A stretch of 64,000 nucleotides of DNA from Candidatus Zhuqueibacterota bacterium (GCA_049322915.1 JBMOPW010000010.1:64001-128000), one strand, 5' to 3'; shown: positions 1-64,000, numbered from the stretch's first letter. The notes: generated by a model from the sequence alone, not told the origin. A program made the numbers and translations.

Positions 1-572
1 AGCGGCGCGCGCCCGATGGGAGCGCTGTTGCCCTCCCTGCGGGACGCGAGAAAATTCAGCATCGCCGGCTCTTCAATCACCACGAAATAATAGGATTGTG
101 AATTTCTCGATGTGGGCGCGAATCGGCATAATTCAGAAACCTGCGACAGGATTTCCCCTGGTATCTTCCGCTCCAGAAAATGCCTCGTGCTGCGGCGCGT
201 CAACAGCAGTTCGTCGCCGGGCAGGAAGGGGGGAAGCTCGTGCGAAAACGACTGGAATTCCAGCAGCCGGTTCTCCCTGTCCCGGGCGAAAAATTGATAG
301 ATGGAATAGACATCGTTTCGCGTCGGCGGCGCAACGGCGATGGATTGAAGCGTGTGATACATGGAGTCGACTTCTTTGTCCGAGGGATAAAAAAAGGTGA
401 TGATGCCGCCGGTGTCGGGTTCGTCGCGCTGGCAGAAACCCAACAGCATATTGCCGTGCTTCAGAATCAGGCAGTCCTTTTGTTCGAGCCAGACCTGCAT
501 CCGGATTTGATCGGTGTAGAAGTCGCGTAACGATTTCAAATCTCGCGTCCTGAAGAAAACAATGCCAGCCAT
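1..572 (-). CDS. VOC/glyoxalase-domain + nitroreductase-domain fusion protein (3' end runs off the window)
   Basis: Not in the ORF track because it has no stop in the window. Manual translation from ATG 572 (GGAGGAG SD upstream) gives MAGIVFFRTRDLKSLRDFYTDQIRM...FFARDRENRLLEFQSF (VOC-like), then LLTRRSTRHF...RFAPTSRNSQSYYFVVI (nitroreductase RRSxR / APS/T-xxN motifs). Confidence 0.8.
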   Translation of the reverse strand, partial: MAGIVFFRTRDLKSLRDFYTDQIRMQVWLEQKDCLILKHGNMLLGFCQRDEPDTGGIITFFYPSDKEVDSMYHTLQSIAVAPPTRNDVYSIYQFFARDRENRLLEFQSFSHELPPFLPGDELLLTRRSTRHFLERKIPGEILSQVSELCRFAPTSRNSQSYYFVVIEEPAMLNFLASRREGNSAPIGRAP

Positions 573-614
573 GGTCTCCTCCTCGTTTCTATTTTCTCAA
601 AAGAAATTTTTATG

Positions 615-643
615 AATCTACAACAAGACCGATTGGATGTCAA
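615..643 (-). promoter_or_regulatory. sigma-70-type promoter for the VOC/nitroreductase gene
   Basis: Minus strand TTGACA-17 nt-TAGATT, about 40 nt upstream of ATG 572. Confidence 0.65.
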
Positions 644-837
644 GAGATATTTCCAAAAAATTGTCTTGCATTTGTGACGAAAAGATATTTATTATGACTG
701 GTGAACCAAATCGCGCTCCGGGTGAGAGTTGGGCGTCCCCGAATACCACGCCGGGTGAATTTTTCCCGATGATCTCTGGCAGATGGGCTCGCGATTCGTG
801 GCAATGAATGAATATCATTTTAGCAGGAGAGGAAAAC

Positions 838-1617
838 TTGAACGCACGCGTCCCTCGGAATCTGATGCTCGCCGGGCTGCTGCTGGCGATGACATTTGTG
901 TGCTGTTCGCTCGTGGGAATCAAGCGGAACCGACCGCAGTTATCGGTAGCGGATCAATTCGCACGGGCAATCGCGGATGCTGTCTTCGCGGATGAAAACG
1001 AAATTTTCGATGAATTGATCCCCATTGATTTTTCCAACGATTATCTCACCTGGACCATTGAAGGACAGGATACCCTGCTGCATGTGCTGAACTGGACCGA
1101 TCATCCGGAGCGATTTTCACCGGGAGATTCGGTTGTGACCTGGTGGGGAGATACCTGGGTGACTGTGGCGCCCGAGTTAGTCGAATGGCTCGCTGCGAGG
1201 GATATTTCAGCAAATGCATTGCAGCTTCGGCTGGAGCAATTGTTGGGCCTGCCGCCGGATGGCAGCCATACGCATGTTGTGCACATCCGGGTGAATCCGA
1301 AATATCTGTTTCGTCCCTCTCCAGACGCTGAAATCACAGACCGGGTCGCTGAATTGGACCTGCCTTCGCTGGCCGATTCCTGCCACGTTGCATGGTATCA
1401 CGAGACGATCATCGATTCCTATTTCCCGCCGGCCTATCCCTGGACCAGGCTCGGCTACACATACGATTGGGGCGACGAGGCCAATGAGATCGGCCTCTCG
1501 GAGTTCGTGATCCGGAAAAATTCGACGATTCACGTCATTGCCAAAACGCCGACATTGGAATTTGTGACGAACAATGTCAAACCCGCACGCGACAAAGGTA
1601 CAGTCTCCCGCAACTGA
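838..1617 (+). CDS. conserved hypothetical exported protein / lipoprotein
   Basis: ORF 808..1617; likely TTG start at 838 after AGGAGAGG. Hydrophobic signal ending ...FVCCS; conserved-looking C-terminal YPWTRLGYTYDWG...GLSEFVI. Confidence 0.7.
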   Translation: MNARVPRNLMLAGLLLAMTFVCCSLVGIKRNRPQLSVADQFARAIADAVFADENEIFDELIPIDFSNDYLTWTIEGQDTLLHVLNWTDHPERFSPGDSVVTWWGDTWVTVAPELVEWLAARDISANALQLRLEQLLGLPPDGSHTHVVHIRVNPKYLFRPSPDAEITDRVAELDLPSLADSCHVAWYHETIIDSYFPPAYPWTRLGYTYDWGDEANEIGLSEFVIRKNSTIHVIAKTPTLEFVTNNVKPARDKGTVSRN

Positions 1618-1810
1618 TCTGCATGAACTGATCCGCCTCAGGACAAACGAACCCTGGCCTGGAAGCACCTCGTTCATCGGGTAGTTGAACAACCGCTTCT
1701 CCCATGTTGATTTTGGACCTGTTCCGGCGGAATGCGTATCTTCGTTTTTCCGCATGGCAATGAACACATCCGCCGAAGCCGGTTTTCGGTTTCAATGAAA
1801 GCGCTCTGAA

Positions 1811-2824
1811 TTACTCTTTCAGGTTCGAGGCGATGAATTCAGCAGCCCTGATGCCGGACAATGCAGCGCTTTCCACTCGGTTCCCCACAAATCCATCGCC
1901 GGCAAAAACCATGGGCCCTGGCTCCGGGAGGTAGAGGAAAGGCTGGCCATAGGATTGAATCGGCTGACTGTATCGCCATCGGTGAATCTGGTATTCGACG
2001 ATTTCTCCGTGGAGCAATGGCTGCGCCGCTGTGATGAGTCGCTCGAAAATCTTTTCGTCGCTCCAGTCCCAGTGCCGCAGCGAGAATTCCGGCCCGGCGT
2101 GGATGGTGACAGCATATCCGTTTGGCGAAATACCTTTCACACCATTGTCCGCGATCCACTGAATCGGTTCGCCGTCCATCCACATGCCGCCCGGTTCGGG
2201 AATGGTGCTTCGTTCATTCTGCAACACCAACGCTGCGATGCACCGCTGGTAGGTGACATTTTCCAACTGACTCAGAATATCCTCCGGCAGCGTGAGTTTT
2301 GAATTGTTCAGCAATTCAAGAATCTGAGGCACCGGGGGAGTCAGCAGAATGATGTCGCCCGTGTACGCTTCCTTCGCGTCCGAATGGGCAGTCCACTGAT
2401 TGGCCTTCCAGGCGATTTTTACGATCTGGGTGCTGGTGTGAACGGTCAATTTGGCAGCCAATTGTTTGGCGATATCGCGCATGCTCACGGTACCGCGGTA
2501 GAACACGGTGTTGGGCTGTTTCACTCTGGCGTTGTTGACAACGAATTTATCGCTCCACTGTTGGACGATGTTATTGCGTTTCCATTCGGATACCCACTGT
2601 TGAAATGCCGCCTGCTGCACAGTGAAGAATTGCGCGCCATAATCGAAAACGCCCTCGCCGGCATGGGTATCTTGGATGCGGCGCGTGGCCAGGCGACCGC
2701 CGATGCCCCGACCTTTATCCAGCACGGTCACTTTCAATCCAGCCTGCTGCAATCGGGTTGCAGCGATTAATCCGGAAATTCCACCGCCAATGATCACACA
2801 ATTTTTAGCATGAATATTTTCCAT
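1811..2824 (-). CDS. renalase-like NAD(P)/FAD-dependent oxidoreductase (COG3380 type)
   Basis: GGGISGL Rossmann motif, DKGRGIGGRLATRR, FDYGAQFFT, HRWRYS, GDGF...VESAALSG. Confidence 0.9.
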   Translation of the reverse strand: MENIHAKNCVIIGGGISGLIAATRLQQAGLKVTVLDKGRGIGGRLATRRIQDTHAGEGVFDYGAQFFTVQQAAFQQWVSEWKRNNIVQQWSDKFVVNNARVKQPNTVFYRGTVSMRDIAKQLAAKLTVHTSTQIVKIAWKANQWTAHSDAKEAYTGDIILLTPPVPQILELLNNSKLTLPEDILSQLENVTYQRCIAALVLQNERSTIPEPGGMWMDGEPIQWIADNGVKGISPNGYAVTIHAGPEFSLRHWDWSDEKIFERLITAAQPLLHGEIVEYQIHRWRYSQPIQSYGQPFLYLPEPGPMVFAGDGFVGNRVESAALSGIRAAEFIASNLKE

Positions 2825-2928
2825 CGTGTCACTCCATGAGTTGAAAAACCAATCGAATTTTCCAGTAGAGTTTTACCAGACTCGATTATCAAAAAAACAG
2901 CTATTGATTCCACTTTCGCCCCGGGCCT

Positions 2929-3423
2929 TCACGGGATCCATGCCGCTATCGCCTGAAATTGCGCCACATAAAAATACCGAACGACATGAATATTGAACAG
3001 CGCCGGACTCGTTGAGTCGAGGAATCCAGCCAAATACGGATGCCTGATTTTGAGTCGCTGGATGCCGGTTGCATATTCCGCGTCGGAGGCAATCTCTTCG
3101 GCTGAGCCAGTCACGGTGACAGCGCTAATTTCCGCAGGGCTTCCCTGGTGGAGGGACCGATCATCGATCACGATGGCCACCCGGGAATTCGCTGAAAGCA
3201 GTTCGTACTTTCGCGTCGTTTTCGGCGTGGCAAACAAGAATGTCTTCAGGTCATCGTCAGGGACGTAGGCGATTAAGGAGCCGTACGGTTGAGTATAGCC
3301 CTGGGTGCATAGAATGCAAAAGGATTGTTGCGCGACCAAATCCCTGACTTTTCTTTCCAGCGTCAGGTCGTGCGTCGCAATGAGTTTTTTATCACCCAAT
3401 TCTTCAGCAAAGCTCATTTCCAT
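2929..3423 (-). CDS. pyridoxamine 5'-phosphate oxidase-family (FMN split-barrel) protein
   Basis: 164 aa; LCTQG..QPYGSLIAY...FATPKTTRKYELLSANSRVAIVID...AVTVTGSA pattern. Confidence 0.8.
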   Translation of the reverse strand: MEMSFAEELGDKKLIATHDLTLERKVRDLVAQQSFCILCTQGYTQPYGSLIAYVPDDDLKTFLFATPKTTRKYELLSANSRVAIVIDDRSLHQGSPAEISAVTVTGSAEEIASDAEYATGIQRLKIRHPYLAGFLDSTSPALFNIHVVRYFYVAQFQAIAAWIP

Positions 3424-3464
3424 CGTGACATCCTCGATGACCTGCGATCATGATAAGTATTGTT

Positions 3465-5000
3465 TTACAAGGCCTCAATCCGGTCAAGGTAATGCTGTGC
3501 CTGGCCAAGAATTTTGCGGAGCTCGTCCTGCGCAATTCGATCCATTGTCCGGTAGACCATCTGAATGCGCGGATTGGCAGCCAATCGTTCCCGATTCCGA
3601 AAATAGAACGCCCAGTACAGGCTATTGAATGGGCAGGCGCGATCCCCATATTTTATCTGATGCGAGTAATAACAGCCCTCGCAGTAGTCGCTCATTTTAT
3701 GAATGTAATTGGCAGTGGAATTATACGGCTTGGTGGCCATGAGTCCGCCGTCCGCAAATTGGCTCATGCCTCGGGTATTGGTGATTTCAACCCATTCGAT
3801 GGCGTCGATGTAAATGCCCAGATACCATGCGTCGACGTGATCCGGGCTGACGCCAACCAATTGCGCGAAATTCCCGGTCACCATCAGCCGTTGAATGTGA
3901 TGGGCATAGGCGCTATTCAGCGATTGTCGGATAACCTGGCGCATGCATGCCATCTTTGTGTCGCCGTCCCAGTAATAGTGAGGCAAAGGCCGCGAGGCTT
4001 CGAAGAAATTCAGTCCGGCGTATTCGGGCATGTTCGCCCAGTAAACGCCGCGCACATACTCGCGCCAGCCGAGAATCTGTCGCACAAATCCTTCGACCTG
4101 ATTCAGATCAATTGTCGTGCGTTGATCCTGCCACGCCTGCGTTGCCGCTGTTATCACTTCCAAGGGATGCAGCATTTTGGTGTTGAGGGCAAAGGACAGC
4201 CGCGAATGGAACAACGACTCCGAGGCAGTGGTCATAGCATCCTGGTAGGCGCCGAAATGGGGCAGACCATGCCGGATGAAATAGTCCAATACCTGCAGCG
4301 CCTGATCCCTGTTGATAAGCCAGGAGAGCTGATCGCCGTCATTGCGCCCGATGGTACTGACTTTCATTTTCGTCACCAGCTTCTTCAATTCGGCGATGTC
4401 GTTGTGGAATTCCAGCGGCGCCGGCGCCGGCACGTCGCCCCGGTATCTGCGACGATTGGCTGCGTCAAAATTCCATGTTCCGCCAATGGGCTTTTCGCCA
4501 TCCAGAAGGATGCGGTGCGTTTTTCGCATGGCGCGGTAGAACATTTCCATCACGTAATGCTTTTTGCCCGGGAAACGGTCGCGCACATCGCCGCGCTGAC
4601 TGAGAAAATGCTGGCTGTCGACTTCGGCGCTGGGAATCGACAGGGTTTTGCAGAACGATTTGAGCTGCTGGTCCAGACGGTATTCGTCCGGGGATTGGTA
4701 TTCGAATCGTTTGATGGCAAATGTCCGGATCAGTTCGGTTAAATTATCAGGGAAGGATTGGCGGTTGTCCGGCGCATCGAGTTGGATATAGTGAACGGTG
4801 TGGCCGCGCTGGCGCAGGTATTCGGCAAAGGCGCGCATGGCAGCAAAAAACGCTAACACCTTCTGGATGTGGTGCTGAGCGTAATCGGTCTCCTGCCGCA
4901 CTTCCATCATCACGTACAGCACATCGGAAGAAACGCTGGAAAACCAGGTGTGATTCGGTGAAAGCTGGTCGCCTAAAATGAGGCGTAATATGTTATGCAT
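3465..5000 (-). CDS. phrB: Fe-S bacterial cryptochrome/(6-4) photolyase (PhrB/CryB, FeS-BCP class)
   Basis: LRLILGDQL start, HHIQK, WNFDAANR, EGFVRQILGWREY, YAHHIQRLM and four Cys ligands (ACMRQ; DYCEGC; ACPFN). ORF open to 5036. Confidence 0.9.
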   Translation of the reverse strand: MHNILRLILGDQLSPNHTWFSSVSSDVLYVMMEVRQETDYAQHHIQKVLAFFAAMRAFAEYLRQRGHTVHYIQLDAPDNRQSFPDNLTELIRTFAIKRFEYQSPDEYRLDQQLKSFCKTLSIPSAEVDSQHFLSQRGDVRDRFPGKKHYVMEMFYRAMRKTHRILLDGEKPIGGTWNFDAANRRRYRGDVPAPAPLEFHNDIAELKKLVTKMKVSTIGRNDGDQLSWLINRDQALQVLDYFIRHGLPHFGAYQDAMTTASESLFHSRLSFALNTKMLHPLEVITAATQAWQDQRTTIDLNQVEGFVRQILGWREYVRGVYWANMPEYAGLNFFEASRPLPHYYWDGDTKMACMRQVIRQSLNSAYAHHIQRLMVTGNFAQLVGVSPDHVDAWYLGIYIDAIEWVEITNTRGMSQFADGGLMATKPYNSTANYIHKMSDYCEGCYYSHQIKYGDRACPFNSLYWAFYFRNRERLAANPRIQMVYRTMDRIAQDELRKILGQAQHYLDRIEAL

Positions 5001-5172
5001 ACGCACAGTCATGGCTGATTCAGCAAAGTTATTCATGGCAATGGCCCAAAAAACCGACTAATATACATGATTCGAAAAAGAAAGTCAAGCAGTTTGATGA
5101 GAATGACGCTGCACCAGGCATTGCTGCGCTTGCAGCGCCGGAGGAAGTACATTTTTCCGTCTGAAAAAAATC

Positions 5173-5201
5173 TTGACTATGGTTGATAAATTGATTAGAT
5201 T
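5173..5201 (+). promoter_or_regulatory. sigma-70-type promoter
   Basis: TTGACT-17 nt-TAGATT upstream of the aminotransferase gene. Confidence 0.55.
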
Positions 5202-5244
5202 GTTGCCAGCTTAGTTGTGCCTGATTACGGAGAAAGGACGTCCC

Positions 5245-6372
5245 TTGGCAAAGAATTTCCGTGACTTATTCGGCTTCGATCCCTCCATTGTCTACTTCAA
5301 TCACGCTGCGACCGGAATGCTGCCCACCTGTTCCGCAGACGCGATGAATCAGTATATCCAGCAGTTAAAAATCCACGGCGAGCCTCCCATCGAGGATTTA
5401 TTACGCCTATCTGAAACTTTCAAATCCCACGCGGCGCAGCTCCTGAATGTACCCAGTCGCGACATCGCTTTCATTAAAAACACCACGGACGGATTGGAAA
5501 TAGCGCTGTTTTCCATCGATTGGAAACCGGGGGATAATATGGTGGTTCAGGAGGATGCGTTTCCGGCGAGCCTTTACCTGGCCGCGTATTGTTTCCCCAA
5601 CGTGGAAAAACGCTACGTCCCCCTGCATCATCCGGATGATTTTTATCACCGATTGGAAAATAAAATCGACGGACACACGCGCGCCGTTGTCGTTGATTAC
5701 GTCCACTTCATTTCCGGCGACCGCCTGGATCTGAGGCGATTGGGGGAGATTGTTCGACGCAGCAACAGCGTGCTGGTCGTCGATGGCATTCAGGCGCTTG
5801 GTGCGATTGCCGTGGATCTGGCGCAAACGCCGGTCGATTTTTTTGCGGCTGGCGGAATGAAATGGCTGCAAGGTCCGGCCGGCAGCGGCGTTCTTTACAC
5901 CCGTCCTGAAATCATGGAAACGCTGACGCCGTTCAGGATTGGCTGGTTCAGCGCCGAATACGAGGACTTTTCCAGCCTGTACCCGGTTCGACCGTTGAAA
6001 AAAGATGCCGGTCGGTTCCGGCCGGCCAATGATAACTATATCGGCCTGGTCGGATTGACGGAGTCGCTCAGGATGCTCAATGACGTTGGCGCCGCGCGCT
6101 TTGAATCCACGATCATGGAAATGTCCCGCGAGTTGATGAAGCAATTAGACGATCTCGGCTGCACAATTTTCACGCCCCGGGAAAATACCCGACGCGCCGG
6201 TATTGTATCATTCAAACTGCCGGGAGTGGACAGCCATCGGTTGTATGAGGCGCTCACGCGGGAACAGATTGTCTGCTCGCTGCGCGAAGGCTGGGTGCGG
6301 ATTGCGATTCATTTTTATAACACAAAGCAGGAGATTAACAAGGTTGTTGAGCTGATTGAATCGAATCTCTAA
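5245..6372 (+). CDS. class V PLP-dependent aminotransferase / cysteine lyase-like enzyme
   Basis: YFNHAATG, NTTDGL, VDGIQALG, GGMKWLQGPAGSG (PLP Lys), VRIAIHFYN. TTG start after AAAGGA. Confidence 0.88.
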   Translation: MAKNFRDLFGFDPSIVYFNHAATGMLPTCSADAMNQYIQQLKIHGEPPIEDLLRLSETFKSHAAQLLNVPSRDIAFIKNTTDGLEIALFSIDWKPGDNMVVQEDAFPASLYLAAYCFPNVEKRYVPLHHPDDFYHRLENKIDGHTRAVVVDYVHFISGDRLDLRRLGEIVRRSNSVLVVDGIQALGAIAVDLAQTPVDFFAAGGMKWLQGPAGSGVLYTRPEIMETLTPFRIGWFSAEYEDFSSLYPVRPLKKDAGRFRPANDNYIGLVGLTESLRMLNDVGAARFESTIMEMSRELMKQLDDLGCTIFTPRENTRRAGIVSFKLPGVDSHRLYEALTREQIVCSLREGWVRIAIHFYNTKQEINKVVELIESNL

Positions 6373-6387
6373 GGAAGGGAAACAATT

Positions 6388-7197
6388 ATGCCTGAACTAC
6401 CTGAAATAGTGGTCATCAGCAAACAGATGAATGAGACCATTGCGGAGAAGAAGATAGAGTCAGTGGCCATCTATCAATCCAAATGTCTCAATCGTCCGGA
6501 AGAAGATTATGCCCGGCACCTTGTCGGACAGAAAGTGAAGAAGGTCGCTCCATTGGGCAAATGGGTCGAAATTCATTTCAGCCGCGGCGATCGGCTCCTG
6601 ATCAGCCTGGGCATGGGGGGCGAACTGCTCTATTTCACCAGCAGCAGCGAAATTCCGAGCAATGTGAAATTCGTCGTTCGGTTCACGGACCAGTCCGGGT
6701 TTTATATCACGCTTTCGTGGTTCGGTTATTTTCATCTTATCCTGAAAGGCGAGTCCAATCCAATGACCGATTCGTTGGGCTCAGATGCGCTGGAAATTAG
6801 CCTGGTTGATTTTCAGAAGTTACTGAAAGGCAATAAGAGCGGCATTAAATCGTTTTTGATGAATCAGAAGAACCTCCGGGGTATCGGTAATTTTTATATT
6901 CAGGAAATATTATTTCAGGCCCGCATTCATCCACTGAAAAAAATTGACTGTCTTACCGATGAAAACATTGTGATGCTTTACGATGCCATGCAATCCGTGC
7001 TGGAGGAGGCGGTCGACAAAGGCTCCAGTTTTTATGAAGTGGATTTCTTCGGTCAGAAAGGCGACTACACGCTGGAACTGCTTTCGTTCGCATACAAAGA
7101 AGGCGCAAAATGCCCGGTGTGCGGCGCAGAGACGGAGAAGATCAAGACCGGGTCAACCGCGCAATACGTGTGTCCCAGATGTCAGCCTATTGCATGA
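6388..7197 (+). CDS. mutM: Fpg/Nei-family DNA glycosylase/AP lyase (atypical)
   Basis: N-terminal PELPE, GKW, LGMGG, H2TH GIGNFY, C-terminal Zn finger CPVC...CPRC. Confidence 0.85.
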   Translation: MPELPEIVVISKQMNETIAEKKIESVAIYQSKCLNRPEEDYARHLVGQKVKKVAPLGKWVEIHFSRGDRLLISLGMGGELLYFTSSSEIPSNVKFVVRFTDQSGFYITLSWFGYFHLILKGESNPMTDSLGSDALEISLVDFQKLLKGNKSGIKSFLMNQKNLRGIGNFYIQEILFQARIHPLKKIDCLTDENIVMLYDAMQSVLEEAVDKGSSFYEVDFFGQKGDYTLELLSFAYKEGAKCPVCGAETEKIKTGSTAQYVCPRCQPIA

Positions 7198-7364
7198 CGG
7201 ACGGTTTCAAGGCGACATCCGGGAGTTCGGACTCAATGACCGGCCAGGGCCATCTGTCCGCGCGCGTGAGGCGGAATGATTTAAACAGGATTCTGCAGTT
7301 TCACAGTACCTATTATTCCAAAATAGTGTTTTGGAATTTACTGAATTTCAATGTAGAAATTTAG

Positions 7365-7525
7365 CCTGCATTATTCATAGTATTTTTAAAGGAGGCTGGC
7401 TAACCTGAATGGTGCTCTTTTTAGAATAAACGTATAAAAACTGAGTTTCAAAATAGCTTAGCCTTTAGCTAATTGAAAATCTGAATGTCGACTCAAATTC
7501 TGAGCAAGTTCATGAATAATTCAGG
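7365..7525 (+). mobile_element. 161-bp MITE, IS1380-like ends, copy 1
   Basis: TIRs CCTGCATTATTCAT / ATGAATAATTCAGG (13 of 14 match); flanks TTAG/ATAG; near-identical to 8311-8471 and 22076-22236. Confidence 0.85.
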
Positions 7526-7618
7526 ATAGGTAGTCGGTTATATAGAAAAAAATATTGGACAATGTCGTACCAGCGGACCAGGGTGCGCTGGTTCCGGCGT
7601 ACGAGAAGAGGAGTAAGA

Positions 7619-8206
7619 ATGAGGTTCAGTAAAGTTTTTATTGTTGCTATTTCCGTTCTCGGTTTGACCTGTGTGCGAATCGATGAGGTCAAGGATGCCC
7701 AGGTGACGGTTCGGCAGACGATGAGCTCGTTTTACATGGCTCAGGAGACGAAAGATGTGAAGGCGATTTCAGCGCTCTACGCGCAGGATACGACTGTTGT
7801 GGCTATCGGGCCCCTCAGCGACGAACAATTGACTGGCTGGCATCAGATTCGAAATAACTGGAAGCGCTTTTTCGGGACCGTCGATAATGTGAAAATCTGG
7901 AGGCGCGATGATATGATCCGATTGAATTTCGAGGGCAATTTTGCCTGGGTCCTGTCGCTGAATCAGATTGAAGTGAACCGGGCCGGCGTCACAGAAATGC
8001 ATCGCTATTGTTTCTCGGCTGTGATGCAGCAGACGGCCGGGCAGTGGCAGTTCGTTCAGACCCATATTTCCATTCCCGGCCTCAATCCCGTAGCTGTGGC
8101 GCCATCAGGTCAACCTCCGCTGAATGAAGTGCAGGAGGATGAACCACCGATAGAAGACTCCAGCCATGTGGTGAAAGAGCCCGATGCCGGCTCGTATGAA
8201 AAGTAG
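7619..8206 (+). CDS. NTF2/SnoaL-like fold exported protein (probable lipoprotein)
   Basis: ATG 7619 after GAGGAG; signal MRFSKVFIVAISVLGLTC; SnoaL-like ...LTGWHQIR...FAWV...SAVMQQTAGQWQFVQTHIS. Confidence 0.75.
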   Translation: MRFSKVFIVAISVLGLTCVRIDEVKDAQVTVRQTMSSFYMAQETKDVKAISALYAQDTTVVAIGPLSDEQLTGWHQIRNNWKRFFGTVDNVKIWRRDDMIRLNFEGNFAWVLSLNQIEVNRAGVTEMHRYCFSAVMQQTAGQWQFVQTHISIPGLNPVAVAPSGQPPLNEVQEDEPPIEDSSHVVKEPDAGSYEK

Positions 8207-8310
8207 CGAGTCCATTGCTGCAATGAAATGACCTGCTCGATTGACCAGGCGTTCGGAGGAGGCATTGTGAGAAGACCTGTGCGGCTAATATTCATGAGAA
8301 ATACGAATAG

Positions 8311-8471
8311 CCTGCATTATTCATAGTATTTTTAAAGGAGGCTGGCTAACCTGAATGGTGCTCTTTTTAGAATAAACGTACAATAACTGAGTTTCAAAAT
8401 AGCTTAGTTTTTAGCTAGTTGAAAATCTGAATGTTGACTCAAATTCTGAGCAAGTTCATGAATAATTCAGG
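8311..8471 (+). mobile_element. 161-bp MITE, copy 2
   Basis: Same TIRs; perfect 4-bp target duplication ATAG/ATAG; 6 substitutions versus copy 1 by manual comparison. Confidence 0.88.
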
Positions 8472-8483
8472 ATAGGGAGGTTT

Positions 8484-11400
8484 GTGATGAAAAAAGCGAT
8501 TATCGGATTGGCGCTTTGTCTGTGGTTCGGGGGATTTGTCGTTGCTCAGGAGCAGGATATCCTGTTCTCGGATAATTTTGAATCGTACGTAAATGGCGGA
8601 ACCGGAGCGCCGGTCTGGAACATCACGAAAGGATTCTGGCAAATTGAAGGGGCGACGTATTTCCAGAAATCCGTGGACTATGATTGCGGCGCGCTGCTCG
8701 ATCTGTACCTGGATTCGTCCGTTGAAATGTCTGTCGATTTCAAAGTCGTTGCCGGCGAACCGGGCGCGGGTTTCTTCTTCCACTCCCTGGGACACGGGTC
8801 CACCGAATTTTCCCACATGCTCCGCTTCGAATCCGACCGAACCATGCTGGTCGGCTATTTCATGTCCGGCGGCTACGAACCCACTCGCAGCGTGCGTTTG
8901 ACTCCCCAGCAGTTCACTGGTGCATGGCATACGCTTCAGGTGAAAATCGATCTGGACAACGATTCCTACACGGTGACATTGGACGGCAGTTGGATCGCCA
9001 CCGAGCCACTGGTATTCCGCGCCGGGTATTGCGGCCTGCAATCATCAGGGGGCAAGGTTCAATTCGACAATTTCAAACTGGTCACATTGCCGACGCAGAA
9101 AAAATCATTGGCTCTGAATTGGGTGCACAAGTTCATCATTGATGCCGATAAAAATATCGTTGCGCCTAATCCCAGCCGCGGCGCTGTGCATCGACTCAAT
9201 TGGCAGGGACAGGCCACCGCCACTTTTGGCGTGCCGATTGACGAGAGAGGTCAGTTGGACAGGCCGGTTTCCGTTGCGCAACTCAGCAATCGCGATTATG
9301 TCGTGTGCGACGCCGGGTTGCATCGCATCCATGTCTTCGATAAAAAGGGAAATTGGAAGAACTCGGCCGGATATGCCGGCGCCGGCGACGGACAGCTCAA
9401 CAATCCGCAGGACGTCTGCGTTGACGGCGCGGATAATATTCTTGTCGCCGATTCGGAAAACAATCGCATTGCGGTGTGGGACGGGGCGTTGCAGTTCAAA
9501 ACGGTCTTTGGAAAAGATCGCCTCGGTCAACCTTCGGCAATTGCCTGGCTTGACGGAAAAGTTTATGTGCTCAATGCCGGGCTCAATCGCGTGGAAATTT
9601 TCACGACGGAAAATGGTCGCTATGTCTGGTTGAGCGGGTTCGATTTCGGTGTAGGCCAGGGCCGCGATATCCTCGTTGTGGCTGATAAAATTTATGTGTC
9701 CGTGGGAAATTCGGTGCGTCTGTTCGATGCATTTGGCAATCGCAAGACTGAATTTAACGGCGCGTCCATCTCTGGCATCATGCCATTCGGTCTGGCGTTG
9801 GATCAGGAAAATCAGGTGTGCATCGCGGATTTCAAGAACAGCCGCATCCTGGTCGAGGACGCTGAGCTTTCGGACCCGCGTCCCATCGTGTCCTTTCCCT
9901 CAAAGAGCGCTGCGAAAATAGAGATGTTCTCCGCAAGGGAAGAGAAGGTCGCCATCCGCGTGGTGGCCGGGGAAACGCCGATCTTTGAGAAGACCAGTTC
10001 CTCCGGGTACAAGCACCAGTTCGATCTGAGCGATCTCACTCCTTCGACTGTTTATCACTATCAATTCCAGCCCACAATTCGTACCATTCCTCCGCAGTCG
10101 GGATTCTCCAAAAAGTATGCATTTATCACGCCGCCGGCTGAAGGCAAAAAGCACTTCCGGCAATTGCCGCTGGCGACGATCATTTTCACCAATGTGCTGG
10201 ATACAGCTGCGGTCCGGCCATCCTGGCCGGAGATGCCCAACCTGCCGAAGATGGAACTCATTCGGATCAAATCGGAAATTCTGGATGGCATCCGGTTTTA
10301 CTGGGTGAATTCCGGCATGAATTTGTTCCTCGACAATGAGGTCATCGTGGTGGATGAAAAATTGTTCCGCCATGAGATTTTTGGCAGCGACTGGTGGTAT
10401 CCGCCTCTGGAATCTCGAATCGAAAATGTGATGAAGGATGCGGGAAAACAGCTTTCTGATTACGTGGGGATTCTGTATCTGGGCTGTGTGCGCGATTACA
10501 ATGAAAAGTCAGGCGAGTTCGAACTGCGCGGCCGCGGCGGTGGCTTCACCGCCGGCTATGGCGCGAACAATCGTTACGGGTTATCGTACTGGGAGGTCAC
10601 CCGGGCGCATCATAATTCCCAGAATAACTGGCTGATGGTTCACGAATTTCATCATCAATTGGATGAATTGTTCATGCACAGCGGCTACCCGGAATACTGG
10701 TTCTGTCACTTCTCACCCACAATCAATACCGCGGACGACTTCGGCGAGCATTTCGATGGCAACGCCTGGATACTCAGGAACTGGCCCAATGCCAATTGGT
10801 ATGATTTAAAATTTGGCAGCCTCATGTCCGCCGAGGATGCGGATATGGACGGCATTCCTGATGATGCTCCCGGGCTGCCGCTGGATGAAAAACGACTGCA
10901 GAGCAGTTCGCGTTTCGCGGATTCCGACGGCGATGGCGTGGACGATCTGGGCGAGGTGGTTTCCACCAATTGGATCGTGGAAGGGTGCGGCGAAAATTAT
11001 GGCGGTGCGGCGCTGTTCCCCAATCTGTTGAATCCGGACACGGACGGCGATGGCAAGCTCGACAATGAGGATTCGTATCCGCTGTATCCTTTCGAGCCAA
11101 AAATCTATTTCAGCGACCCGGACGCCCGGCCTGAAAATGCCGGTGACATGGCTGGCGTTAATTTTTTCGCGCGATTGGTGGACAATCGGATTCACGCCAA
11201 TGTCTATGCCCGTTGGGATACATCGCGTCTTTCGTTCATGTTTGAAACTGACCGGCTGGCTCCAATCAAATTGATGGTTGATGCTGACGCGAACGGCTGG
11301 TTCATTGGCCGGGATAATTTTCTCGTTCAGCTTCGTCCCGCATCGGATCTGACGCTGAAAACCACCCTTCAAATCAATAATTGTTCTGACCCGAAAAAAT

Positions 11401-11654
11401 GGCCTTTTCACGATGACTCCCTTGCGCGTACCGTGGATCTGACGGCGACCGTGACAAAGGTGAAAGAAAATTACCTGATCCGCGTGACGATTCCCCGCAA
11501 TCGCAATCTGGGGCTGAATCTGGAACAGGGAGAGAGAATTGGCGTCAACATCGGTTATTCGGTTTTTATGGATGCTCAGGGTCATCAGAAATACATCACA
11601 ATTTTCGAACCGAACCGGTTTTTTGATGTCGATTTGGCCGTTCGCGGACAATAA
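8484..11654 (+). CDS. large secreted multidomain protein: DUF1080/LamG-like domain, NHL beta-propeller, FN3-like domain, HExxH zincin-like domain, DxDxDG Ca-binding repeats
   Basis: Signal peptide; FSDNFE...GLQSSGGKVQFDNF; NHL repeats (GQLDRPVSVA, GQLNNPQDVCVD); HQFDLSDLTPSTVYHY; HEFHHQLD; DADMDGIPD, DSDGDGVDD, DTDGDGKLD. Confidence 0.75.
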   Translation: MMKKAIIGLALCLWFGGFVVAQEQDILFSDNFESYVNGGTGAPVWNITKGFWQIEGATYFQKSVDYDCGALLDLYLDSSVEMSVDFKVVAGEPGAGFFFHSLGHGSTEFSHMLRFESDRTMLVGYFMSGGYEPTRSVRLTPQQFTGAWHTLQVKIDLDNDSYTVTLDGSWIATEPLVFRAGYCGLQSSGGKVQFDNFKLVTLPTQKKSLALNWVHKFIIDADKNIVAPNPSRGAVHRLNWQGQATATFGVPIDERGQLDRPVSVAQLSNRDYVVCDAGLHRIHVFDKKGNWKNSAGYAGAGDGQLNNPQDVCVDGADNILVADSENNRIAVWDGALQFKTVFGKDRLGQPSAIAWLDGKVYVLNAGLNRVEIFTTENGRYVWLSGFDFGVGQGRDILVVADKIYVSVGNSVRLFDAFGNRKTEFNGASISGIMPFGLALDQENQVCIADFKNSRILVEDAELSDPRPIVSFPSKSAAKIEMFSAREEKVAIRVVAGETPIFEKTSSSGYKHQFDLSDLTPSTVYHYQFQPTIRTIPPQSGFSKKYAFITPPAEGKKHFRQLPLATIIFTNVLDTAAVRPSWPEMPNLPKMELIRIKSEILDGIRFYWVNSGMNLFLDNEVIVVDEKLFRHEIFGSDWWYPPLESRIENVMKDAGKQLSDYVGILYLGCVRDYNEKSGEFELRGRGGGFTAGYGANNRYGLSYWEVTRAHHNSQNNWLMVHEFHHQLDELFMHSGYPEYWFCHFSPTINTADDFGEHFDGNAWILRNWPNANWYDLKFGSLMSAEDADMDGIPDDAPGLPLDEKRLQSSSRFADSDGDGVDDLGEVVSTNWIVEGCGENYGGAALFPNLLNPDTDGDGKLDNEDSYPLYPFEPKIYFSDPDARPENAGDMAGVNFFARLVDNRIHANVYARWDTSRLSFMFETDRLAPIKLMVDADANGWFIGRDNFLVQLRPASDLTLKTTLQINNCSDPKKWPFHDDSLARTVDLTATVTKVKENYLIRVTIPRNRNLGLNLEQGERIGVNIGYSVFMDAQGHQKYITIFEPNRFFDVDLAVRGQ

Positions 11655-11811
11655 AATATTCCACTCAGGTGACCATGCTGAAGCATGGCGCTTGTTTAAA
11701 ATTGTACCAGCACTACGATTTATCGTGGCGTTCAAAAATCAAACAGCTTGCTAACCAGCCGCTTTAGCGGCCTCTGGAATACATGAACTGAGTCGTTACA
11801 AATATTCAATC

Positions 11812-13044
11812 GTGGAGAAAATACCCGTGCGAAAAATATGCCTCCTGTTCAGCATGGCGTGCGTTATATTTCCGTCAATCACTCTGGCACAGGAAGAATG
11901 CACCGTGGCCGTTGTCTCGGGAAAGGCCACTATCGATGGCCGGCCCCTGCTCTGGAAAAATCGCGATACCAGTTTTTTGAACAATGAAGTCGCTTTCTTT
12001 GACGATAGCCGGATTCCTTTCATCGGCGTGATCAATGCCGGCGACCGCTCGCAGGTCTGGATGGGCGTGAACGCCGCCGGCTTTGCGATCATGAATTCGG
12101 AGTCCCAGGATCTGGAGGGCGACACGCTGGACGCTGAAGGGTATTTCATGAAACAGGCGCTCGGCGAGTGCGCTTCGGTTGCAGCGTTCGAACAGCTCCT
12201 CCTTCGGACCAATCAAACCGACCGCAACACCAAAGCGAATTTCGGCGTGATTGATTCGACCGGGGCCGCGATGATTTATGAGACCGGCAATACCACATTC
12301 ACCAAATTCGACGCCAATGACTCGGCGACAACGCCATTGGGATTCATTGCCAGAGCCAATTTCGCCAAAACAGGGACAGGGAAAGGCTATGGCCATATTC
12401 GCTATCAACGCGCCAATGAACTGTTCGAAAAACTCATCGCTGAAAACAGGCTGAGCCACGAAACCCTGCTCACCGGCATCGCCCGCGATTTGAAAAACGA
12501 TAAAACCGATCCCTATCCGCTGCCGTTCGCCGGCAGTGAAGACGGCCATCCGAAGGGCTGCATCAAAACGCACGATTCCATCAACCGTTTCCGAACCGCC
12601 TCCTGCGCGGTGTTTCATGGCGTGCTGCCCGGGGAGTCTGCGGCGCTGACGACGCTGTGGCTGATCCTGGGAGAACCTGTGTGCGGTGTGGCCATTCCGC
12701 TCTGGGCGGCGGCTGGTACAGTCCCGCCAGCGCTGGATGGGGAGGACACTGCGCTGTTGAATGAGGCGATTCAGCGAAATGAGCGGATCGTCTATCCGGA
12801 TACTTCGATGAAAAATTACCTGAACACGACCATGCTCATGGCAGACGACTGGAAAAATGCGCTGCCGGCGCTGATTGCATTTGAAGAGGATGTTTTTCAA
12901 AAAACGCAGGCTATGGTGAAGCGATGGAGGAAGCGCGCTCCCAAACCGACTGAGGTGTTCGGGTACGAACAACGCGTTGCGACAGAAGTGATGCAGAGGT
13001 TGAGCAATCCCGGCCCGTCTCAGAACTCGCATGGAATGAAATAA
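11812..13044 (+). CDS. secreted Ntn-hydrolase (peptidase C45/C69-like, acyltransferase family)
   Basis: Signal peptide followed by the nucleophile motif CTVAVVSGKATIDGRPLLWKNRD; MGVNAAGFAIMNS; RANF. Confidence 0.8.
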   Translation: MEKIPVRKICLLFSMACVIFPSITLAQEECTVAVVSGKATIDGRPLLWKNRDTSFLNNEVAFFDDSRIPFIGVINAGDRSQVWMGVNAAGFAIMNSESQDLEGDTLDAEGYFMKQALGECASVAAFEQLLLRTNQTDRNTKANFGVIDSTGAAMIYETGNTTFTKFDANDSATTPLGFIARANFAKTGTGKGYGHIRYQRANELFEKLIAENRLSHETLLTGIARDLKNDKTDPYPLPFAGSEDGHPKGCIKTHDSINRFRTASCAVFHGVLPGESAALTTLWLILGEPVCGVAIPLWAAAGTVPPALDGEDTALLNEAIQRNERIVYPDTSMKNYLNTTMLMADDWKNALPALIAFEEDVFQKTQAMVKRWRKRAPKPTEVFGYEQRVATEVMQRLSNPGPSQNSHGMK

Positions 13045-13138
13045 AAATCTCCGCGATTCAATGCCCGCATTCGGAAAGTGAACGGACTGCGGGTGATGAT
13101 TTCGCCGGAAGGCAGCCCCTCACCGCCTGTCCCGGCAT

Positions 13139-13990
13139 TTACGAATTGGCGATGGCCACGTCCAGAATCCCATTATCCAACACCACCCTTGAAAAACCAC
13201 TCTCCCCGTTGCTTGCTGTCAGTTTGAACCGGTCTTTGATATCGTCCGGCGCATTGGCGACAAGATAGCTGTGTTCGGCCCAGCATAGCAAATCCAGGTC
13301 ATTGTAATCGTTGCCGACAGCCAGGACATGATTCTTCCTGATCTGCAGTCGGCGGCAGAGCCATTGCGCCGCCCTGGCTTTGGACACTGTGGCCGGGAAG
13401 ATTTCCACCCACATGGTTTTCCTGTCCAGCGGCGACGTGGCGCGGATGACCTTGAAATCAACCAGGTCTTTTTTCATTTGGTCGAGCAAGTGTATCTCTT
13501 TGGGGATGATGGTGATGAACTGACTGGCAGGCCCAAATTTAGCGAGGTGGGAATTGAGGGGCGCTGCATACTCGCTGTACAATTCCACGCGCTGCGTGAA
13601 GTCCGGGTTGTGCGCGCCGCTGTAATGGTACAGAAAATGATGGCTGTCCGGCAGTGGTTTGTGAATCATAAAATCAATGTTATTCCTGATGAGATAATTG
13701 CTGATCTCAATCACTTGTTCCGCAGGAATTTCGTGGCGAAACAGCAGCTCCTTCTCGGCCCAGTGGATCAATCCTGCGCCGGAGGCGAAGATCAGGTAAT
13801 CGATGGGAAAATTTGGCGTCAGCACCTTCTTCGCTGAAAAATAATTCCGACCCGTGGCAATGACGCGCACGATCCCGCTGCGCTCCAGCCGTTCGAGCGT
13901 ACGCCAGTCCATCTCGCTCACCTGCTGCGCGTCATCCAGCAGTGTGCCGTCCAGGTCAGTCACCACCATTTTTAAATTCTGTATTGTCAT
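13139..13990 (-). CDS. Cof-type HAD-IIB hydrolase
   Basis: TDLDGTLL, IATGR, VSKA, VGNDYNDLDLL, VANA. Confidence 0.9.
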   Translation of the reverse strand: MTIQNLKMVVTDLDGTLLDDAQQVSEMDWRTLERLERSGIVRVIATGRNYFSAKKVLTPNFPIDYLIFASGAGLIHWAEKELLFRHEIPAEQVIEISNYLIRNNIDFMIHKPLPDSHHFLYHYSGAHNPDFTQRVELYSEYAAPLNSHLAKFGPASQFITIIPKEIHLLDQMKKDLVDFKVIRATSPLDRKTMWVEIFPATVSKARAAQWLCRRLQIRKNHVLAVGNDYNDLDLLCWAEHSYLVANAPDDIKDRFKLTASNGESGFSRVVLDNGILDVAIANS

Positions 13991-14105
13991 TTTCAATTTA
14001 TGTGTTTGAACACGTCTTCGTTTTGAGTCAAAGCGAAAATCCCCATTGTCAGCGCTGTCGCTGCCGGTTCATCGGCGAGCGCAATACCTTCGAAAATGTC
14101 CGCGC

Positions 14106-15344
14106 TCATCCAACCATATCGATGGCGATGAGGCATGCCAGCCGGGCGAAATCCACCAACTGCTGAATTTCAACGGATTCATTGGCCACGTGAAACGCAT
14201 TATCATCGCCGGGGCCCCAGCCGACCGCCAGAATGCCGTGCAGATTCAGGCTCTTGGCATAGGTGCTGCCGCCCATGCCGTACGCTTCGGGCCAAAAATG
14301 CAGCGCATCCAGGGTATTGGACTGGATCACCGCAACCAGCGCATTCTCCGGGTCGATGCTGTGAGGCTCGCTCCAGGCCATCACGTCAAATGTAAAATTC
14401 CCGTCCTGAATGGTTTCGGCGCAGCGTTTCAACTGGCGGAGAATGGACTCTCTCGTCATCCCGGGCACTGTGCGAATATCGAGGTAGATGCTGCATGCGC
14501 CCGGCACGATATTCGGAGCAGCGCCTCCATGAATTTCACCCAAATTCAGCGAGGGCTGTTTCAGCACCGGATGAACCTGGTATTCCAATTTCAGCGACTC
14601 AATTTCAGTCACCAGCCGCGCCATCATGTACACCGCATTGACGCCTTTCTCCGGCGTGGAGCCGTGGGCCTGCTTGCCGATGGCCGTTATCTTGATCACC
14701 GTCCGTCCCTTCTCCGCAATGTCGATGGCTTTCATATTCTCGCCAATATCCGGAATAATGGCGTGCGTGGGACGGATCAGCTTTTCTTTGAGCAAATACC
14801 CAATGCCGTAATCGACGCCGTCCGGGTCGGATGCCTCCTCGTCCGCCAGAGCGGCCAACTGTAATTCGCCGCGCAACGATTCCCCCAGGCCCAATTTCTG
14901 AAGCACGTCGCCGGCGACCAGAATCGACGCCAGCGGGCCTTTATTATCCAGCACACCGCGGCCAATGAGCATGCCCTCCTTTTGAATTACCTCAAAAGGA
15001 TTGCTCTCCCACCCGTCGCCGGCCGGCACCACATCCATGTGCGCGGGCAGAAGAAGGCGCACGCCGGATTCATCCCGGCCGATTTTCCCGATGATATTGG
15101 GCCGGCCTTCCATTCGGGCGAACTCCTCGAAACCAATTCCCATCCGCTCAAATTCGCGCTTCACAATGGCAGCAACGCGATATTCTTCGCCGCGAATTTT
15201 GAGATAAGGGTGCTCCGGCAATTTTTCGGTGACCACATTCACCGTCTTCTCTTTGACCATTTCGGTCACCAGATCGATGATCCGGGTTGCTATCTCCGCG
15301 TGATGGCTCGAAAAATATGCATTGATGACAGACTTGGAATCCAT
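14106..15344 (-). CDS. M20 family metallopeptidase/deacylase (ArgE/DapE-like)
   Basis: HMDVVPAG, GRGVLDNKG, ADEE, EKG, GKQAHGSTPEKGVNA, HVANE. Confidence 0.9.
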   Translation of the reverse strand: MDSKSVINAYFSSHHAEIATRIIDLVTEMVKEKTVNVVTEKLPEHPYLKIRGEEYRVAAIVKREFERMGIGFEEFARMEGRPNIIGKIGRDESGVRLLLPAHMDVVPAGDGWESNPFEVIQKEGMLIGRGVLDNKGPLASILVAGDVLQKLGLGESLRGELQLAALADEEASDPDGVDYGIGYLLKEKLIRPTHAIIPDIGENMKAIDIAEKGRTVIKITAIGKQAHGSTPEKGVNAVYMMARLVTEIESLKLEYQVHPVLKQPSLNLGEIHGGAAPNIVPGACSIYLDIRTVPGMTRESILRQLKRCAETIQDGNFTFDVMAWSEPHSIDPENALVAVIQSNTLDALHFWPEAYGMGGSTYAKSLNLHGILAVGWGPGDDNAFHVANESVEIQQLVDFARLACLIAIDMVG

Positions 15345-15466
15345 GATAGCTCCTGTTTTTTTGAGAATTGTACGATGCCAGTGCGCGCTGGATTTTCATC
15401 CGGCGCGGCAGCCTGTCTGCCGTGAATCCCGGCGCAATCGACAGGCTGGCCGGAATGAACTTAGCC

Positions 15467-15910
15467 TTATTCCGATTGTTGCTTCCTTTGCTTCATCTTT
15501 CTGAATTCTTCGCGCTCGGTGCTGAGTTCCTTCAGCAGTTGGCTGAGCGTCCAATTTTCCGATGTCGGTGTGAGCGCCGCCCAGAGTTGCGACGGCAACT
15601 GAGTGGCGCGATAGCTGTTGATGAGCAGATTCAATTCCCGCTCGGTCACGCCTGCCATGATTGTCGCCCGCTCGAGCGCAGAGTCGACGCCGGCCCCGGT
15701 CGAAGAGGGAAGAGCGAGCAGGTCTTTCAGTATGGCATCGCTCAGCTCGTCCGCAACGAAAACCACGGGTATATCCGAGAATTGATGCTCATGCAGCATG
15801 GCCAGAAATCGCCCTTGCTCCGCGGTGGAGAAGCCGCAGACCAGCAATTTCCTGGGGCCATAAATGGTCGCCTCAGATTCCCCGACCTTTTTGAAACTGC
15901 CATTTTCCAT
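15467..15910 (-). CDS. DUF3783-like hypothetical protein
   Basis: ATG 15910 after GGAGG; YGPRKLLVCGF...LWAALTPTSENWTLSQLLKELSTERE. Confidence 0.7.
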   Translation of the reverse strand: MENGSFKKVGESEATIYGPRKLLVCGFSTAEQGRFLAMLHEHQFSDIPVVFVADELSDAILKDLLALPSSTGAGVDSALERATIMAGVTERELNLLINSYRATQLPSQLWAALTPTSENWTLSQLLKELSTEREEFRKMKQRKQQSE

Positions 15911-16165
15911 GATGTCACCTCCGTTGTGTGAAAATGCGCCGTCGGCAAATCGAAACGGCGGCGAAGTTGCCGCATGCGTTGATATCGCGAGTCGCGCGCA
16001 TCTCACGGCCTGGTCAATGTACAATTTTTTAATTCCAGAGTCAAGGTTTTTGTAGGGCTGAAAAGAGGAAAAATCGGATTGATTTCATGAGCGGATTTTC
16101 ATCCTGCCGGAGTCATTGAAATGAAATGCACCCGGAGCGTCCTGGCGTCCGGGCTCGGACGTCGA

Positions 16166-16945
16166 TCAACGGGAACCGGCCGCGCCGCTGAACATGGAAT
16201 AGGTGAAAAAGGCGTAGTAGTCCGGGATGTTCAGGATGAAATCCGGGGACTCGGGATTGGTCAATTTGTGAAAGAGGGCCTGATCTGCCGACGAGAGCTC
16301 CGTCTCAGAGTTTTGCCAGCGCATGCGAAAAAGGGCGATCAGTCCGATTCGGAGCGTCTCGCTGAGCGGGGCATGAATTGTCCCGGCAAATGTGCGCACC
16401 GAGATATCTCCGAATCCGGCATCCTGAAATCGGCCGGCCAGTCGAAGCGGATGAGTGGCAGGGGACATCTCACGGCGGAACGGCGCCATGCCATCCCGTG
16501 TCGCGTTCAGGCGCGCTTCTAACAGGGGATAACCGGGAAAGAGTTGCTGCGATGACCAGAAGAGCACGGCCAGTGTGCCTCCCGGTTTGAGGACGCGGCG
16601 CAGTTCTCTCAGCGCCGGCAGTGGATTTTCCAGCCCGTATCCGACGCAATCGATGCTCAATGCCCAGTCGAAACTCGCATCGCGGAATGGCAGAGCGCTG
16701 ATCGAACCTGATTGGAAAGTCATTCGCCGGCTGAAATCGCTGGCGGCGTAGGCCTGTCGCGCGTAGTCGAGAAATTCAGCGGTGATGTCCAGCCCCGCCA
16801 CGACGCCGGAGTCGCCGATAGCCCGGGAGAGCATTCCCAGATGAAGCCCGATGCCGCAGCCGGCATCCAGTCCAACGCTGGCCGGGGGCAAATCCAGCGA
16901 GCGAATGGCCGAGTGGATGACCGATTCTCTGAGCTCGTGTGTCAC
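16166..16945 (-). CDS. class I SAM-dependent methyltransferase
   Basis: LDAGCGIG motif I, LPFRDASFD, LRRVLKPGG. Confidence 0.88.
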   Translation of the reverse strand: MTHELRESVIHSAIRSLDLPPASVGLDAGCGIGLHLGMLSRAIGDSGVVAGLDITAEFLDYARQAYAASDFSRRMTFQSGSISALPFRDASFDWALSIDCVGYGLENPLPALRELRRVLKPGGTLAVLFWSSQQLFPGYPLLEARLNATRDGMAPFRREMSPATHPLRLAGRFQDAGFGDISVRTFAGTIHAPLSETLRIGLIALFRMRWQNSETELSSADQALFHKLTNPESPDFILNIPDYYAFFTYSMFSGAAGSR

Positions 16946-17025
16946 CTCGAGACTTCGAATGTAGTCCGCAGTGGTCTGGTTCTGAGAGACAGATTTTTTC
17001 CCGGGTTCGATGGGGATTGTTCCTT

Positions 17026-17898
17026 TTATCGCTTAAATTTGAAAACGCCATTTTTAAAAACAGGCTGACCGGCGCGATTGAATACCTCAAACCGAATTTC
17101 GGTCCGGCCCTGAGATTCAAATGCTTGTAAGCTGAGGGTATCGCCGGGGATGGTCGGCTTCCCGAAACGGCCGCTGATGCTCACCAATTGGTTGAGGTCA
17201 TCGTCCAGCAATTTTTTGGTCAGGCCGGCGCAGATCATGGCAGCCACACAAGCTCCGTGCAAAATGGTGCGCGGCAGCCCGGCCAGTTTTGCCAGCAGCG
17301 TGCTTGTGTGGATGAAATTATGATCCCCGGAAGCTTCGGCAAACAGCAGATTCTGGCCATCTTCCGTTGTAATATCCAGGGAAAATAAAGGATTCCCGGC
17401 AGGCGCCTGTTCCGCTCGTCTGGCCTCCGGACTCTTTTTGCTCCGCACGATGAAACCGGTTTTTCCCTCGATGATGCGCTGGCCGCTGCGCCAGCCAATT
17501 TCAGAAATTTCGAGCAACTCCCCGACCGGCGTCTCGGTTATCCCGATGATTTCGATGACCATCTTCAATGCGTCATTCGGTCGTATGGGCTGATGCCAGA
17601 CAATTTCCTGGCTGGCGTACACAGCGCGCAGGATGTTCAGCCCCAGGGCCGGATGGCACCACAAATCTTTGATCATGGGAAAGATCAGTTTTGACAGGAA
17701 AAAAGGCGGTGCAACCGGATTCGCCGCGCCGTAGCCTGGATTTTCATCCCTTGTTGCCCGGGCGAACCGCAAAATCTCCTCGTGAGAGATCGGCGCCAGA
17801 TTCGATTCGAACGTCGATCCGATCATGCTGCGATTCATGCGCTGGCTGTTCCTGTTTCGCAGTAATGCTGTCAGCAATTTCCAGTCGATGGTTGTCAT
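17026..17898 (-). CDS. double hotdog-fold MaoC-like dehydratase
   Basis: N-terminal FARATRDENP...QEIVWHQPIRPND; C-terminal FAEASGDHNFIH...TILHGAC...RFGKPTIPGDTL. Confidence 0.85.
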   Translation of the reverse strand: MTTIDWKLLTALLRNRNSQRMNRSMIGSTFESNLAPISHEEILRFARATRDENPGYGAANPVAPPFFLSKLIFPMIKDLWCHPALGLNILRAVYASQEIVWHQPIRPNDALKMVIEIIGITETPVGELLEISEIGWRSGQRIIEGKTGFIVRSKKSPEARRAEQAPAGNPLFSLDITTEDGQNLLFAEASGDHNFIHTSTLLAKLAGLPRTILHGACVAAMICAGLTKKLLDDDLNQLVSISGRFGKPTIPGDTLSLQAFESQGRTEIRFEVFNRAGQPVFKNGVFKFKR

Positions 17899-18106
17899 GA
17901 GTGTGCCCCTGTTCAATGTTCGGTTGAGTGTAATAGCCGCTGTCTGAGTCAGGAAAAAATGCAACGCCGCGCTTGCTGAACGAGAAAATCACGCGCGTTC
18001 TCCATCGTTTCACGGAAGGAAATGGCCATTGCTCACGCCTCAGCGCCCGATGGTATCGTCTCGCCTCCGAGTCCGGAAAAGCTCCTGGCGCTGTCTGACA
18101 GCGATG

Positions 18107-18475
18107 TTACTTTCCGTTTTGTTCGCCGTATCCGCGACGGACGCAGCGGCAGAATCCGTGGTAGATGGCGCAAATGCCACCGAAGATGGAAAACAGCCCC
18201 CAGAACAAGGGGCGAAAGAAAATGTGCATCAGCGTGGGCTGCGAAGACGGCAGCAGATAAATGCCCCATGTCGTCAAAAGACAGCCCATGAAGATGCAGG
18301 TATGCCCGAAGACCACCATACTGGCGCGACCCGGGCGAAAACCGAGATAGATGAGCGACATCCCGATAGTCGCGAGAATGATGGCGCCCAGCCAAAGGTT
18401 TTGCACGGCGAAAATGATGCCGAACGCAATCAGAGCAATTCCTAAACTGATGGTAATGTGTTGTCTTTTCATCAT
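18107..18475 (-). CDS. small integral membrane protein (about 4 TM)
   Basis: Hydrophobic ORF MMKRQHITISLGIALIAFGIIF...PLFWGLFSIFGGICAIYHGFCRC. Confidence 0.65.
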   Translation of the reverse strand: MMKRQHITISLGIALIAFGIIFAVQNLWLGAIILATIGMSLIYLGFRPGRASMVVFGHTCIFMGCLLTTWGIYLLPSSQPTLMHIFFRPLFWGLFSIFGGICAIYHGFCRCVRRGYGEQNGK

Positions 18476-18631
18476 AGTAAGCGGATTGACGGTCCATTTT
18501 AAAAAGTGAGTCCGGTTGTGCGCAGCGTGGCAACCGTGCGCCGCCCTTGGCAATGGCGTTTGATTGTTGTCCGGCACTCATTGGAATTCAGGTGCAAAGA
18601 TACAAAATGATCGGAACAGTTCAAAGCGAAA

Positions 18632-19384
18632 TTATGAAAAAATAATAGATTCATCCCAGAGCCTGGAGTACTGTTCGAGGAAATTTTGATACAAATTTTC
18701 TTTCTGCTTATAAAATTGAGAATGAGTCAATTCAAAAAAGGGTCGCTTTTCCGGAGAGCATTGGTACAGTTGCAGGTCAACGCGTATCCGACCGGATGGT
18801 CGTGAGGCGTCGAAAATCATCACGGTCAGCGCGGATGTCGAATTGTTCAATCGCACTTCAACATCGAGATTTGTCCTGATCAATTTTCTCAAATATTCGA
18901 GGGAGAGTTCAATTTCATTTTTGAATATTTTGGAGGTTGACCCTTTCCATTTGGCAATCGATTCAATAGCCGGGCTGGCTGGATCGATCAAAATGAATCG
19001 GAGCTTGCATCCGGATTCAGCCTTTTTTAAGAAGAAATTACAGTATCGCGGTACAAGCTGGGCTAATGATCCCCCGCTGACAAAAATCTCCCGCGCCTCG
19101 TCGGAGTATTTCTCGAAATCCGTCCACCCGACCGGGATGCGCAGAAATGGTTCCTCTGAGCGCCTTATTTCTCCCAGTGTTTTTTCGATTCGTTCAAAGT
19201 AGCCCAGCCGTTCAGCCAGCATGCCGAAGGATATCACGCCTAACACGAAGAGTATGATTTTGAACAGAATGGAGGGGTCCGGATTCAGTATGAGATCGAA
19301 TAGCAAGAAACCAAAGGAAGTGAAAAACGCCAGGGTCAAAGGAATATTCTCTAATTTGAATAGAGATTTCACCGTGTCTTTCAT
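18632..19384 (-). CDS. 2TM + DUF5919-like (inactive PLD-fold) domain protein
   Basis: ATG 19384 after GGAG; two N-terminal hydrophobic helices, then EAREIFVSGGSL...KLRFILIDP...VEVRL...VMIFD...GRIRVDLQLY...RP.FEL...FLEQYSRLWD. Visibly more AT-rich than its neighbours. Confidence 0.65.
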   Translation of the reverse strand: MKDTVKSLFKLENIPLTLAFFTSFGFLLFDLILNPDPSILFKIILFVLGVISFGMLAERLGYFERIEKTLGEIRRSEEPFLRIPVGWTDFEKYSDEAREIFVSGGSLAQLVPRYCNFFLKKAESGCKLRFILIDPASPAIESIAKWKGSTSKIFKNEIELSLEYLRKLIRTNLDVEVRLNNSTSALTVMIFDASRPSGRIRVDLQLYQCSPEKRPFFELTHSQFYKQKENLYQNFLEQYSRLWDESIIFS

Positions 19385-19692
19385 AATTTTTTTCTCCATG
19401 AATGGGTTTGGATGAATGGACAATCCATCCAATTTTCGGTGAGTCCAGCACTGAAACACATAACATTTGCCTTTTCTATGGGGCGCTGCTTCAAAGTTGG
19501 CCAAATTAATGCGCACCGCTGATATTTCAGCAGGTGACTTTTTTATAATCCTTCATCAGGCACAGCGTGTAATACAGGGGCGTGATTCGTTCAGGCCGAA
19601 TGGGAAGGAGTTGTTGGGCAGGATGCAGGTTTCTCAATTGAGACATTGATATTCGAATGTTGTATTTTTAGCGCACCAGATTCCTCTATTCA

Positions 19693-19823
19693 TATGAATG
19701 ACCAGTAAAAATTTTGGCGCCTAAAGTATTATCGGACACACGCGTAGTGGACGGTCGCGACCGTCCACTACAGAGACAAAAAGTATTGAATGTACTGCAC
19801 ATGGTTTTAACTGGTCATTCATA
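19693..19823. mobile_element. MITE-like element (TA-flanked inverted repeats) containing a GTAG-type REP palindrome
   Basis: Inverted ends TATGAATGACCAGT / ACTGGTCATTCATA; internal perfect 28-bp palindrome GTAGTGGACGGTCGCGACCGTCCACTAC at 19744-19771. Confidence 0.7.
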
Positions 19824-19972
19824 GTATTAGAAAGATGCGAATTGACTGGTGAAAGCTGAAAGCCAATTTCGCTGAGGATATTTCAGGCGTCACTATTTTT
19901 CCGACAGGCATCGCTGCGCCGGAAATGATTCGAAGCGATGTTGCCAATCTATCGGTACCAATTCGCATTCAG

Positions 19973-20386
19973 TCAAACGTTCTTTGGAAAGCGCACGTTT
20001 TCCGCGCCACAATGGCTGCACGTCCGCTGATGCACGCATAGCAACTGCCCGCAGTTTTCGCATGTCCAGAACGACTGACAATGTTCGCTGAATGCGTCCA
20101 TTCCGTTTTCGATGGCGTCAGCCATGTTCTCGAACAGATCTTCACCATATTTGGTGATGTACCTTTTGCGGATGCGTTTCTCTAATTGGCAGGGATAGGC
20201 CTCGCAGATGCTGCACAGAAGAGTCGCGTCCCCTTTCTTCTCAGGACAGTTGCGGATGCGACAGCGACCGAGATAATCGATGGAGCCGATTTCTCCGGCG
20301 CAGCCACTGCATCGGTTTTTCTTTCTCTGGAATGCATAGCAGATATTGCAGATAATGCCGCAGGGGGCAAGAATTATTTTTTCCAT
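19973..20386 (-). CDS. DUF3795-like Cys-rich (metal-binding) protein
   Basis: APCGIICNICY...CSGC...CRIRNC...CSICEAYPC...WTCENCG..LCVH...CSHCG. Confidence 0.8.
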   Translation of the reverse strand: MEKIILAPCGIICNICYAFQRKKNRCSGCAGEIGSIDYLGRCRIRNCPEKKGDATLLCSICEAYPCQLEKRIRKRYITKYGEDLFENMADAIENGMDAFSEHCQSFWTCENCGQLLCVHQRTCSHCGAENVRFPKNV

Positions 20387-20449
20387 ACAGGTCTCATCAT
20401 CTGGATCGCTCTTGATCTTCCGACGCCGTTTGACTGGTACCATCCGGCA

Positions 20450-20953
20450 TCACTGGCACATTTCATGCCGGGTCAGAAAGCTTTCGATGTCTTCGGTGAA
20501 TTGCATCGCAGCGGCCTCGATGCGACGGGTCAATCCGGACAGATCGCTGAAATCCGCGCCATCTATGGGGTGCTCGAGAATAGAATCAGCGCCCTTCGTA
20601 GTCGCCACAAGTCGGTATTTATTCCAGCCTGCTTCCTTGAACAGATTCCAGTATTTTGATTGAATTTCTTTGTTGTAGCCGAACAGCCAGATTTCGAAAC
20701 TGCATGTCTCATGGATGAACACGATCCCGATCTTCAATCCCCTGATTTTCAATGACCACGGGAAAAAGGAAAAATAGGTCATGTCCATGTAGCCGTAATA
20801 GATATTGCCCGAGACGAAATGATCCGGATATTTACTTTTGAAATACGTTCTTAAATCCATGATGTAGTGCATCAAACCCTGATAGGCTTTTTTGATGGCG
20901 CCTTTTTGCAACTGGATTTTGTATTCATCCAAATATTCGTGGAAAGATTCCAT
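20450..20953 (-). CDS. conserved hypothetical protein
   Basis: 167-aa ORF with SD-like GAGGG; IKKAYQGLM...IYYGYMDMTYFSFFP...FEIWL.GYNK. Confidence 0.7.
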   Translation of the reverse strand: MESFHEYLDEYKIQLQKGAIKKAYQGLMHYIMDLRTYFKSKYPDHFVSGNIYYGYMDMTYFSFFPWSLKIRGLKIGIVFIHETCSFEIWLFGYNKEIQSKYWNLFKEAGWNKYRLVATTKGADSILEHPIDGADFSDLSGLTRRIEAAAMQFTEDIESFLTRHEMCQ

Positions 20954-21189
20954 GTGAATTCCCTCAATCACGGTGAACTTCGATCTTCACGCTGTGGACG
21001 AGCATGGTTCATGCTTCCGCAGAAAATTAATGCCTCGCCAAAATCATTCTTCTTGAAAATGAGTCAGGTACAAACCGGTTTCGGCGCTCCAAAGCCGACG
21101 CCTGTCACGACAAAGCGTTTGCCTGGCGCGTGGATAGTCTGCCAATCAGGCGCTTGAAACAGGGACGTCGACGCTGCTGAGCGATTCCC

Positions 21190-21627
21190 TCATCGAAACA
21201 TCGAGTAATCGAGCAGTCCGGTGTGCATGGTCATCTTCCACTCGCCGTTGACTTTCGAGTACACTTTGCACGCCCGGCCCTTCCAGTGGAAATCCTTCCC
21301 GTCGCGGTCGCGCCACAACGTGTCCACATCGACGACGGCAAACGCCCCATCCTTCTCTTCGGTGATCACTATTTTTTTTATCTCTCGCCGGTTATGAATC
21401 AGATCATGGGTGTCGAACATCTGCTGCCAGTTCCGGCTCCAGCGCTCTGCATTGTAACGACCTGCCCAGAAAATCCAGTCCATCGGATCGTGGGAGCCCG
21501 GCGTCGCCGGCCAGGGCCAGACCATGTCCGGGTGGAAGATGCTCATCAGCAGTTGGATGTCCTGCGTGTCCCAGGCGCGCGTTTCGCGATTGACGATCTC
21601 TCGTATCTCTTCTTCTGCGTTGTCCAT
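21190..21627 (-). CDS. NTF2/SnoaL-like (DUF4440-type) protein
   Basis: ETRAWDTQD...FHPDMVWPWP...AFAVVDVDTLW...KVNGEWKMTMHTG. Confidence 0.8.
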   Translation of the reverse strand: MDNAEEEIREIVNRETRAWDTQDIQLLMSIFHPDMVWPWPATPGSHDPMDWIFWAGRYNAERWSRNWQQMFDTHDLIHNRREIKKIVITEEKDGAFAVVDVDTLWRDRDGKDFHWKGRACKVYSKVNGEWKMTMHTGLLDYSMFR

Positions 21628-22031
21628 ACGTATCGCTCAGGTTGACATTGTTCAAAGGGCGAACAGGCAGTATTCAGTAGGGAATTTTCAAAGAAAGCTC
21701 GTCGATGAGCTTTCATGGTCATTCAAAAGCCGTCTCACAGAGAATGCCTGTCGTCCTTTAGTTTCACGTGATCGGCGATTACCCTATTTTTTAAGTCAAA
21801 TTTAATACGGCCGGAATCCGCTCGCGCTGTGCTTGACTGGATCAAAACGTTGAATCAGGAACCTGGTCATTTCTCAGTTTGATTAGGATTTTTGGCAACG
21901 ATTTTCGGGACGAAAATCCCGAACGATTAATATCCGGCGCTCTGCATTGTAGTGGTCGGCCCGGAAAATTCAGTCAATCGGAATTGATACTAAGAAAAAT
22001 TCATTGTTCAAATGTTACTTTTTTTTCAAGC

Positions 22032-22060
22032 AATATACAATGAATTCACCTGGATGTCAA
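22032..22060 (-). promoter_or_regulatory. sigma-70-type promoter facing the SnoaL-like gene cluster
   Basis: Minus strand TTGACA-17 nt-TATATT, directly next to MITE copy 3. Confidence 0.6.
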
Positions 22061-22075
22061 GGAGAAATATTCTAA

Positions 22076-22236
22076 CCTGAATTATTCATGAACTTGCTCA
22101 GAATTAGAGTCGACATTCAGATTTTCAATTAGCTAAAAGCTAAGCTATTTTGAAACTCAGTTTTTATACGTTTATTCTAAAAAGAGCACCATTCAGGTTA
22201 GCCAGCCTCCTTTAAAAATACTCTGAATAATGCAGG
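22076..22236 (-). mobile_element. 161-bp MITE, copy 3 (inverted)
   Basis: Reverse complement of copy 1 with 3 substitutions; perfect 4-bp target duplication CTAA/CTAA. Confidence 0.88.
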
Positions 22237-22400
22237 CTAAGAGAATTAAAAAATTGTGAACCATTTGCGTTGAGGAGCGATTGTAAGGAATTAAGTTGGT
22301 TGAATTCCGGTAGTAGGTGTTTGACTCGATTGCCCCGGGTAACGATCGATGAGCGAGTGAAATAGCAGGACAGGTTTTCTTCGGAGAAAGCGCGCCCGAG

Positions 22401-22436
22401 CCAGCTTCCCCGGGATCTGAGACCCGGGGAAGCTGG
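22401..22436. repeat. 14-bp-stem GC-rich hairpin downstream of the GxGYxYP gene (stabiliser, terminator or REP-like)
   Basis: CCAGCTTCCCCGGG-8 nt-CCCGGGGAAGCTGG; no clear U-tract. Confidence 0.5.
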
Positions 22437-22461
22437 ATGAGCGATTAAATTCAATAGCGGT

Positions 22462-24069
22462 CTATTCTTCAGCGTAGCGGGTTTTGAACGTGGGCGCAAC
22501 GCCGGCCATTTTCATGAACAGATCCAGCGGGATGAGTTCAAATTCTGAGCCGAGTTTTTTCAGCCATTCTTTGACGCGGTTGATGTCGCTCCATTGCCGA
22601 ATGTGAATGAGCAGGAAATAGGGTCGCCTCGGATTGAGATTGGCCAATTCCATTAAATCTGCGGCCGCCTCGTTCAAATCGCGTTTCTCTGAGAGATAGT
22701 AATCGTACGAAATGAAGGGTCGTCCATCCTGCACCGCAAATGTATGCGCCGGACGATAGCCGTTGGCAAACCCGATGGCGTCCGGCATACCTTTGAAGTA
22801 AAACTCCAGCACGTCTTTGGTCACATCGTCGTTGATGCCGCCGGACTCCCAATAGCTGGTATGTTCCATCAATTCAAAAATAGTCAGGTCCAGGGCTTTC
22901 ATGAGCGCATACGCTGAATCGACCACGTCCGGCATGTACTCTGTCGGAATCGATTTGGGGTACATGTAGCCAGGGCCGGAGAGCGATCCGATGAAATAGT
23001 CGTTGGGCGTGGCCATGTCGTAATAAAATTGCAGCATGGCCGGAGCCAACCACAGCCAGTTCATGGTCACTTCCCAGGCGTAGGGAATATCGCCGCGGCC
23101 AGGCTTTGTCCAGGAGCCCAGCCCGAGGCAGTCGGACTGAATGCAGGAGATGTACACCTTTTTCTTCGGCGGATACTCAGCGCCAGCCTGCACATGGTGA
23201 TTGTTTTTGAACGCGTATCCCGGGGTCAGGGGAATCTGATTGTTGAAACTCATATTGGGCAGCGTGTGCAAGCCTTCCACGCGCAGCGCATAATTGGAGG
23301 CTAATCGCACATGATCGGCTTCTTTGTCTTTGGCGTAGGAATGCCAGCCCATCACCAGGGACAGTGGCTTCATTTCGCGGAAGAGACGCCTGGCAAAGAG
23401 GTATTCCAGCGAGTCCGACGGATCGGTGGAAGCGTCGGTGAAAAAGGCTTTTTTATAAATGCCAAAATCCGCGATGCCGGGTTTCATCATGGAGCCGCTT
23501 TCACCGCCCATATAGATCAAAAAATCTTTACTGCATGAATTCCAATATTTTTTGTAGGCCCATTGATAGATGTCATAATCGCTCTGGCCGGTGAATGTCC
23601 CGCGAAAATCCTCGATGGGCTTCAGTCCGTGTTTCTCGACCATCGGAATGAGCGCCTCGGTGACAACCACGGCCTGGTTCACGGCCGCCGCTGTGAACGC
23701 GACGATCAACGAGGTGCGCGCCGAGGTGTCCCAGACGATATAACCGTTCGCATGGGATTTCAATGCGCCCAGAGCGTCATCGGCGGTCGCCAGTTCGGTG
23801 AATTGCATGCTGCGTTTGTCTTTGTAATAGTTCAAAATCGGTTCGCAAAAATTGTAATCCCAACCTTGAGCATACAGGAAATACAGCCGCGGCGCGCCAA
23901 TATTGGCCACGCCCTGCAGGCTGATGAGCAGCGCCTGCGTCGGCAGGTCACCCTGAATTTCCCAGTTGTTGGTCAATTTCATCACATACATCGGTTCGCT
24001 GTGCTGCGCGTGAAGCGAGGAGGCCATCAGCGCGATGAGCGCGATGAATAAAATTGAATATCGTTTCAT
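22462..24069 (-). CDS. secreted GxGYxYP-domain protein (putative glycoside hydrolase)
   Basis: Signal peptide; SLQGVAN...PRLY; VMGWH; LAPAMLQFYYDMATPNDYFIGSLSGPGYMYP. Confidence 0.85.
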   Translation of the reverse strand: MKRYSILFIALIALMASSLHAQHSEPMYVMKLTNNWEIQGDLPTQALLISLQGVANIGAPRLYFLYAQGWDYNFCEPILNYYKDKRSMQFTELATADDALGALKSHANGYIVWDTSARTSLIVAFTAAAVNQAVVVTEALIPMVEKHGLKPIEDFRGTFTGQSDYDIYQWAYKKYWNSCSKDFLIYMGGESGSMMKPGIADFGIYKKAFFTDASTDPSDSLEYLFARRLFREMKPLSLVMGWHSYAKDKEADHVRLASNYALRVEGLHTLPNMSFNNQIPLTPGYAFKNNHHVQAGAEYPPKKKVYISCIQSDCLGLGSWTKPGRGDIPYAWEVTMNWLWLAPAMLQFYYDMATPNDYFIGSLSGPGYMYPKSIPTEYMPDVVDSAYALMKALDLTIFELMEHTSYWESGGINDDVTKDVLEFYFKGMPDAIGFANGYRPAHTFAVQDGRPFISYDYYLSEKRDLNEAAADLMELANLNPRRPYFLLIHIRQWSDINRVKEWLKKLGSEFELIPLDLFMKMAGVAPTFKTRYAEE

Positions 24070-24135
24070 CGGATTTCCTTTCAAAATAAATTTCGTCGTC
24101 CAATTGCATCTGCGGCGCGGCGGATATCGCAGTTC

Positions 24136-24681
24136 CTATTTCGCCGCAACCCTCTCGAAGGTCAGCGTGATGGGCGTGGGACGGCTGGACCGTTTTTCGA
24201 TCACGGTGAGTTCGTTGCCATCCTTGCCGAGACGATAGCTGCGTCGGGTGATAATCGTCGTTTCGCCCTGGGAGGTTTGCACCGGCTGTTCGATGATCGT
24301 TTTGAATTCTCTGTCCGTTTGACTCCAGTCCCCGGTCACTTTCCTCTTCGTCCCAGGGATGGAAAGAACGCCCATGTACCAGTTCTCCGGCCATATCTGA
24401 GACGTCACTTCGATTTCAGTGGGCGCTTCGTTGGGGACGAAACTCACAGAGTCCAGGAATGCAATGGTCTTTCCGGTCATCCATTTATTGAGGACGATGA
24501 CCCGGCCGACGTCATTGCGTATCTCCAATTCCAGGGTGCGATGATTCCAGGTGACCAGATTTGTGCTTTTCTCCGGCACAAGTTTCCATGTCCCATAAAC
24601 GGGCAGGCGATTTCTGGAACAACATGGCATCAACATCAGGACGAGGCATGCGATGAGCGCCAGACTTGTTTTTTGTGGCAT
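24136..24681 (-). CDS. hypothetical lipoprotein (lipocalin-like beta-barrel)
   Basis: Signal ending LMPCCS; GTWKLVPEKS motif; ATG after GGAG. Confidence 0.65.
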   Translation of the reverse strand: MPQKTSLALIACLVLMLMPCCSRNRLPVYGTWKLVPEKSTNLVTWNHRTLELEIRNDVGRVIVLNKWMTGKTIAFLDSVSFVPNEAPTEIEVTSQIWPENWYMGVLSIPGTKRKVTGDWSQTDREFKTIIEQPVQTSQGETTIITRRSYRLGKDGNELTVIEKRSSRPTPITLTFERVAAK

Positions 24682-24924
24682 AATCACTCCGATGATTTTT
24701 AGAATAATTGGGGTTGAATACGAGGAACATGACGCCAGTTGAACTCAGTATGCGGCGGCCGATTCCTCGCCAGTGAGGAAGAATTAATTTATCTGAATGG
24801 GCAGCGTTGCATTGACACTAAATCTCAACGACGATGCCGCATTGCCATCCGATTCGATTGTGCGGAACTGAACCTTCATGCGAAGGATGCGCTGAGCCTT
24901 CTCCGCATGGCAACTGCGCGCCCT

Positions 24925-24953
24925 ATTATACCATTTTCAATCAAAAGAAGCAA
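24925..24953 (-). promoter_or_regulatory. sigma-70-type promoter with extended -10
   Basis: Minus strand TTGCTT-17 nt-TATAAT with TGn. Confidence 0.6.
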
Positions 24954-25118
24954 GGATAATTTCAACGCGCTGAACACCGGGACACGTTGAAACTTCCGGA
25001 CCTGTCGGCGTTATTTTCTCATGTTCCCGCGAACATCCGGCGCGCAAATAAAATAGTTGCTTTTCAGAGAAATTTTTATTAATTGAATAGGGACAAATCA
25101 GGTGAGAAAGGAAATTTC

Positions 25119-26351
25119 ATGAATTCGAGAGAGCGGGTTAACATGGCGCTGCGTTTTGAAGCGCCGGATCGGCCACCAATTGACGTGTCAGGGCATCGTT
25201 CCTCCGGGATCAGCGCCATTGCCTATGCCAGGTTGAGATCCTACCTGGGTCTGCAATCGTCGCCAATTCGCGTCTACGACCCTGTCCAGCAATTGGCCAT
25301 TGTCGACGACGATGTGCTCGACTTGTTCGGGGTGGATACTATCGAACTGGGGCGCGCATTTGCTCATGAGGACAAGGACTGGGCCGACTGGATTCTGCCA
25401 GATGGCACTCCCTGCCAGATGCCGGCCTGGGCGTTGCCGGAGCGGGATCGGGATCGGGATCGATGGGTCATCCGATCCAAAAGCGGGCGTGTCATCGCTC
25501 AAATGCCTGACGGTGCGCTTTATTTCGAGCAGACGTTTTATCCACTGGCGAGTCCGACGGATGTGGAGCATCTGTCCGACGCGATGGACGAATGCATGTG
25601 GACAGCGGTCGCTTCGCCGCCCGGTCCACTGGCGGCCGGCCCCTATGGCAGCGCTCTGTTGCAGACTGGCGCCAGGCAATTGCGGGCGCGCACCGATCGG
25701 GCGATACTCGGACTGTTCGGCGGCAATCTGCTGGAGATGGGACAATTTCTCCATCGCAATGATAATTTTTTTATGATGCTGGCAGCAGAGCCGGCCAAAG
25801 CCCATGTATTTCTCGACCGAGTTGTGGAAATGCATCTGGCCAATCTGGAAAATTTTCTCAATGCAGTTGGAAATTACATCGATGTCATCCTGTTCGGCGA
25901 TGACCTGGGCATGCAGACCGGGCCGCAGTTGTCGCCGGCCATGTACCGCACATTTTTTAAACCGCGCCATGCGCTGTTATGGCAGCGCGCCAGGGAGTTA
26001 GCCGACGTGAAGGTGATGCTGCATTGCTGCGGTGGTGTTCGCGAGTTGCTGCCGGATTTGATCGACGCCGGACTGGATGCGATCAATCCGGTGCAGATTT
26101 CCTGCGCCGGCATGGATGCGGCCGGACTCAAACGCGATTTTGGAAAGGACATTGTCCTCTGGGGCGGCGGTTGCGACACTCAGGTGATCCTGCCGTCCGG
26201 CGCCCCGGCTCAGGTGAAAGAACATGTCCGCGAGCAGATCAGGATATTGAGTCCGGGTGGAGGATTTGTCTTTCAGCAGGTGCACAATATCCTCGCCACC
26301 GTGCCGCCGGAGAATATCGTGGCTATGTTGGAAGCCGCAAATGGTCGCTGA
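25119..26351 (+). CDS. uroporphyrinogen decarboxylase family / MtaA-CmuA-like methyltransferase
   Basis: MNSRERV...PDRPPID, GDDLGMQ, HCCG, DAINPVQ, WGGGCDTQ, GGFVFQQVHNI...VPPENI. Confidence 0.88.
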   Translation: MNSRERVNMALRFEAPDRPPIDVSGHRSSGISAIAYARLRSYLGLQSSPIRVYDPVQQLAIVDDDVLDLFGVDTIELGRAFAHEDKDWADWILPDGTPCQMPAWALPERDRDRDRWVIRSKSGRVIAQMPDGALYFEQTFYPLASPTDVEHLSDAMDECMWTAVASPPGPLAAGPYGSALLQTGARQLRARTDRAILGLFGGNLLEMGQFLHRNDNFFMMLAAEPAKAHVFLDRVVEMHLANLENFLNAVGNYIDVILFGDDLGMQTGPQLSPAMYRTFFKPRHALLWQRARELADVKVMLHCCGGVRELLPDLIDAGLDAINPVQISCAGMDAAGLKRDFGKDIVLWGGGCDTQVILPSGAPAQVKEHVREQIRILSPGGGFVFQQVHNILATVPPENIVAMLEAANGR

Positions 26352-26445
26352 CGCAGCGCGTTGAGATGGGCGCCGCGCTGGCGATGTTCATCAAACCCGA
26401 TGCGCCGTGGTGGCGCGTTCGGAGAAACGAAGGAAATTGAACTCC

Positions 26446-27531
26446 ATGTTTACATTACACGAACTTGGCTGGAATGAATTTTTTCAATCGTCATTTGAAG
26501 CATACGAACAGCAGGGATTCGAGCTGGGACGAATCTCAGCGGAGAATAGGGACAACTACAACCTGTACACCCGGGACGGGGAGATCATTGCAGAGGTGAC
26601 CGGCAAATTGTTGTACAGCGCGGATAGCGCCTCGGCCCTGCCAAAAGTCGGCGACTGGGTTGCGCTCAAGCGTTACGACGCCAATTCCAACGGCATCATT
26701 CACGAGATACTTCCCCGCAAGACCGTCTTCTCGCGCAAAGTGGCCGGGATAAAGACGGAGGAGCAGGTTCTGGCTACCAATATCGATATTGTTTTTATTG
26801 TGCAAAGCCTGGATAATGATTTCAGCCTGAAACGGTTTGAGCGGTACATGGTGATGGTGTATGAGGCCGGCGCCCGGCCCGTCATTGTCATGAATAAGAT
26901 CGATTTACAGGACAATGTTCAGGACTTTATCGAGTCAGCGCAGCGCATGGCCGGGGATGCCGGCGTTCTGGCGGTGAGCGCGGTGACCGGGCAGGGAATC
27001 GCGGATCTCAAGTCTCTGTTGAAACCGGGGCAGACCTGCGCCTTTGTTGGTTCGTCCGGCGTGGGGAAAACAACGCTCATCAACACGCTGATCGGGCGCG
27101 ATGTGTTTGCCACAGCAGAAGTGAGGGAGAAGGATTCGAAAGGACGACACGTCACGACGCGGCGGCAATTGATTGTCATCCCTGAGAGCGGCCTGTTGAT
27201 CGATACTCCCGGAATGCGCGAGTTACAGCTCTGGAGCGCTGATGGCGGTCTCGGCGATGTCTTTTCTGATTTCGATGAACTGGCTAAATCGTGTCGGTTT
27301 TCTGATTGCACCCATCGCAGTGAAATCGGGTGCGCCGTCATTGCAGCGGTGGAGGATGGACGAATCGAGCCGTGGCGGTATGAAAATTATCTGAAGATGA
27401 GGAAAGAACTGGACTTTCTGGCTGAGAAGCAAAGCCAGATGGGGGAGTTAAACAAGAAAAGACGGTTTAAGGAATTTAGCAGAGTCATAAAAAATTATAA
27501 GCGAATTGATCCGAAGCGAAAATTCCACTGA
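26446..27531 (+). CDS. rsgA: ribosome small subunit-dependent GTPase A
   Basis: PKVGDWV, NKID, GSSGVGKTT, KGRHVTT, DTPGMRE, CRFSDCTH..E.GC. Confidence 0.95.
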   Translation: MFTLHELGWNEFFQSSFEAYEQQGFELGRISAENRDNYNLYTRDGEIIAEVTGKLLYSADSASALPKVGDWVALKRYDANSNGIIHEILPRKTVFSRKVAGIKTEEQVLATNIDIVFIVQSLDNDFSLKRFERYMVMVYEAGARPVIVMNKIDLQDNVQDFIESAQRMAGDAGVLAVSAVTGQGIADLKSLLKPGQTCAFVGSSGVGKTTLINTLIGRDVFATAEVREKDSKGRHVTTRRQLIVIPESGLLIDTPGMRELQLWSADGGLGDVFSDFDELAKSCRFSDCTHRSEIGCAVIAAVEDGRIEPWRYENYLKMRKELDFLAEKQSQMGELNKKRRFKEFSRVIKNYKRIDPKRKFH

Positions 27532-27545
27532 CAGGGGAGAAGACC

Positions 27546-28601
27546 ATGCAGTTATTCGGCAAAGACTGGACGCGTCGCGAGATTGAAGCGAGGGTGGGGC
27601 GGATGGAACAACTGGGCGGCGTCCGTCGCATGCAACTCACAGAGGGACCTGAAGCCGGCGTCGAGATCATTCAGGTGAGCACCGGCGCCGGACTGACGTA
27701 CTATGTGTCGCCATCGCGCGGACTCGATATTTCGCTGGCCAAATTCAGAGATGTGCCCATTAGCTGGAAGTCGCCCAATGGGGACGTGGCCCCGGCCTTT
27801 TACAATGCCGGTGAACTGGAATGGTTACGCACGGCTGCCGGGGGTTTGTTGATGACCTGTGGGCTCAGTCAGGTGGGTTCTCCCAATGAAGATGGGGGCG
27901 AAAAGCTGGGGCTGCACGGGCGAATCCATCACACGCCGGCGCGTCACGTTTCCGCCGGAGCGAACTGGCGTGATGATGATTATGAACTGCGCGTCTCCGG
28001 CATGGCGGAGGAGACGAAAATTTTTGGCGACTGCCTGCGGCTCACCCGCTCGCTGATCAGCCGAATGGGGGAGAATCGCATCGAAATCCACGATGAGGTC
28101 GAGAATGTGGGCTTTCGTTCCGCGCCGCACATGATGTTGTACCACTTCAATTTTGGCTTTCCATTGCTGATGGAGGAAACGCGGATCAAATTCCCTTCAG
28201 CAAAGGTGACGCCGCGGGAAGAAACAACCCCGCTGGCCGGGTTTGATCAGTGGCAGGCGCCGACCATCGATTACCAGGAACGGGTCTATTATCACACTGT
28301 AATTTCGTCCCGGAACCACATCGCCTCGGTCGAAATCACCAATCCGATTTTTCCTCTCGGTAGCGGCAATGGCGCCACGGCGCTGTGCGTCCGCATTTCG
28401 TGGAATACGGAGCAATTGCCGCGGCTCGTGCAGTGGAAAATGCCGGGCGCCGGCGTGCATGTTCTGGGCATTGAACCAGCCAATTGCTGGGTAGAAGGTC
28501 GCGCTGTGGAACGCCAAAGAGGCACACTGGTGCAGTTAAATCCGGGGGAAAAGAAATTTTATGATCTGGAAATTGAAATACTGGATGTTTCAGAAAGCTG
28601 A
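27546..28601 (+). CDS. aldose 1-epimerase-family protein (DUF4432-like)
   Basis: RGLDI, GGLLMTCGL..VG.P, GLHGRI, MMLYHFNFGFPL, VLGIEP. Confidence 0.85.
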   Translation: MQLFGKDWTRREIEARVGRMEQLGGVRRMQLTEGPEAGVEIIQVSTGAGLTYYVSPSRGLDISLAKFRDVPISWKSPNGDVAPAFYNAGELEWLRTAAGGLLMTCGLSQVGSPNEDGGEKLGLHGRIHHTPARHVSAGANWRDDDYELRVSGMAEETKIFGDCLRLTRSLISRMGENRIEIHDEVENVGFRSAPHMMLYHFNFGFPLLMEETRIKFPSAKVTPREETTPLAGFDQWQAPTIDYQERVYYHTVISSRNHIASVEITNPIFPLGSGNGATALCVRISWNTEQLPRLVQWKMPGAGVHVLGIEPANCWVEGRAVERQRGTLVQLNPGEKKFYDLEIEILDVSES

Positions 28602-28624
28602 CTGCGGAGAATGTGAGGCCTGAA

Positions 28625-29107
28625 TCAGGAATCGAGTATCGTTCTGACAAGCGCTGTCAATTGGGGAATATCGAATGGCTTCTGGATGAAGGCAGTGGCG
28701 CTGGTAATAATGGAATTTTCACTCGTCTGGCGCGGCAGCTCGCTGCCGGAGATCAGCAGCACCTTTACCGATGGATTCATCTGTTTCATGCGTCTGAGAG
28801 TTTCGGCGCCGTCCATTTTTGGGAGGTTCATGTCCAGGATGACCAGGTCAATGCGGGAGTTCAACTGCCGGAACATCTCGTAGCCATCGATGCCATTCTC
28901 GGCGCTGAATATGGTATAGCCAATCCGCTCGAAGATAGATTTCTCAAGCTGAAGCAGCATTTCTTCGTCTTCGATGATGAGAATGCTTTCGGCCCCGGGT
29001 TTGTTGGGTCTCGCGGTCGACAATTGTTCCTCCCGAATCGGTTCAATGGAAGAACTGTCTGTCTGGCGCGAAGTCTGGCGCTTCTTTTTTTTGAATGACT
29101 GGCTCAC
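28625..29107 (-). CDS. single-domain response regulator (receiver)
   Basis: ILIIEDE, DLVILDMNLPKMDG, LISG, FIQKPF. Confidence 0.85.
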   Translation of the reverse strand: MSQSFKKKKRQTSRQTDSSSIEPIREEQLSTARPNKPGAESILIIEDEEMLLQLEKSIFERIGYTIFSAENGIDGYEMFRQLNSRIDLVILDMNLPKMDGAETLRRMKQMNPSVKVLLISGSELPRQTSENSIITSATAFIQKPFDIPQLTALVRTILDS

Positions 29108-29790
29108 GTTGGTGTTGGCCTTTTTTCATTTTTCATGACATGCCTGCCGGAATATCTGCACGAGGCCGGCAAGGGGCAGTTATGAAGGTGTTGAACGCAT
29201 TGAACGTGAATTTTTTTTAGTATTTAAAACGTCTCGTTTTGGAGGGCAGAATAGAATTCCTACTTCTGATTTCGGTGAAGCAATTATTCGAATCATGAAT
29301 TGCATTGCAAACCAGGAACGATGAATGATTGTGATAGAAACTGCATCACTAAAATAATTCTGTTAAATCAATTTAGCAACAGATATTTGTATTATTGCAA
29401 AAAGTTCATCGGTCGGACGGCTCTGTCTGTCTGGCGAGTCTGTCTGCGGCACGGCAAACGCGCACTGCAAACAGGATTGACGCGCGCCTAAAAGAGAAAC
29501 TCGATCTGGCTGGCTGATCCATTCCGGTGTCAGCGAACAGTCGTCCGAAAATTGCGGTGGCTATGACGGCATTCCGATGAATTGATAAAACCGGTCGTCG
29601 CCTATTTTTATCATAGAAATGTATGGCAGGAGTTGATGGAACAGCCGTTCGTACCGTCAATTTCATCCACATTCATGAACGGCGGACAATTATTTTCATC
29701 CGTGTATTGCATTAAATCCGGGAGTCCCCGGAATATTTATAGATCGCACGCAAAGCAGCGTGTAACATTTACCACAAGGGAGTCCATGTA

Positions 29791-31920
29791 ATGAAAATAG
29801 AAAAAGAGATAATGGCGTTATTGCAGCAAAATTCGATTCAGGGGTATAAACCCAAGCATCTGGCCAAGTTGCTGAAAATCTCCAGCGAGGACTATCCTGC
29901 TTTCAAACGAAAATTGAAAAAGATGGTCGCCGATGGCACGATTTACCGATACAAAAAAGGCCGATTCGGCGTTGGACAGCAGAACATTGAAATTGTTGGC
30001 AAGCTGCATGTGAAAACCCAGGGGTACGGTTTCCTGATCACCGAAGAAAAAAGGGATGACATTTTCATCAGTCAACGGAATATGGGAACCGCTTTTCATG
30101 GTGATAGCGTCAAAGTGGAGCTGTATGCCCGGTCCGAGGGAAAAAGCCAGGAGGGGCGCGTCGTTGAAATCATCGAGCGCGCGAGGAAAAACATCGTTGG
30201 CACTTTCCAATCGGGAAAATACTGGGGCACAGTCATCCCTGATAATTCGAAAATGCTCCGGGATATTTATATCGCACCTGACGATAAAATGAACGCGCGG
30301 ACGGGGCAGAAGGTTGTCGTCAGCCACATTGAGTGGGAGGATGAACAGGAAAATCCCACCGGGAAAATCGTGGAAATATTGGGTGATCCCGAAGCCGCCG
30401 GCGTTGATATCCTCTCGGTCATTCGTTCGTTTGATATGACGGAGAAATTTACTGCCCGCGTGCTGAATGAGGCGGAGAAGGTCTCCGCGACTATCCCGGA
30501 GAAGGAAATCGCTCGACGACTCGATTGGCGAAAGGAGGTGACATTCACCATCGACCCTGTCGATGCCAAAGATTTCGATGATGCTGTTTCGCTGAAGCGG
30601 CTGGAGAATAACAATTATTTGTTGGGCGTTCACATCGCGGACGTGAGCTATTACGTGAGAGAAGGAAACGTTGTCGATGGCGAGGCCAGGAATCGCGGCA
30701 CTTCGGTGTATCTGGTGGATCGGGTGATTCCGATGCTGCCGGAACAGATTTCCAACAACATCTGCTCGCTCCGACCCAATGAGGATCGGCTGGTCTACTC
30801 CGTGCTCATCGAATTGACGCCGTCTGCTGATGTTGTCAATTACGAGATTCACGAAGCGGTCATCCACAGCGTCCGGCGATTCACCTACGAGGAAGTGCAG
30901 GAAATAGTCGATGGCTCGAAGAGCGATGACCCCTATCGGGAGATCATTGCTCAGATGTTCAAATTGAGCAAAGCGTTGATTAAAAAACGGACGGCCCGCG
31001 GCTGTCTTGATTTCAGTAGCCATGAAGTCCGATTCATTCTGGACGAAGATGGCAAGCCCAAAGAAATCAGAAAACTGGTTCAATTGGATAGCCATCGCAT
31101 TATCGAAGAGTTCATGGTTATGGCCAATTCGCTTGTCGCGAAACACATTGCCACGATCATCAGCGAGCAGGTTGGGTATGAGCCACCGTTCCCTTACCGC
31201 ATCCATGAACGGCCTGGCGCTGAAAAGCTCCAGGATTACGTGAAATTCACCCAGGCGTTGGGCCTGGAATTTCAGACGAAAAAACGGGTCACGCCGACAA
31301 TGTTTCAGCGACTTCTCCATTCCATCGACGCTGATGATCCCCGAAAAAGCCTGGTGGAGACTGTCACGGTTCGCACGATGATGAAAGCGAAGTACTGCGC
31401 GAAAAATGAGGGTCACTTTGGATTGGCGCTGAAATATTATTGTCATTTCACCTCGCCGATTCGTCGCTACCCGGATCTCATCGCGCATCGGTTGCTCAAA
31501 ATGTATCTCCAGAAGCCAATTCAACCGCCAGTGAAAAAGACCATGCTTGACAAAATGTGCAGCCATGCCACCGACCGGGAAGTGAACGCCCTCGAGGCGG
31601 AGCGCGCTTCAATTAAAGTGAAACAATTGGAATTCATGGAAGAGCGGGTTGGGGAAACCTATCCCGGCGTTATTTCCGGCATCACGTCGTTCGGAATATT
31701 TGTGGAAATCAGCGAGTTTTTAATCGAAGGTATGGTTCATATTACCAATCTGCGCGATGATTATTACATCCATGAGGTGGACCGTTATCGCCTGATCGGA
31801 CAGAACACTCGAAAAATATATCAACTGGGCGACCGCGTCCAGGTCCGCGTCATGCTGGTCAACCCGGAAGAGCGGTTCATTGATTTTGATCTGGTGGAGT
31901 CGAATCGGCGGGCGAGATAG
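29791..31920 (+). CDS. rnr: ribonuclease R
   Basis: TIDPVDAKDFDDA, RGTSVYL, IEEFM, HFTSPIRRYPDL, C-terminal S1 domain. Confidence 0.96.
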   Translation: MKIEKEIMALLQQNSIQGYKPKHLAKLLKISSEDYPAFKRKLKKMVADGTIYRYKKGRFGVGQQNIEIVGKLHVKTQGYGFLITEEKRDDIFISQRNMGTAFHGDSVKVELYARSEGKSQEGRVVEIIERARKNIVGTFQSGKYWGTVIPDNSKMLRDIYIAPDDKMNARTGQKVVVSHIEWEDEQENPTGKIVEILGDPEAAGVDILSVIRSFDMTEKFTARVLNEAEKVSATIPEKEIARRLDWRKEVTFTIDPVDAKDFDDAVSLKRLENNNYLLGVHIADVSYYVREGNVVDGEARNRGTSVYLVDRVIPMLPEQISNNICSLRPNEDRLVYSVLIELTPSADVVNYEIHEAVIHSVRRFTYEEVQEIVDGSKSDDPYREIIAQMFKLSKALIKKRTARGCLDFSSHEVRFILDEDGKPKEIRKLVQLDSHRIIEEFMVMANSLVAKHIATIISEQVGYEPPFPYRIHERPGAEKLQDYVKFTQALGLEFQTKKRVTPTMFQRLLHSIDADDPRKSLVETVTVRTMMKAKYCAKNEGHFGLALKYYCHFTSPIRRYPDLIAHRLLKMYLQKPIQPPVKKTMLDKMCSHATDREVNALEAERASIKVKQLEFMEERVGETYPGVISGITSFGIFVEISEFLIEGMVHITNLRDDYYIHEVDRYRLIGQNTRKIYQLGDRVQVRVMLVNPEERFIDFDLVESNRRAR

Positions 31921-31923
31921 CTA

Positions 31924-31952
31924 TTGACAATCAGTCGAAAAGTGATTATATT
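31924..31952 (+). promoter_or_regulatory. near-consensus sigma-70 promoter just after the rnr stop codon
   Basis: TTGACA-17 nt-TATATT. Confidence 0.65.
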
Positions 31953-32167
31953 CAGCCCGCAAAAATGATGCGCCTGGCAAATGGCGGATCGTTGAAAGCG
32001 CCATTCATGCAATGGATCCGCGATTACCGATGCGCCAGCTCTTTTGGTAGCGAGCGCACATGTTCACAGGCCATTGTTCATTGAAACAGCGCGCTCGATT
32101 TCATGCGCAGATAGAGAGCGCCGGATGACGAGGTCCATTCACGAAACGGCTTCGCGCCTGATAAAAA

Positions 32168-32210
32168 CAAAAACGGAACACATCCCAGACTGAGGATATA
32201 TTCCGTTTTG
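32168..32210. terminator. probable bidirectional intrinsic terminator between rnr and hup
   Basis: AAAACGGAA-CACATCC ... GGATATA-TTCCGTTTT hairpin with A/T tails on both sides. Confidence 0.65.
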
Positions 32211-32238
32211 GTCTCTTTAAAGCACAACGAAATCAAAC

Positions 32239-32514
32239 TTATTTCACAGCATCTTTTAAAACTTTGCTGGCCGTAAATTTGGGACGTTTCGTTGAAGGAA
32301 TCTGAATCTTCTTTCCTGTCTGCAAATTTACACCAGTGCGGGCAGCGTAGGATTGCACTTTGAACGTGCCGAATCCCTGGAACGTGAAGGAATCTCCTTT
32401 GGCCAACGCATGTTTGATTCCGGCAAATACTGCATCGATCGCTTCGCCAGCAACTTTTTTAGATGGAATACCATCAAGGCCAGCTACTTTATCGATAAGT
32501 TCAGCTTTAGTCAT
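32239..32514 (-). CDS. hup: HU family DNA-binding protein
   Basis: MTKAELID...GFGTF...ARTGVN.QTG..IQIP...PKF. Confidence 0.92.
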   Translation of the reverse strand: MTKAELIDKVAGLDGIPSKKVAGEAIDAVFAGIKHALAKGDSFTFQGFGTFKVQSYAARTGVNLQTGKKIQIPSTKRPKFTASKVLKDAVK

Positions 32515-32830
32515 GTTAAAAGCCTCCTCTGTTAATAGTTGTGTAACAGGAATGATTAGGGTTTGTTTGCTATAAAATTTTGTTAATATTAATAAAATTT
32601 ATCGTGAATGTCAACAAAAAATTTACACGAATTTGTTTTAGAAAAAAAATTAACAACAATTCCAAAAAAGTAATATTCCATCGATAGAAAAAGTTGCGGG
32701 TGATGATCTCCCTTAACATGTTAGAAAATAGGCAATAAACAGGATTGATTTTCGGGGTGTTGCATCGGTGAAGAATAGTCCATTTCTATCCCCCAAAAAA
32801 ACGTGAGATAAAAAAAAGTGAGGATCGGCC

Positions 32831-33052
32831 ATGCTAATTGATAAAGTAATCGATGAATTGAATAATATCCGCCCGTTTCTTCAGGAAGATGGGGGCGACG
32901 TCGAATTCGTGGAGCTGAAAGACAGGACGGTTTTCGTCAGATTGACTGGCACGTGTGGTTCCTGCCCTTTCTCCGAATCGACTTTGCGGATGCGGATTGA
33001 GAAATCGCTGCTGGAGGCAATTCCGGAAATTGAACATGTTCAATCAGTTTAG
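32831..33052 (+). CDS. nfuA: NifU C-terminal (Nfu-type) Fe-S carrier
   Basis: IRPFLQEDGGDVEFV...LTGTCGSCP.S..TL. Confidence 0.85.
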   Translation: MLIDKVIDELNNIRPFLQEDGGDVEFVELKDRTVFVRLTGTCGSCPFSESTLRMRIEKSLLEAIPEIEHVQSV

Positions 33053-33164
33053 ATGATGCAGATTGAGAAGCGTTTCAGATAATTGAATTCGTGCCAGCCA
33101 TGAGCACGGTTTGAGTTGCTTTGTGTGAACATAGAAAAACTTTAAACCAGGAGGAGCAGTTAGA

Positions 33165-33611
33165 ATGAGTCAGGCATATTCGAGTAAGGTGATGGATCAT
33201 TTTGCCAATCCGAGAAATGTGGGAGAAATTGAAGATGCCGATGGAGTCGGTTATGTGGGAAATCCTGTGTGCGGCGATGTCATGCAAATGTTTATAAAAA
33301 TAAAAGATGGTGTGATTATTGAGGCGAAGTTTAAAACATTCGGTTGCGGCGCAGCCATTGCCACGAGCAGCATGGCGACCGAATTGATCAAAGGCAAGAA
33401 AATCGAAGATGCCCTCAAACTGACAAACAAGACAGTGACCGAAGCGTTGGGCGGCTTGCCAAAGGTAAAAATGCATTGTTCCGTTCTGGCTGAAGAGGCG
33501 CTTAAAAATGCGCTGGCTGATTACTTTCATAAGAATGGATTGCCTTCTCCATTACCGTTAACCACGCACAGCGCGGACGACGACAATCATCACTCCCATG
33601 AAAACGAGTGA
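33165..33611 (+). CDS. iscU: IscU/NifU N-terminal Fe-S cluster scaffold
   Basis: YSSKVMDHFANPRNVG, NPVCGD, FKTFGCGAAIATSS, LPKVKMHCS; His-rich tail. Confidence 0.92.
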   Translation: MSQAYSSKVMDHFANPRNVGEIEDADGVGYVGNPVCGDVMQMFIKIKDGVIIEAKFKTFGCGAAIATSSMATELIKGKKIEDALKLTNKTVTEALGGLPKVKMHCSVLAEEALKNALADYFHKNGLPSPLPLTTHSADDDNHHSHENE

Positions 33612-34005
33612 GTGATGATCGTGAATATAAACCATATCGCGTTTCATGGAAATCTCCTGGGTTCCCCCCGATTGAATGATGAACCAATGCCTAAAATTGA
33701 TACTGCACGGACGCAGGAAAGGGGCGATGGCTGGTTGCGCCGGTGATTTGCTTCGCTGGTGCGACGCCACCCGATTTGCAGGCAGTCTACTCCCATCCCA
33801 AAGCGATGCCGATGGCTATCGACAATTGTACTCGTTGGTAACTTGACACAACTCGACTCTCGCAGGCCATGAAAATACATGGTGCTGTTCAAAAACTACG
33901 AAAAAAAGTTTTTTTTATCAACTGAAACTTTCAGTGAATTAAATCATACAATATCATAACTTCAATTTTTAATTAAAGTAATATTAATATCATGACAGGA
34001 AATCT

Positions 34006-34335
34006 ATGAAAAAGATTGCGTACATCGTCAGCAAAGATAGTACAGCAGAATTACTGGAAGAAAGCATACTGGCTCCGCTGCTCAGCAAGGAACAGGCATG
34101 GCCAGTCAAAGGGGTGTTTTTTATCGGTGACGGGGTGTATCATTTGGTCAAGGGAAGTCGGACAGCGAAGATAATTTTTTCATTGTTGGACAATGATGAC
34201 GTGGAAATTTATGCATGCAGAATGTCTCTCAAGAACCGTAAACTTCTGAATATCATTTCAAAAAAAGTGAAAGCTGTCAGTTTGAATGACTTCTACAAAA
34301 TGATGTCCGATGTTGATCATATCATAAGCTTTTAA
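34006..34335 (+). CDS. DsrE/TusD-like sulfur-carrier family protein
   Basis: VFFIGDGVY...IYACRMSLKNR with the conserved Cys; DHIISF C-terminus. Confidence 0.75.
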   Translation: MKKIAYIVSKDSTAELLEESILAPLLSKEQAWPVKGVFFIGDGVYHLVKGSRTAKIIFSLLDNDDVEIYACRMSLKNRKLLNIISKKVKAVSLNDFYKMMSDVDHIISF

Positions 34336-34573
34336 TCCTGATGTTGTAAGCGGATCGTTCGATTTGTTGTCGAGAAGTCATTCCACTCAATTTTGTACTG
34401 CGCTATTTTTCTGTTACCTGCTCAGGGAAAAAAGAAATTACCCATTGATTTTTCCACTCGAATTCCATTGTATTGCCGATGATTTCAAATTTAACTCACA
34501 AAATGGTCATTGCTCATAAAAATCGGCATATCTAACATATTATAAAAATTTATTGTAATCTATAAAAAAGTCG

Positions 34574-34602
34574 TTGACATTTTACTGTTGATTTTGTATT
34601 AT
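34574..34602 (+). promoter_or_regulatory. sigma-70-type promoter
   Basis: TTGACA-17 nt-TATTAT, about 300 nt upstream of the MBL hydrolase gene. Confidence 0.6.
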
Positions 34603-34901
34603 GAATAATAATTAACGCTTTAATAAAGCTTATATTACAACAGACGATTTTTTGTAGGTGATTATTCATTAGTAAGTTCAGTGAATTAATTCAATGCGAC
34701 TGATATTTGGGTGTTATTCGCTCCAATTCAATTGTGACAGTCGACACAATGAAAATCTCTGAATTCGTTAAATTAATGGCCGTAGATCAGATTCACGGAA
34801 TTCAGGGAGGCATATCACTTTTTTATTTATCTGAACTTTGATTTTAAGTATTCATCGAAAGATAGTCGATGAATATTTCGAATAATGGGGAGGCATAGAG
34901 T

Positions 34902-35744
34902 ATGGAACTAAGATTCTGGGGCACACGAGGTTCTATTCCTTCTCCCGGGCCGGAAACAGTCAGATATGGCGGAAATACAACGTGTGTGGAACTCATTTTA
35001 GATGATGGCACTCTCATTGTTTTCGATGCCGGTACGGGGATTCGTGGACTTGGGGATAGTCTGATAAAGCAGAAGCGAAACGGGGTCATCCATTTATTTC
35101 TAACGCATTCACATTGGGATCATATTCAAGGCTTTCCGTTTTTTGCGCCTGCGTATACAGGAGATACTGAACTGAAAATTTTCGGTTGCCCTCCTACCTA
35201 TAATAAACTGCGGGAAATTTTGACCAACCAGATGGAATCCAAATTCTTTCCTGTGAATTTCGAACAATTGAACGCGAAGATCAGTTTTCAGGAAATTTGT
35301 AATGGTGAACATCCTATTGGTGACGCCAGATTTTCTTTCATCCGAAACAACCACCCCGGAGTGGCATACGGTTTTCGAATTGAAGAAAAAGGTAAATCCA
35401 TCGTATTCATAACAGACAACGAATTGAAACCGCCGAATAGCGCTAATACGCCCTGGCACGAATTTGTAGCATTTTGCAGGCATGCCGACCTGTTGGTGCA
35501 TGACGCTCATTACCGGCAGGTAGAGATGTCCGAGACTGCCGGCTTTGGTCATTCTTCCTACGAACAAGCGTTCAGCCTGGGCATTGAAGCTGAAACGAAG
35601 CACCTCATCTTTTTTCATCACCGGCCAGAGAGAAGCGATGATGAAATCGACACGATCATTGAAAGTTACGAACGGCAGTTGGCACTGATGCATATCGATA
35701 TGAAACTCGACGCAGCGACTGAGGGTTTAAGTTATAAAATCTAA
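34902..35744 (+). CDS. MBL-fold metallo-hydrolase (PhnP / cyclic-nucleotide phosphodiesterase-like)
   Basis: FWGTRGSIP.PG...YGGNTTC, DAGTG, THSHWDHIQGFPFF, HPG, TDNE, GHSS, FHH.P. Confidence 0.88.
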   Translation: MELRFWGTRGSIPSPGPETVRYGGNTTCVELILDDGTLIVFDAGTGIRGLGDSLIKQKRNGVIHLFLTHSHWDHIQGFPFFAPAYTGDTELKIFGCPPTYNKLREILTNQMESKFFPVNFEQLNAKISFQEICNGEHPIGDARFSFIRNNHPGVAYGFRIEEKGKSIVFITDNELKPPNSANTPWHEFVAFCRHADLLVHDAHYRQVEMSETAGFGHSSYEQAFSLGIEAETKHLIFFHHRPERSDDEIDTIIESYERQLALMHIDMKLDAATEGLSYKI

Positions 35745-35785
35745 TCTTCACAGTGAGTCTGGATACTTAATTGTGGAGGCAGAGA

Positions 35786-36271
35786 ATGATAACGAGGTTT
35801 TCCGGCAAAGAAATAATCGAAATGGCAATTCGTATTGAAGTGAAAGACCAGGAATTTTATAAAGGGCTGGAAGAACGGGCGACGACTCATGATTTGAAGC
35901 AGCTCTATCATTGGCTCGCTATTGAAGAGGAGAAGCATATTCATGTCTTTGAAAAAATGAAGCAATTTGTTGAGCGTATTGAACTGCGCAATCCTCAGGA
36001 ATGGCAGGAGGCCATGCTTTATTTTGACGCGCTGATCCGGACCAGAGTATTTGCAGAGACCCCTGATGCAAATTCGCTGATTAATGAATTGAAGGACGAT
36101 ATTGGCGCTATTCAAATTGCAATCAGTTTTGAAAAGGATAGTATTTTGTTTTTCCAGGAAATGAATACGCTGGTTGACGACAGAGAAAAAGATATCATCG
36201 AGAAACTCATTATCGAAGAGAAAGGCCATATTCTGAAGCTGCTGAAAATGATGCAGCATGTCACGGCCTGA
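35786..36271 (+). CDS. ferritin-like / rubrerythrin-family di-iron protein
   Basis: Twice-repeated A..E...FY...EE.KH motif (AIRIE...EEEKH; AISFE...EEKGH). Confidence 0.85.
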   Translation: MITRFSGKEIIEMAIRIEVKDQEFYKGLEERATTHDLKQLYHWLAIEEEKHIHVFEKMKQFVERIELRNPQEWQEAMLYFDALIRTRVFAETPDANSLINELKDDIGAIQIAISFEKDSILFFQEMNTLVDDREKDIIEKLIIEEKGHILKLLKMMQHVTA

Positions 36272-36683
36272 AAGCAGTAGAAGTCGTTGCCGGTAACGGT
36301 GTGCTCCGACAGGAACACAGTGGCTGCAGGTGATGGATGTTCCTGAGATGTTCCTGATGAAGCGATACAAATTCATATCCTAAATCCATGTCAACTTTCG
36401 GAATTGATGATGAAATGAATGAACGTACCTAAATTGTGAGGTGCTTGTTTTCAAAAATTAAATGACATCCATCCTACCTGTTTCGCATCTTTGACTCTTC
36501 ATCGAGCGTAGAATGAACGTGTTACGTTCAAAAATCAGACAATCTATAATCCAGCGAGCATATTGTGTGTTTCAGAGTTTGCATCAATCCTTGTTGCCTG
36601 CATGAAAATGCACGCGCATCAGAGTTGTGGTCAACTATAGATTGTTCCTTCTCTCCAATCTTCTCAATCGAAAAGGGCGCGCC

Positions 36684-37544
36684 ATGAAAAATAAATTTCG
36701 TTCAAATAGCGTAAGTACTGTCCTGTCAAAATACCTGCACGACATTCAGCGGATCCCCATGATCTCCATGAAGGAAGAAGTGCAACTGGCCCATGATATT
36801 CGAAAAGGGGACAAAAAGGCGCTGGCCAGACTGGTGAATGCCAATTTGAAATTTGTCGTTTTTATTGCCAGAGAATATCAGGACAGAGGTTTGCCGTTGG
36901 ATGAATTGATCAGCGAAGGGAATCTCGGACTTCTCGAAGCGGCCAAGCGGTTCGATGTTGATCGTGGGATTAAATTCATCTCCTACGCCGTGTGGTGGAT
37001 CCGACAATCCATTTTGCGGGCATTGGCCAACCATTCGCGGCTGGTGCGATTGCCCGTCAACCACATCTGGGCGTTACAAAAAGTGGCTGCCACCATTGAA
37101 ATTCTTGAACAGGATTTGGGTCGGTCTCCGGAATTGGAAGAAGTCGCAGAGAAGATGAATGTCACGACGCGAACATTGTCAAAAAATATGATGTATTGGG
37201 GACGCGAGCTTTCTTTAGAGGATTCCACTCGGCCGACGGATGAAAGTCTGGCGTTGATCGAGAAGCTGAGCAGCGACGAGTTTGCCGCTCCATCCAGCGG
37301 GCTGATCGAAGAATCCATGAAGACTGAAATTAAACTGGCGTTGGAGTCGCTGACTAAAACTGAAGCGGAAGTGATTCGATTGTACTTTGGAATCGAGAAC
37401 GATCGTACAATGACTCTGCTCGAAATTGGGAGCGAGATGAATTTGAGTCGGGAGAGGATCAGGCAGATCAAAAATAAAGCGCTACGCAAACTGCGATACC
37501 TTCATCGTCGCGAAAATCTCAGACCGTATCTGGACAGATCTTGA
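36684..37544 (+). CDS. RpoD/SigA-family sigma-70 factor (group 2-like, lacking region 1.1)
   Basis: ANLKFVV.IA..Y, LISEGNLGL, KFISYAVWWIRQSI, RLVRLP, TL.EIG...LSRERIRQI. Confidence 0.92.
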   Translation: MKNKFRSNSVSTVLSKYLHDIQRIPMISMKEEVQLAHDIRKGDKKALARLVNANLKFVVFIAREYQDRGLPLDELISEGNLGLLEAAKRFDVDRGIKFISYAVWWIRQSILRALANHSRLVRLPVNHIWALQKVAATIEILEQDLGRSPELEEVAEKMNVTTRTLSKNMMYWGRELSLEDSTRPTDESLALIEKLSSDEFAAPSSGLIEESMKTEIKLALESLTKTEAEVIRLYFGIENDRTMTLLEIGSEMNLSRERIRQIKNKALRKLRYLHRRENLRPYLDRS

Positions 37545-38053
37545 GAGGTCCAAATCCCTTTCCTGCCGGTCGCATGTCAATGGATTTCATCGTACCCCGG
37601 GAATTTCTACGCATTGAATCGCCGGGTGCAGCTACTGCAAGCCTTTGCTCCGGGAACATCCATCGATCCGGTTCGAACTTCGCACCGGCGCGTGGCAGAG
37701 AATAAAGCTGATTCCTTTGCGGAGTTCGATTGCATTCATAGTTTTGCTTTTTCTCTTCGCGCCGGGGTAATGCCCGGACATAAAAAATAATCCGAACGTA
37801 TGCAAGACCCGGCCATAGCGCTCCGCTGATAAATGTGACATGAACTCCATGCCTGACAACGGCCATCGCACTTCCCCGAGTGTTACCACCCTGAAACAGA
37901 TTCATATAAAAAAACAGTGGTCATTTCACATGCCATGCGCGTATGATTGAAAAGAATGATGGGCGGCAGCGCATGAAATTATCACCGGGACAATAGCGAA
38001 GACAGCGCGCAGCGTGCGCTGTAACCGAATCTTGCCCAGTCAGGAATCGAAGG

Positions 38054-38896
38054 ATGTTATTAGGAGCACATGTATCCGTGAGCGGCGGCGTCGAGAATGC
38101 CCCGCAGCGCGCTGAAATTCTCGGCTGCACTGCCATGCAGATTTTTACTCGCAACCAGAGGCAGTGGGAATCGAAGCCATTGCTGCCGGAGCACATCGAC
38201 CGTTTCATGGCCAATCTGGCCGTGACCTCTGTCCGTTCTGTCATCGCTCATAATTCGTATTTGATTAACCTGGGAACTTCAGACCCTGCCGTGCGTGAAA
38301 AATCCCTCAATGCGTTTTTGGATGAAATACAACGCGCCGAAAAATTAAGAATCCCCTGCCTGGTCTTTCATCCGGGATCCCATCTCGGAATTGGCGAGGA
38401 AAAAGGTTTGGCGTTGATTGCCGATCATGTGAACGAGCTATTGGAAAAAACAGCGCACTTCGGGATTAAACTGTTGCTGGAAACGACTGCCGGACAGGGC
38501 ACTGGCCTCGGACATACCTTTGCTCAATTGCAGTCCATTTTATCGCGGGTGCGAACAGCAGACCGATTGGGTGTGTGTGTTGACACCTGCCACGTTTTCG
38601 CTGCCGGGTACGACCTCCGAACGCGGGAGGCATACACAGCGACGATGTCGCAATTCGACGGAGAGATTGGCCTGGATCGGATTCAGGCGATTCATCTCAA
38701 TGATTCCAAAAAGCCGCTTGGTTCGCGCGTTGATCGCCATGAAAACATCGGCCAGGGTTTCATCGGTCCCGAGGCGTTCCGCTTTATCATGAATGACGCC
38801 CGGTTGCTGCATGTCCCCAAAATTCTGGAAACGCCCGGAGGCGATGCGTATTTTCTGAAAAATTTGAATCTGCTCAGAAGTCTTGTTGAGAAGTAA
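38054..38896 (+). CDS. nfo: deoxyribonuclease IV (AP endonuclease)
   Basis: GAHVS, QIFTRN, H.SYLINL, FHPGSH, ETTAGQG, DTCH, HLNDSK..DRHENIG, ILETP. Confidence 0.95.
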   Translation: MLLGAHVSVSGGVENAPQRAEILGCTAMQIFTRNQRQWESKPLLPEHIDRFMANLAVTSVRSVIAHNSYLINLGTSDPAVREKSLNAFLDEIQRAEKLRIPCLVFHPGSHLGIGEEKGLALIADHVNELLEKTAHFGIKLLLETTAGQGTGLGHTFAQLQSILSRVRTADRLGVCVDTCHVFAAGYDLRTREAYTATMSQFDGEIGLDRIQAIHLNDSKKPLGSRVDRHENIGQGFIGPEAFRFIMNDARLLHVPKILETPGGDAYFLKNLNLLRSLVEK

Positions 38897-38980
38897 CCAG
38901 TTCAGTTCAGTCGTATTGATAAAAAGTTGAATTCCGATTTTTCAAACGAGAAGAAAAATCATTTTAAGACAGGAGAAATC

Positions 38981-40381
38981 ATGGGAGTCGCGAAATTTGA
39001 CCTGGCGGTCATTGGTTCCGGTCCGGGGGGATATGTCGCGGCAGTACGAGCGGCGCAATTGGGCAAAAACGTGGCGGTTGTCGAGCGGGATGAACTGGGA
39101 GGCGTCTGCCTCAACTGGGGCTGCATTCCCACCAAGGCGTTATTGAAGAGCGCCGAGGTCTATTCGAATTTGCTCAAGGCGAAAGAATTTGGCCTGTCCG
39201 CAGAAAATATCGCTGTTGATTTTCCGGGGATTATCAAGCGAAGCAGGCAGATCGCAGATCGTATGGCCAAGGGCGTCCAGTTTTTATTCAAAAAAAACAA
39301 CGTCACGCTGTTTCAGGGGAGCGGTCGGCTGAGCGATGCCGGCGCGGTTGCTGTTTTCAATAGCAGCGGAGAAAAGATCGGGGAGATCAGCGCCCGGGAC
39401 ATCGTCATTGCCACCGGGGCGCGGCCGCGGTCCATTCCCGGCGTAGCCATTGATCGGAAAAAGATAATCACGAGCCGCGAAGCCATGTCGCTGGAAAAAA
39501 TTCCGGAGTCGATGATTGTCATCGGCGCCGGGGCCATTGGCGTGGAGTTCGCCCACTTCTACCACACGTTTGGGTGCAAGGTCACTCTCGTGGAAATGCT
39601 GCCCACGGTGCTCCCCATTGAAGATAACGAAATTACGGATGTGTTGAACCGCGCATTCCGACGCGCGAAGATTGCAGTTCACACCGGCAGTCTTGTAAAA
39701 AAAGTGACGGTGACGGAGAATTCCGTGAAAATTGGTATTGAAAAGGACGGCAGCGCGACAGAACTGGAGGCGGAGTTGGCATTGATGGCCATCGGCGTGC
39801 AGGGGAATTATGAGAATCTCGGCCTCGAAGAATTGGGGGTCGCCATCGAAAAGAGCTTCATCAAAGTGGACGAACAGTATCAGACCAGCGTGAACCACAT
39901 TTACGCGATTGGGGACATCATCGGACCGCCGTTGCTGGCGCACGTGGCGTCCGCCGAGGCCGTAAATCTCGCGGAGCGCCTGGCTGGAATCCTGGTAGCT
40001 CCGATAAATTACAGCGCCATTCCCGGCTGCACCTATTGCAATCCACAGATTGCCAGCATCGGCTTGACCGAAGAAAAAGCGCGTCAGAAAGGGTACGAGC
40101 TGAAAATTGGGCGATTCCCTTTCATTGCCAATGGAAAATCGCTGGCATTGGGCGAGCGCGACGGAATGGTCAAGCTCATCTTCGACGCGAAATCCGATGT
40201 GTTGCTCGGCGCCCATCTAGTTCACGCTGAAGCGACAGAACTCATCGGCGAGTTGGCCCTCGCCATGTCCAATAACCTGAAAGCGCATGACGTGATCAAA
40301 ACGGTTCACGCGCATCCAACGCTTTCGGAGGCGGTGATGGAAGCGGCTGCATCGGCCTATGGCGAGGCCGTGCATGGGTGA
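38981..40381 (+). CDS. lpdA: dihydrolipoyl dehydrogenase
   Basis: GSGPGGY, GGVCLNWGCIPTKALL, GAGAIGVE, LAHVAS, HAHPTLSE. Confidence 0.96.
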   Translation: MGVAKFDLAVIGSGPGGYVAAVRAAQLGKNVAVVERDELGGVCLNWGCIPTKALLKSAEVYSNLLKAKEFGLSAENIAVDFPGIIKRSRQIADRMAKGVQFLFKKNNVTLFQGSGRLSDAGAVAVFNSSGEKIGEISARDIVIATGARPRSIPGVAIDRKKIITSREAMSLEKIPESMIVIGAGAIGVEFAHFYHTFGCKVTLVEMLPTVLPIEDNEITDVLNRAFRRAKIAVHTGSLVKKVTVTENSVKIGIEKDGSATELEAELALMAIGVQGNYENLGLEELGVAIEKSFIKVDEQYQTSVNHIYAIGDIIGPPLLAHVASAEAVNLAERLAGILVAPINYSAIPGCTYCNPQIASIGLTEEKARQKGYELKIGRFPFIANGKSLALGERDGMVKLIFDAKSDVLLGAHLVHAEATELIGELALAMSNNLKAHDVIKTVHAHPTLSEAVMEAAASAYGEAVHG

Positions 40382-40628
40382 GATGCCGGACAATCGCGCC
40401 GATCTGCGGCAGTTTGCATGATGCGCATGATTGAGTTTTTTCGACAGACCGGGCTTGCCCGTTCTCTGAGCAGAGTCAGGCAGCGAATGGCATGAGCACG
40501 GCCCATTCCATTTTTAACCGAGAGACGAACTCCGGAAAAACTCAGGGGCAACTGTCAGTCACGGACGGAATTGATTTAGCATTGAAGAATGGTGATGTAC
40601 ACTGCAGTCATGGGAGCGAAATGAAGCT

Positions 40629-41495
40629 ATGAAAATTCGGCACGAACGACACCCGCGCTGGCTGAAAGTGCCTTTGCCAGCCGGGGAGAATTTCAACGAG
40701 GTGAGAAAGCTGGTCAAAGACCATAATCTTCACACCGTCTGCCAGAGCGCCCATTGTCCCAATATTGGCGAGTGCTGGGGACACCGCACGTCGACGTTCA
40801 TGATTTTGGGGGATATCTGCACGCGAAACTGTCGCTATTGCGCAGTGATTCATGGCAGCCCTTCTCCGCTCGATTCGGACGAGCCCCGGCGCGTGGCCGA
40901 TGCGGTGAAAATTTTGTCCCTGCGTTACGCCGTCATCACCTCGGTGACGCGGGACGATGTTCCGGATGGCGGCGCTTCAATTTTCGCGGACACCATTCGG
41001 GAAATCCGCGGGCAGATGCCCGGATGCCGGATTGAAGTGCTGATCCCGGATTTCGCCGGTTCCAATGACTCGCTGAACACCGTGCTCGAAGCCGGGCCGG
41101 ATGTGCTGAATCACAACCTGGAGACAGTGCCGCGGCTGTACCCCAACGTCAGGCCTCAGGCGAATTACCATCGCTCGCTCAAGGTTCTGGAACAGGCGAA
41201 GCAGGCCGGTTTCATTACCAAGTCAGGACTGATGCTCGGCCTGGGCGAAACCAATGCGGATGTGATTGACGTGATGCGGGACCTGCGCGCTGTCGATGGC
41301 GACATTTTAACGCTGGGACAATACCTGCAACCATCGGCTGAGCATGCGCCGATCGATCGCTACGTGACCCCGGCCGATTTTGACATGCTCAGGCAGGAGG
41401 GCGAAGCAATGGGGTTTCAGCATGTGGAGTCCGGGCCGCTCGTGCGCAGTTCCTACCATGCTGCTGTATGCTACAATGAAATCGCCTCGCGCTGA
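40629..41495 (+). CDS. lipA: lipoyl synthase
   Basis: TVCQSAHCPNIGECW, CTRNCRYC, TSVTRDD, HNLETV, GQYLQP, PLVRSSYHA. Confidence 0.97.
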   Translation: MKIRHERHPRWLKVPLPAGENFNEVRKLVKDHNLHTVCQSAHCPNIGECWGHRTSTFMILGDICTRNCRYCAVIHGSPSPLDSDEPRRVADAVKILSLRYAVITSVTRDDVPDGGASIFADTIREIRGQMPGCRIEVLIPDFAGSNDSLNTVLEAGPDVLNHNLETVPRLYPNVRPQANYHRSLKVLEQAKQAGFITKSGLMLGLGETNADVIDVMRDLRAVDGDILTLGQYLQPSAEHAPIDRYVTPADFDMLRQEGEAMGFQHVESGPLVRSSYHAAVCYNEIASR

Positions 41496-41560
41496 AAAAG
41501 TGAATGCCTTTAACCCTGTTAATTCTTTTACGGTTAACTCGAAGCACTCAGATTTTTGAC

Positions 41561-41589
41561 TTGATTATTAATTCTTTTATTGGTATAAT
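41561..41589 (+). promoter_or_regulatory. sigma-70 promoter with extended -10 for the ferredoxin gene
   Basis: TTGATT-17 nt-TATAAT with TGn. Confidence 0.6.
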
Positions 41590-41723
41590 GCAACCTGATT
41601 TTTGTCGCTGGCGTTCCGATGCAGCCGCAGGACAGGCGTCCGATCAGATGAACCACTCTCTGCAAATCCAATTCAATTTTCCAACTGTAACTGATGATGA
41701 AATAAACACGATGGAGGTTCACT

Positions 41724-41951
41724 TTGGCTCATGTAATCACTGATCTCTGCACCCAATGCGGGAATTGTTCTGAAGTCTGCCCGGTGGAATGCATTAAAAA
41801 AGGCGATGAACAATATTACATCAATCCCGAGGAATGCATCGATTGCGCTGCCTGCGTGGAGGAGTGTCCCGAGGGAGCAATATTCGCGGAAGAAGATTTG
41901 CCCAATGACAAGAAATCGTTTCCCGAAATAAATGCGAGTTTTTTTGGATAG
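41724..41951 (+). CDS. 2x[4Fe-4S] ferredoxin
   Basis: TTG start after GGAGG; CTQCGNCSEVCP and CIDCAACVEECP. Confidence 0.92.
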   Translation: MAHVITDLCTQCGNCSEVCPVECIKKGDEQYYINPEECIDCAACVEECPEGAIFAEEDLPNDKKSFPEINASFFG

Positions 41952-42091
41952 ACGCCGATGGACCATGCCTGCCACTTTTCAGACCGGCCCATCGCTCCAA
42001 TCTGTTTTTCGTGACTATTCAGCCACCAAGTCTCCAAGATACAAAGAATTAATTATATCAAAAAATATTGATTCTGAAAAGCTGAATTGTG

Positions 42092-42129
42092 TTTTAGAAA
42101 TGAAATTGAATTTTAGAAATGAAATTTAA
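42092..42129 (+). repeat. AT-rich 19-bp tandem repeat (2 copies, with a degenerate third following)
   Basis: TTTTAGAAATGAAATTGAA / TTTTAGAAATGAAATTTAA. Confidence 0.55.
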
Positions 42130-42146
42130 TTTCAAAAAATGAGAAT

Positions 42147-42336
42147 GAGTCGGCGCTGAAAAGGGGCTAAAGCCCAAAAATCAAAGGTAAAATTCTGTTC
42201 CCCCGACTTAAAAGTCGGGGCTATTCAAGGTGTCTGACTTTTAATTTTTTCGAATGAATTGCCACGTCATTAATGACGTGGAAACGATATCATCCCCAAC
42301 GTATCAAAGCCTTTCAAGGCTTTTCAGAGTCGACCC
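42147..42336. mobile_element. MITE/REPIN-like element with four hairpins
   Basis: Imperfect TIRs GAGTCGGCGCTGAAAAG / CTTTTCAGAGTCGACCC; internal GGGCTAAAGCCC, CCCCGACTTAAAAGTCGGGG, CCACGTCATTAATGACGTGG, AAGCCTTTCAAGGCTT. Confidence 0.7.
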
Positions 42337-42587
42337 TGGAATGAAAATGAAAGTGACATCTTTTTGACCTGGTGAATTTTAGGCAGGAATACATGCCTGA
42401 ACAGTCACTGTTTTTCAAATACATCTGAAAATTATTAAGGGATCTGCATTCTGACAGATCACGATTTTTCCTTCGTACTGAATGATATTTCCAGCACCAG
42501 TTACATCCGCCCCATTGAAAATATTCTGGTTAGTAGAGACATTAAACCAGTTGAATCCCAGGATTCTCAATCAAGGAGAGATACTTG

Positions 42588-45032
42588 ATGGCATCGCGAA
42601 TTAAAGAATTGTCTCCCGAGCAAATCAGCTACTTCTGCAATCCATCCCAATTCAAATTTGAATCCACTGCCGAACTGAAACCACTGGATGAAGTCATCGG
42701 TCAGGACCGCGCCGTTGCGGCCATTGATTTTGGCGTGGAAATAAAGCATTATGGGTACAATATTTTCGCGCTTGGCCCGGTCGGCGCCGGCAAAACTTCC
42801 ACGATACGCGACGCCGTGGCCAAACGCGCGCTGGAAATGCCGGCGCCGGATGACTGGTGTTACGTGTACAATTTTCAGAATCCGGATGAGCCGAATGCAT
42901 TGGCGCTGCATCCCGGCATGGGCAAACTGTTCAGAAAATCGATGCAGGCGTTGACGGCGGAGCTGCGCCGGGAAATTCCGGCAAAATTGACGTCCAAAGA
43001 GTACCTCAGCGCCAGAGCCGCCATCATTGAAGAAATCAGGCAGAAGCAGAATCAGATATTGGTGGACTTTGATGAGCGGATAAAACAGGATGGCTTTTCG
43101 CTGGTCAAGGCCGAGGCCGGGTTGGCGCTGGCGCCGTTCCGCAACAATCAGGTGTTAACGCCGGAGCAATTTCAGCAACTGACCCCGGAAGAGAAAAAAC
43201 AGATCGAAAAAGCCGGGGCGGAAATACAGCGATTATTGAACGATGAACTGCAGAAGGTGCATAACCTGGATCAGGACGTCAATGTCAAAGTGGATGAGTT
43301 CCAGAAAGCGACCATTAAGGAGCTGGTTCAGATTCCGCTGCAGGCGCGCTTTGTCCAATTCGAACAACTTCCCGAAGTCGAGAATTATTTGCGGGATGTG
43401 GAAAACGACCTGATCGAACATGCCGGCGAATTTTTGCTCGCGCCTGATGCGGAGAGCGGGGATAAAAAAGAGGCCGCGTTGCCGGATCGCAATTCATTCG
43501 ATTTTAACAGATACCTCGTGAACCTCATTGTGGACAACAGCGAAACCATGGGCGCGCCGGTCATTATCGAGACAAATCCCACTTACTCTAACCTCATTGG
43601 ACGGATAGAACGCATTTCTCAGATGGGACTCCTGGTCACCAATTTCAAGCTGATCAAAGGCGGAGCGCTTCATAAAGCCAACCATGGATTTCTCATCATT
43701 GACGCCAGCCAACTGTTTCAATCGGATCTGGCCTGGCAGGCGCTGAAGCGGGCGTTGAAAAATAAAGTCATCACGATCACCGAACCGACCGACGAGAATT
43801 CCTTCATGGCCGTGAAAACCATTGAGCCAGAGCCCATTCCGCTGGATGTAAAAATTGTGCTGATTGGAAATACCCGCACCTATTACCTGCTGCTGAACAC
43901 CGACGAAGAGTTCAGAAAGCTGTTCAAGGTGAAAGCGGATTTCAATACGGACATGCCGCGTACCCGAAAGAATATTCTCAACTATGCCCGTTTCATTCGG
44001 AACCAGTGCGAGATCGAGTCGCTGCGCCATCTGGACGCCGCGGCTGTCAGCGCGGTGGTGGAATATGGCGTTTCGCTGACAGGGGATCAATTGAAACTAT
44101 CCACGCATTTTGCAGACATCTGTGACCTGCTGATCGAGTCCAACTATTGGGCCGGTAAAAATCATCGCGACATGATTACACGGGAGGATGTCAAGCATGC
44201 CATCGATGCGAAAAATTATCGGCTGAATAAATACGAAATCCAGCTTCGGGATATCATCGAAGACAAGACCATCAGCATCCGTACGCGGGGCAAAATCGTC
44301 GGCGAGGTGAATGGTCTGGCCGTGATAAATGTCAGCGACCACTTTTTTGGTCGGCCCACGCGGATATCGGTGCGCACATATCTGGGACGCAACGGTGTCA
44401 CCGCCATCGACCGCGAAGCCAAAATGAGCGGGCCGATTCACAACAAAGGCGTGCTGATCATTTCCGGCTATTTGAACGGGATGTTCGGGTCGAAAATCCA
44501 GCTCGCGTTGTCGGCGAGCATCACCTTTGAGCAGAATTATGAAGCGATCGATGGGGATAGCGCTTCTTCCACAGAATTGTACGCGCTGCTTTCCAGCCTT
44601 GCCGATTTCCCCATTAACCAGGGAATTGCCGTCACTGGCTCGGTCAATCAAATGGGTGAGGTGCAGGCGATTGGCGGCGTTTCCAAAAAAATCGATGGAT
44701 TTTTTGAGATCTGTGCGAGCCAGGGATTGACCGGCCAGCAGGGCGTGATCATCCCTCAGACCAATATGAAGAACCTGGTCTGCAGCGATCGGGTGATCGA
44801 AGCGGTGCGGGCCGGACAATTTCACATCTATCCGGTCGCGACGGTGGAAGAAGGGATTGAAATTCTCACCGGCGTCAGGGCCGGGCATCGCCAGAAAAAT
44901 GGCGAATTCCCCAAAGGCACTGTCTTCCGTGCGGTGGAAGATCGGTTGCGCGAGATGGCGGAGCAGATCAAAAACAACGAGCATTCGTCCCGAAAGAAAA
45001 AGCGCCCGCCGAAGAAAGACGTCAGAAAATGA
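42588..45032 (+). CDS. Lon-like S16 protease (LonC/YcbZ-type, AAA_32 domain)
   Basis: IGQDRA, GPVGAGKT, DWCYVYNF, GALHKAN.G, DGDSASS (catalytic Ser), GGVSKKIDGF (Lys). Confidence 0.9.
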   Translation: MASRIKELSPEQISYFCNPSQFKFESTAELKPLDEVIGQDRAVAAIDFGVEIKHYGYNIFALGPVGAGKTSTIRDAVAKRALEMPAPDDWCYVYNFQNPDEPNALALHPGMGKLFRKSMQALTAELRREIPAKLTSKEYLSARAAIIEEIRQKQNQILVDFDERIKQDGFSLVKAEAGLALAPFRNNQVLTPEQFQQLTPEEKKQIEKAGAEIQRLLNDELQKVHNLDQDVNVKVDEFQKATIKELVQIPLQARFVQFEQLPEVENYLRDVENDLIEHAGEFLLAPDAESGDKKEAALPDRNSFDFNRYLVNLIVDNSETMGAPVIIETNPTYSNLIGRIERISQMGLLVTNFKLIKGGALHKANHGFLIIDASQLFQSDLAWQALKRALKNKVITITEPTDENSFMAVKTIEPEPIPLDVKIVLIGNTRTYYLLLNTDEEFRKLFKVKADFNTDMPRTRKNILNYARFIRNQCEIESLRHLDAAAVSAVVEYGVSLTGDQLKLSTHFADICDLLIESNYWAGKNHRDMITREDVKHAIDAKNYRLNKYEIQLRDIIEDKTISIRTRGKIVGEVNGLAVINVSDHFFGRPTRISVRTYLGRNGVTAIDREAKMSGPIHNKGVLIISGYLNGMFGSKIQLALSASITFEQNYEAIDGDSASSTELYALLSSLADFPINQGIAVTGSVNQMGEVQAIGGVSKKIDGFFEICASQGLTGQQGVIIPQTNMKNLVCSDRVIEAVRAGQFHIYPVATVEEGIEILTGVRAGHRQKNGEFPKGTVFRAVEDRLREMAEQIKNNEHSSRKKKRPPKKDVRK

Positions 45033-45218
45033 CCGTCGCGATGCCCTCCGGCTGAGCGACTCTGCGAAAATCGCTGCTGCTGATTTGCCCCGAGGTAGCC
45101 AGGCCAAACGCGGCAGAGACTCAGTCCGAATGAGAGTTGCCTCGGATGCGATCAAAATTCCGCCCGGCGTTGTGAGTGAAGATTGAATTGGAAGTGAGAA
45201 AAGAAACGGAGACCCATC

Positions 45219-46310
45219 ATGGGCTTCACATGTGGATTGGTTGGATTGCCCAATGTCGGCAAATCGACCCTTTTTAACGCGCTGACATCCCAAAGCGTGC
45301 CGGCTTCAAATTACCCGTTCTGTACCATCGATCCCAATGTGGGCGTTGTGCCGCTGCGCGATGAGCGCCTCGAAAAGATCGCTGCCATCGTCGGTTCCGC
45401 AAAGGCGACGCCGACCAGTCTGGAATTCATCGATATTGCCGGGCTGGTGAAAGGCGCGAGCACGGGCGAGGGGCTGGGCAACCAGTTCCTCAACCATATT
45501 CAGGCGGTGGACGCCATCGCCCATGTGGTCCGCTGTTTCGAGGACGAAAATGTCGCGCACATTTCAGCGAAGCTGGACCCTGTGAATGACGTGGATATCA
45601 TTCTGACCGAGCTGACGCTGCACGATCTGGAAGTTGTCGGGCGCAATCTGGAAAAATTAAGGGCGGCGGCCAGGACTGGCGACCCGAAAGTGAAGCAACG
45701 CCTTGCTGAACTGAGCGACATTCACGAGGCTCTTGCCCGGGGGAATCCGTTAAAAAAGATGACGCTGTCCGAAATCGGAATGGAATTGGTGCGCGAAATC
45801 AACCTGCTCACCATCAAGCCGGCGATATACATCGCCAATGTCGATGAAAAGCATTACAAAGACAGTCCGCACGTGGCGCAATTGATTCAATACGCAAGTC
45901 AGTGGAACGAGCCATGCGTGATTATCAGCGGCAAGCTGCAGGAAGAGATCGCGCAACTGGATGCGGACAGTCAGGTCGAATTTTTGCAGGAATGGGGACT
46001 GGACGAGCTGAGCCTGAATAAAATCGTGCGCGCCGGCTACCAGGTTTTGAACCTGATCACCTTCTTCACAGCCAACCAGAACGAAGCGCACGCCTGGACT
46101 GTCCCTCGCGGCGCCGGCGTGCAAAAGGCGGCTGGAAAAGTTCACTCCGATTTTGAGCAGGGTTTTATTCGGGCGGAGGTGATCAAATTCGCGGATTTGA
46201 TCGAATTCGGCTCGGACGCTAATCTGCGAGAGCATGGCAAAATAGCCATACACGGGAAAGATTATGTGGTTGAAGATGGGGATTTGATTTTTTTCAGATC
46301 AAAGGTGTGA
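45219..46310 (+). CDS. ychF: redox-regulated ATPase YchF
   Basis: GLPNVGKSTLFNALT, NYPFCTIDPN, DIAGLVKGAS.GEGLGNQFL, TGS domain. Confidence 0.97.
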   Translation: MGFTCGLVGLPNVGKSTLFNALTSQSVPASNYPFCTIDPNVGVVPLRDERLEKIAAIVGSAKATPTSLEFIDIAGLVKGASTGEGLGNQFLNHIQAVDAIAHVVRCFEDENVAHISAKLDPVNDVDIILTELTLHDLEVVGRNLEKLRAAARTGDPKVKQRLAELSDIHEALARGNPLKKMTLSEIGMELVREINLLTIKPAIYIANVDEKHYKDSPHVAQLIQYASQWNEPCVIISGKLQEEIAQLDADSQVEFLQEWGLDELSLNKIVRAGYQVLNLITFFTANQNEAHAWTVPRGAGVQKAAGKVHSDFEQGFIRAEVIKFADLIEFGSDANLREHGKIAIHGKDYVVEDGDLIFFRSKV

Positions 46311-46390
46311 TACGCAATCCGTCAGTGTGGCTGTTTTTTGGGCGCCGGCGATGAACTGGCAGTGAAATTTCCACGACCCGCCGCTGTGCA

Positions 46391-47254
46391 TCAATCCTTT
46401 CGGAAATGATGTTCGGCCATCCAGCGTTTCATTTTTTCGACAATGGAGTAGGGCACATCCATTTTACCGATGAGAATTTCCGAAAATCGCTTTCCGTGGC
46501 AATCCGATCCTCCGGTTTCGATCAATCCAAATTTCTTCGCGAATCCGCGATAATGCTGAAGCTGTTCCTGGGAGTGGCGCGGATGAATCGTCTCGATGCC
46601 ATTGAGCCCGACTTTAATCAGTTCCAGCAGGCCGTCGTCGGTGACGTCTGAGCCGGGATGGGCGATGACGCAGACGCCTCCGGCTCTATTGATCAACGCA
46701 ATCGCTTCTGCTGGCGATATTTTGTACTTTGGCACGGCGCAGGGACAGCCGTCGCCGATGTACCGATTGAACGCATCGTAGTAGTTGTAGGCAAAACCCT
46801 CTTCCACCAGCGCGTCGGCGATATGGGGCCGTCCAATGGACCCCGGCCCGGCTTTCTGGCGAATGAAATCGAATGAAAGATGGATGCCAAAATTTTTCAG
46901 GAGGGCGATGATTTTGTGGGCGCGTTTAATTCGCTCTTCCTGGAAGAAATTGACATATTCGATGAGTTGCGGGTGGTTGTAATCGAAAAAATAGCCTAAC
47001 AGGTGGAGATCAAAACTTTTCGAGCGCGCGGAAATTTCGATGCCGGAGATGAATTCAATATTCTTCTCGCGGCAATAGCATTCCGTTTCTTCCAGGCCCC
47101 GAATATCATCGTGGTCAGTGATGCTGATCGCTTTGACAGCGCGCTCCACTGCAATATCGACGATTTCACGGGCCGAAAGCATGCCATCGGACCGATTGGA
47201 ATGGATGTGCAGATCCGCGCGAGACTCTGAAAATAGGGGGTTTTGAGAGTTCAT
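46391..47254 (-). CDS. PHP-domain phosphoesterase (TrpH/YciV-like)
   Basis: DLHIHSNRSDG, ITDHD, GIEIS, HLLGY, GRPHIA, AHP, GGSDCHG. Confidence 0.9.
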   Translation of the reverse strand: MNSQNPLFSESRADLHIHSNRSDGMLSAREIVDIAVERAVKAISITDHDDIRGLEETECYCREKNIEFISGIEISARSKSFDLHLLGYFFDYNHPQLIEYVNFFQEERIKRAHKIIALLKNFGIHLSFDFIRQKAGPGSIGRPHIADALVEEGFAYNYYDAFNRYIGDGCPCAVPKYKISPAEAIALINRAGGVCVIAHPGSDVTDDGLLELIKVGLNGIETIHPRHSQEQLQHYRGFAKKFGLIETGGSDCHGKRFSEILIGKMDVPYSIVEKMKRWMAEHHFRKD

Positions 47255-47289
47255 GCCACGAATTTTTTCTTTAATTATAACATTACGAA

Positions 47290-48351
47290 CTAACGGATTT
47301 GAAGCATTCGGTCCAGCGCTTTCCGGGCGTCACTTTTTACCGTGTTGGGAACTGACACAATATTGACTTTGCCCAGATTATCCAGCGTCCAGCACAAATT
47401 ATTCAGATTGATTTTATACATATTGGCGCACATGGACCGGCTGAGCGGGATAATTTTTTTATTTGAATACGAATTGCTCAGTCGATTTACAAGGTTAATT
47501 TCTGTACCCACGGCGATCACCGAGCCGGCAGGCGCCTGATCGACGTACTGAATGATGTGGCTCGTTGAACCACTGGCGTCGGAAGCGTTCACCACCGATT
47601 CACTGCATTCCGGGTGGACGATCACTTTTCCATCCGGATACTGTTCGCGGAAGTGTTCAATATGCTGCACCTTAAACGCAGTATGAACGAGACAATGTCC
47701 CTTCCAGACAATGATCTTTGCCTGCCTGATTTTCTCCGGATCATTTCCCCCGAACGGCTTCTTCGGATCCCAGACGATCCGCTGGCCCTCTGAAATTCCC
47801 ATCCGATTGGCGGTATTGGCGCCCAGATGCTGATCCGGGAAGAAAAATGCTTTTTCGCCCCGTTCAAACGCCCAGGCCATCGCTCCCCGCGCATTCGACG
47901 AGGTGCAGACGACGCCATCATACTCGCCGCAAAAGGCCTTGAGTTCCGCGCTGGAGTTCACGTAGGTGACCGGAACAATCGATTCGACATCGCAGACGCT
48001 GCTGAGTTCCTGCCAGGCGTGAGTCACCATGGATAAATCAGCGAAATTCGCCAGTGGACACCCGGAGTGAATATCCGGCAGGTGCACAATTTGCGAGTCA
48101 CTGGAAAGTATGTCCGCTGCTTCGGCCATGAAATAAACGCCGCAGAATACGATGAATTCGGCCTGTTTCTGTTCTGCTGCATTGATGCACAGCGCGTAGG
48201 AATCGCCGCGGAAATTGGCCATTTCAATGACATCGTCCCGCTGGTAATGATGCCCCAGAATGACCAGCCTCTTTCCGTATTTCTCTTTCGCAGTCAGGAT
48301 GCGCTTCTTTAACTCCGCATCCGACGCTATTTTATATTCATCAGGAAGCAT
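47290..48351 (-). CDS. nadA: quinolinate synthase
   Basis: LGHHYQ, GDS, FCGVYFMAE, GCPLA, YVNSSA, CTSSNA, GHCLVH, HPEC, GST, MCANM. Confidence 0.95.
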   Translation of the reverse strand: MLPDEYKIASDAELKKRILTAKEKYGKRLVILGHHYQRDDVIEMANFRGDSYALCINAAEQKQAEFIVFCGVYFMAEAADILSSDSQIVHLPDIHSGCPLANFADLSMVTHAWQELSSVCDVESIVPVTYVNSSAELKAFCGEYDGVVCTSSNARGAMAWAFERGEKAFFFPDQHLGANTANRMGISEGQRIVWDPKKPFGGNDPEKIRQAKIIVWKGHCLVHTAFKVQHIEHFREQYPDGKVIVHPECSESVVNASDASGSTSHIIQYVDQAPAGSVIAVGTEINLVNRLSNSYSNKKIIPLSRSMCANMYKINLNNLCWTLDNLGKVNIVSVPNTVKSDARKALDRMLQIR

Positions 48352-49102
48352 TTTCTTCTTGTCTTGGTTTAGGTTGTGAAAATTTCGATACCCAGATGCT
48401 GATCTCGTAGAGTATCAACAGGGGACCGGCCAGCAATAGCTGAGTCACAGCGTCGGGCGGAGTAAGGATGGCCGCAACGATGAAAATGATGACAATGCCG
48501 TATCGTCGCTTGGTGCGCATGAATTCCGGCGTCAGGAGCCCCATCTTGCTCAGGAAAAATGACAGCAACGGCAACTCGAAAACCATGCCGAAAACCATGA
48601 TCAACAGCGTGACGAATTTCAGATATTCCTTGATCTGAATGGTCGGCTCCAGCTGATCAGAACCAAAGGCCAGCAGATAGTTCAGGCCATATCTGATGAT
48701 GACGAAATAACAGAAAGCTGCGCCCATGAGAAAGAAAAAGGATGAATAGAAAACAATAAGTGGTATGTACTTTCGCTCTTTCTTGTACAGTCCCGGGGCA
48801 ACAAATTTCCACAGGTGATAAAAAATGACAGGCAGGCTGACGATTATCCCGGCAAAGAAAGCGACCTTGATGTGGACAATGAAGCCCTCTGTCGGCGCCA
48901 GAAATATCAGCTTTTCATTTTTGGGATAAGGGCGCAGGAGAAATGCCATGATGTATTTGGAAAAGTAAAATGCCACCATACTCGTGACAGAAACAGTAAC
49001 AATGATCCAGATGAGCCTCTGCCGCAATTCTTCCAGATGTTCCAGAAAAGGCATTACTTTTTCCTGAGGCTCAGCACCATTTTTATTGTCTTCTTGGGTC
49101 AT
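48341..49102 (-). CDS. tatC: twin-arginine translocase subunit TatC
   Basis: MPFLEHLEELR.RL, W.FVAPGLY..E, GMVFELP, AAILTPPD, LYEISI. Confidence 0.96.
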   Translation of the reverse strand: MTQEDNKNGAEPQEKVMPFLEHLEELRQRLIWIIVTVSVTSMVAFYFSKYIMAFLLRPYPKNEKLIFLAPTEGFIVHIKVAFFAGIIVSLPVIFYHLWKFVAPGLYKKERKYIPLIVFYSSFFFLMGAAFCYFVIIRYGLNYLLAFGSDQLEPTIQIKEYLKFVTLLIMVFGMVFELPLLSFFLSKMGLLTPEFMRTKRRYGIVIIFIVAAILTPPDAVTQLLLAGPLLILYEISIWVSKFSQPKPRQEENAS

Positions 49103-49240
49103 AGTCTTTCATTTGGTTAATAGATTCGTGAATTCAGGAGGACCAAATCAGGCGGGGTGTCCTGCATACCCACCTGAGACCTCAACGTTGCTAAAAGAAA
49201 AATCGCTTTGGAATCTGTCTGTTCAGCGACATCCTCATCA

Positions 49241-49882
49241 TTAAATTTTCAGTCCGGTGAAGCCCAGAAAAGTGATGCCCATCAGCCCGGCAAGAATCAA
49301 TGCAATGGGCGCACCGCGCAGTAATTTCGGGACCGGCGCCAGTTCCAATCGTTCCAGAATGCCAGCCATGAGAATCACCACAATGGTGAAGCCTGCGCCG
49401 GCGGCAACACTGTGGATGAGGCTTCTCAGCAAATTTCCAGTATCATAAAATTCAGGGCTGAGATTCAACAGCGCCACTGCCAGGATGATGCTGTTCGCGG
49501 CAATGGAGGGCAGATATCGCCCCGGCGAATTGTTCAGCGCCGGACTGATTTTACCAATGATCCCATCCATAAGTTTCACAATGCCGAGAATGACCAGGAT
49601 GGATACGATCGTTCGTAAAGCGGCGACACCCGGCGGATTCGCTCCCTCCGCAATGATACGCCACAGGTGCGATGACCCTGGCTTCAGCAGGTAATGATCG
49701 GCAAGCCAAGTGATCGCCGACGTCGCGACCAGCACGAAGCTGACAGCCATTCCCGTGCTAAGCGCGGAGTCCGCTTTCTTCGAAGCATCCCGAAATGAAT
49801 GGATGCCCAGCAATCGCTTCAGCACAAAATTGTTGATGGCCACAGAGCCGATGATGAGAATGAATAGCTCGCGTATTTCCAA
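49241..49882 (-). CDS. rnfA: RnfA-like membrane subunit, both [2Fe-2S]-ligating Cys lost
   Basis: TTG start after GGAG; NNFVLKRLLGIHSF (canonical NN.VL..FLG.CPF), YLPSIAANSIIL (canonical LPLITTNCA.LG), G.PIALI.AGLM...F.GF. Confidence 0.8.
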   Translation of the reverse strand: MEIRELFILIIGSVAINNFVLKRLLGIHSFRDASKKADSALSTGMAVSFVLVATSAITWLADHYLLKPGSSHLWRIIAEGANPPGVAALRTIVSILVILGIVKLMDGIIGKISPALNNSPGRYLPSIAANSIILAVALLNLSPEFYDTGNLLRSLIHSVAAGAGFTIVVILMAGILERLELAPVPKLLRGAPIALILAGLMGITFLGFTGLKI

Positions 49883-49907
49883 TCGCTGCTCCCTGAAATG
49901 AACCGCG

Positions 49908-50021
49908 CTAATCGATTGTGCCGTTTCCCTCTCGGCCGGGCAATCCCATGAACAAATCCGGGGAAATGAATGCGTCTGCCGCAAGGATGAAAATCAACCC
50001 CGGCGCGAATCGCCCGTCCAT
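49908..50021 (-). pseudogene. rnfE: decayed C-terminal relic of rnfE
   Basis: Minus-strand translation MDGRFAPGLIFILAADAFISPDLFMGL... resembles the RnfE C-terminal P.LIFILPPGAF..LG helix and lies at the canonical rnfE position just before rnfA. Confidence 0.6.
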
Positions 50022-50099
50022 CACAAGATTTACTCAGTTGTAAGAGATTTATTTAAACTTCCGGAATCGCTCCCGACTGAAAAAATCAACGCTTCTCCG

Positions 50100-51149
50100 T
50101 CATCGGCGCCAGATATTTTTACCCATTTGTCCGAACGACTTTGGCTGCGTCATTCGATCCAACAACGGAACGGTCAGGTTCATCAGCAGGATGGCGTACG
50201 AGACGCCCTCAGGGTATCCGCCGATTTGCCGGATGAGCACGGTGATGACGCCGCAGCCAACGCCGAAAATGATTCTGCCGGAATAAGTGACCGGCGACGT
50301 GACCATATCCGTGGCCATATAAAATGCGCCCAAAATCAATCCCCCGGACAGCACATGAAAAATGGGATCGCCGGTGAACAGGCCTTCGGCGCCGCCGAAA
50401 ATCAACGACAGAATCGCCACGGTGCTCAAATAGCTCACCGGGATTTTCAGCCCAATGTAGCGCTTGTACATCAGATACACTGCGCCTCCCAGCAACAGCA
50501 GCGCCGATGTCTCGCCGATGCAGCCCCCGACATTCCCGAGAAACAGGTTGCGGTACGATTCCGAAAGTTGACTGACGGCTTCAGTCGCTTTTTGCACTTT
50601 GTCCTGCACAGACGGATCGGTCTGATGCAGGATAATTTCCTTCGATGCCTTGTAGACGCTCAGCGGCGTCGCGTGAGTGATCGCGTCAATGCCGGAGAGC
50701 GTGCCGAATTGCGGCGCTGTGGTGAACGTGGTCATTCGGGTCGGCCAGGCCGCCATGAGAAAGGCGCGGCCCAGCAGCGCCGGATTCAACGGATTGTAGC
50801 CCAGTCCGCCGAACGGGACTTTGCCGATGCCAATGGCAAAGGCGGAACCTATCGCAGCCAGCCACCACGGCGAGCCAGCCGGCAGGCTGAATGCCAGCAG
50901 AATTCCTGTCACAATGGTGCTCCCGTTTTTGACCGGGATCGGCTGTTTCATCAATGCATAAAGAACGGCTTCGGTGACCACGGCCGCGGCCATGGCCGAT
51001 AAAATGAGCCAACCCGCCTGAGTTCCAAAATAATAGATTGCGCCGACCATCGCCGGTACCAATGAGAACGCAACGCTGAACATGATTCGCGGAATCGAAT
51101 CTTTATCTGTAATGTGCGGGGAGGACGAGACGAAAAAAGATTTTTCCAT
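50100..51149 (-). CDS. rnfD: Rnf complex subunit D (apparently intact)
   Basis: SSPH, FGGLGYNPLNPAL.GRAFL, FMN-Thr motif DAITHATPL, GCIGETS, FYMATDMVTSP, GGYPEGVSYAILLMN. Confidence 0.93.
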   Translation of the reverse strand: MEKSFFVSSSPHITDKDSIPRIMFSVAFSLVPAMVGAIYYFGTQAGWLILSAMAAAVVTEAVLYALMKQPIPVKNGSTIVTGILLAFSLPAGSPWWLAAIGSAFAIGIGKVPFGGLGYNPLNPALLGRAFLMAAWPTRMTTFTTAPQFGTLSGIDAITHATPLSVYKASKEIILHQTDPSVQDKVQKATEAVSQLSESYRNLFLGNVGGCIGETSALLLLGGAVYLMYKRYIGLKIPVSYLSTVAILSLIFGGAEGLFTGDPIFHVLSGGLILGAFYMATDMVTSPVTYSGRIIFGVGCGVITVLIRQIGGYPEGVSYAILLMNLTVPLLDRMTQPKSFGQMGKNIWRR

Positions 51150-51176
51150 GGATCGAATTCATTGACTCCAGATAGT

Positions 51177-52520
51177 TCAGGCCGCTTTCGGATTTGAATT
51201 CAGAATGTTGGCAGCGGTGCGTTTGCCAGCCTGGAATAACAGAACATGAGGAATATTGGCCGGGCACACGAATGAACACGCGCCGCATTCAATGCAGTCC
51301 ATCAGGCCCATTCGATGCGCTTCCTCCAGCCGATCGAATTTAACGAGCTGAGCCAGGGCATTGGGCATCAGATTCATGGGACAGGTATCCACACAGCGCG
51401 CGCAGCGGATGCACGGTCCCTCGGTTCGGATTTTAACCTCTTTCTTTGTCAGCACGACAATGCCGGACGTGGCATTGATGACCGGAACGTCCAGCGTGGA
51501 TTGGGCAATGCCCATCATAGGCCCGCCGTGGATGACAGCAGCGGCGTCTTTTGTGAGCCCGCCGCAAAAGTCGATCAGATTCTGGATGGGTGTGCCGAGA
51601 CGCACCAGCACATTTTTGGGTTCGCTCACCCCTTTGCCTGTCACCGTGATGACCCGCTCGTACAGCGGCTTTGAAGATGAAACTGCGTCGTAGACAGCCT
51701 TCACGGTCGCCACATTAAAAACGAGACACCCTACATCCATGGGGCTGCCGCCGGACGGCACATAGCGATTGGTGATCGCTTTGATGAGCTGCTTTTCCGC
51801 GCTTTGAGGATATTTCACATTCAGACGGACGATGCTCACCTGGTCCCCGGATTCACGAATCATTCGCTGCATGAGCGCAATGGCGTCCGATTTGTTTTTC
51901 TCGAGAGCGATGTACCCGGTTTTACAGCCGGATAATTTCATCAGGATGCGGACGCCCTCCAGAATTTCGTTGGGTCGTTCCAGCAATAATCGATGGCCTG
52001 CTGTGAGAAATGGTTCGCTCTCGATTCCGTTCAAAATGAAGGTGAGCGCATTTTTATTGGGCGATTGCGACCTTCTCTCTGCTGCAGAAGAAACAGCGTC
52101 GCTCACAGCGGCAAGACCTGATTGTTGGATTTTCCCGCGCATCACGGCGATGTCCTGAGCCATGTAATTGTGAACTGGCGCAATGGAAGGAGCCAGGGTA
52201 TCGGCGCCATCATTGGTGATGACGATGGCTCTTGCATGTCCTCCCTGCGGATGCGGTCGGTTTTCGATGGCGCTGACAGTCCCTGAAACCGATGCGTGAG
52301 TGAACGAGGAAACATTTCCCGGTGTCTGCCAGACAACATCGCCGATTTGCACATGATCGCCGACCCGGACTGTGGGTTCGGCTGGCGCGTTGTTATGCTG
52401 AAGGACAGGTAGAATCACCTGTTCCGGACGGGGCAATACTTCAATTGGTTTTTTAAAAACAAATTTTTTATATTCGGGGGGATGGACACCGCCTTTGAAT
52501 GTCAGTTTTCTAAAAAACAT
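51177..52520 (-). CDS. rnfC: Rnf complex subunit C-like protein with a degenerate FMN/NADH site and intact 2x[4Fe-4S] motifs
   Basis: FKGGVHP, HASVSG, GGPMMG, CIRCARCVDTCP, CIECGACSFVCP retained; the G.VGMGGA.FPT motif is replaced by GLAAVSDAVSSA. Confidence 0.88.
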   Translation of the reverse strand: MFFRKLTFKGGVHPPEYKKFVFKKPIEVLPRPEQVILPVLQHNNAPAEPTVRVGDHVQIGDVVWQTPGNVSSFTHASVSGTVSAIENRPHPQGGHARAIVITNDGADTLAPSIAPVHNYMAQDIAVMRGKIQQSGLAAVSDAVSSAAERRSQSPNKNALTFILNGIESEPFLTAGHRLLLERPNEILEGVRILMKLSGCKTGYIALEKNKSDAIALMQRMIRESGDQVSIVRLNVKYPQSAEKQLIKAITNRYVPSGGSPMDVGCLVFNVATVKAVYDAVSSSKPLYERVITVTGKGVSEPKNVLVRLGTPIQNLIDFCGGLTKDAAAVIHGGPMMGIAQSTLDVPVINATSGIVVLTKKEVKIRTEGPCIRCARCVDTCPMNLMPNALAQLVKFDRLEEAHRMGLMDCIECGACSFVCPANIPHVLLFQAGKRTAANILNSNPKAA

Positions 52521-52572
52521 CGTTCTTCGTCACACTTAATTTTCATGTCGAACACCCACACCCGTTGGAGAA

Positions 52573-53019
52573 TCAGTTCAGTTCTTCAAGTTCGGCCAGA
52601 AATTGCTCTTTGTCCTGGAAATTGCGGTACACAGAAGCAAAGCGAACGTACGCAACGTGATCCAGTTTTTTGAGGTGGCTCATCACGAGCATGCCAATTT
52701 CTTTGGAGGTAATTTCCTCGACGGCATTGTCTTTGATTGTATTCTCGATTTGAGCGATCATTTCATCGATCTGCTCAACGGAAATGGGACGCTTGCTGCA
52801 GGCTAATTGAATTCCCTGTTTCAATTTATCACGGTTGAACGACTCACGCCGGAGATCGGATTTTACAACCAGAATCGGTGATTCCTCGACGAGCTCTTTG
52901 GTTGTAAATCGTCTTTCGCATGAAAGGCATTCCCGTCGCCGGCGAATGACGCGGCCTTCGCTCTTCGACCGTGAATCAATGACTTTGCTATTGGCAAAAC
53001 CACAGTACGGACAACGCAT
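52573..53019 (-). CDS. nrdR: transcriptional repressor NrdR
   Basis: MRCPYC...VIDSR...IRRRREC..C..RFTT, ATP cone, VAYVRFASVY. Confidence 0.97.
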   Translation of the reverse strand: MRCPYCGFANSKVIDSRSKSEGRVIRRRRECLSCERRFTTKELVEESPILVVKSDLRRESFNRDKLKQGIQLACSKRPISVEQIDEMIAQIENTIKDNAVEEITSKEIGMLVMSHLKKLDHVAYVRFASVYRNFQDKEQFLAELEELN

Positions 53020-53041
53020 AACTACCCTCTTTCGTTAATTG

Positions 53042-54328
53042 TTAAAATTGATAGAGAGGGAATTGCTGGCATAATTCGTAGACTCCGGCACGTACCTTGT
53101 CATAAACAGTTTCATTCCCTACGTTTGTAAGTACAAGATCTATCATTTTGAAAATCTCTTTCATTTCATTTTCCTTCATCCCGCGGGTGGTCAGCGCAGG
53201 CGTTCCCACCCGGATGCCGCTGGTGATGAAAGGACTTTGATCGTCGAAGGGCACCATATTTTTATTGACTGTGATGCCGGCTTCCTCCAGCGCGCCTTCG
53301 GCCTTTTTCCCGGTGAGACCCTTGTTGCGCAAATCAATAAGCATCAAATGGGTGTCGGTTCCATTGGAAATAATTTTGTAGTCGTGGCTGATGAATTCAT
53401 CCGCCAGGGCTTTGGCATTTGCAATCACTTGTCGGGAATAGTCTTTGAACGCCGGCTCCAGAGCTTCCTTGAACGCAACAGCCTTGGCCGCGATGACGTG
53501 CATCAGCGGACCGCCCTGAAATCCCGGAAAGACATTGGAATCAACGATCTGGCCGATGGTTTTTGGCTTGCCTTTGGGCGTCAGTTGACCCATATCGTTT
53601 TCTTCATCCGTGCCGACCAGTATCATGCCGCCGCGCGGCCCGCGCAGGGTTTTGTGCGTGGTTGTCGTCACCAGATGGCAATGTTGTATTGGGCTTTTAA
53701 TGAGTCCGGCAGCGATGAGACCGGCCGGATGAGCGATGTCGGCGATCAATTTCGCTCCGACCCGGTCGGCGATTTCGCGGAACGCTTTGTAGTCGATTTC
53801 GCGGGAGTAGGCGCTGGCGCCGGTCATGATTAATCGGGGCCTTTCTTTGAGCGCAAGCTGTTCCACCTGGTTCATGTCGATATAGCCGGTGTCCTCACGC
53901 ACGCCGTATGAGACGATTCGGAAAAGACGGCCGGAGAAGTTCACCGGACTGCCGTGGGTCAAATGTCCGCCGTGGTCCAGGTTCATGCCCATCACCGTAT
54001 CGCCGGGATTGGCAAAGGTGAAATAAGCGGCGATGTTCGCCTGAGAGCCGGAGTGAGGCTGGACATTGACATGCTCGGCCTGGAACAACAGTTTGGCGCG
54101 TTCACGGGCGAGATCTTCGGCCGCATCGACAAAAACGCAGCCGCCATAATAACGTTTGCCGGGATAGCCTTCGGCGTATTTATTGGTCATCACCTGGCCC
54201 ATGGCCTCCAATACGGCGGGACTGACAAAATTCTCTGAGGCAATCATCTCTAATTTGTCATTCTGCCGGGAAATTTCATCCTGAATGGACTTGTAAACTT
54301 CAGGATCGGTCTGTTGTAAATGGTTCAT
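53042..54328 (-). CDS. glyA: serine hydroxymethyltransferase
   Basis: [57 protein letters not shown]. Confidence 0.98.
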
Positions 54329-54417
54329 GGTAAAAATCCTTATATGGTCGTAGTCGGTTTATTGTCGGGAATTCTATCCTACAGATCACACGGCATCAGA
54401 CAGGGTGTTCAGCACCG

Positions 54418-54858
54418 TCATCGGCCTGTCAACTGATGAATTTTCGTGATCCGTTTCAAATGCCGGTCGCCATCGAACGGCGTGCTCAGCCAAACATCGA
54501 CGATTTTCAGAGCCAGGTCGTGATCGATAATTCGTCCGCCCATCACCAGAACGTTGGCATTGTTATGCCGCCGGCTCATCTCGGCCATCTCGATGGACAA
54601 GCAAAGCGCCGCGCGAATTCCCTGCACCTTGTTGGCGACGATGGACATGCCAATCCCGGTCCCGCAGATGAGAATGCCGCGATCGGCTTTATCTTTGGCC
54701 ACGGCGTTGGCGGCAAGGACGCCGTAATCAGGGTAATCCACGGAATCCGATTTGTAGGTGCCGTAATCTTCAACCGGAATTCCTGCCTGTTCCAGGTGGG
54801 ATTTGACCTTGTTCTTCAATTCAAATCCGGCATGATCAGAGGCTAATGCGATAGTCAT
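54418..54858 (-). CDS. rpiB: ribose-5-phosphate isomerase B
   Basis: ASDHAG, SVDYPD, ICGTGIGMSIVANKV.GIRAA, HNNANVL, RH..RI. Confidence 0.97.
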   Translation of the reverse strand: MTIALASDHAGFELKNKVKSHLEQAGIPVEDYGTYKSDSVDYPDYGVLAANAVAKDKADRGILICGTGIGMSIVANKVQGIRAALCLSIEMAEMSRRHNNANVLVMGGRIIDHDLALKIVDVWLSTPFDGDRHLKRITKIHQLTGR

Positions 54859-55166
54859 GGAACGCGCTCGTTGATTTGGTTACTCTGCTCTTATCTGAAT
54901 ACATTCGCTAAGGGATTAAAACTTCACTTTTTCTATCCAATGGATTTCACTCCAAAACGTGAAGTGCCGTGCCGTTTTTCACGGCGAAAAATGAAATCCA
55001 TAAGGAGAGTTCGCTCTAATTTTAATATGATCAACATGAAAAACTAACGCTTCATGAGTATTCCAGGGCTGACGCAGCGACCCGGCTGCTCATCGCCTGA
55101 CGCATGTCCCGTTCGGTCGCGGTTGAATGAACCGTCCGATTGGCGGGGAATGCAGCGCAGCGATTG

Positions 55167-56456
55167 TCACAACGATTGAAAAATCCAATCGTAGCAGGCA
55201 TCCAGGGGTTTTGTTTTGCCCTTGTTGAAAAATAAGTCTTCTTTGGTCGGTATAAAATCCTGTATGTTGTTCAGCCGCTCATTGGCCATGTCTTTGAACT
55301 GACTGTCCAATGCGGCTTTTTGATATTCTTTGTACGCCATCTCAAAAACAAGCTTGTCATCGAACTCGGGAATTTTCTTGCCCATACGCCTGATGCACTC
55401 TTCCGCTGCTGCCTCGAAAATTTCGCCCCGGACAATGTGCGCCAATCCATAGGTCGAATCAATGACCAATGCTTTATCGGTGAAATTTTTCGCAGTCGGA
55501 AATTTGCCCAATTCTTTGTAGCACGCAGCCACGTCGGTCATGATTTTTTTATTGTCCGGCTGAAGTGTCAATATCGTCTGGTAGGTCACCAGGGCGCTGT
55601 TGATTTCCCGATTGTTCTGTTGCGAGGCGCCCAGATACTCCAGCCCAACGAGATGTCTGGGTTTCACTTTCAACAGCATCTGGAAATTGATAATAGCCTG
55701 GCTGTAATTCGCCTGTTCGAAATAGGCCTTGCCCAATCGGAAGAGATTTTCAGCGTTATCCGGATCGAGCTTTTTGACAGCTTCCATCTGATTGATGGCT
55801 GCCTGCTCGTTGCCTCGGGTACGATAAAGTGAACTCAATACAAGATGCGGTTCCTGATCGGCGCGATCCAACCTGGTGACTGTTTCGTAAGCGCGAATTG
55901 CATCGTCGATGCGGCTGATTTTCACGTACAGTTGGCCCAGAACTTTCCAGTCATCCTTTCGGGTCGAATCGATTTTCACGGTGGTTTCGTATTCCTGAAT
56001 GGCGGCTTCCACCTTCCCGCGCCGGGTGAGATAGAAGGCGAATGTCCGATGCATGTGGGCATTGTCCGGATATTCCCGAATGCCCAATTCCATGACCAAC
56101 TCCGCAGAGTCCGGTCTGTTCAATTGGGCGTAGGCATCGGAAAGCAGGGTATAGACGTTCTTGAATCGCTGAATTGTGTCCAACTCAACGACCTTCCAAA
56201 ATGGATGGAGGGCGTCGCGATAGTTTTTATTTCGATAATGGTCCCAGGCAGAGCTCCATTGTTTGCTCAATTGTAAAAGATACGCCTCGTGCAGTGAATC
56301 CGCAACGGCTTTATCGTGTTTTGAATCGTTCGTGGAATCGGTTTGCCGGGTTGTCGATGCGCATCCAACGGTGAGAATCAAACTCACCACAACGGTCACG
56401 ATCAATGGCCAGAAAATGCGTGTGGTGATTGGATGCGATATTGCCGTGTATCTCAT
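55167..56456 (-). CDS. tetratricopeptide-repeat lipoprotein
   Basis: Lipobox LTVGC; several TPR-like units (LGQLY...AIRAYE; LGKAYF...AIINFQ). Confidence 0.8.
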   Translation of the reverse strand: MRYTAISHPITTRIFWPLIVTVVVSLILTVGCASTTRQTDSTNDSKHDKAVADSLHEAYLLQLSKQWSSAWDHYRNKNYRDALHPFWKVVELDTIQRFKNVYTLLSDAYAQLNRPDSAELVMELGIREYPDNAHMHRTFAFYLTRRGKVEAAIQEYETTVKIDSTRKDDWKVLGQLYVKISRIDDAIRAYETVTRLDRADQEPHLVLSSLYRTRGNEQAAINQMEAVKKLDPDNAENLFRLGKAYFEQANYSQAIINFQMLLKVKPRHLVGLEYLGASQQNNREINSALVTYQTILTLQPDNKKIMTDVAACYKELGKFPTAKNFTDKALVIDSTYGLAHIVRGEIFEAAAEECIRRMGKKIPEFDDKLVFEMAYKEYQKAALDSQFKDMANERLNNIQDFIPTKEDLFFNKGKTKPLDACYDWIFQSL

Positions 56457-56967
56457 GTTCTCCTCTCCTGAGCTGAGTTTTATAGAGCTCGCAAAATAGA
56501 CGGATGGGCGCAGTTGTGGCGCATGCCGGGAACGCGGTCAATCCTGAATATTCACTGTCCCCGCGCTGGTCATTTTGCCTGGGCGTCGATACAGCAGACT
56601 GATTCCGAATTGAAGGCATGGTTCTATTTGGCGGAAAGCCTTTATAAAGTTTTTCAGCTTACAACCCTGCACAAAGGTAATACTATTTAAGAGATTGAAT
56701 TTAAAAACTTTTTTTAAAAAAGCAAGAAAAAATTTATAGGATTTTCCCGGCTATTTTCATCGATTTCAATCGTAAAAATGGCTGGTTCATGACCGCGGGA
56801 ATCTGCCAGCATCACGTACAGCCTGATGTTTTGATGGTCACAGCGCGCGGCGCCAGACTTGTTTTGGTCGATATAAAAAAGGAGTGAAAGGGACATGTAA
56901 GGCATGGCATTCCACATTCACTCCGATCAAATTTCATGGGTTGTTGAAAGCGACCGTATTCAACTGA

Positions 56968-58200
56968 TTATCTGGGTCGTTCGAACCATTTTTCACCGCC
57001 AATGACTGAAATATAGACCTGAAAAAATTCTTCATTGATTGGATTCAGGGAAAGGTCACCGCGCTGACCGTAACGGAGCGCCACATCGATGCGGCCGATT
57101 TTATAGTAATAAGGGAATCCAAAACCGACCGATGCGCCGTATTCTGTCACAGCATTATTGGACGCATCGAGAAAATCCAGAGACTGGTAGAAGTAGCCGA
57201 CACGGTAGGTCACTTTTTGAAAATAGGTCGCCAGAATATTCTCATTGGGCAGCCGCTCGATGCCACCGCCAATGCGGAAGCTGTTTTGATATTCCTGGGA
57301 TGACGTTTCTGAAACGTGGAAATTTGACCACGGCTGATACAGATAATCCAGACTCACGCGGTATTTTTGATGAAATACATAAGTCGCGCCGAAACCCCAG
57401 TATTCAGGAATATCCGCATTGCTCTCCGCATCGCTGGAAGCATCGACTGTGCTGATCAGCGAACCTTTAATCGTGTAGTTTGTAATTTCGTCCTGCATGG
57501 TCAGTTTGTAACCAGGCGAGAAAACTCCGCCCACATAAAAATTCGGCGTCGGATGGGCGATGAATCCCAATGTCCAATTCAGTCCCCACATTTTTCTGGT
57601 CAGGATATCGTTACTGTCCCAGAGCAGATCGGATGTGTAATCGACGCGCCAGGTCTGCTCCAGCTTGCCAAAGTTGTAATTGACCGTCGCGCCGATATTG
57701 ATTTTGTTGAAAGGCGCGTATCCGAAACCGAACGATATCTTGTTCAATCCACCGCTCGCTTTGACAAATTTCGTGTAGTCGTAGTCCTCAACTGCATCTG
57801 ATGAGCTGTACTCATAATCGAATTGAGACGTGGGGATCATGGACAATGCCGTGGCGAGTTTATCCTGAATCAGCGGGACAGCCAGAGAAATGCCATTGAG
57901 ATTGGTATACTTGGAAAATCCCTCCGCGGAGTTCGTGCTGCTCCAGGTAGCCTCATGAACAAAGTCGCCGGAGAGTCGGGTGAACCGATTGTAAACCAAT
58001 CCGGCCGGATTAAGATTGTTGATGAGATAATTATCCGGCAGGCTGATCATGGCGCCGCCCATTCCCAATGCGTGGGCGCTGGTGATGTATCGCTTTCCGC
58101 CCAATCCTCTGGAATTATAGTAAGACCCGGCCAGAGCCGAATCAGTCAATATACCTGTGATGAATAACAACAGGGTGAAGGTTACGATTTTCTTTAACAT
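56968..58200 (-). CDS. outer-membrane beta-barrel protein (FadL/OmpP1-like)
   Basis: Signal peptide; YNSRGLG...GMGG...NNLNPAGL; alternating beta-strand pattern; C-terminal GEKWF. Confidence 0.75.
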   Translation of the reverse strand: MLKKIVTFTLLLFITGILTDSALAGSYYNSRGLGGKRYITSAHALGMGGAMISLPDNYLINNLNPAGLVYNRFTRLSGDFVHEATWSSTNSAEGFSKYTNLNGISLAVPLIQDKLATALSMIPTSQFDYEYSSSDAVEDYDYTKFVKASGGLNKISFGFGYAPFNKINIGATVNYNFGKLEQTWRVDYTSDLLWDSNDILTRKMWGLNWTLGFIAHPTPNFYVGGVFSPGYKLTMQDEITNYTIKGSLISTVDASSDAESNADIPEYWGFGATYVFHQKYRVSLDYLYQPWSNFHVSETSSQEYQNSFRIGGGIERLPNENILATYFQKVTYRVGYFYQSLDFLDASNNAVTEYGASVGFGFPYYYKIGRIDVALRYGQRGDLSLNPINEEFFQVYISVIGGEKWFERPR

Positions 58201-58394
58201 CCTGAGACTCCATAGTTACACATAGGTTCGTGGTCATTCTATGTTATTACCCAGCAACTTTTGTAAATTTGTGGAAAATAATTTCTAGGAATCGGTCATC
58301 ACGTATTATTATTTGCGGCTTTACCGCGCTGGGTTTATAAAAACTATCGAATGTGGCGTGCGCCATTTCAAGTGAATGGGCGCACACGCCGCTG

Positions 58395-59600
58395 CTAAAA
58401 CTCCTGATTTGGAGGCAGCGTGTAATAAATTTTCAGTCTCGGCCGCAGGTCCGCGGGAGAGGCCGAGGAATGGATGGCAATGCGCGCCAGCGGATCCTGC
58501 TCATCTGTTGAGCGCAGCAGTAATCCGTAGTTATCGATTTTATGGCCAACCCATGCCTGTACCGCTGTCGTCACATCAAAGGTGAGCATGCTGTCCACCC
58601 AGGTGGCTGAATAGGATGTGGTTGCAGGAGATTCATCGACGACATCTTTCTCCCACGAATCGCCGTCCACGATGTACAAAATAGCATCGCTCGCGCCGTA
58701 GCTGTCACGCAGGGATGCGGATTCGTCAATGAACAGGTCCAGCAACGCGCGGCTCACGTGGGTCGTTGAATCCATTCCGTCAAAATTGAATTTCAGGAAA
58801 TTGCGGAACGCAAATCCTTTGCCGATGTAGAGAAGATCGGGATTCAGATTCAGGTCGGTTTCGCTATTCAGGTACAGCGACGCATCGATCTGAGCATACA
58901 CGACGGAACTATCCGGCGATTCACTCACAGTGTCCCCCTCGGTGTAAAAAATTTTCAATTGGGGAATGAGGTCAGAGTCCTGATTTTCCCAGGAATAGAA
59001 GCAGGTGAGATATTCCGCATCCGGACTGTCGATCCAGATGCCGTGGTTCTCAATGGGAGAGACTGAATCCACCCATTGATTTACGATGGTAGTGTCCAGG
59101 TCGATTTCAATGATTGTGGTGGAGTCCGACGTGAGCGTCACCGTCTGAAATGGTGTTTCACCGAAAGGATACTCGTACAGATAGAGTTCAGGTGCTTGTT
59201 CGTCATTCCAATCGCTTCGGGCATGGTAGAAGTTGGCGCTGAATTGACGCGATACATCCCAGTAGGAAGTATCCGCAGGGCCAATCCGGGAAAAGATAGT
59301 CAGGGTCAATTTGGCGGAGTAAATGAGCGAGCTGTCGGGCAGGCCTTCAAATTTCAAATACATCGCCGTGTGATAATTGTCGTACTTGCCCAATGTGAGC
59401 ACGGTGCTCGTTCCGGTATTCACATAGCGGCTGAACGATTGTTCCGTTCCCGCAGGCTGGTATAACGTAGTATCGGCGATTGTCCCTTCTTTGTCCCCGT
59501 AGATTTGTTCGTAAGCTGTGGAAAGTGGTTTTTCTTTTGAACAACTCATCAGAAAAATGATCATCCATACCAGTAACAAATGTGTCGTCAAACGTCTCAT
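58395..59600 (-). CDS. hypothetical lipoprotein (DUF4270/DNRLRE-like)
   Basis: ATG 59600 overlaps the hutI stop (ATGA); lipobox FLMSC; FDVTTAVQAWV...NYGLLL...RPRLKIYY. Confidence 0.7.
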   Translation of the reverse strand: MRRLTTHLLLVWMIIFLMSCSKEKPLSTAYEQIYGDKEGTIADTTLYQPAGTEQSFSRYVNTGTSTVLTLGKYDNYHTAMYLKFEGLPDSSLIYSAKLTLTIFSRIGPADTSYWDVSRQFSANFYHARSDWNDEQAPELYLYEYPFGETPFQTVTLTSDSTTIIEIDLDTTIVNQWVDSVSPIENHGIWIDSPDAEYLTCFYSWENQDSDLIPQLKIFYTEGDTVSESPDSSVVYAQIDASLYLNSETDLNLNPDLLYIGKGFAFRNFLKFNFDGMDSTTHVSRALLDLFIDESASLRDSYGASDAILYIVDGDSWEKDVVDESPATTSYSATWVDSMLTFDVTTAVQAWVGHKIDNYGLLLRSTDEQDPLARIAIHSSASPADLRPRLKIYYTLPPNQEF

Positions 59601-60874
59601 ACATGTCCTCTCAAGACTTGATCTTCGGATTTTTTCCAGACCACGTTCCCTTTCTTGATCACGCAGCCTGCATGATTGATACCAAAATGGTAAGGTAAAT
59701 ATTTGTAATTCGGAATATTCCATAGCACTATATCGGCCTGGCTTCCCGGAGCAAGCGTTCCAATGTGTCCTGACCGGTGAATGGCCCGGGCTGCATGCGC
59801 CGTTGCCGCCAGCCACACTTCTTCCGGCAGCATCTTCATGTAAATGCAGGCCAGGGTCATCATCATGGGCATGGATTGGGTCATACAACTGCCGGGATTG
59901 AAGTCGGTGGCAATGGCCGCCGGCAGGCCGGCGTCGATCATTTTTCGCGCCGGGGCGTAACGACCCAATCCCAGAAAGAAGACAGCCCCCGGCAACAGCA
60001 CCGGCACAGTGCCCGCTTGCCTGAACGCTTCAATCGCTGCATCGCTGATGTAATCGAGATGATCCGCGGATACAGCGCGCAATCTGGCGGCGATTTCCGA
60101 ACCACCGCTGGAACCGAGTTGGTCAGCATGTATCTTCAGCTTCAAGCCGGCGTCGCTGGCCGCTGTTAAAATTTTCTCTGTCTCGTGCCGATTGAAGACA
60201 TGGTCTTCGCAGAAGATGTCGCAGAACTCGGCCAATCCTTCTTCCGCGACTCTCGGGATCATTTCGTGAATGATCAGATCGATATATTCCTGGCGTTTAT
60301 CGCGATACTCGTCCGGGATTTCATGAGCGCCTAAAAACGTCGGGACAAGTTCCAGGGGGTGAAGCCGGTTCAACTCCCGGATCACCTGCAACGATTTGAT
60401 CTCATCGTCCAGAGAAAGTCCATAGCCGCTTTTCGCTTCGATGGTGGTTGTCCCGTGTTCTATGAACCGATCCAGGAACGGCAGGGCATGGTCGATGAGC
60501 TGCTGTTTCGATGCCTGGCGAACCTGTCGGACGCTGTAGCGAATTCCGCCGCCAGCCTGAGCGATGTCCTGGTAGGTCTTGCCGCGGATCCGTAGTTCGA
60601 ATTCGTTTTCCCGCGTGCCGAAAAATACCGGGTGCGTGTGCGGATCGACAAAGCCCGGCGCAACCACAGCGTTCTCCGCGTTGATGATGGTGGCGCGACT
60701 GGACACAGCAAACTGCTCGGCTATCGCGTCGAACAGGCCGACATAGACAATTTTCCCATTGGCGCAGCCGATAGAATTGCCCGGGCCGACACTCCATTCA
60801 ATCCTGCCTGAATGATCGGGCGGGGGAGAAATGATCTGGCGGGCATTTTTAACGATCAGATCAATTGAAACCAC
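59597..60874 (-). CDS. hutI: imidazolonepropionase
   Basis: PGFVDPHTH, GGGI, GTTTIEAKSGYGL, TFLGAH, DIFCE, KIHADQ, SADHL, ATDFNPG. Confidence 0.95.
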   Translation of the reverse strand: MVSIDLIVKNARQIISPPPDHSGRIEWSVGPGNSIGCANGKIVYVGLFDAIAEQFAVSSRATIINAENAVVAPGFVDPHTHPVFFGTRENEFELRIRGKTYQDIAQAGGGIRYSVRQVRQASKQQLIDHALPFLDRFIEHGTTTIEAKSGYGLSLDDEIKSLQVIRELNRLHPLELVPTFLGAHEIPDEYRDKRQEYIDLIIHEMIPRVAEEGLAEFCDIFCEDHVFNRHETEKILTAASDAGLKLKIHADQLGSSGGSEIAARLRAVSADHLDYISDAAIEAFRQAGTVPVLLPGAVFFLGLGRYAPARKMIDAGLPAAIATDFNPGSCMTQSMPMMMTLACIYMKMLPEEVWLAATAHAARAIHRSGHIGTLAPGSQADIVLWNIPNYKYLPYHFGINHAGCVIKKGNVVWKKSEDQVLRGHV

Positions 60875-61363
60875 GGATTATCATCCTTCATCTTGGTCAG
60901 AAACGTGGCAGACCGGAAATCAATTTTCTGTTCACTCATTTTTTTTACGCCATCGCAGACCTGGGCGCAACCACGAATAAAAGGCAATATAAGTAATTCG
61001 TAACAAAAAGCCAATAAAAATTTCAGTCGATTATTTTCCTGATTCAATCCCGGCCAGGATTCGTTCCGCGAACACGCTGATCAGTCGCCATGGGCTGGAG
61101 GATTTCAATGTCGCACTGCATGCAGGGATAGCAGCGACAGATACCTTACTTTAACTCATGGGGTACCAAAATGTTTCGGAGCGCGCCTGAGCCTGACGGT
61201 CGTAAAACACCCACGACTGGTTTTGAAAGTCCGGCGTGGATGCCCAGATTTCGAAACCGGCATGGGTATATTTTCAGCCTCGATTGCTGAACGCAGATGA
61301 TCCGGGACCGGCCAGACCTGACCGGTGAGTTAAGAATTTATTTCATATAGGGCAAGGTTTATA

Positions 61364-61392
61364 TTGACTTTTAAAATTTAATTTATTATTTT
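61364..61392 (+). promoter_or_regulatory. sigma-70-type promoter
   Basis: TTGACT-17 nt-TATTTT. Confidence 0.5.
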
Positions 61393-61494
61393 AACGGCTT
61401 AAAGTTTTTGGTTTTAACGGGCAGAATCGTTAAACAGCGATGGTTCGGATGGGGTGGGGAGACGCACCATTCCTGCGCCATTGGGGAGTTATCA

Positions 61495-61719
61495 ATGCCA
61501 ATTTACGAATATAGATGCCTTTCATGTACCAGGAAATTTGAAGAGTTGATTCGATCCGGCGAGAGAGACAGGGAGATCACATGTCCCGGGTGTTCAGGGA
61601 ATCGTGTCGAACGGGTGATGTCGGTATTTGGTTTTGCATCGGATGGGGTATCATCGGCCAGCGTACAGTCATCTTCGTGCGGCTCTTGCGCCGGAGGCCA
61701 TTGCTCGACGTGTCATTAA
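61495..61719 (+). CDS. FmdB-family zinc-ribbon protein
   Basis: MPIYEYRCLSC..KFEEL...CPGC...VERVMS; Cys-rich tail. Confidence 0.9.
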   Translation: MPIYEYRCLSCTRKFEELIRSGERDREITCPGCSGNRVERVMSVFGFASDGVSSASVQSSSCGSCAGGHCSTCH

Positions 61720-61768
61720 TACAGGCGGCCACACGGTTTACATCAACTCCGATTGAAGGAGACATACT

Positions 61769-62086
61769 TTGACAAAAAATGATATTGTAAATATTCTGGC
61801 CGAAGGCACCGGCCTGACCAAAGTGGAGACCGCCGCTGTTGTCGACGGCATGTTCGCCACGTTAAGTTACGCGCTGCAAAAAGGCGAGACCATCGACATC
61901 CGCGGTTTTGGTCGGTTCAAAGTCGTCCATCGCAAACAGCGCAAAGGACGCAATCCCAAGACCGGGGAAGAGGTTATCATCCCTGCGCGGAAGATGCCTG
62001 TCTTCCAGTGTTCCAAAGATTTGCGCGGGCAGGTGAATGAGCCGTTTGAAAAAGACGACCAGTTTGAACGGGTCGAATGGAAATGA
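61769..62086 (+). CDS. HU/IHF family DNA-binding protein
   Basis: MTKNDIV...IDIRGFGRF...RKGRNPKTGEEVIIPARKMPVF. Confidence 0.9.
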   Translation: MTKNDIVNILAEGTGLTKVETAAVVDGMFATLSYALQKGETIDIRGFGRFKVVHRKQRKGRNPKTGEEVIIPARKMPVFQCSKDLRGQVNEPFEKDDQFERVEWK

Positions 62087-62111
62087 GTGTGCAGCACCGC
62101 AGGTTTTTTGA

Positions 62112-62882
62112 ATGAAACTATTCGACCGCCTACAACGATTTGGAGTGACGGCGAGCGACAATCGATTGGATTACTGGAATTACCAGGTCCAGATTGGCCG
62201 CTATTATCATGAATATTTTGTGTCGCCCTATTCGGACGGGAAAAAGATATTGGATGTCGGCTGCGGTGAGGGCGGCGTTCTTTCCGTTTTTGAGAACCAG
62301 GGTTATGCCTGCACCGGCCTGGAATACAGCGCCGAGCGCGCGCAATTTGCGCGAAACGAGACGCGAGGCAAAAGTCCAATCATCCACGGCGATATTCAGC
62401 AGTTCTCCTCCAGCGAAAAATTCGATGTGATTCTCATTCTAGATGTGATCGAACACGTGCCGGACAAAGAGGCTGCGTTGAATAATATGATCCGGCTGCT
62501 GGCGCCGGGAGGAATCATCGTGGTCTCGTTTCCGCCGTTCCGTTCGCCCTTCGGTGGTCATCAACAGGTGATGCGGTCATGGCTGAAATTTGCGGTGTAC
62601 GTTCACCTGCTGGCCCGGCCGATGTATCGCTGGCTGCTGACCTACGTGGAAAAGCAACATATCGCCATGCACCTGAGCAATTACGATACCGGCGTCACGA
62701 TGAAACGATTTGAAGCGCTGGTTCAGCAGGCGCAGTTGCAGATCCTGAGAAAGGAGATGTATCTGGTCCGGCCGCGACAGGCGTTCCGATTCCATTTGAA
62801 AATTAGAAAATACCGACTTCGGTTCCTGCGGGAATTTCTCTGCTCAGGGATCGTGTACATTTTAAAACCACGCGAGACCTGA
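62112..62882 (+). CDS. class I SAM-dependent methyltransferase
   Basis: ILDVGCGEGG, FDVILILDVIEHV, LAPGG, FPP..SPFGGHQQ. Confidence 0.88.
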   Translation: MKLFDRLQRFGVTASDNRLDYWNYQVQIGRYYHEYFVSPYSDGKKILDVGCGEGGVLSVFENQGYACTGLEYSAERAQFARNETRGKSPIIHGDIQQFSSSEKFDVILILDVIEHVPDKEAALNNMIRLLAPGGIIVVSFPPFRSPFGGHQQVMRSWLKFAVYVHLLARPMYRWLLTYVEKQHIAMHLSNYDTGVTMKRFEALVQQAQLQILRKEMYLVRPRQAFRFHLKIRKYRLRFLREFLCSGIVYILKPRET

Positions 62883-62953
62883 TAGAAAAAGAACATAGAT
62901 AAACCAATTCGCTAACCTCAACAATGACTTATGATGGGAAAGGAGGTGGAATC

Positions 62954-63049
62954 ATGCCCAGTGGAAAAAAACGAAAACGACATAAGATAGCCACGCACAA
63001 GCGTAAAAAACGCTTAAGAAAAGATCGCCATAAAAAGAAAAACAGATAG
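62954..63049 (+). CDS. small basic AURKAIP1/COX24-domain protein (ribosomal bS22-type)
   Basis: Below the ORF-track cutoff. AGGAGG SD, then MPSGKKRKRHKIATHKRKKRLRKDRHKKKNR*. Confidence 0.88.
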   Translation: MPSGKKRKRHKIATHKRKKRLRKDRHKKKNR

Positions 63050-63138
63050 TCCTAACATCTTTTTTTCATAAAGAGGAGATAGTATTAGACTTGATCTCTA
63101 TCGTGGTGGGGTGTTTAGTTGATTTTGCGGGATAAGAA

Positions 63139-64000
63139 ATGGATCGAAAGAAAAAGACAATTCTCCTGATCGATGATGAATTGACCATGCATTCCCTGGC
63201 CAGGGCATTTTTAGAAAATGCCGGATATCATGTGATTTCGGCCTACGATGGTCAGCAGGGATTAGAGATGATTTTGAAATATAAACCGGACCTGGTCCTG
63301 CTGGATTATATGATGCCAAAAATGTATGGAGATCAAGTCTATTCACAACTGCTAACAAATTCCCGTTTCGAAGAAGTGGCGCACACGCCCGTGATTGTTT
63401 TGACAGCCAGAGACACCGATCATTCATTGCGAAATCGGTTTCTGGAAGGCGGCGTGGGCGCATATCTTCAAAAACCATTTGGTCTTCGGGAACTGCTGAA
63501 CATCATCGAAAACGTCTTCATCGTCGATGAGATCAAGCGGAAAAATCTCCAACTCCAGGACGATCTGTTTCGGACCCGCGAATATCTGGAATCGCTGTTT
63601 CAAAATATTCCCATCGGCATCCTTTCCGCCGACAGGAATGGTACGATTCTGCGGGTCAATTCCAATCTTGCAGCAATTCTGGGAGAACATCCCGGCCGTA
63701 CCATCACCGGTGGAAATTTATTGTCCCAGGATCTCTTTCAACAACCCGAACTCACCTCAAAATTCAAACAGACATTAGAGAACGGAAAAAATTTTCAGAC
63801 CGAACCATTCGAGTTTCATGCAACCGCGGATCGAAGGGTTCGGTTGATTATTTCCGGGGTCCCGCTACGAACGCGGGATTCCCAGGATATCTCCGGGCTG
63901 ATTCTGATTGTTCAGGACGTAACGATGCTTTTCCGGCGCGAACATGAAATGTCCATGCTCAGTCATATCAGTCATTTCATGCAGGAAATTGCCGGCCTGG
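63139..64000 (+). CDS. receiver + PAS signalling protein, probably a hybrid sensor kinase (3' end runs off the window)
   Basis: Manual translation MDRKKKTILLIDDE...PDLVLLDYMMPKMYG...VIVLTA...YLQKPF, then PAS LESLFQNIPIGILSADRNG.ILRVN...LIVQDVT. Confidence 0.85.
   Translation, partial: MDRKKKTILLIDDELTMHSLARAFLENAGYHVISAYDGQQGLEMILKYKPDLVLLDYMMPKMYGDQVYSQLLTNSRFEEVAHTPVIVLTARDTDHSLRNRFLEGGVGAYLQKPFGLRELLNIIENVFIVDEIKRKNLQLQDDLFRTREYLESLFQNIPIGILSADRNGTILRVNSNLAAILGEHPGRTITGGNLLSQDLFQQPELTSKFKQTLENGKNFQTEPFEFHATADRRVRLIISGVPLRTRDSQDISGLILIVQDVTMLFRREHEMSMLSHISHFMQEIAGL

Follow-up and report, generated by a model that had tools for sequence, protein, structure and literature searches.

A three-gene remnant of the Rnf operon in a Candidatus Zhuqueibacterota bacterium has lost cofactor sites and partner subunits and probably keeps a function

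The canonical Rnf complex is composed of the subunits RnfABCDGE and is a ferredoxin:NAD+ oxidoreductase (EC 7.2.1.2). Its electron path is described as having an entry half of RnfB, RnfA/E and RnfG, and an end at the FMN of RnfC and NAD+ (PMC9588780). NqrA is described as an RnfC homologue without cofactors (PMC12174285). The Desulfobacula toluolica Tol2-type Rnf (Rnf2 of Desulfococcus multivorans) is reported to have an RnfC that is unable to use NAD(H), and a different donor or acceptor has therefore been postulated for it (PMC5109826). Two-subunit Nqr/Rnf-like complexes of flavinylation-associated gene clusters have been proposed to carry out one-way transmembrane electron movement, not ion pumping (PMC11334425).

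The window analysed here is a stretch of 64,000 nucleotides from an uncultured Candidatus Zhuqueibacterota (KSB1) bacterium (GCA_049322915.1, JBMOPW010000010.1:64001-128000). Coordinates are counted from its first letter, and all features named below lie on the minus strand. As originally predicted, the interval between nrdR (52573-53019) and tatC (48341-49102), the upstream and downstream flanks conserved by ORF and synteny, encodes only rnfC' (51177-52520; 447 aa), rnfD (50100-51149; 349 aa) and rnfA' (49241-49882; 213 aa), and an ORF check found no stop or frameshift in the three genes. Synteny with relatives marks the products as clear orthologues of Rnf subunits. RnfC' scores 471.9 against TIGR01945 (cut-off 245.95), RnfD scores 332.9 against TIGR01946 (cut-off 207.05), and RnfA' scores 162.6 against TIGR01943, under the cut-off of 229.3; the best PDB matches have E values of 1e-108, 1e-79 and 7e-39, respectively. 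The start of rnfA' is likely the TTG at 49882, which has AGGGAG 6 nt upstream and aligns with the start codon of the relatives' rnfA and of a protein from a second lineage (P0002). The longer mechanical ORF (49241-49984; 247 aa) overlaps a dead rnfE stub with its bases 49883-49984.

Compared with canonical Rnf (7ZC6, 9ERI, 8AHX), the window keeps the flavinylation motif of RnfD and the two Fe-S motifs of RnfC, but of the subunits A, B, C, D, E and G the window genome encodes only C, D and A. RnfC no longer has its FMN/NADH loop, RnfA' has lost both Cys ligands and stays below the NCBIfam cut-off, and the entry half of the path is missing together with its FMN/NAD+ end. RnfC' resembles NqrA, as described in PMC9588780 and PMC12174285, in keeping an RnfC-type fold, in losing FMN/NADH binding and in being held at the membrane by the arm of an RnfD/NqrB homologue. 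It differs in keeping both 4Fe-4S motifs and in having arisen recently within KSB1, not at the origin of NQR. Classification of RnfC' as an NqrA was rejected on its TIGR01936 score (31.7; cut-off 321), its Fe-S motifs and the absence of linkage to the nqr-like operon on contig C1. The Tol2-type Rnf is also a case of an RnfC variant without NAD(H) use, but that RnfC is described as lacking the NADH and SLBB domains and as accompanied by a ~700-aa NAD-binding RnfB and other subunits (PMC5109826). The window remnant was not assigned to this type: RnfC' retains the Complex1_51K and SLBB folds and has a degenerate pocket, and the genome lacks B, G and E. The two-subunit complexes are likewise reduced Rnf/Nqr derivatives, but they are described as consisting of an RnfG/NqrC-like subunit and an RnfD-like subunit that is fused to a NAD-binding domain and lacks the flavinylation Thr (PMC11334425). 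This assignment was also rejected, as the domain content of the window's RnfD is PF03116 alone, its Thr is kept, there is no RnfG, and the Fe-S protein RnfC' is the cytoplasmic module. The reading favored here, at about even confidence, is that the genes would encode an RnfC'-RnfD(-RnfA') subcomplex maintained by selection for a role independent of NAD.

By comparison with relatives, the three-gene state arose recently and in a narrow lineage from a complete, syntenic rnfCDGEA locus of KSB1/Zhuqueibacterota. All six inspected relatives, one of them from the same genus, have the order nrdR-rnfC-D-G-E-A...tatC-nadA with canonical motifs. In the window, the rnfD stop is followed by a 69-nt spacer with no significant match (50031..50099) and by the dead 3' stub of rnfE, consisting of its last 40 codons and the aligned stop codon (49908..50030). 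By blastx, the stub matches RnfE residues 161-188 (E = 3e-5), and it matches all six relatives; 10-14 of 40 positions are identical to relatives, versus 28-32 of 40 among the relatives themselves. The stub is located 25 nt upstream of the rnfA' start, versus a spacing of 30 nt in genome G001. In a related strain (run X2), 4 nt are inserted at 49932, within the stub. The stub is the scar of an rnfG-rnfE deletion, and one event of ~1 kb took rnfG together with ~158 codons from the start of rnfE. By eye, an ATG overlapping the rnfD stop may be a remnant of the rnfG start. A separate second deletion took the unlinked rnfB at its own locus, which is syntenic between G001 and the window genome (G000), where ~910 nt including rnfB have become ~129 nt. 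No RnfB over the cut-off was found in the window genome, which is 96% complete; RnfB is present in G001, G009 and G002. Searches of the same 96% complete genome by tblastn with G001 RnfB, RnfG and RnfE returned no orthologue, and it holds no second rnf operon. Its single FMN_bind protein is NqrC-like, no rnfG adjoins rnfD, and its PF02508 matches are rnfA' and the nqrD/E-like genes on contig C1. With no RnfB, RnfA/E metal site, RnfG or RnfC FMN/NADH pocket, the textbook ion-pumping ferredoxin:NAD+ reaction would therefore be gone, and from these missing parts we infer the loss of both ferredoxin:NAD+ oxidoreductase activity and ion translocation.

The operon on contig C1 holds the only other Rnf/Nqr genes of the genome, encodes its sole FMN_bind protein and has no nqrA. 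A hybrid complex could be imagined in which RnfC' and RnfD, and perhaps RnfA', work with subunits of this NqrA-less ferredoxin-NqrBCDEF-like operon, for example with NqrC replacing RnfG as periplasmic flavin shuttle and RnfC' at the place of NqrA. The loss of FMN does shift RnfC' toward NqrA, which is portrayed as cofactor-less (PMC12174285). However, the operon is 73-94% identical in G001 and present in G009, and both keep canonical Rnf; it is therefore not dependent on RnfC'. It also has its own NqrB-like subunit, RnfC' scores 31.7 bits with the nqrA model, whose cut-off is 321, and keeps its Fe-S motifs, and no co-localisation or co-variation was found. Such a hybrid is improbable.

The motifs of RnfC' and RnfA' were compared with the solved chains (7zc6, 9eri, 8ahx) and six relatives. 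In agreement with the original prediction, the Gly-rich FMN/NADH loop G(L/I)AGMGGA(A/T)FP(T/S) has become GLAAVSDAVSSA, AECEP(F/Y) has become IESEPF, and QH(I/L)GAP has become QHNNAP. The degenerate pocket spans residues 135-175 (51996..52118; GLAAVSDAVSSAAERRSQSP ... NGIESEPFLTAG). The further proposed change of YPQG to YPQS is not a loss of the lineage: YPQS is specific to the strain, and YPQG stands both in run X2, from a ~96%-identical strain, and in the second lineage. Of the 24 altered motif residues, a single nucleotide separates 17 from a relative's codon, two nucleotides separate five and three separate two, much as had been noted. Outside the pocket, RnfC' keeps its N-terminal barrel, the Complex1_51K-fold domain (124 bits), the SLBB domain (55 bits) and the 2x[4Fe-4S] domain. 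Both CxxCxxCxxxCP motifs (residues 370-381 and 409-420; 51261..51413) are retained as CIRCARCVDTCP and CIECGACSFVCP, with all eight Cys invariant in the alignment. Departures at otherwise invariant columns number 23/68 in the FMN/NADH domain versus 5/74 elsewhere (Fisher p = 4.8e-5). The FMN loop (residues 131-180) and the C-tail show excess dN of 0.30 and 0.46, and the Fe-S core and SLBB of 0.076 and 0.035 (the latter not significant).

RnfD had been described as canonical throughout. It is near-canonical and keeps the flavinylation Thr, but 8 of 143 otherwise invariant columns are changed (canonical sequences: mean 1.06, maximum 8), and the gene is accelerated, with a replacement rate on the window-genome branch 2.3x that of the same-genus orthologue. 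Thr161 in ITHATPL (50661-50681) aligns to Thr153 of 7zc6_D, Asp281 is retained, and the genome encodes apbE (match of 251 bits); flavinylation of RnfD is thus predicted at the sequence level. The N-terminal arm (residues 5-20) is identical to the family consensus, and its excess dN is 0.026 (not significant).

Conservation among the three genes is highest for rnfD, the RnfD fold is said to resemble urea/ammonium transporters (PMC9588780), and N88S, at the position of Asn90 in C. tetanomorphum, changes a residue of the proposed Na+ path in both derived lineages. These features would suit a non-redox role in which RnfD is kept for transport, as a channel or for another membrane task; RnfC' and RnfA' would partner it structurally, and folding would be all that the flavin and Fe-S sites still serve. 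Against this stand the retained Thr161, Asp281 and eight Fe-S Cys. The RnfC' Fe-S core also evolves near the canonical rate, which would be surprising had the redox cofactors lost their importance. A purely non-redox role is therefore given little credence.

Among the three genes, evidence for retention is weakest for rnfA'. The protein has six hydrophobic segments. Both conserved Cys are gone, as first noted: LG(I/T)CPY reads LGIHSF (H28; within 49793-49810) and TNC reads ANS (S131; within 49484-49501), and the second lineage carries R and G at the two positions. According to the structural description in PMC9588780, these Cys ligate the RnfA/E metal site. Only the final 35 residues keep to the canonical rate (excess dN there is 0.05, not significant, versus 0.19-0.64 across the remaining protein); they include the C-terminal TM helix, which is described as contacting RnfD in 7ZC6 (PMC9588780). 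Differences between the derived lineages show no gradient (16/85 invariant versus 1/26 variable columns).

The arrangement is not unique to the strain. The second lineage, known from proteins, encodes P0016, P0136 and P0002 on a single 39,986-bp contig, and these are 85%, 90% and 82% identical to the window's proteins. The degenerate loop, the two Cys losses, N88S and a C-terminal extension of RnfD are common to both lineages, and the ORFs of the second are open. Fragments from the cave-metagenome run (X2) are ~96% identical; rnf pieces diverge by 2.5-4.6% and tatC/glyA pieces by 3.3-4.6%. The derived type was found in 1/167 genomes of the phylum and in these two metagenomic relatives. The locus was not found in any RNA run searched.

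Classical dN/dS could not be computed because dS to the nearest genome with DNA was saturated (1.4 to undefined), and the 40-codon rnfE stub served as the neutral yardstick. Replacement distances on the window-genome and G001 branches are 0.114 and 0.050 for rnfD, 0.181 and 0.038 for rnfC, and 0.332 and 0.100 for rnfA; those of six flanking genes are equal on both branches. At codon positions 1+2, the stub shows an excess divergence of 0.47 [0.27-0.76], compared with 0.226 in rnfA', 0.145 in rnfC', 0.064 in rnfD and ~0.00 in controls. Bootstrapping gives a probability of 0.010 for rnfA', and of 0 for both rnfC' and rnfD, that the gene has diverged as much as the stub or more. Had the genes been neutral since the deletion, 3-11 stops per gene would be expected, and none was observed. 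Even at the lower bound (d = 0.27), the three genes expect 8.0, 5.8 and 3.3 stops, with P(no stop) of 0.0025, 0.0025 and 0.0175, and neutrality of the excess amino-acid changes alone gives a joint P(no stop) of 0.002. By these measures, the remnant is not decaying freely. Pseudogene status was rejected for rnfC', rnfD and rnfA', which are open and 2-7x less diverged than the stub, with a modest margin for rnfA' (P = 0.010); stops or frameshifts and neutral-level divergence are found in the rnfE stub only. The divergence pattern indicates that purifying selection since the deletion is graded: strong on rnfD, intermediate and domain-specific on rnfC', and weak on rnfA'. The earlier suggestion of site- or domain-specific loss rather than uniform decay holds, given the uneven RnfC' departures. 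All three ORFs have also diverged significantly less than the neutral stub, and relaxation is concentrated at the former sites of lost cofactors and partners.

A slower decay would read the same genes as three functionless pseudogenes in waiting after the rnfG-E and rnfB deletions, in which a stop or frameshift has not yet arrived and the apparent constraint is residual, for example selection against fragments of membrane proteins that misfold or are toxic, or reflects only recent neutrality. The acceleration of all three genes on the window-genome branch only would fit this, as would a flattened conservation gradient: the depletion of differences at canonically invariant columns is much weaker between the two derived lineages (8.5% for RnfC' and 2.9% for RnfD) than in canonical pairs of equal identity (1.2% and 0.5%). 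By several measures RnfA' is statistically near neutral, with P(no stop) of 0.11, a score below the NCBIfam cut-off and a hydropathy retention whose observed value is reached in 23% of simulations with 57 neutral changes. The distribution is narrow, and 11 of 40 relatives have Nqr-type matches only or no RnfA match; Rnf therefore appears dispensable in the group. However, the neutral stub at the same locus is 2-7x more diverged than the genes, and the expected stops are absent in the second lineage's open proteins as well. Excess divergence also differs 3.6-fold between genes and ~10-fold between domains, which argues against one simultaneous switch to neutrality, and two separate deletions hit exactly rnfG-E and rnfB while sparing rnfC, rnfD and rnfA. 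Slow decay is accordingly held to be unlikely, though it is the rival taken most seriously.

The leftover of Rnf thus probably still does something, and the conserved elements fit the RnfC'-RnfD-RnfA' subcomplex: the RnfD N-terminal arm and flavin-site residues, the RnfC' SLBB and 2x[4Fe-4S] domains, and the C-terminal end of RnfA'. The RnfD arm is described as buried in RnfC (PMC9588780), and the subcomplex most likely still assembles. It is predicted to hold the covalent FMN of RnfD, riboflavin and two RnfC' Fe-S clusters. Electrons would run between a one-electron partner in the cytoplasm and the membrane's outer face, or a membrane or periplasmic acceptor, and the proposed transfer would proceed without NAD(H) and without ion pumping.

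In its most specific and rather speculative form, which we regard as unlikely, this would be an autonomous NAD-independent, non-pumping transmembrane electron wire of RnfC'-RnfD braced by RnfA'. It would link a cytoplasmic ferredoxin-type partner through the two 4Fe-4S clusters, riboflavin and the covalent RnfD FMN to the outer face, possibly exchanging electrons with the flavoprotein NqrC of the resident NqrA-less Nqr-like complex. If this were true, the exit half of Rnf would be able to work alone, and the locus would be a living snapshot of cofactor loss of the RnfC-to-NqrA type.

Between nrdR and tatC, the minus strand carries three ORFs without interruption, which encode homologues of RnfC (rnfC', 51177-52520, 447 aa), RnfD (rnfD, 50100-51149, 349 aa) and RnfA (rnfA', mechanical ORF 49241-49984). 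The families RnfC, RnfD and Rnf-Nqr were assigned by Pfam and NCBIfam. RnfC and RnfD exceed the NCBIfam cut-offs, and RnfA falls below (162.6 vs 229.3). Alignment with Rnf chains of known structure (7zc6, 9eri and 8ahx) and with relatives bears out all of the motif changes in the original prediction. The Gly-rich FMN/NADH loop of RnfC' reads GLAAVSDAVSSA, AECEP has become IESEP, and QHIGAP has become QHNNAP; both CxxCxxCxxxCP motifs are intact. The two invariant Cys of RnfA' are replaced by His and Ser. Altered motif residues are one nucleotide away from a relative's codon in 17 of 24 cases. RnfD retains Thr161 of the flavinylation site, Asn122, Glu213, and Asp281. By the names given to its closest homologues, the organism belongs to candidate division KSB1 (Zhuqueibacterota). 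Public RnfD gene calls in both derived lineages (the second is described below) start at Met23 and give 327 aa. Because the N-terminal arm that precedes Met23 is conserved, the 349-aa form is favoured. A promoter and terminator scan gave counts at chance level.

The three-gene state of the window is derived, with visible scars. Rnf-type RnfA is encoded in 28 of 40 related genomes, one more has only part of it, at the end of a contig, and 11 have only Nqr-type matches or none. The six relatives inspected in detail, including G001, the sole other genome of the same genus, all carry rnfC-D-G-E-A with canonical motifs in the nrdR...tatC-nadA-PHP context. In the window, the rnfD stop and the rnfA' start are 217 nt apart. 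The last 40 codons of rnfE persist as a minus-strand stub with the stop in register (49908-50030; blastx E = 3e-5), matched by all six relatives. The stub is badly decayed, with 10-14 of 40 residues identical to relatives, which share 28-32 of 40 among themselves. Within the stub, a 4-nt insertion is present in a strain of ~96% identity from an independent run of a cave metagenome (X2). The stub lies 25 nt from TTG 49882 (the corresponding G001 spacer is 30 nt), and this TTG aligns with the rnfA start codon of relatives, which places the true rnfA' at 49241-49882 (213 aa). AGGGAG stands 6 nt before the TTG, and P0002, the RnfA' protein of the second derived lineage, matches this gene in length and start position. 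At the syntenic rnfB locus, ~910 nt including rnfB are reduced to ~129 nt in G000, the genome that contains the window, and a search of G000 for an orthologue of the unlinked G001 rnfB found none. An assembly artefact is unlikely, as one 8,058-bp contig of sequencing run X1 covers 46300-53510 with zero differences and a contig of an independent run covers 49792-50038, the stub and the rnfA' start. A ~220-nt element adjoins the former rnfB site (C11:~90785-91006, local coordinates L040 4785-5006, also L034 696-917). G000 and G001 share 93% identity in its translation, much more than in the adjacent genes, and the element may represent an RNA or a small conserved gene.

The electron path outlined in PMC9588780 runs through Fd, RnfB, RnfA/E, RnfG-FMN, RnfD-FMN, riboflavin, two RnfC clusters, FMN, and NAD+. 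This path is blocked because RnfB, RnfE, RnfG, the RnfA Cys, and the RnfC FMN pocket are all absent. Canonical Rnf function has been lost in G000. The original prediction also called for a genome search for rnfG, rnfE, rnfB and a second rnf operon; in G000, which is 96% complete, the only other Rnf/Nqr-related genes are an Nqr-like operon, a PduS-like RnfC paralogue, and apbE. The Nqr-like operon (C1:55401-60521, L004 5402-10521) opens with a small 4Fe-4S ferredoxin ORF and continues with nqrB/rnfD-like, nqrC-like, nqrD, nqrE, and nqrF-like genes, and it encodes the sole FMN_bind protein of G000. The nqrF-like gene is short (369 aa, below the TIGR01941 cut-off) and is followed by a 151-aa ORF; no nqrA was found anywhere in the genome. 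This NqrA-less, ferredoxin-linked Nqr relative is a conserved operon, also present in G001 and in G009, a further relative with canonical Rnf. A second RnfC_N match (C16:~318000-322000, L031 4067-8073) was rejected as Rnf since the protein is PduS-like and comes from an apparent microcompartment locus; its permuted domains are Complex1_51K, Fe-S, and RnfC_N. Its gene adjoins a BMC shell protein, class II aldolase, acetate kinase, and aldehyde dehydrogenase, and the region looks like a bacterial microcompartment locus. An NQRA_N match was rejected as NqrA; it is a 390-aa fusion of a response-regulator receiver and a GcvH-like lipoyl carrier (C35:78259-79431, L032 2259-3431, minus strand). In the window itself, GC is 0.40-0.43 at 32001-36000 vs about 0.50-0.55 elsewhere, and this segment may have a foreign origin as an island.

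Classical dN/dS was set aside because dS between G000 and its nearest genome, G001, is saturated (1.4 to undefined). Replacement changes were therefore compared per branch, using five outgroups, with the rnfE stub serving as the neutral reference. On the G000 branch, dN is 0.114 for rnfD, 0.181 for rnfC, and 0.332 for rnfA, vs 0.050, 0.038, and 0.100 on the G001 branch. The six flanking genes rpiB, glyA, nrdR, tatC, nadA, and PHP have equal rates on both branches; thus, all three rnf genes are accelerated, including rnfD. The excess divergence at codon positions 1+2 (95% intervals) is 0.47 (0.27-0.76) for the stub, a short yardstick of 40 codons, 0.226 (0.17-0.30) for rnfA', 0.145 (0.11-0.19) for rnfC', 0.064 (0.04-0.09) for rnfD, and about 0.00 for control genes. 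Bootstrapping puts the probability of the stub having diverged no further than the gene at 0.010 for rnfA' and at 0 for rnfC' and rnfD. Had the whole locus turned neutral at one moment, the excess would not differ 3.6-fold between genes and about 10-fold between domains, as it does. The earlier proposal of site-specific relaxation, not operon decay, is supported. Neutrality since the deletion, simulated at the lower bound of stub divergence, leads to 8.0 expected stops in rnfC, 5.8 in rnfD, and 3.3 in rnfA, with probabilities of no stop of 0.0025, 0.0025, and 0.0175. When only excess amino-acid changes count as neutral, the joint probability is 0.002. The three ORFs have been maintained after the deletions.

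Within RnfC', excess dN reaches 0.30 at residues 131-180 (the pocket) and 0.46 over the C-terminal tail; the N-terminal barrel has 0.17, the Fe-S core only 0.076, and the SLBB domain only 0.035 (not significant). Of the columns that do not vary across 118 canonical RnfC sequences, RnfC' has changed 23 of 68 in the FMN/NADH domain vs 5 of 74 outside it (Fisher p = 4.8e-5). In RnfD, 8 of 143 invariant columns are changed (canonical sequences average 1.06, with a maximum of 8). Among these changes is N88S, which corresponds to Asn90 in the C. tetanomorphum protein, a residue that PMC9588780 proposes for the Na+ path. Residues 5-20 in the N-terminal arm of RnfD are identical to the family consensus, and the arm has no significant excess dN; as presented in PMC9588780, this arm lies buried within RnfC in 7ZC6. 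The last 35 residues of RnfA' have an excess dN of 0.05 (not significant), and the remainder 0.19-0.64. The 35-residue segment includes the C-terminal TM helix, which in RnfA of 7ZC6 touches helix V of RnfD, according to the same source (PMC9588780). RnfA' still has six hydrophobic segments, and its positive-inside bias is preserved. The retained K+R bias (+5 and +3 vs +2 to +5 in canonical RnfA) gives no support to a dual-topology or antiparallel RnfA' homodimer.

A search of 5.8 billion proteins found one further derived lineage, represented by P0016 (85% identical to RnfC'), P0136 (90%, RnfD), and P0002 (82%, RnfA'). For each protein a single contig is given, 39,986 bp long, and the three presumably come from one and the same contig. 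As proteins, the altered RnfC', RnfD, and RnfA' are not unique to the window's strain, a uniqueness that the original prediction had linked to simple pseudogenisation. The second lineage shares the degenerate RnfC' loop (GLTAVSDAVTEAAEKRAQSP) and IESEPF, its RnfA' has R and G in place of both Cys, and its RnfD has N88S and a 4-residue C-terminal extension, as in the window. The predicted change of YPQG to YPQS is present in the window, but the second lineage keeps YPQG, as does the X2 strain, and YPQS is therefore private to the window's strain. The X2 comparison used piece-level counts and one site (51803), ignoring low-likeness, short-sided joints; rnf pieces differ by 2.5-4.6%, and tatC, glyA, and TPR pieces by 3.3-4.6%. 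The second lineage is also altered at 26 of the 28 RnfC' invariant-column departures, 21 to the same residue. The remodelling therefore predates the lineage split, and in both lineages the frames have stayed open since. For second-lineage DNA, two metagenome scans gave only distant RnfA loci, and the family and phylum genomes gave none. The derived RnfA' type occurs in 0 of 166 other genomes of the phylum. A 211-aa rnfA' query, starting after the first two residues, served, among other uses, for one of the metagenome scans, the protein search, the phylum genomes, and the solved-chain alignment. So far, the remnant is confined to one genus-level clade of uncultured bacteria.

Several results count against a functional reading. 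Between the derived lineages, 8.5% of canonically invariant RnfC' columns differ vs 1.2% in 192 equal-identity canonical pairs, and 2.9% of RnfD columns vs 0.5%, so that the depletion of changes at invariant columns is weak. RnfA' differs at 16 of 85 invariant vs 1 of 26 variable columns, with no gradient, and in simulation its hydropathy is inseparable from that expected after 57 neutral changes; RnfA' may therefore be in the process of being lost. The sequencing-run search found no RNA runs with the locus. Selection on rnfD and rnfC' is well supported.

The conserved elements correspond to the cofactor sites and contacts predicted for a unit made of RnfC' with its Fe-S clusters, RnfD with FMN and riboflavin, and the C-terminal end of RnfA'. 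Such a unit would assemble and move electrons without NAD(H) and without pumping, and we hypothesize that it acts as an electron wire. The fast-evolving RnfC' barrel and tail may reflect the lost RnfB contact. Canonical Rnf is one of the nearest known systems, and the remnant no longer qualifies as such. Other comparisons are NqrA, described in PMC12174285 as an RnfC homologue without cofactors, Tol2-type Rnf, whose RnfC is reported without the NADH domain (PMC5109826), and two-subunit Nqr/Rnf-like complexes, proposed in PMC11334425 as one-way conduits. The remnant fits the defining features of none of these four. Literature searches, with main texts as their scope, found no description of a C-D-A-only Rnf.

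Annotation pipelines will list RnfC, RnfD, and RnfA as present here. Rnf is used as a marker of anaerobic energy conservation in KSB1/Zhuqueibacterota metabolic reconstructions (PMC11683472), and a marker-based reconstruction would wrongly assign ferredoxin:NAD+ coupling to this organism. Nature has in effect dissected Rnf at this locus, where a neutral stub adjoins selected neighbours. In the absence of RnfB, RnfE, and RnfG, constraint persists on the flavin sites and N-terminal arm of RnfD, the Fe-S and SLBB regions of RnfC, and the C-terminal end of RnfA', which points to the RnfC-RnfD half as a separable module. The remnant parallels the route of cofactor loss in NqrA and enlarges the growing set of Rnf descendants unable to use NAD(H).
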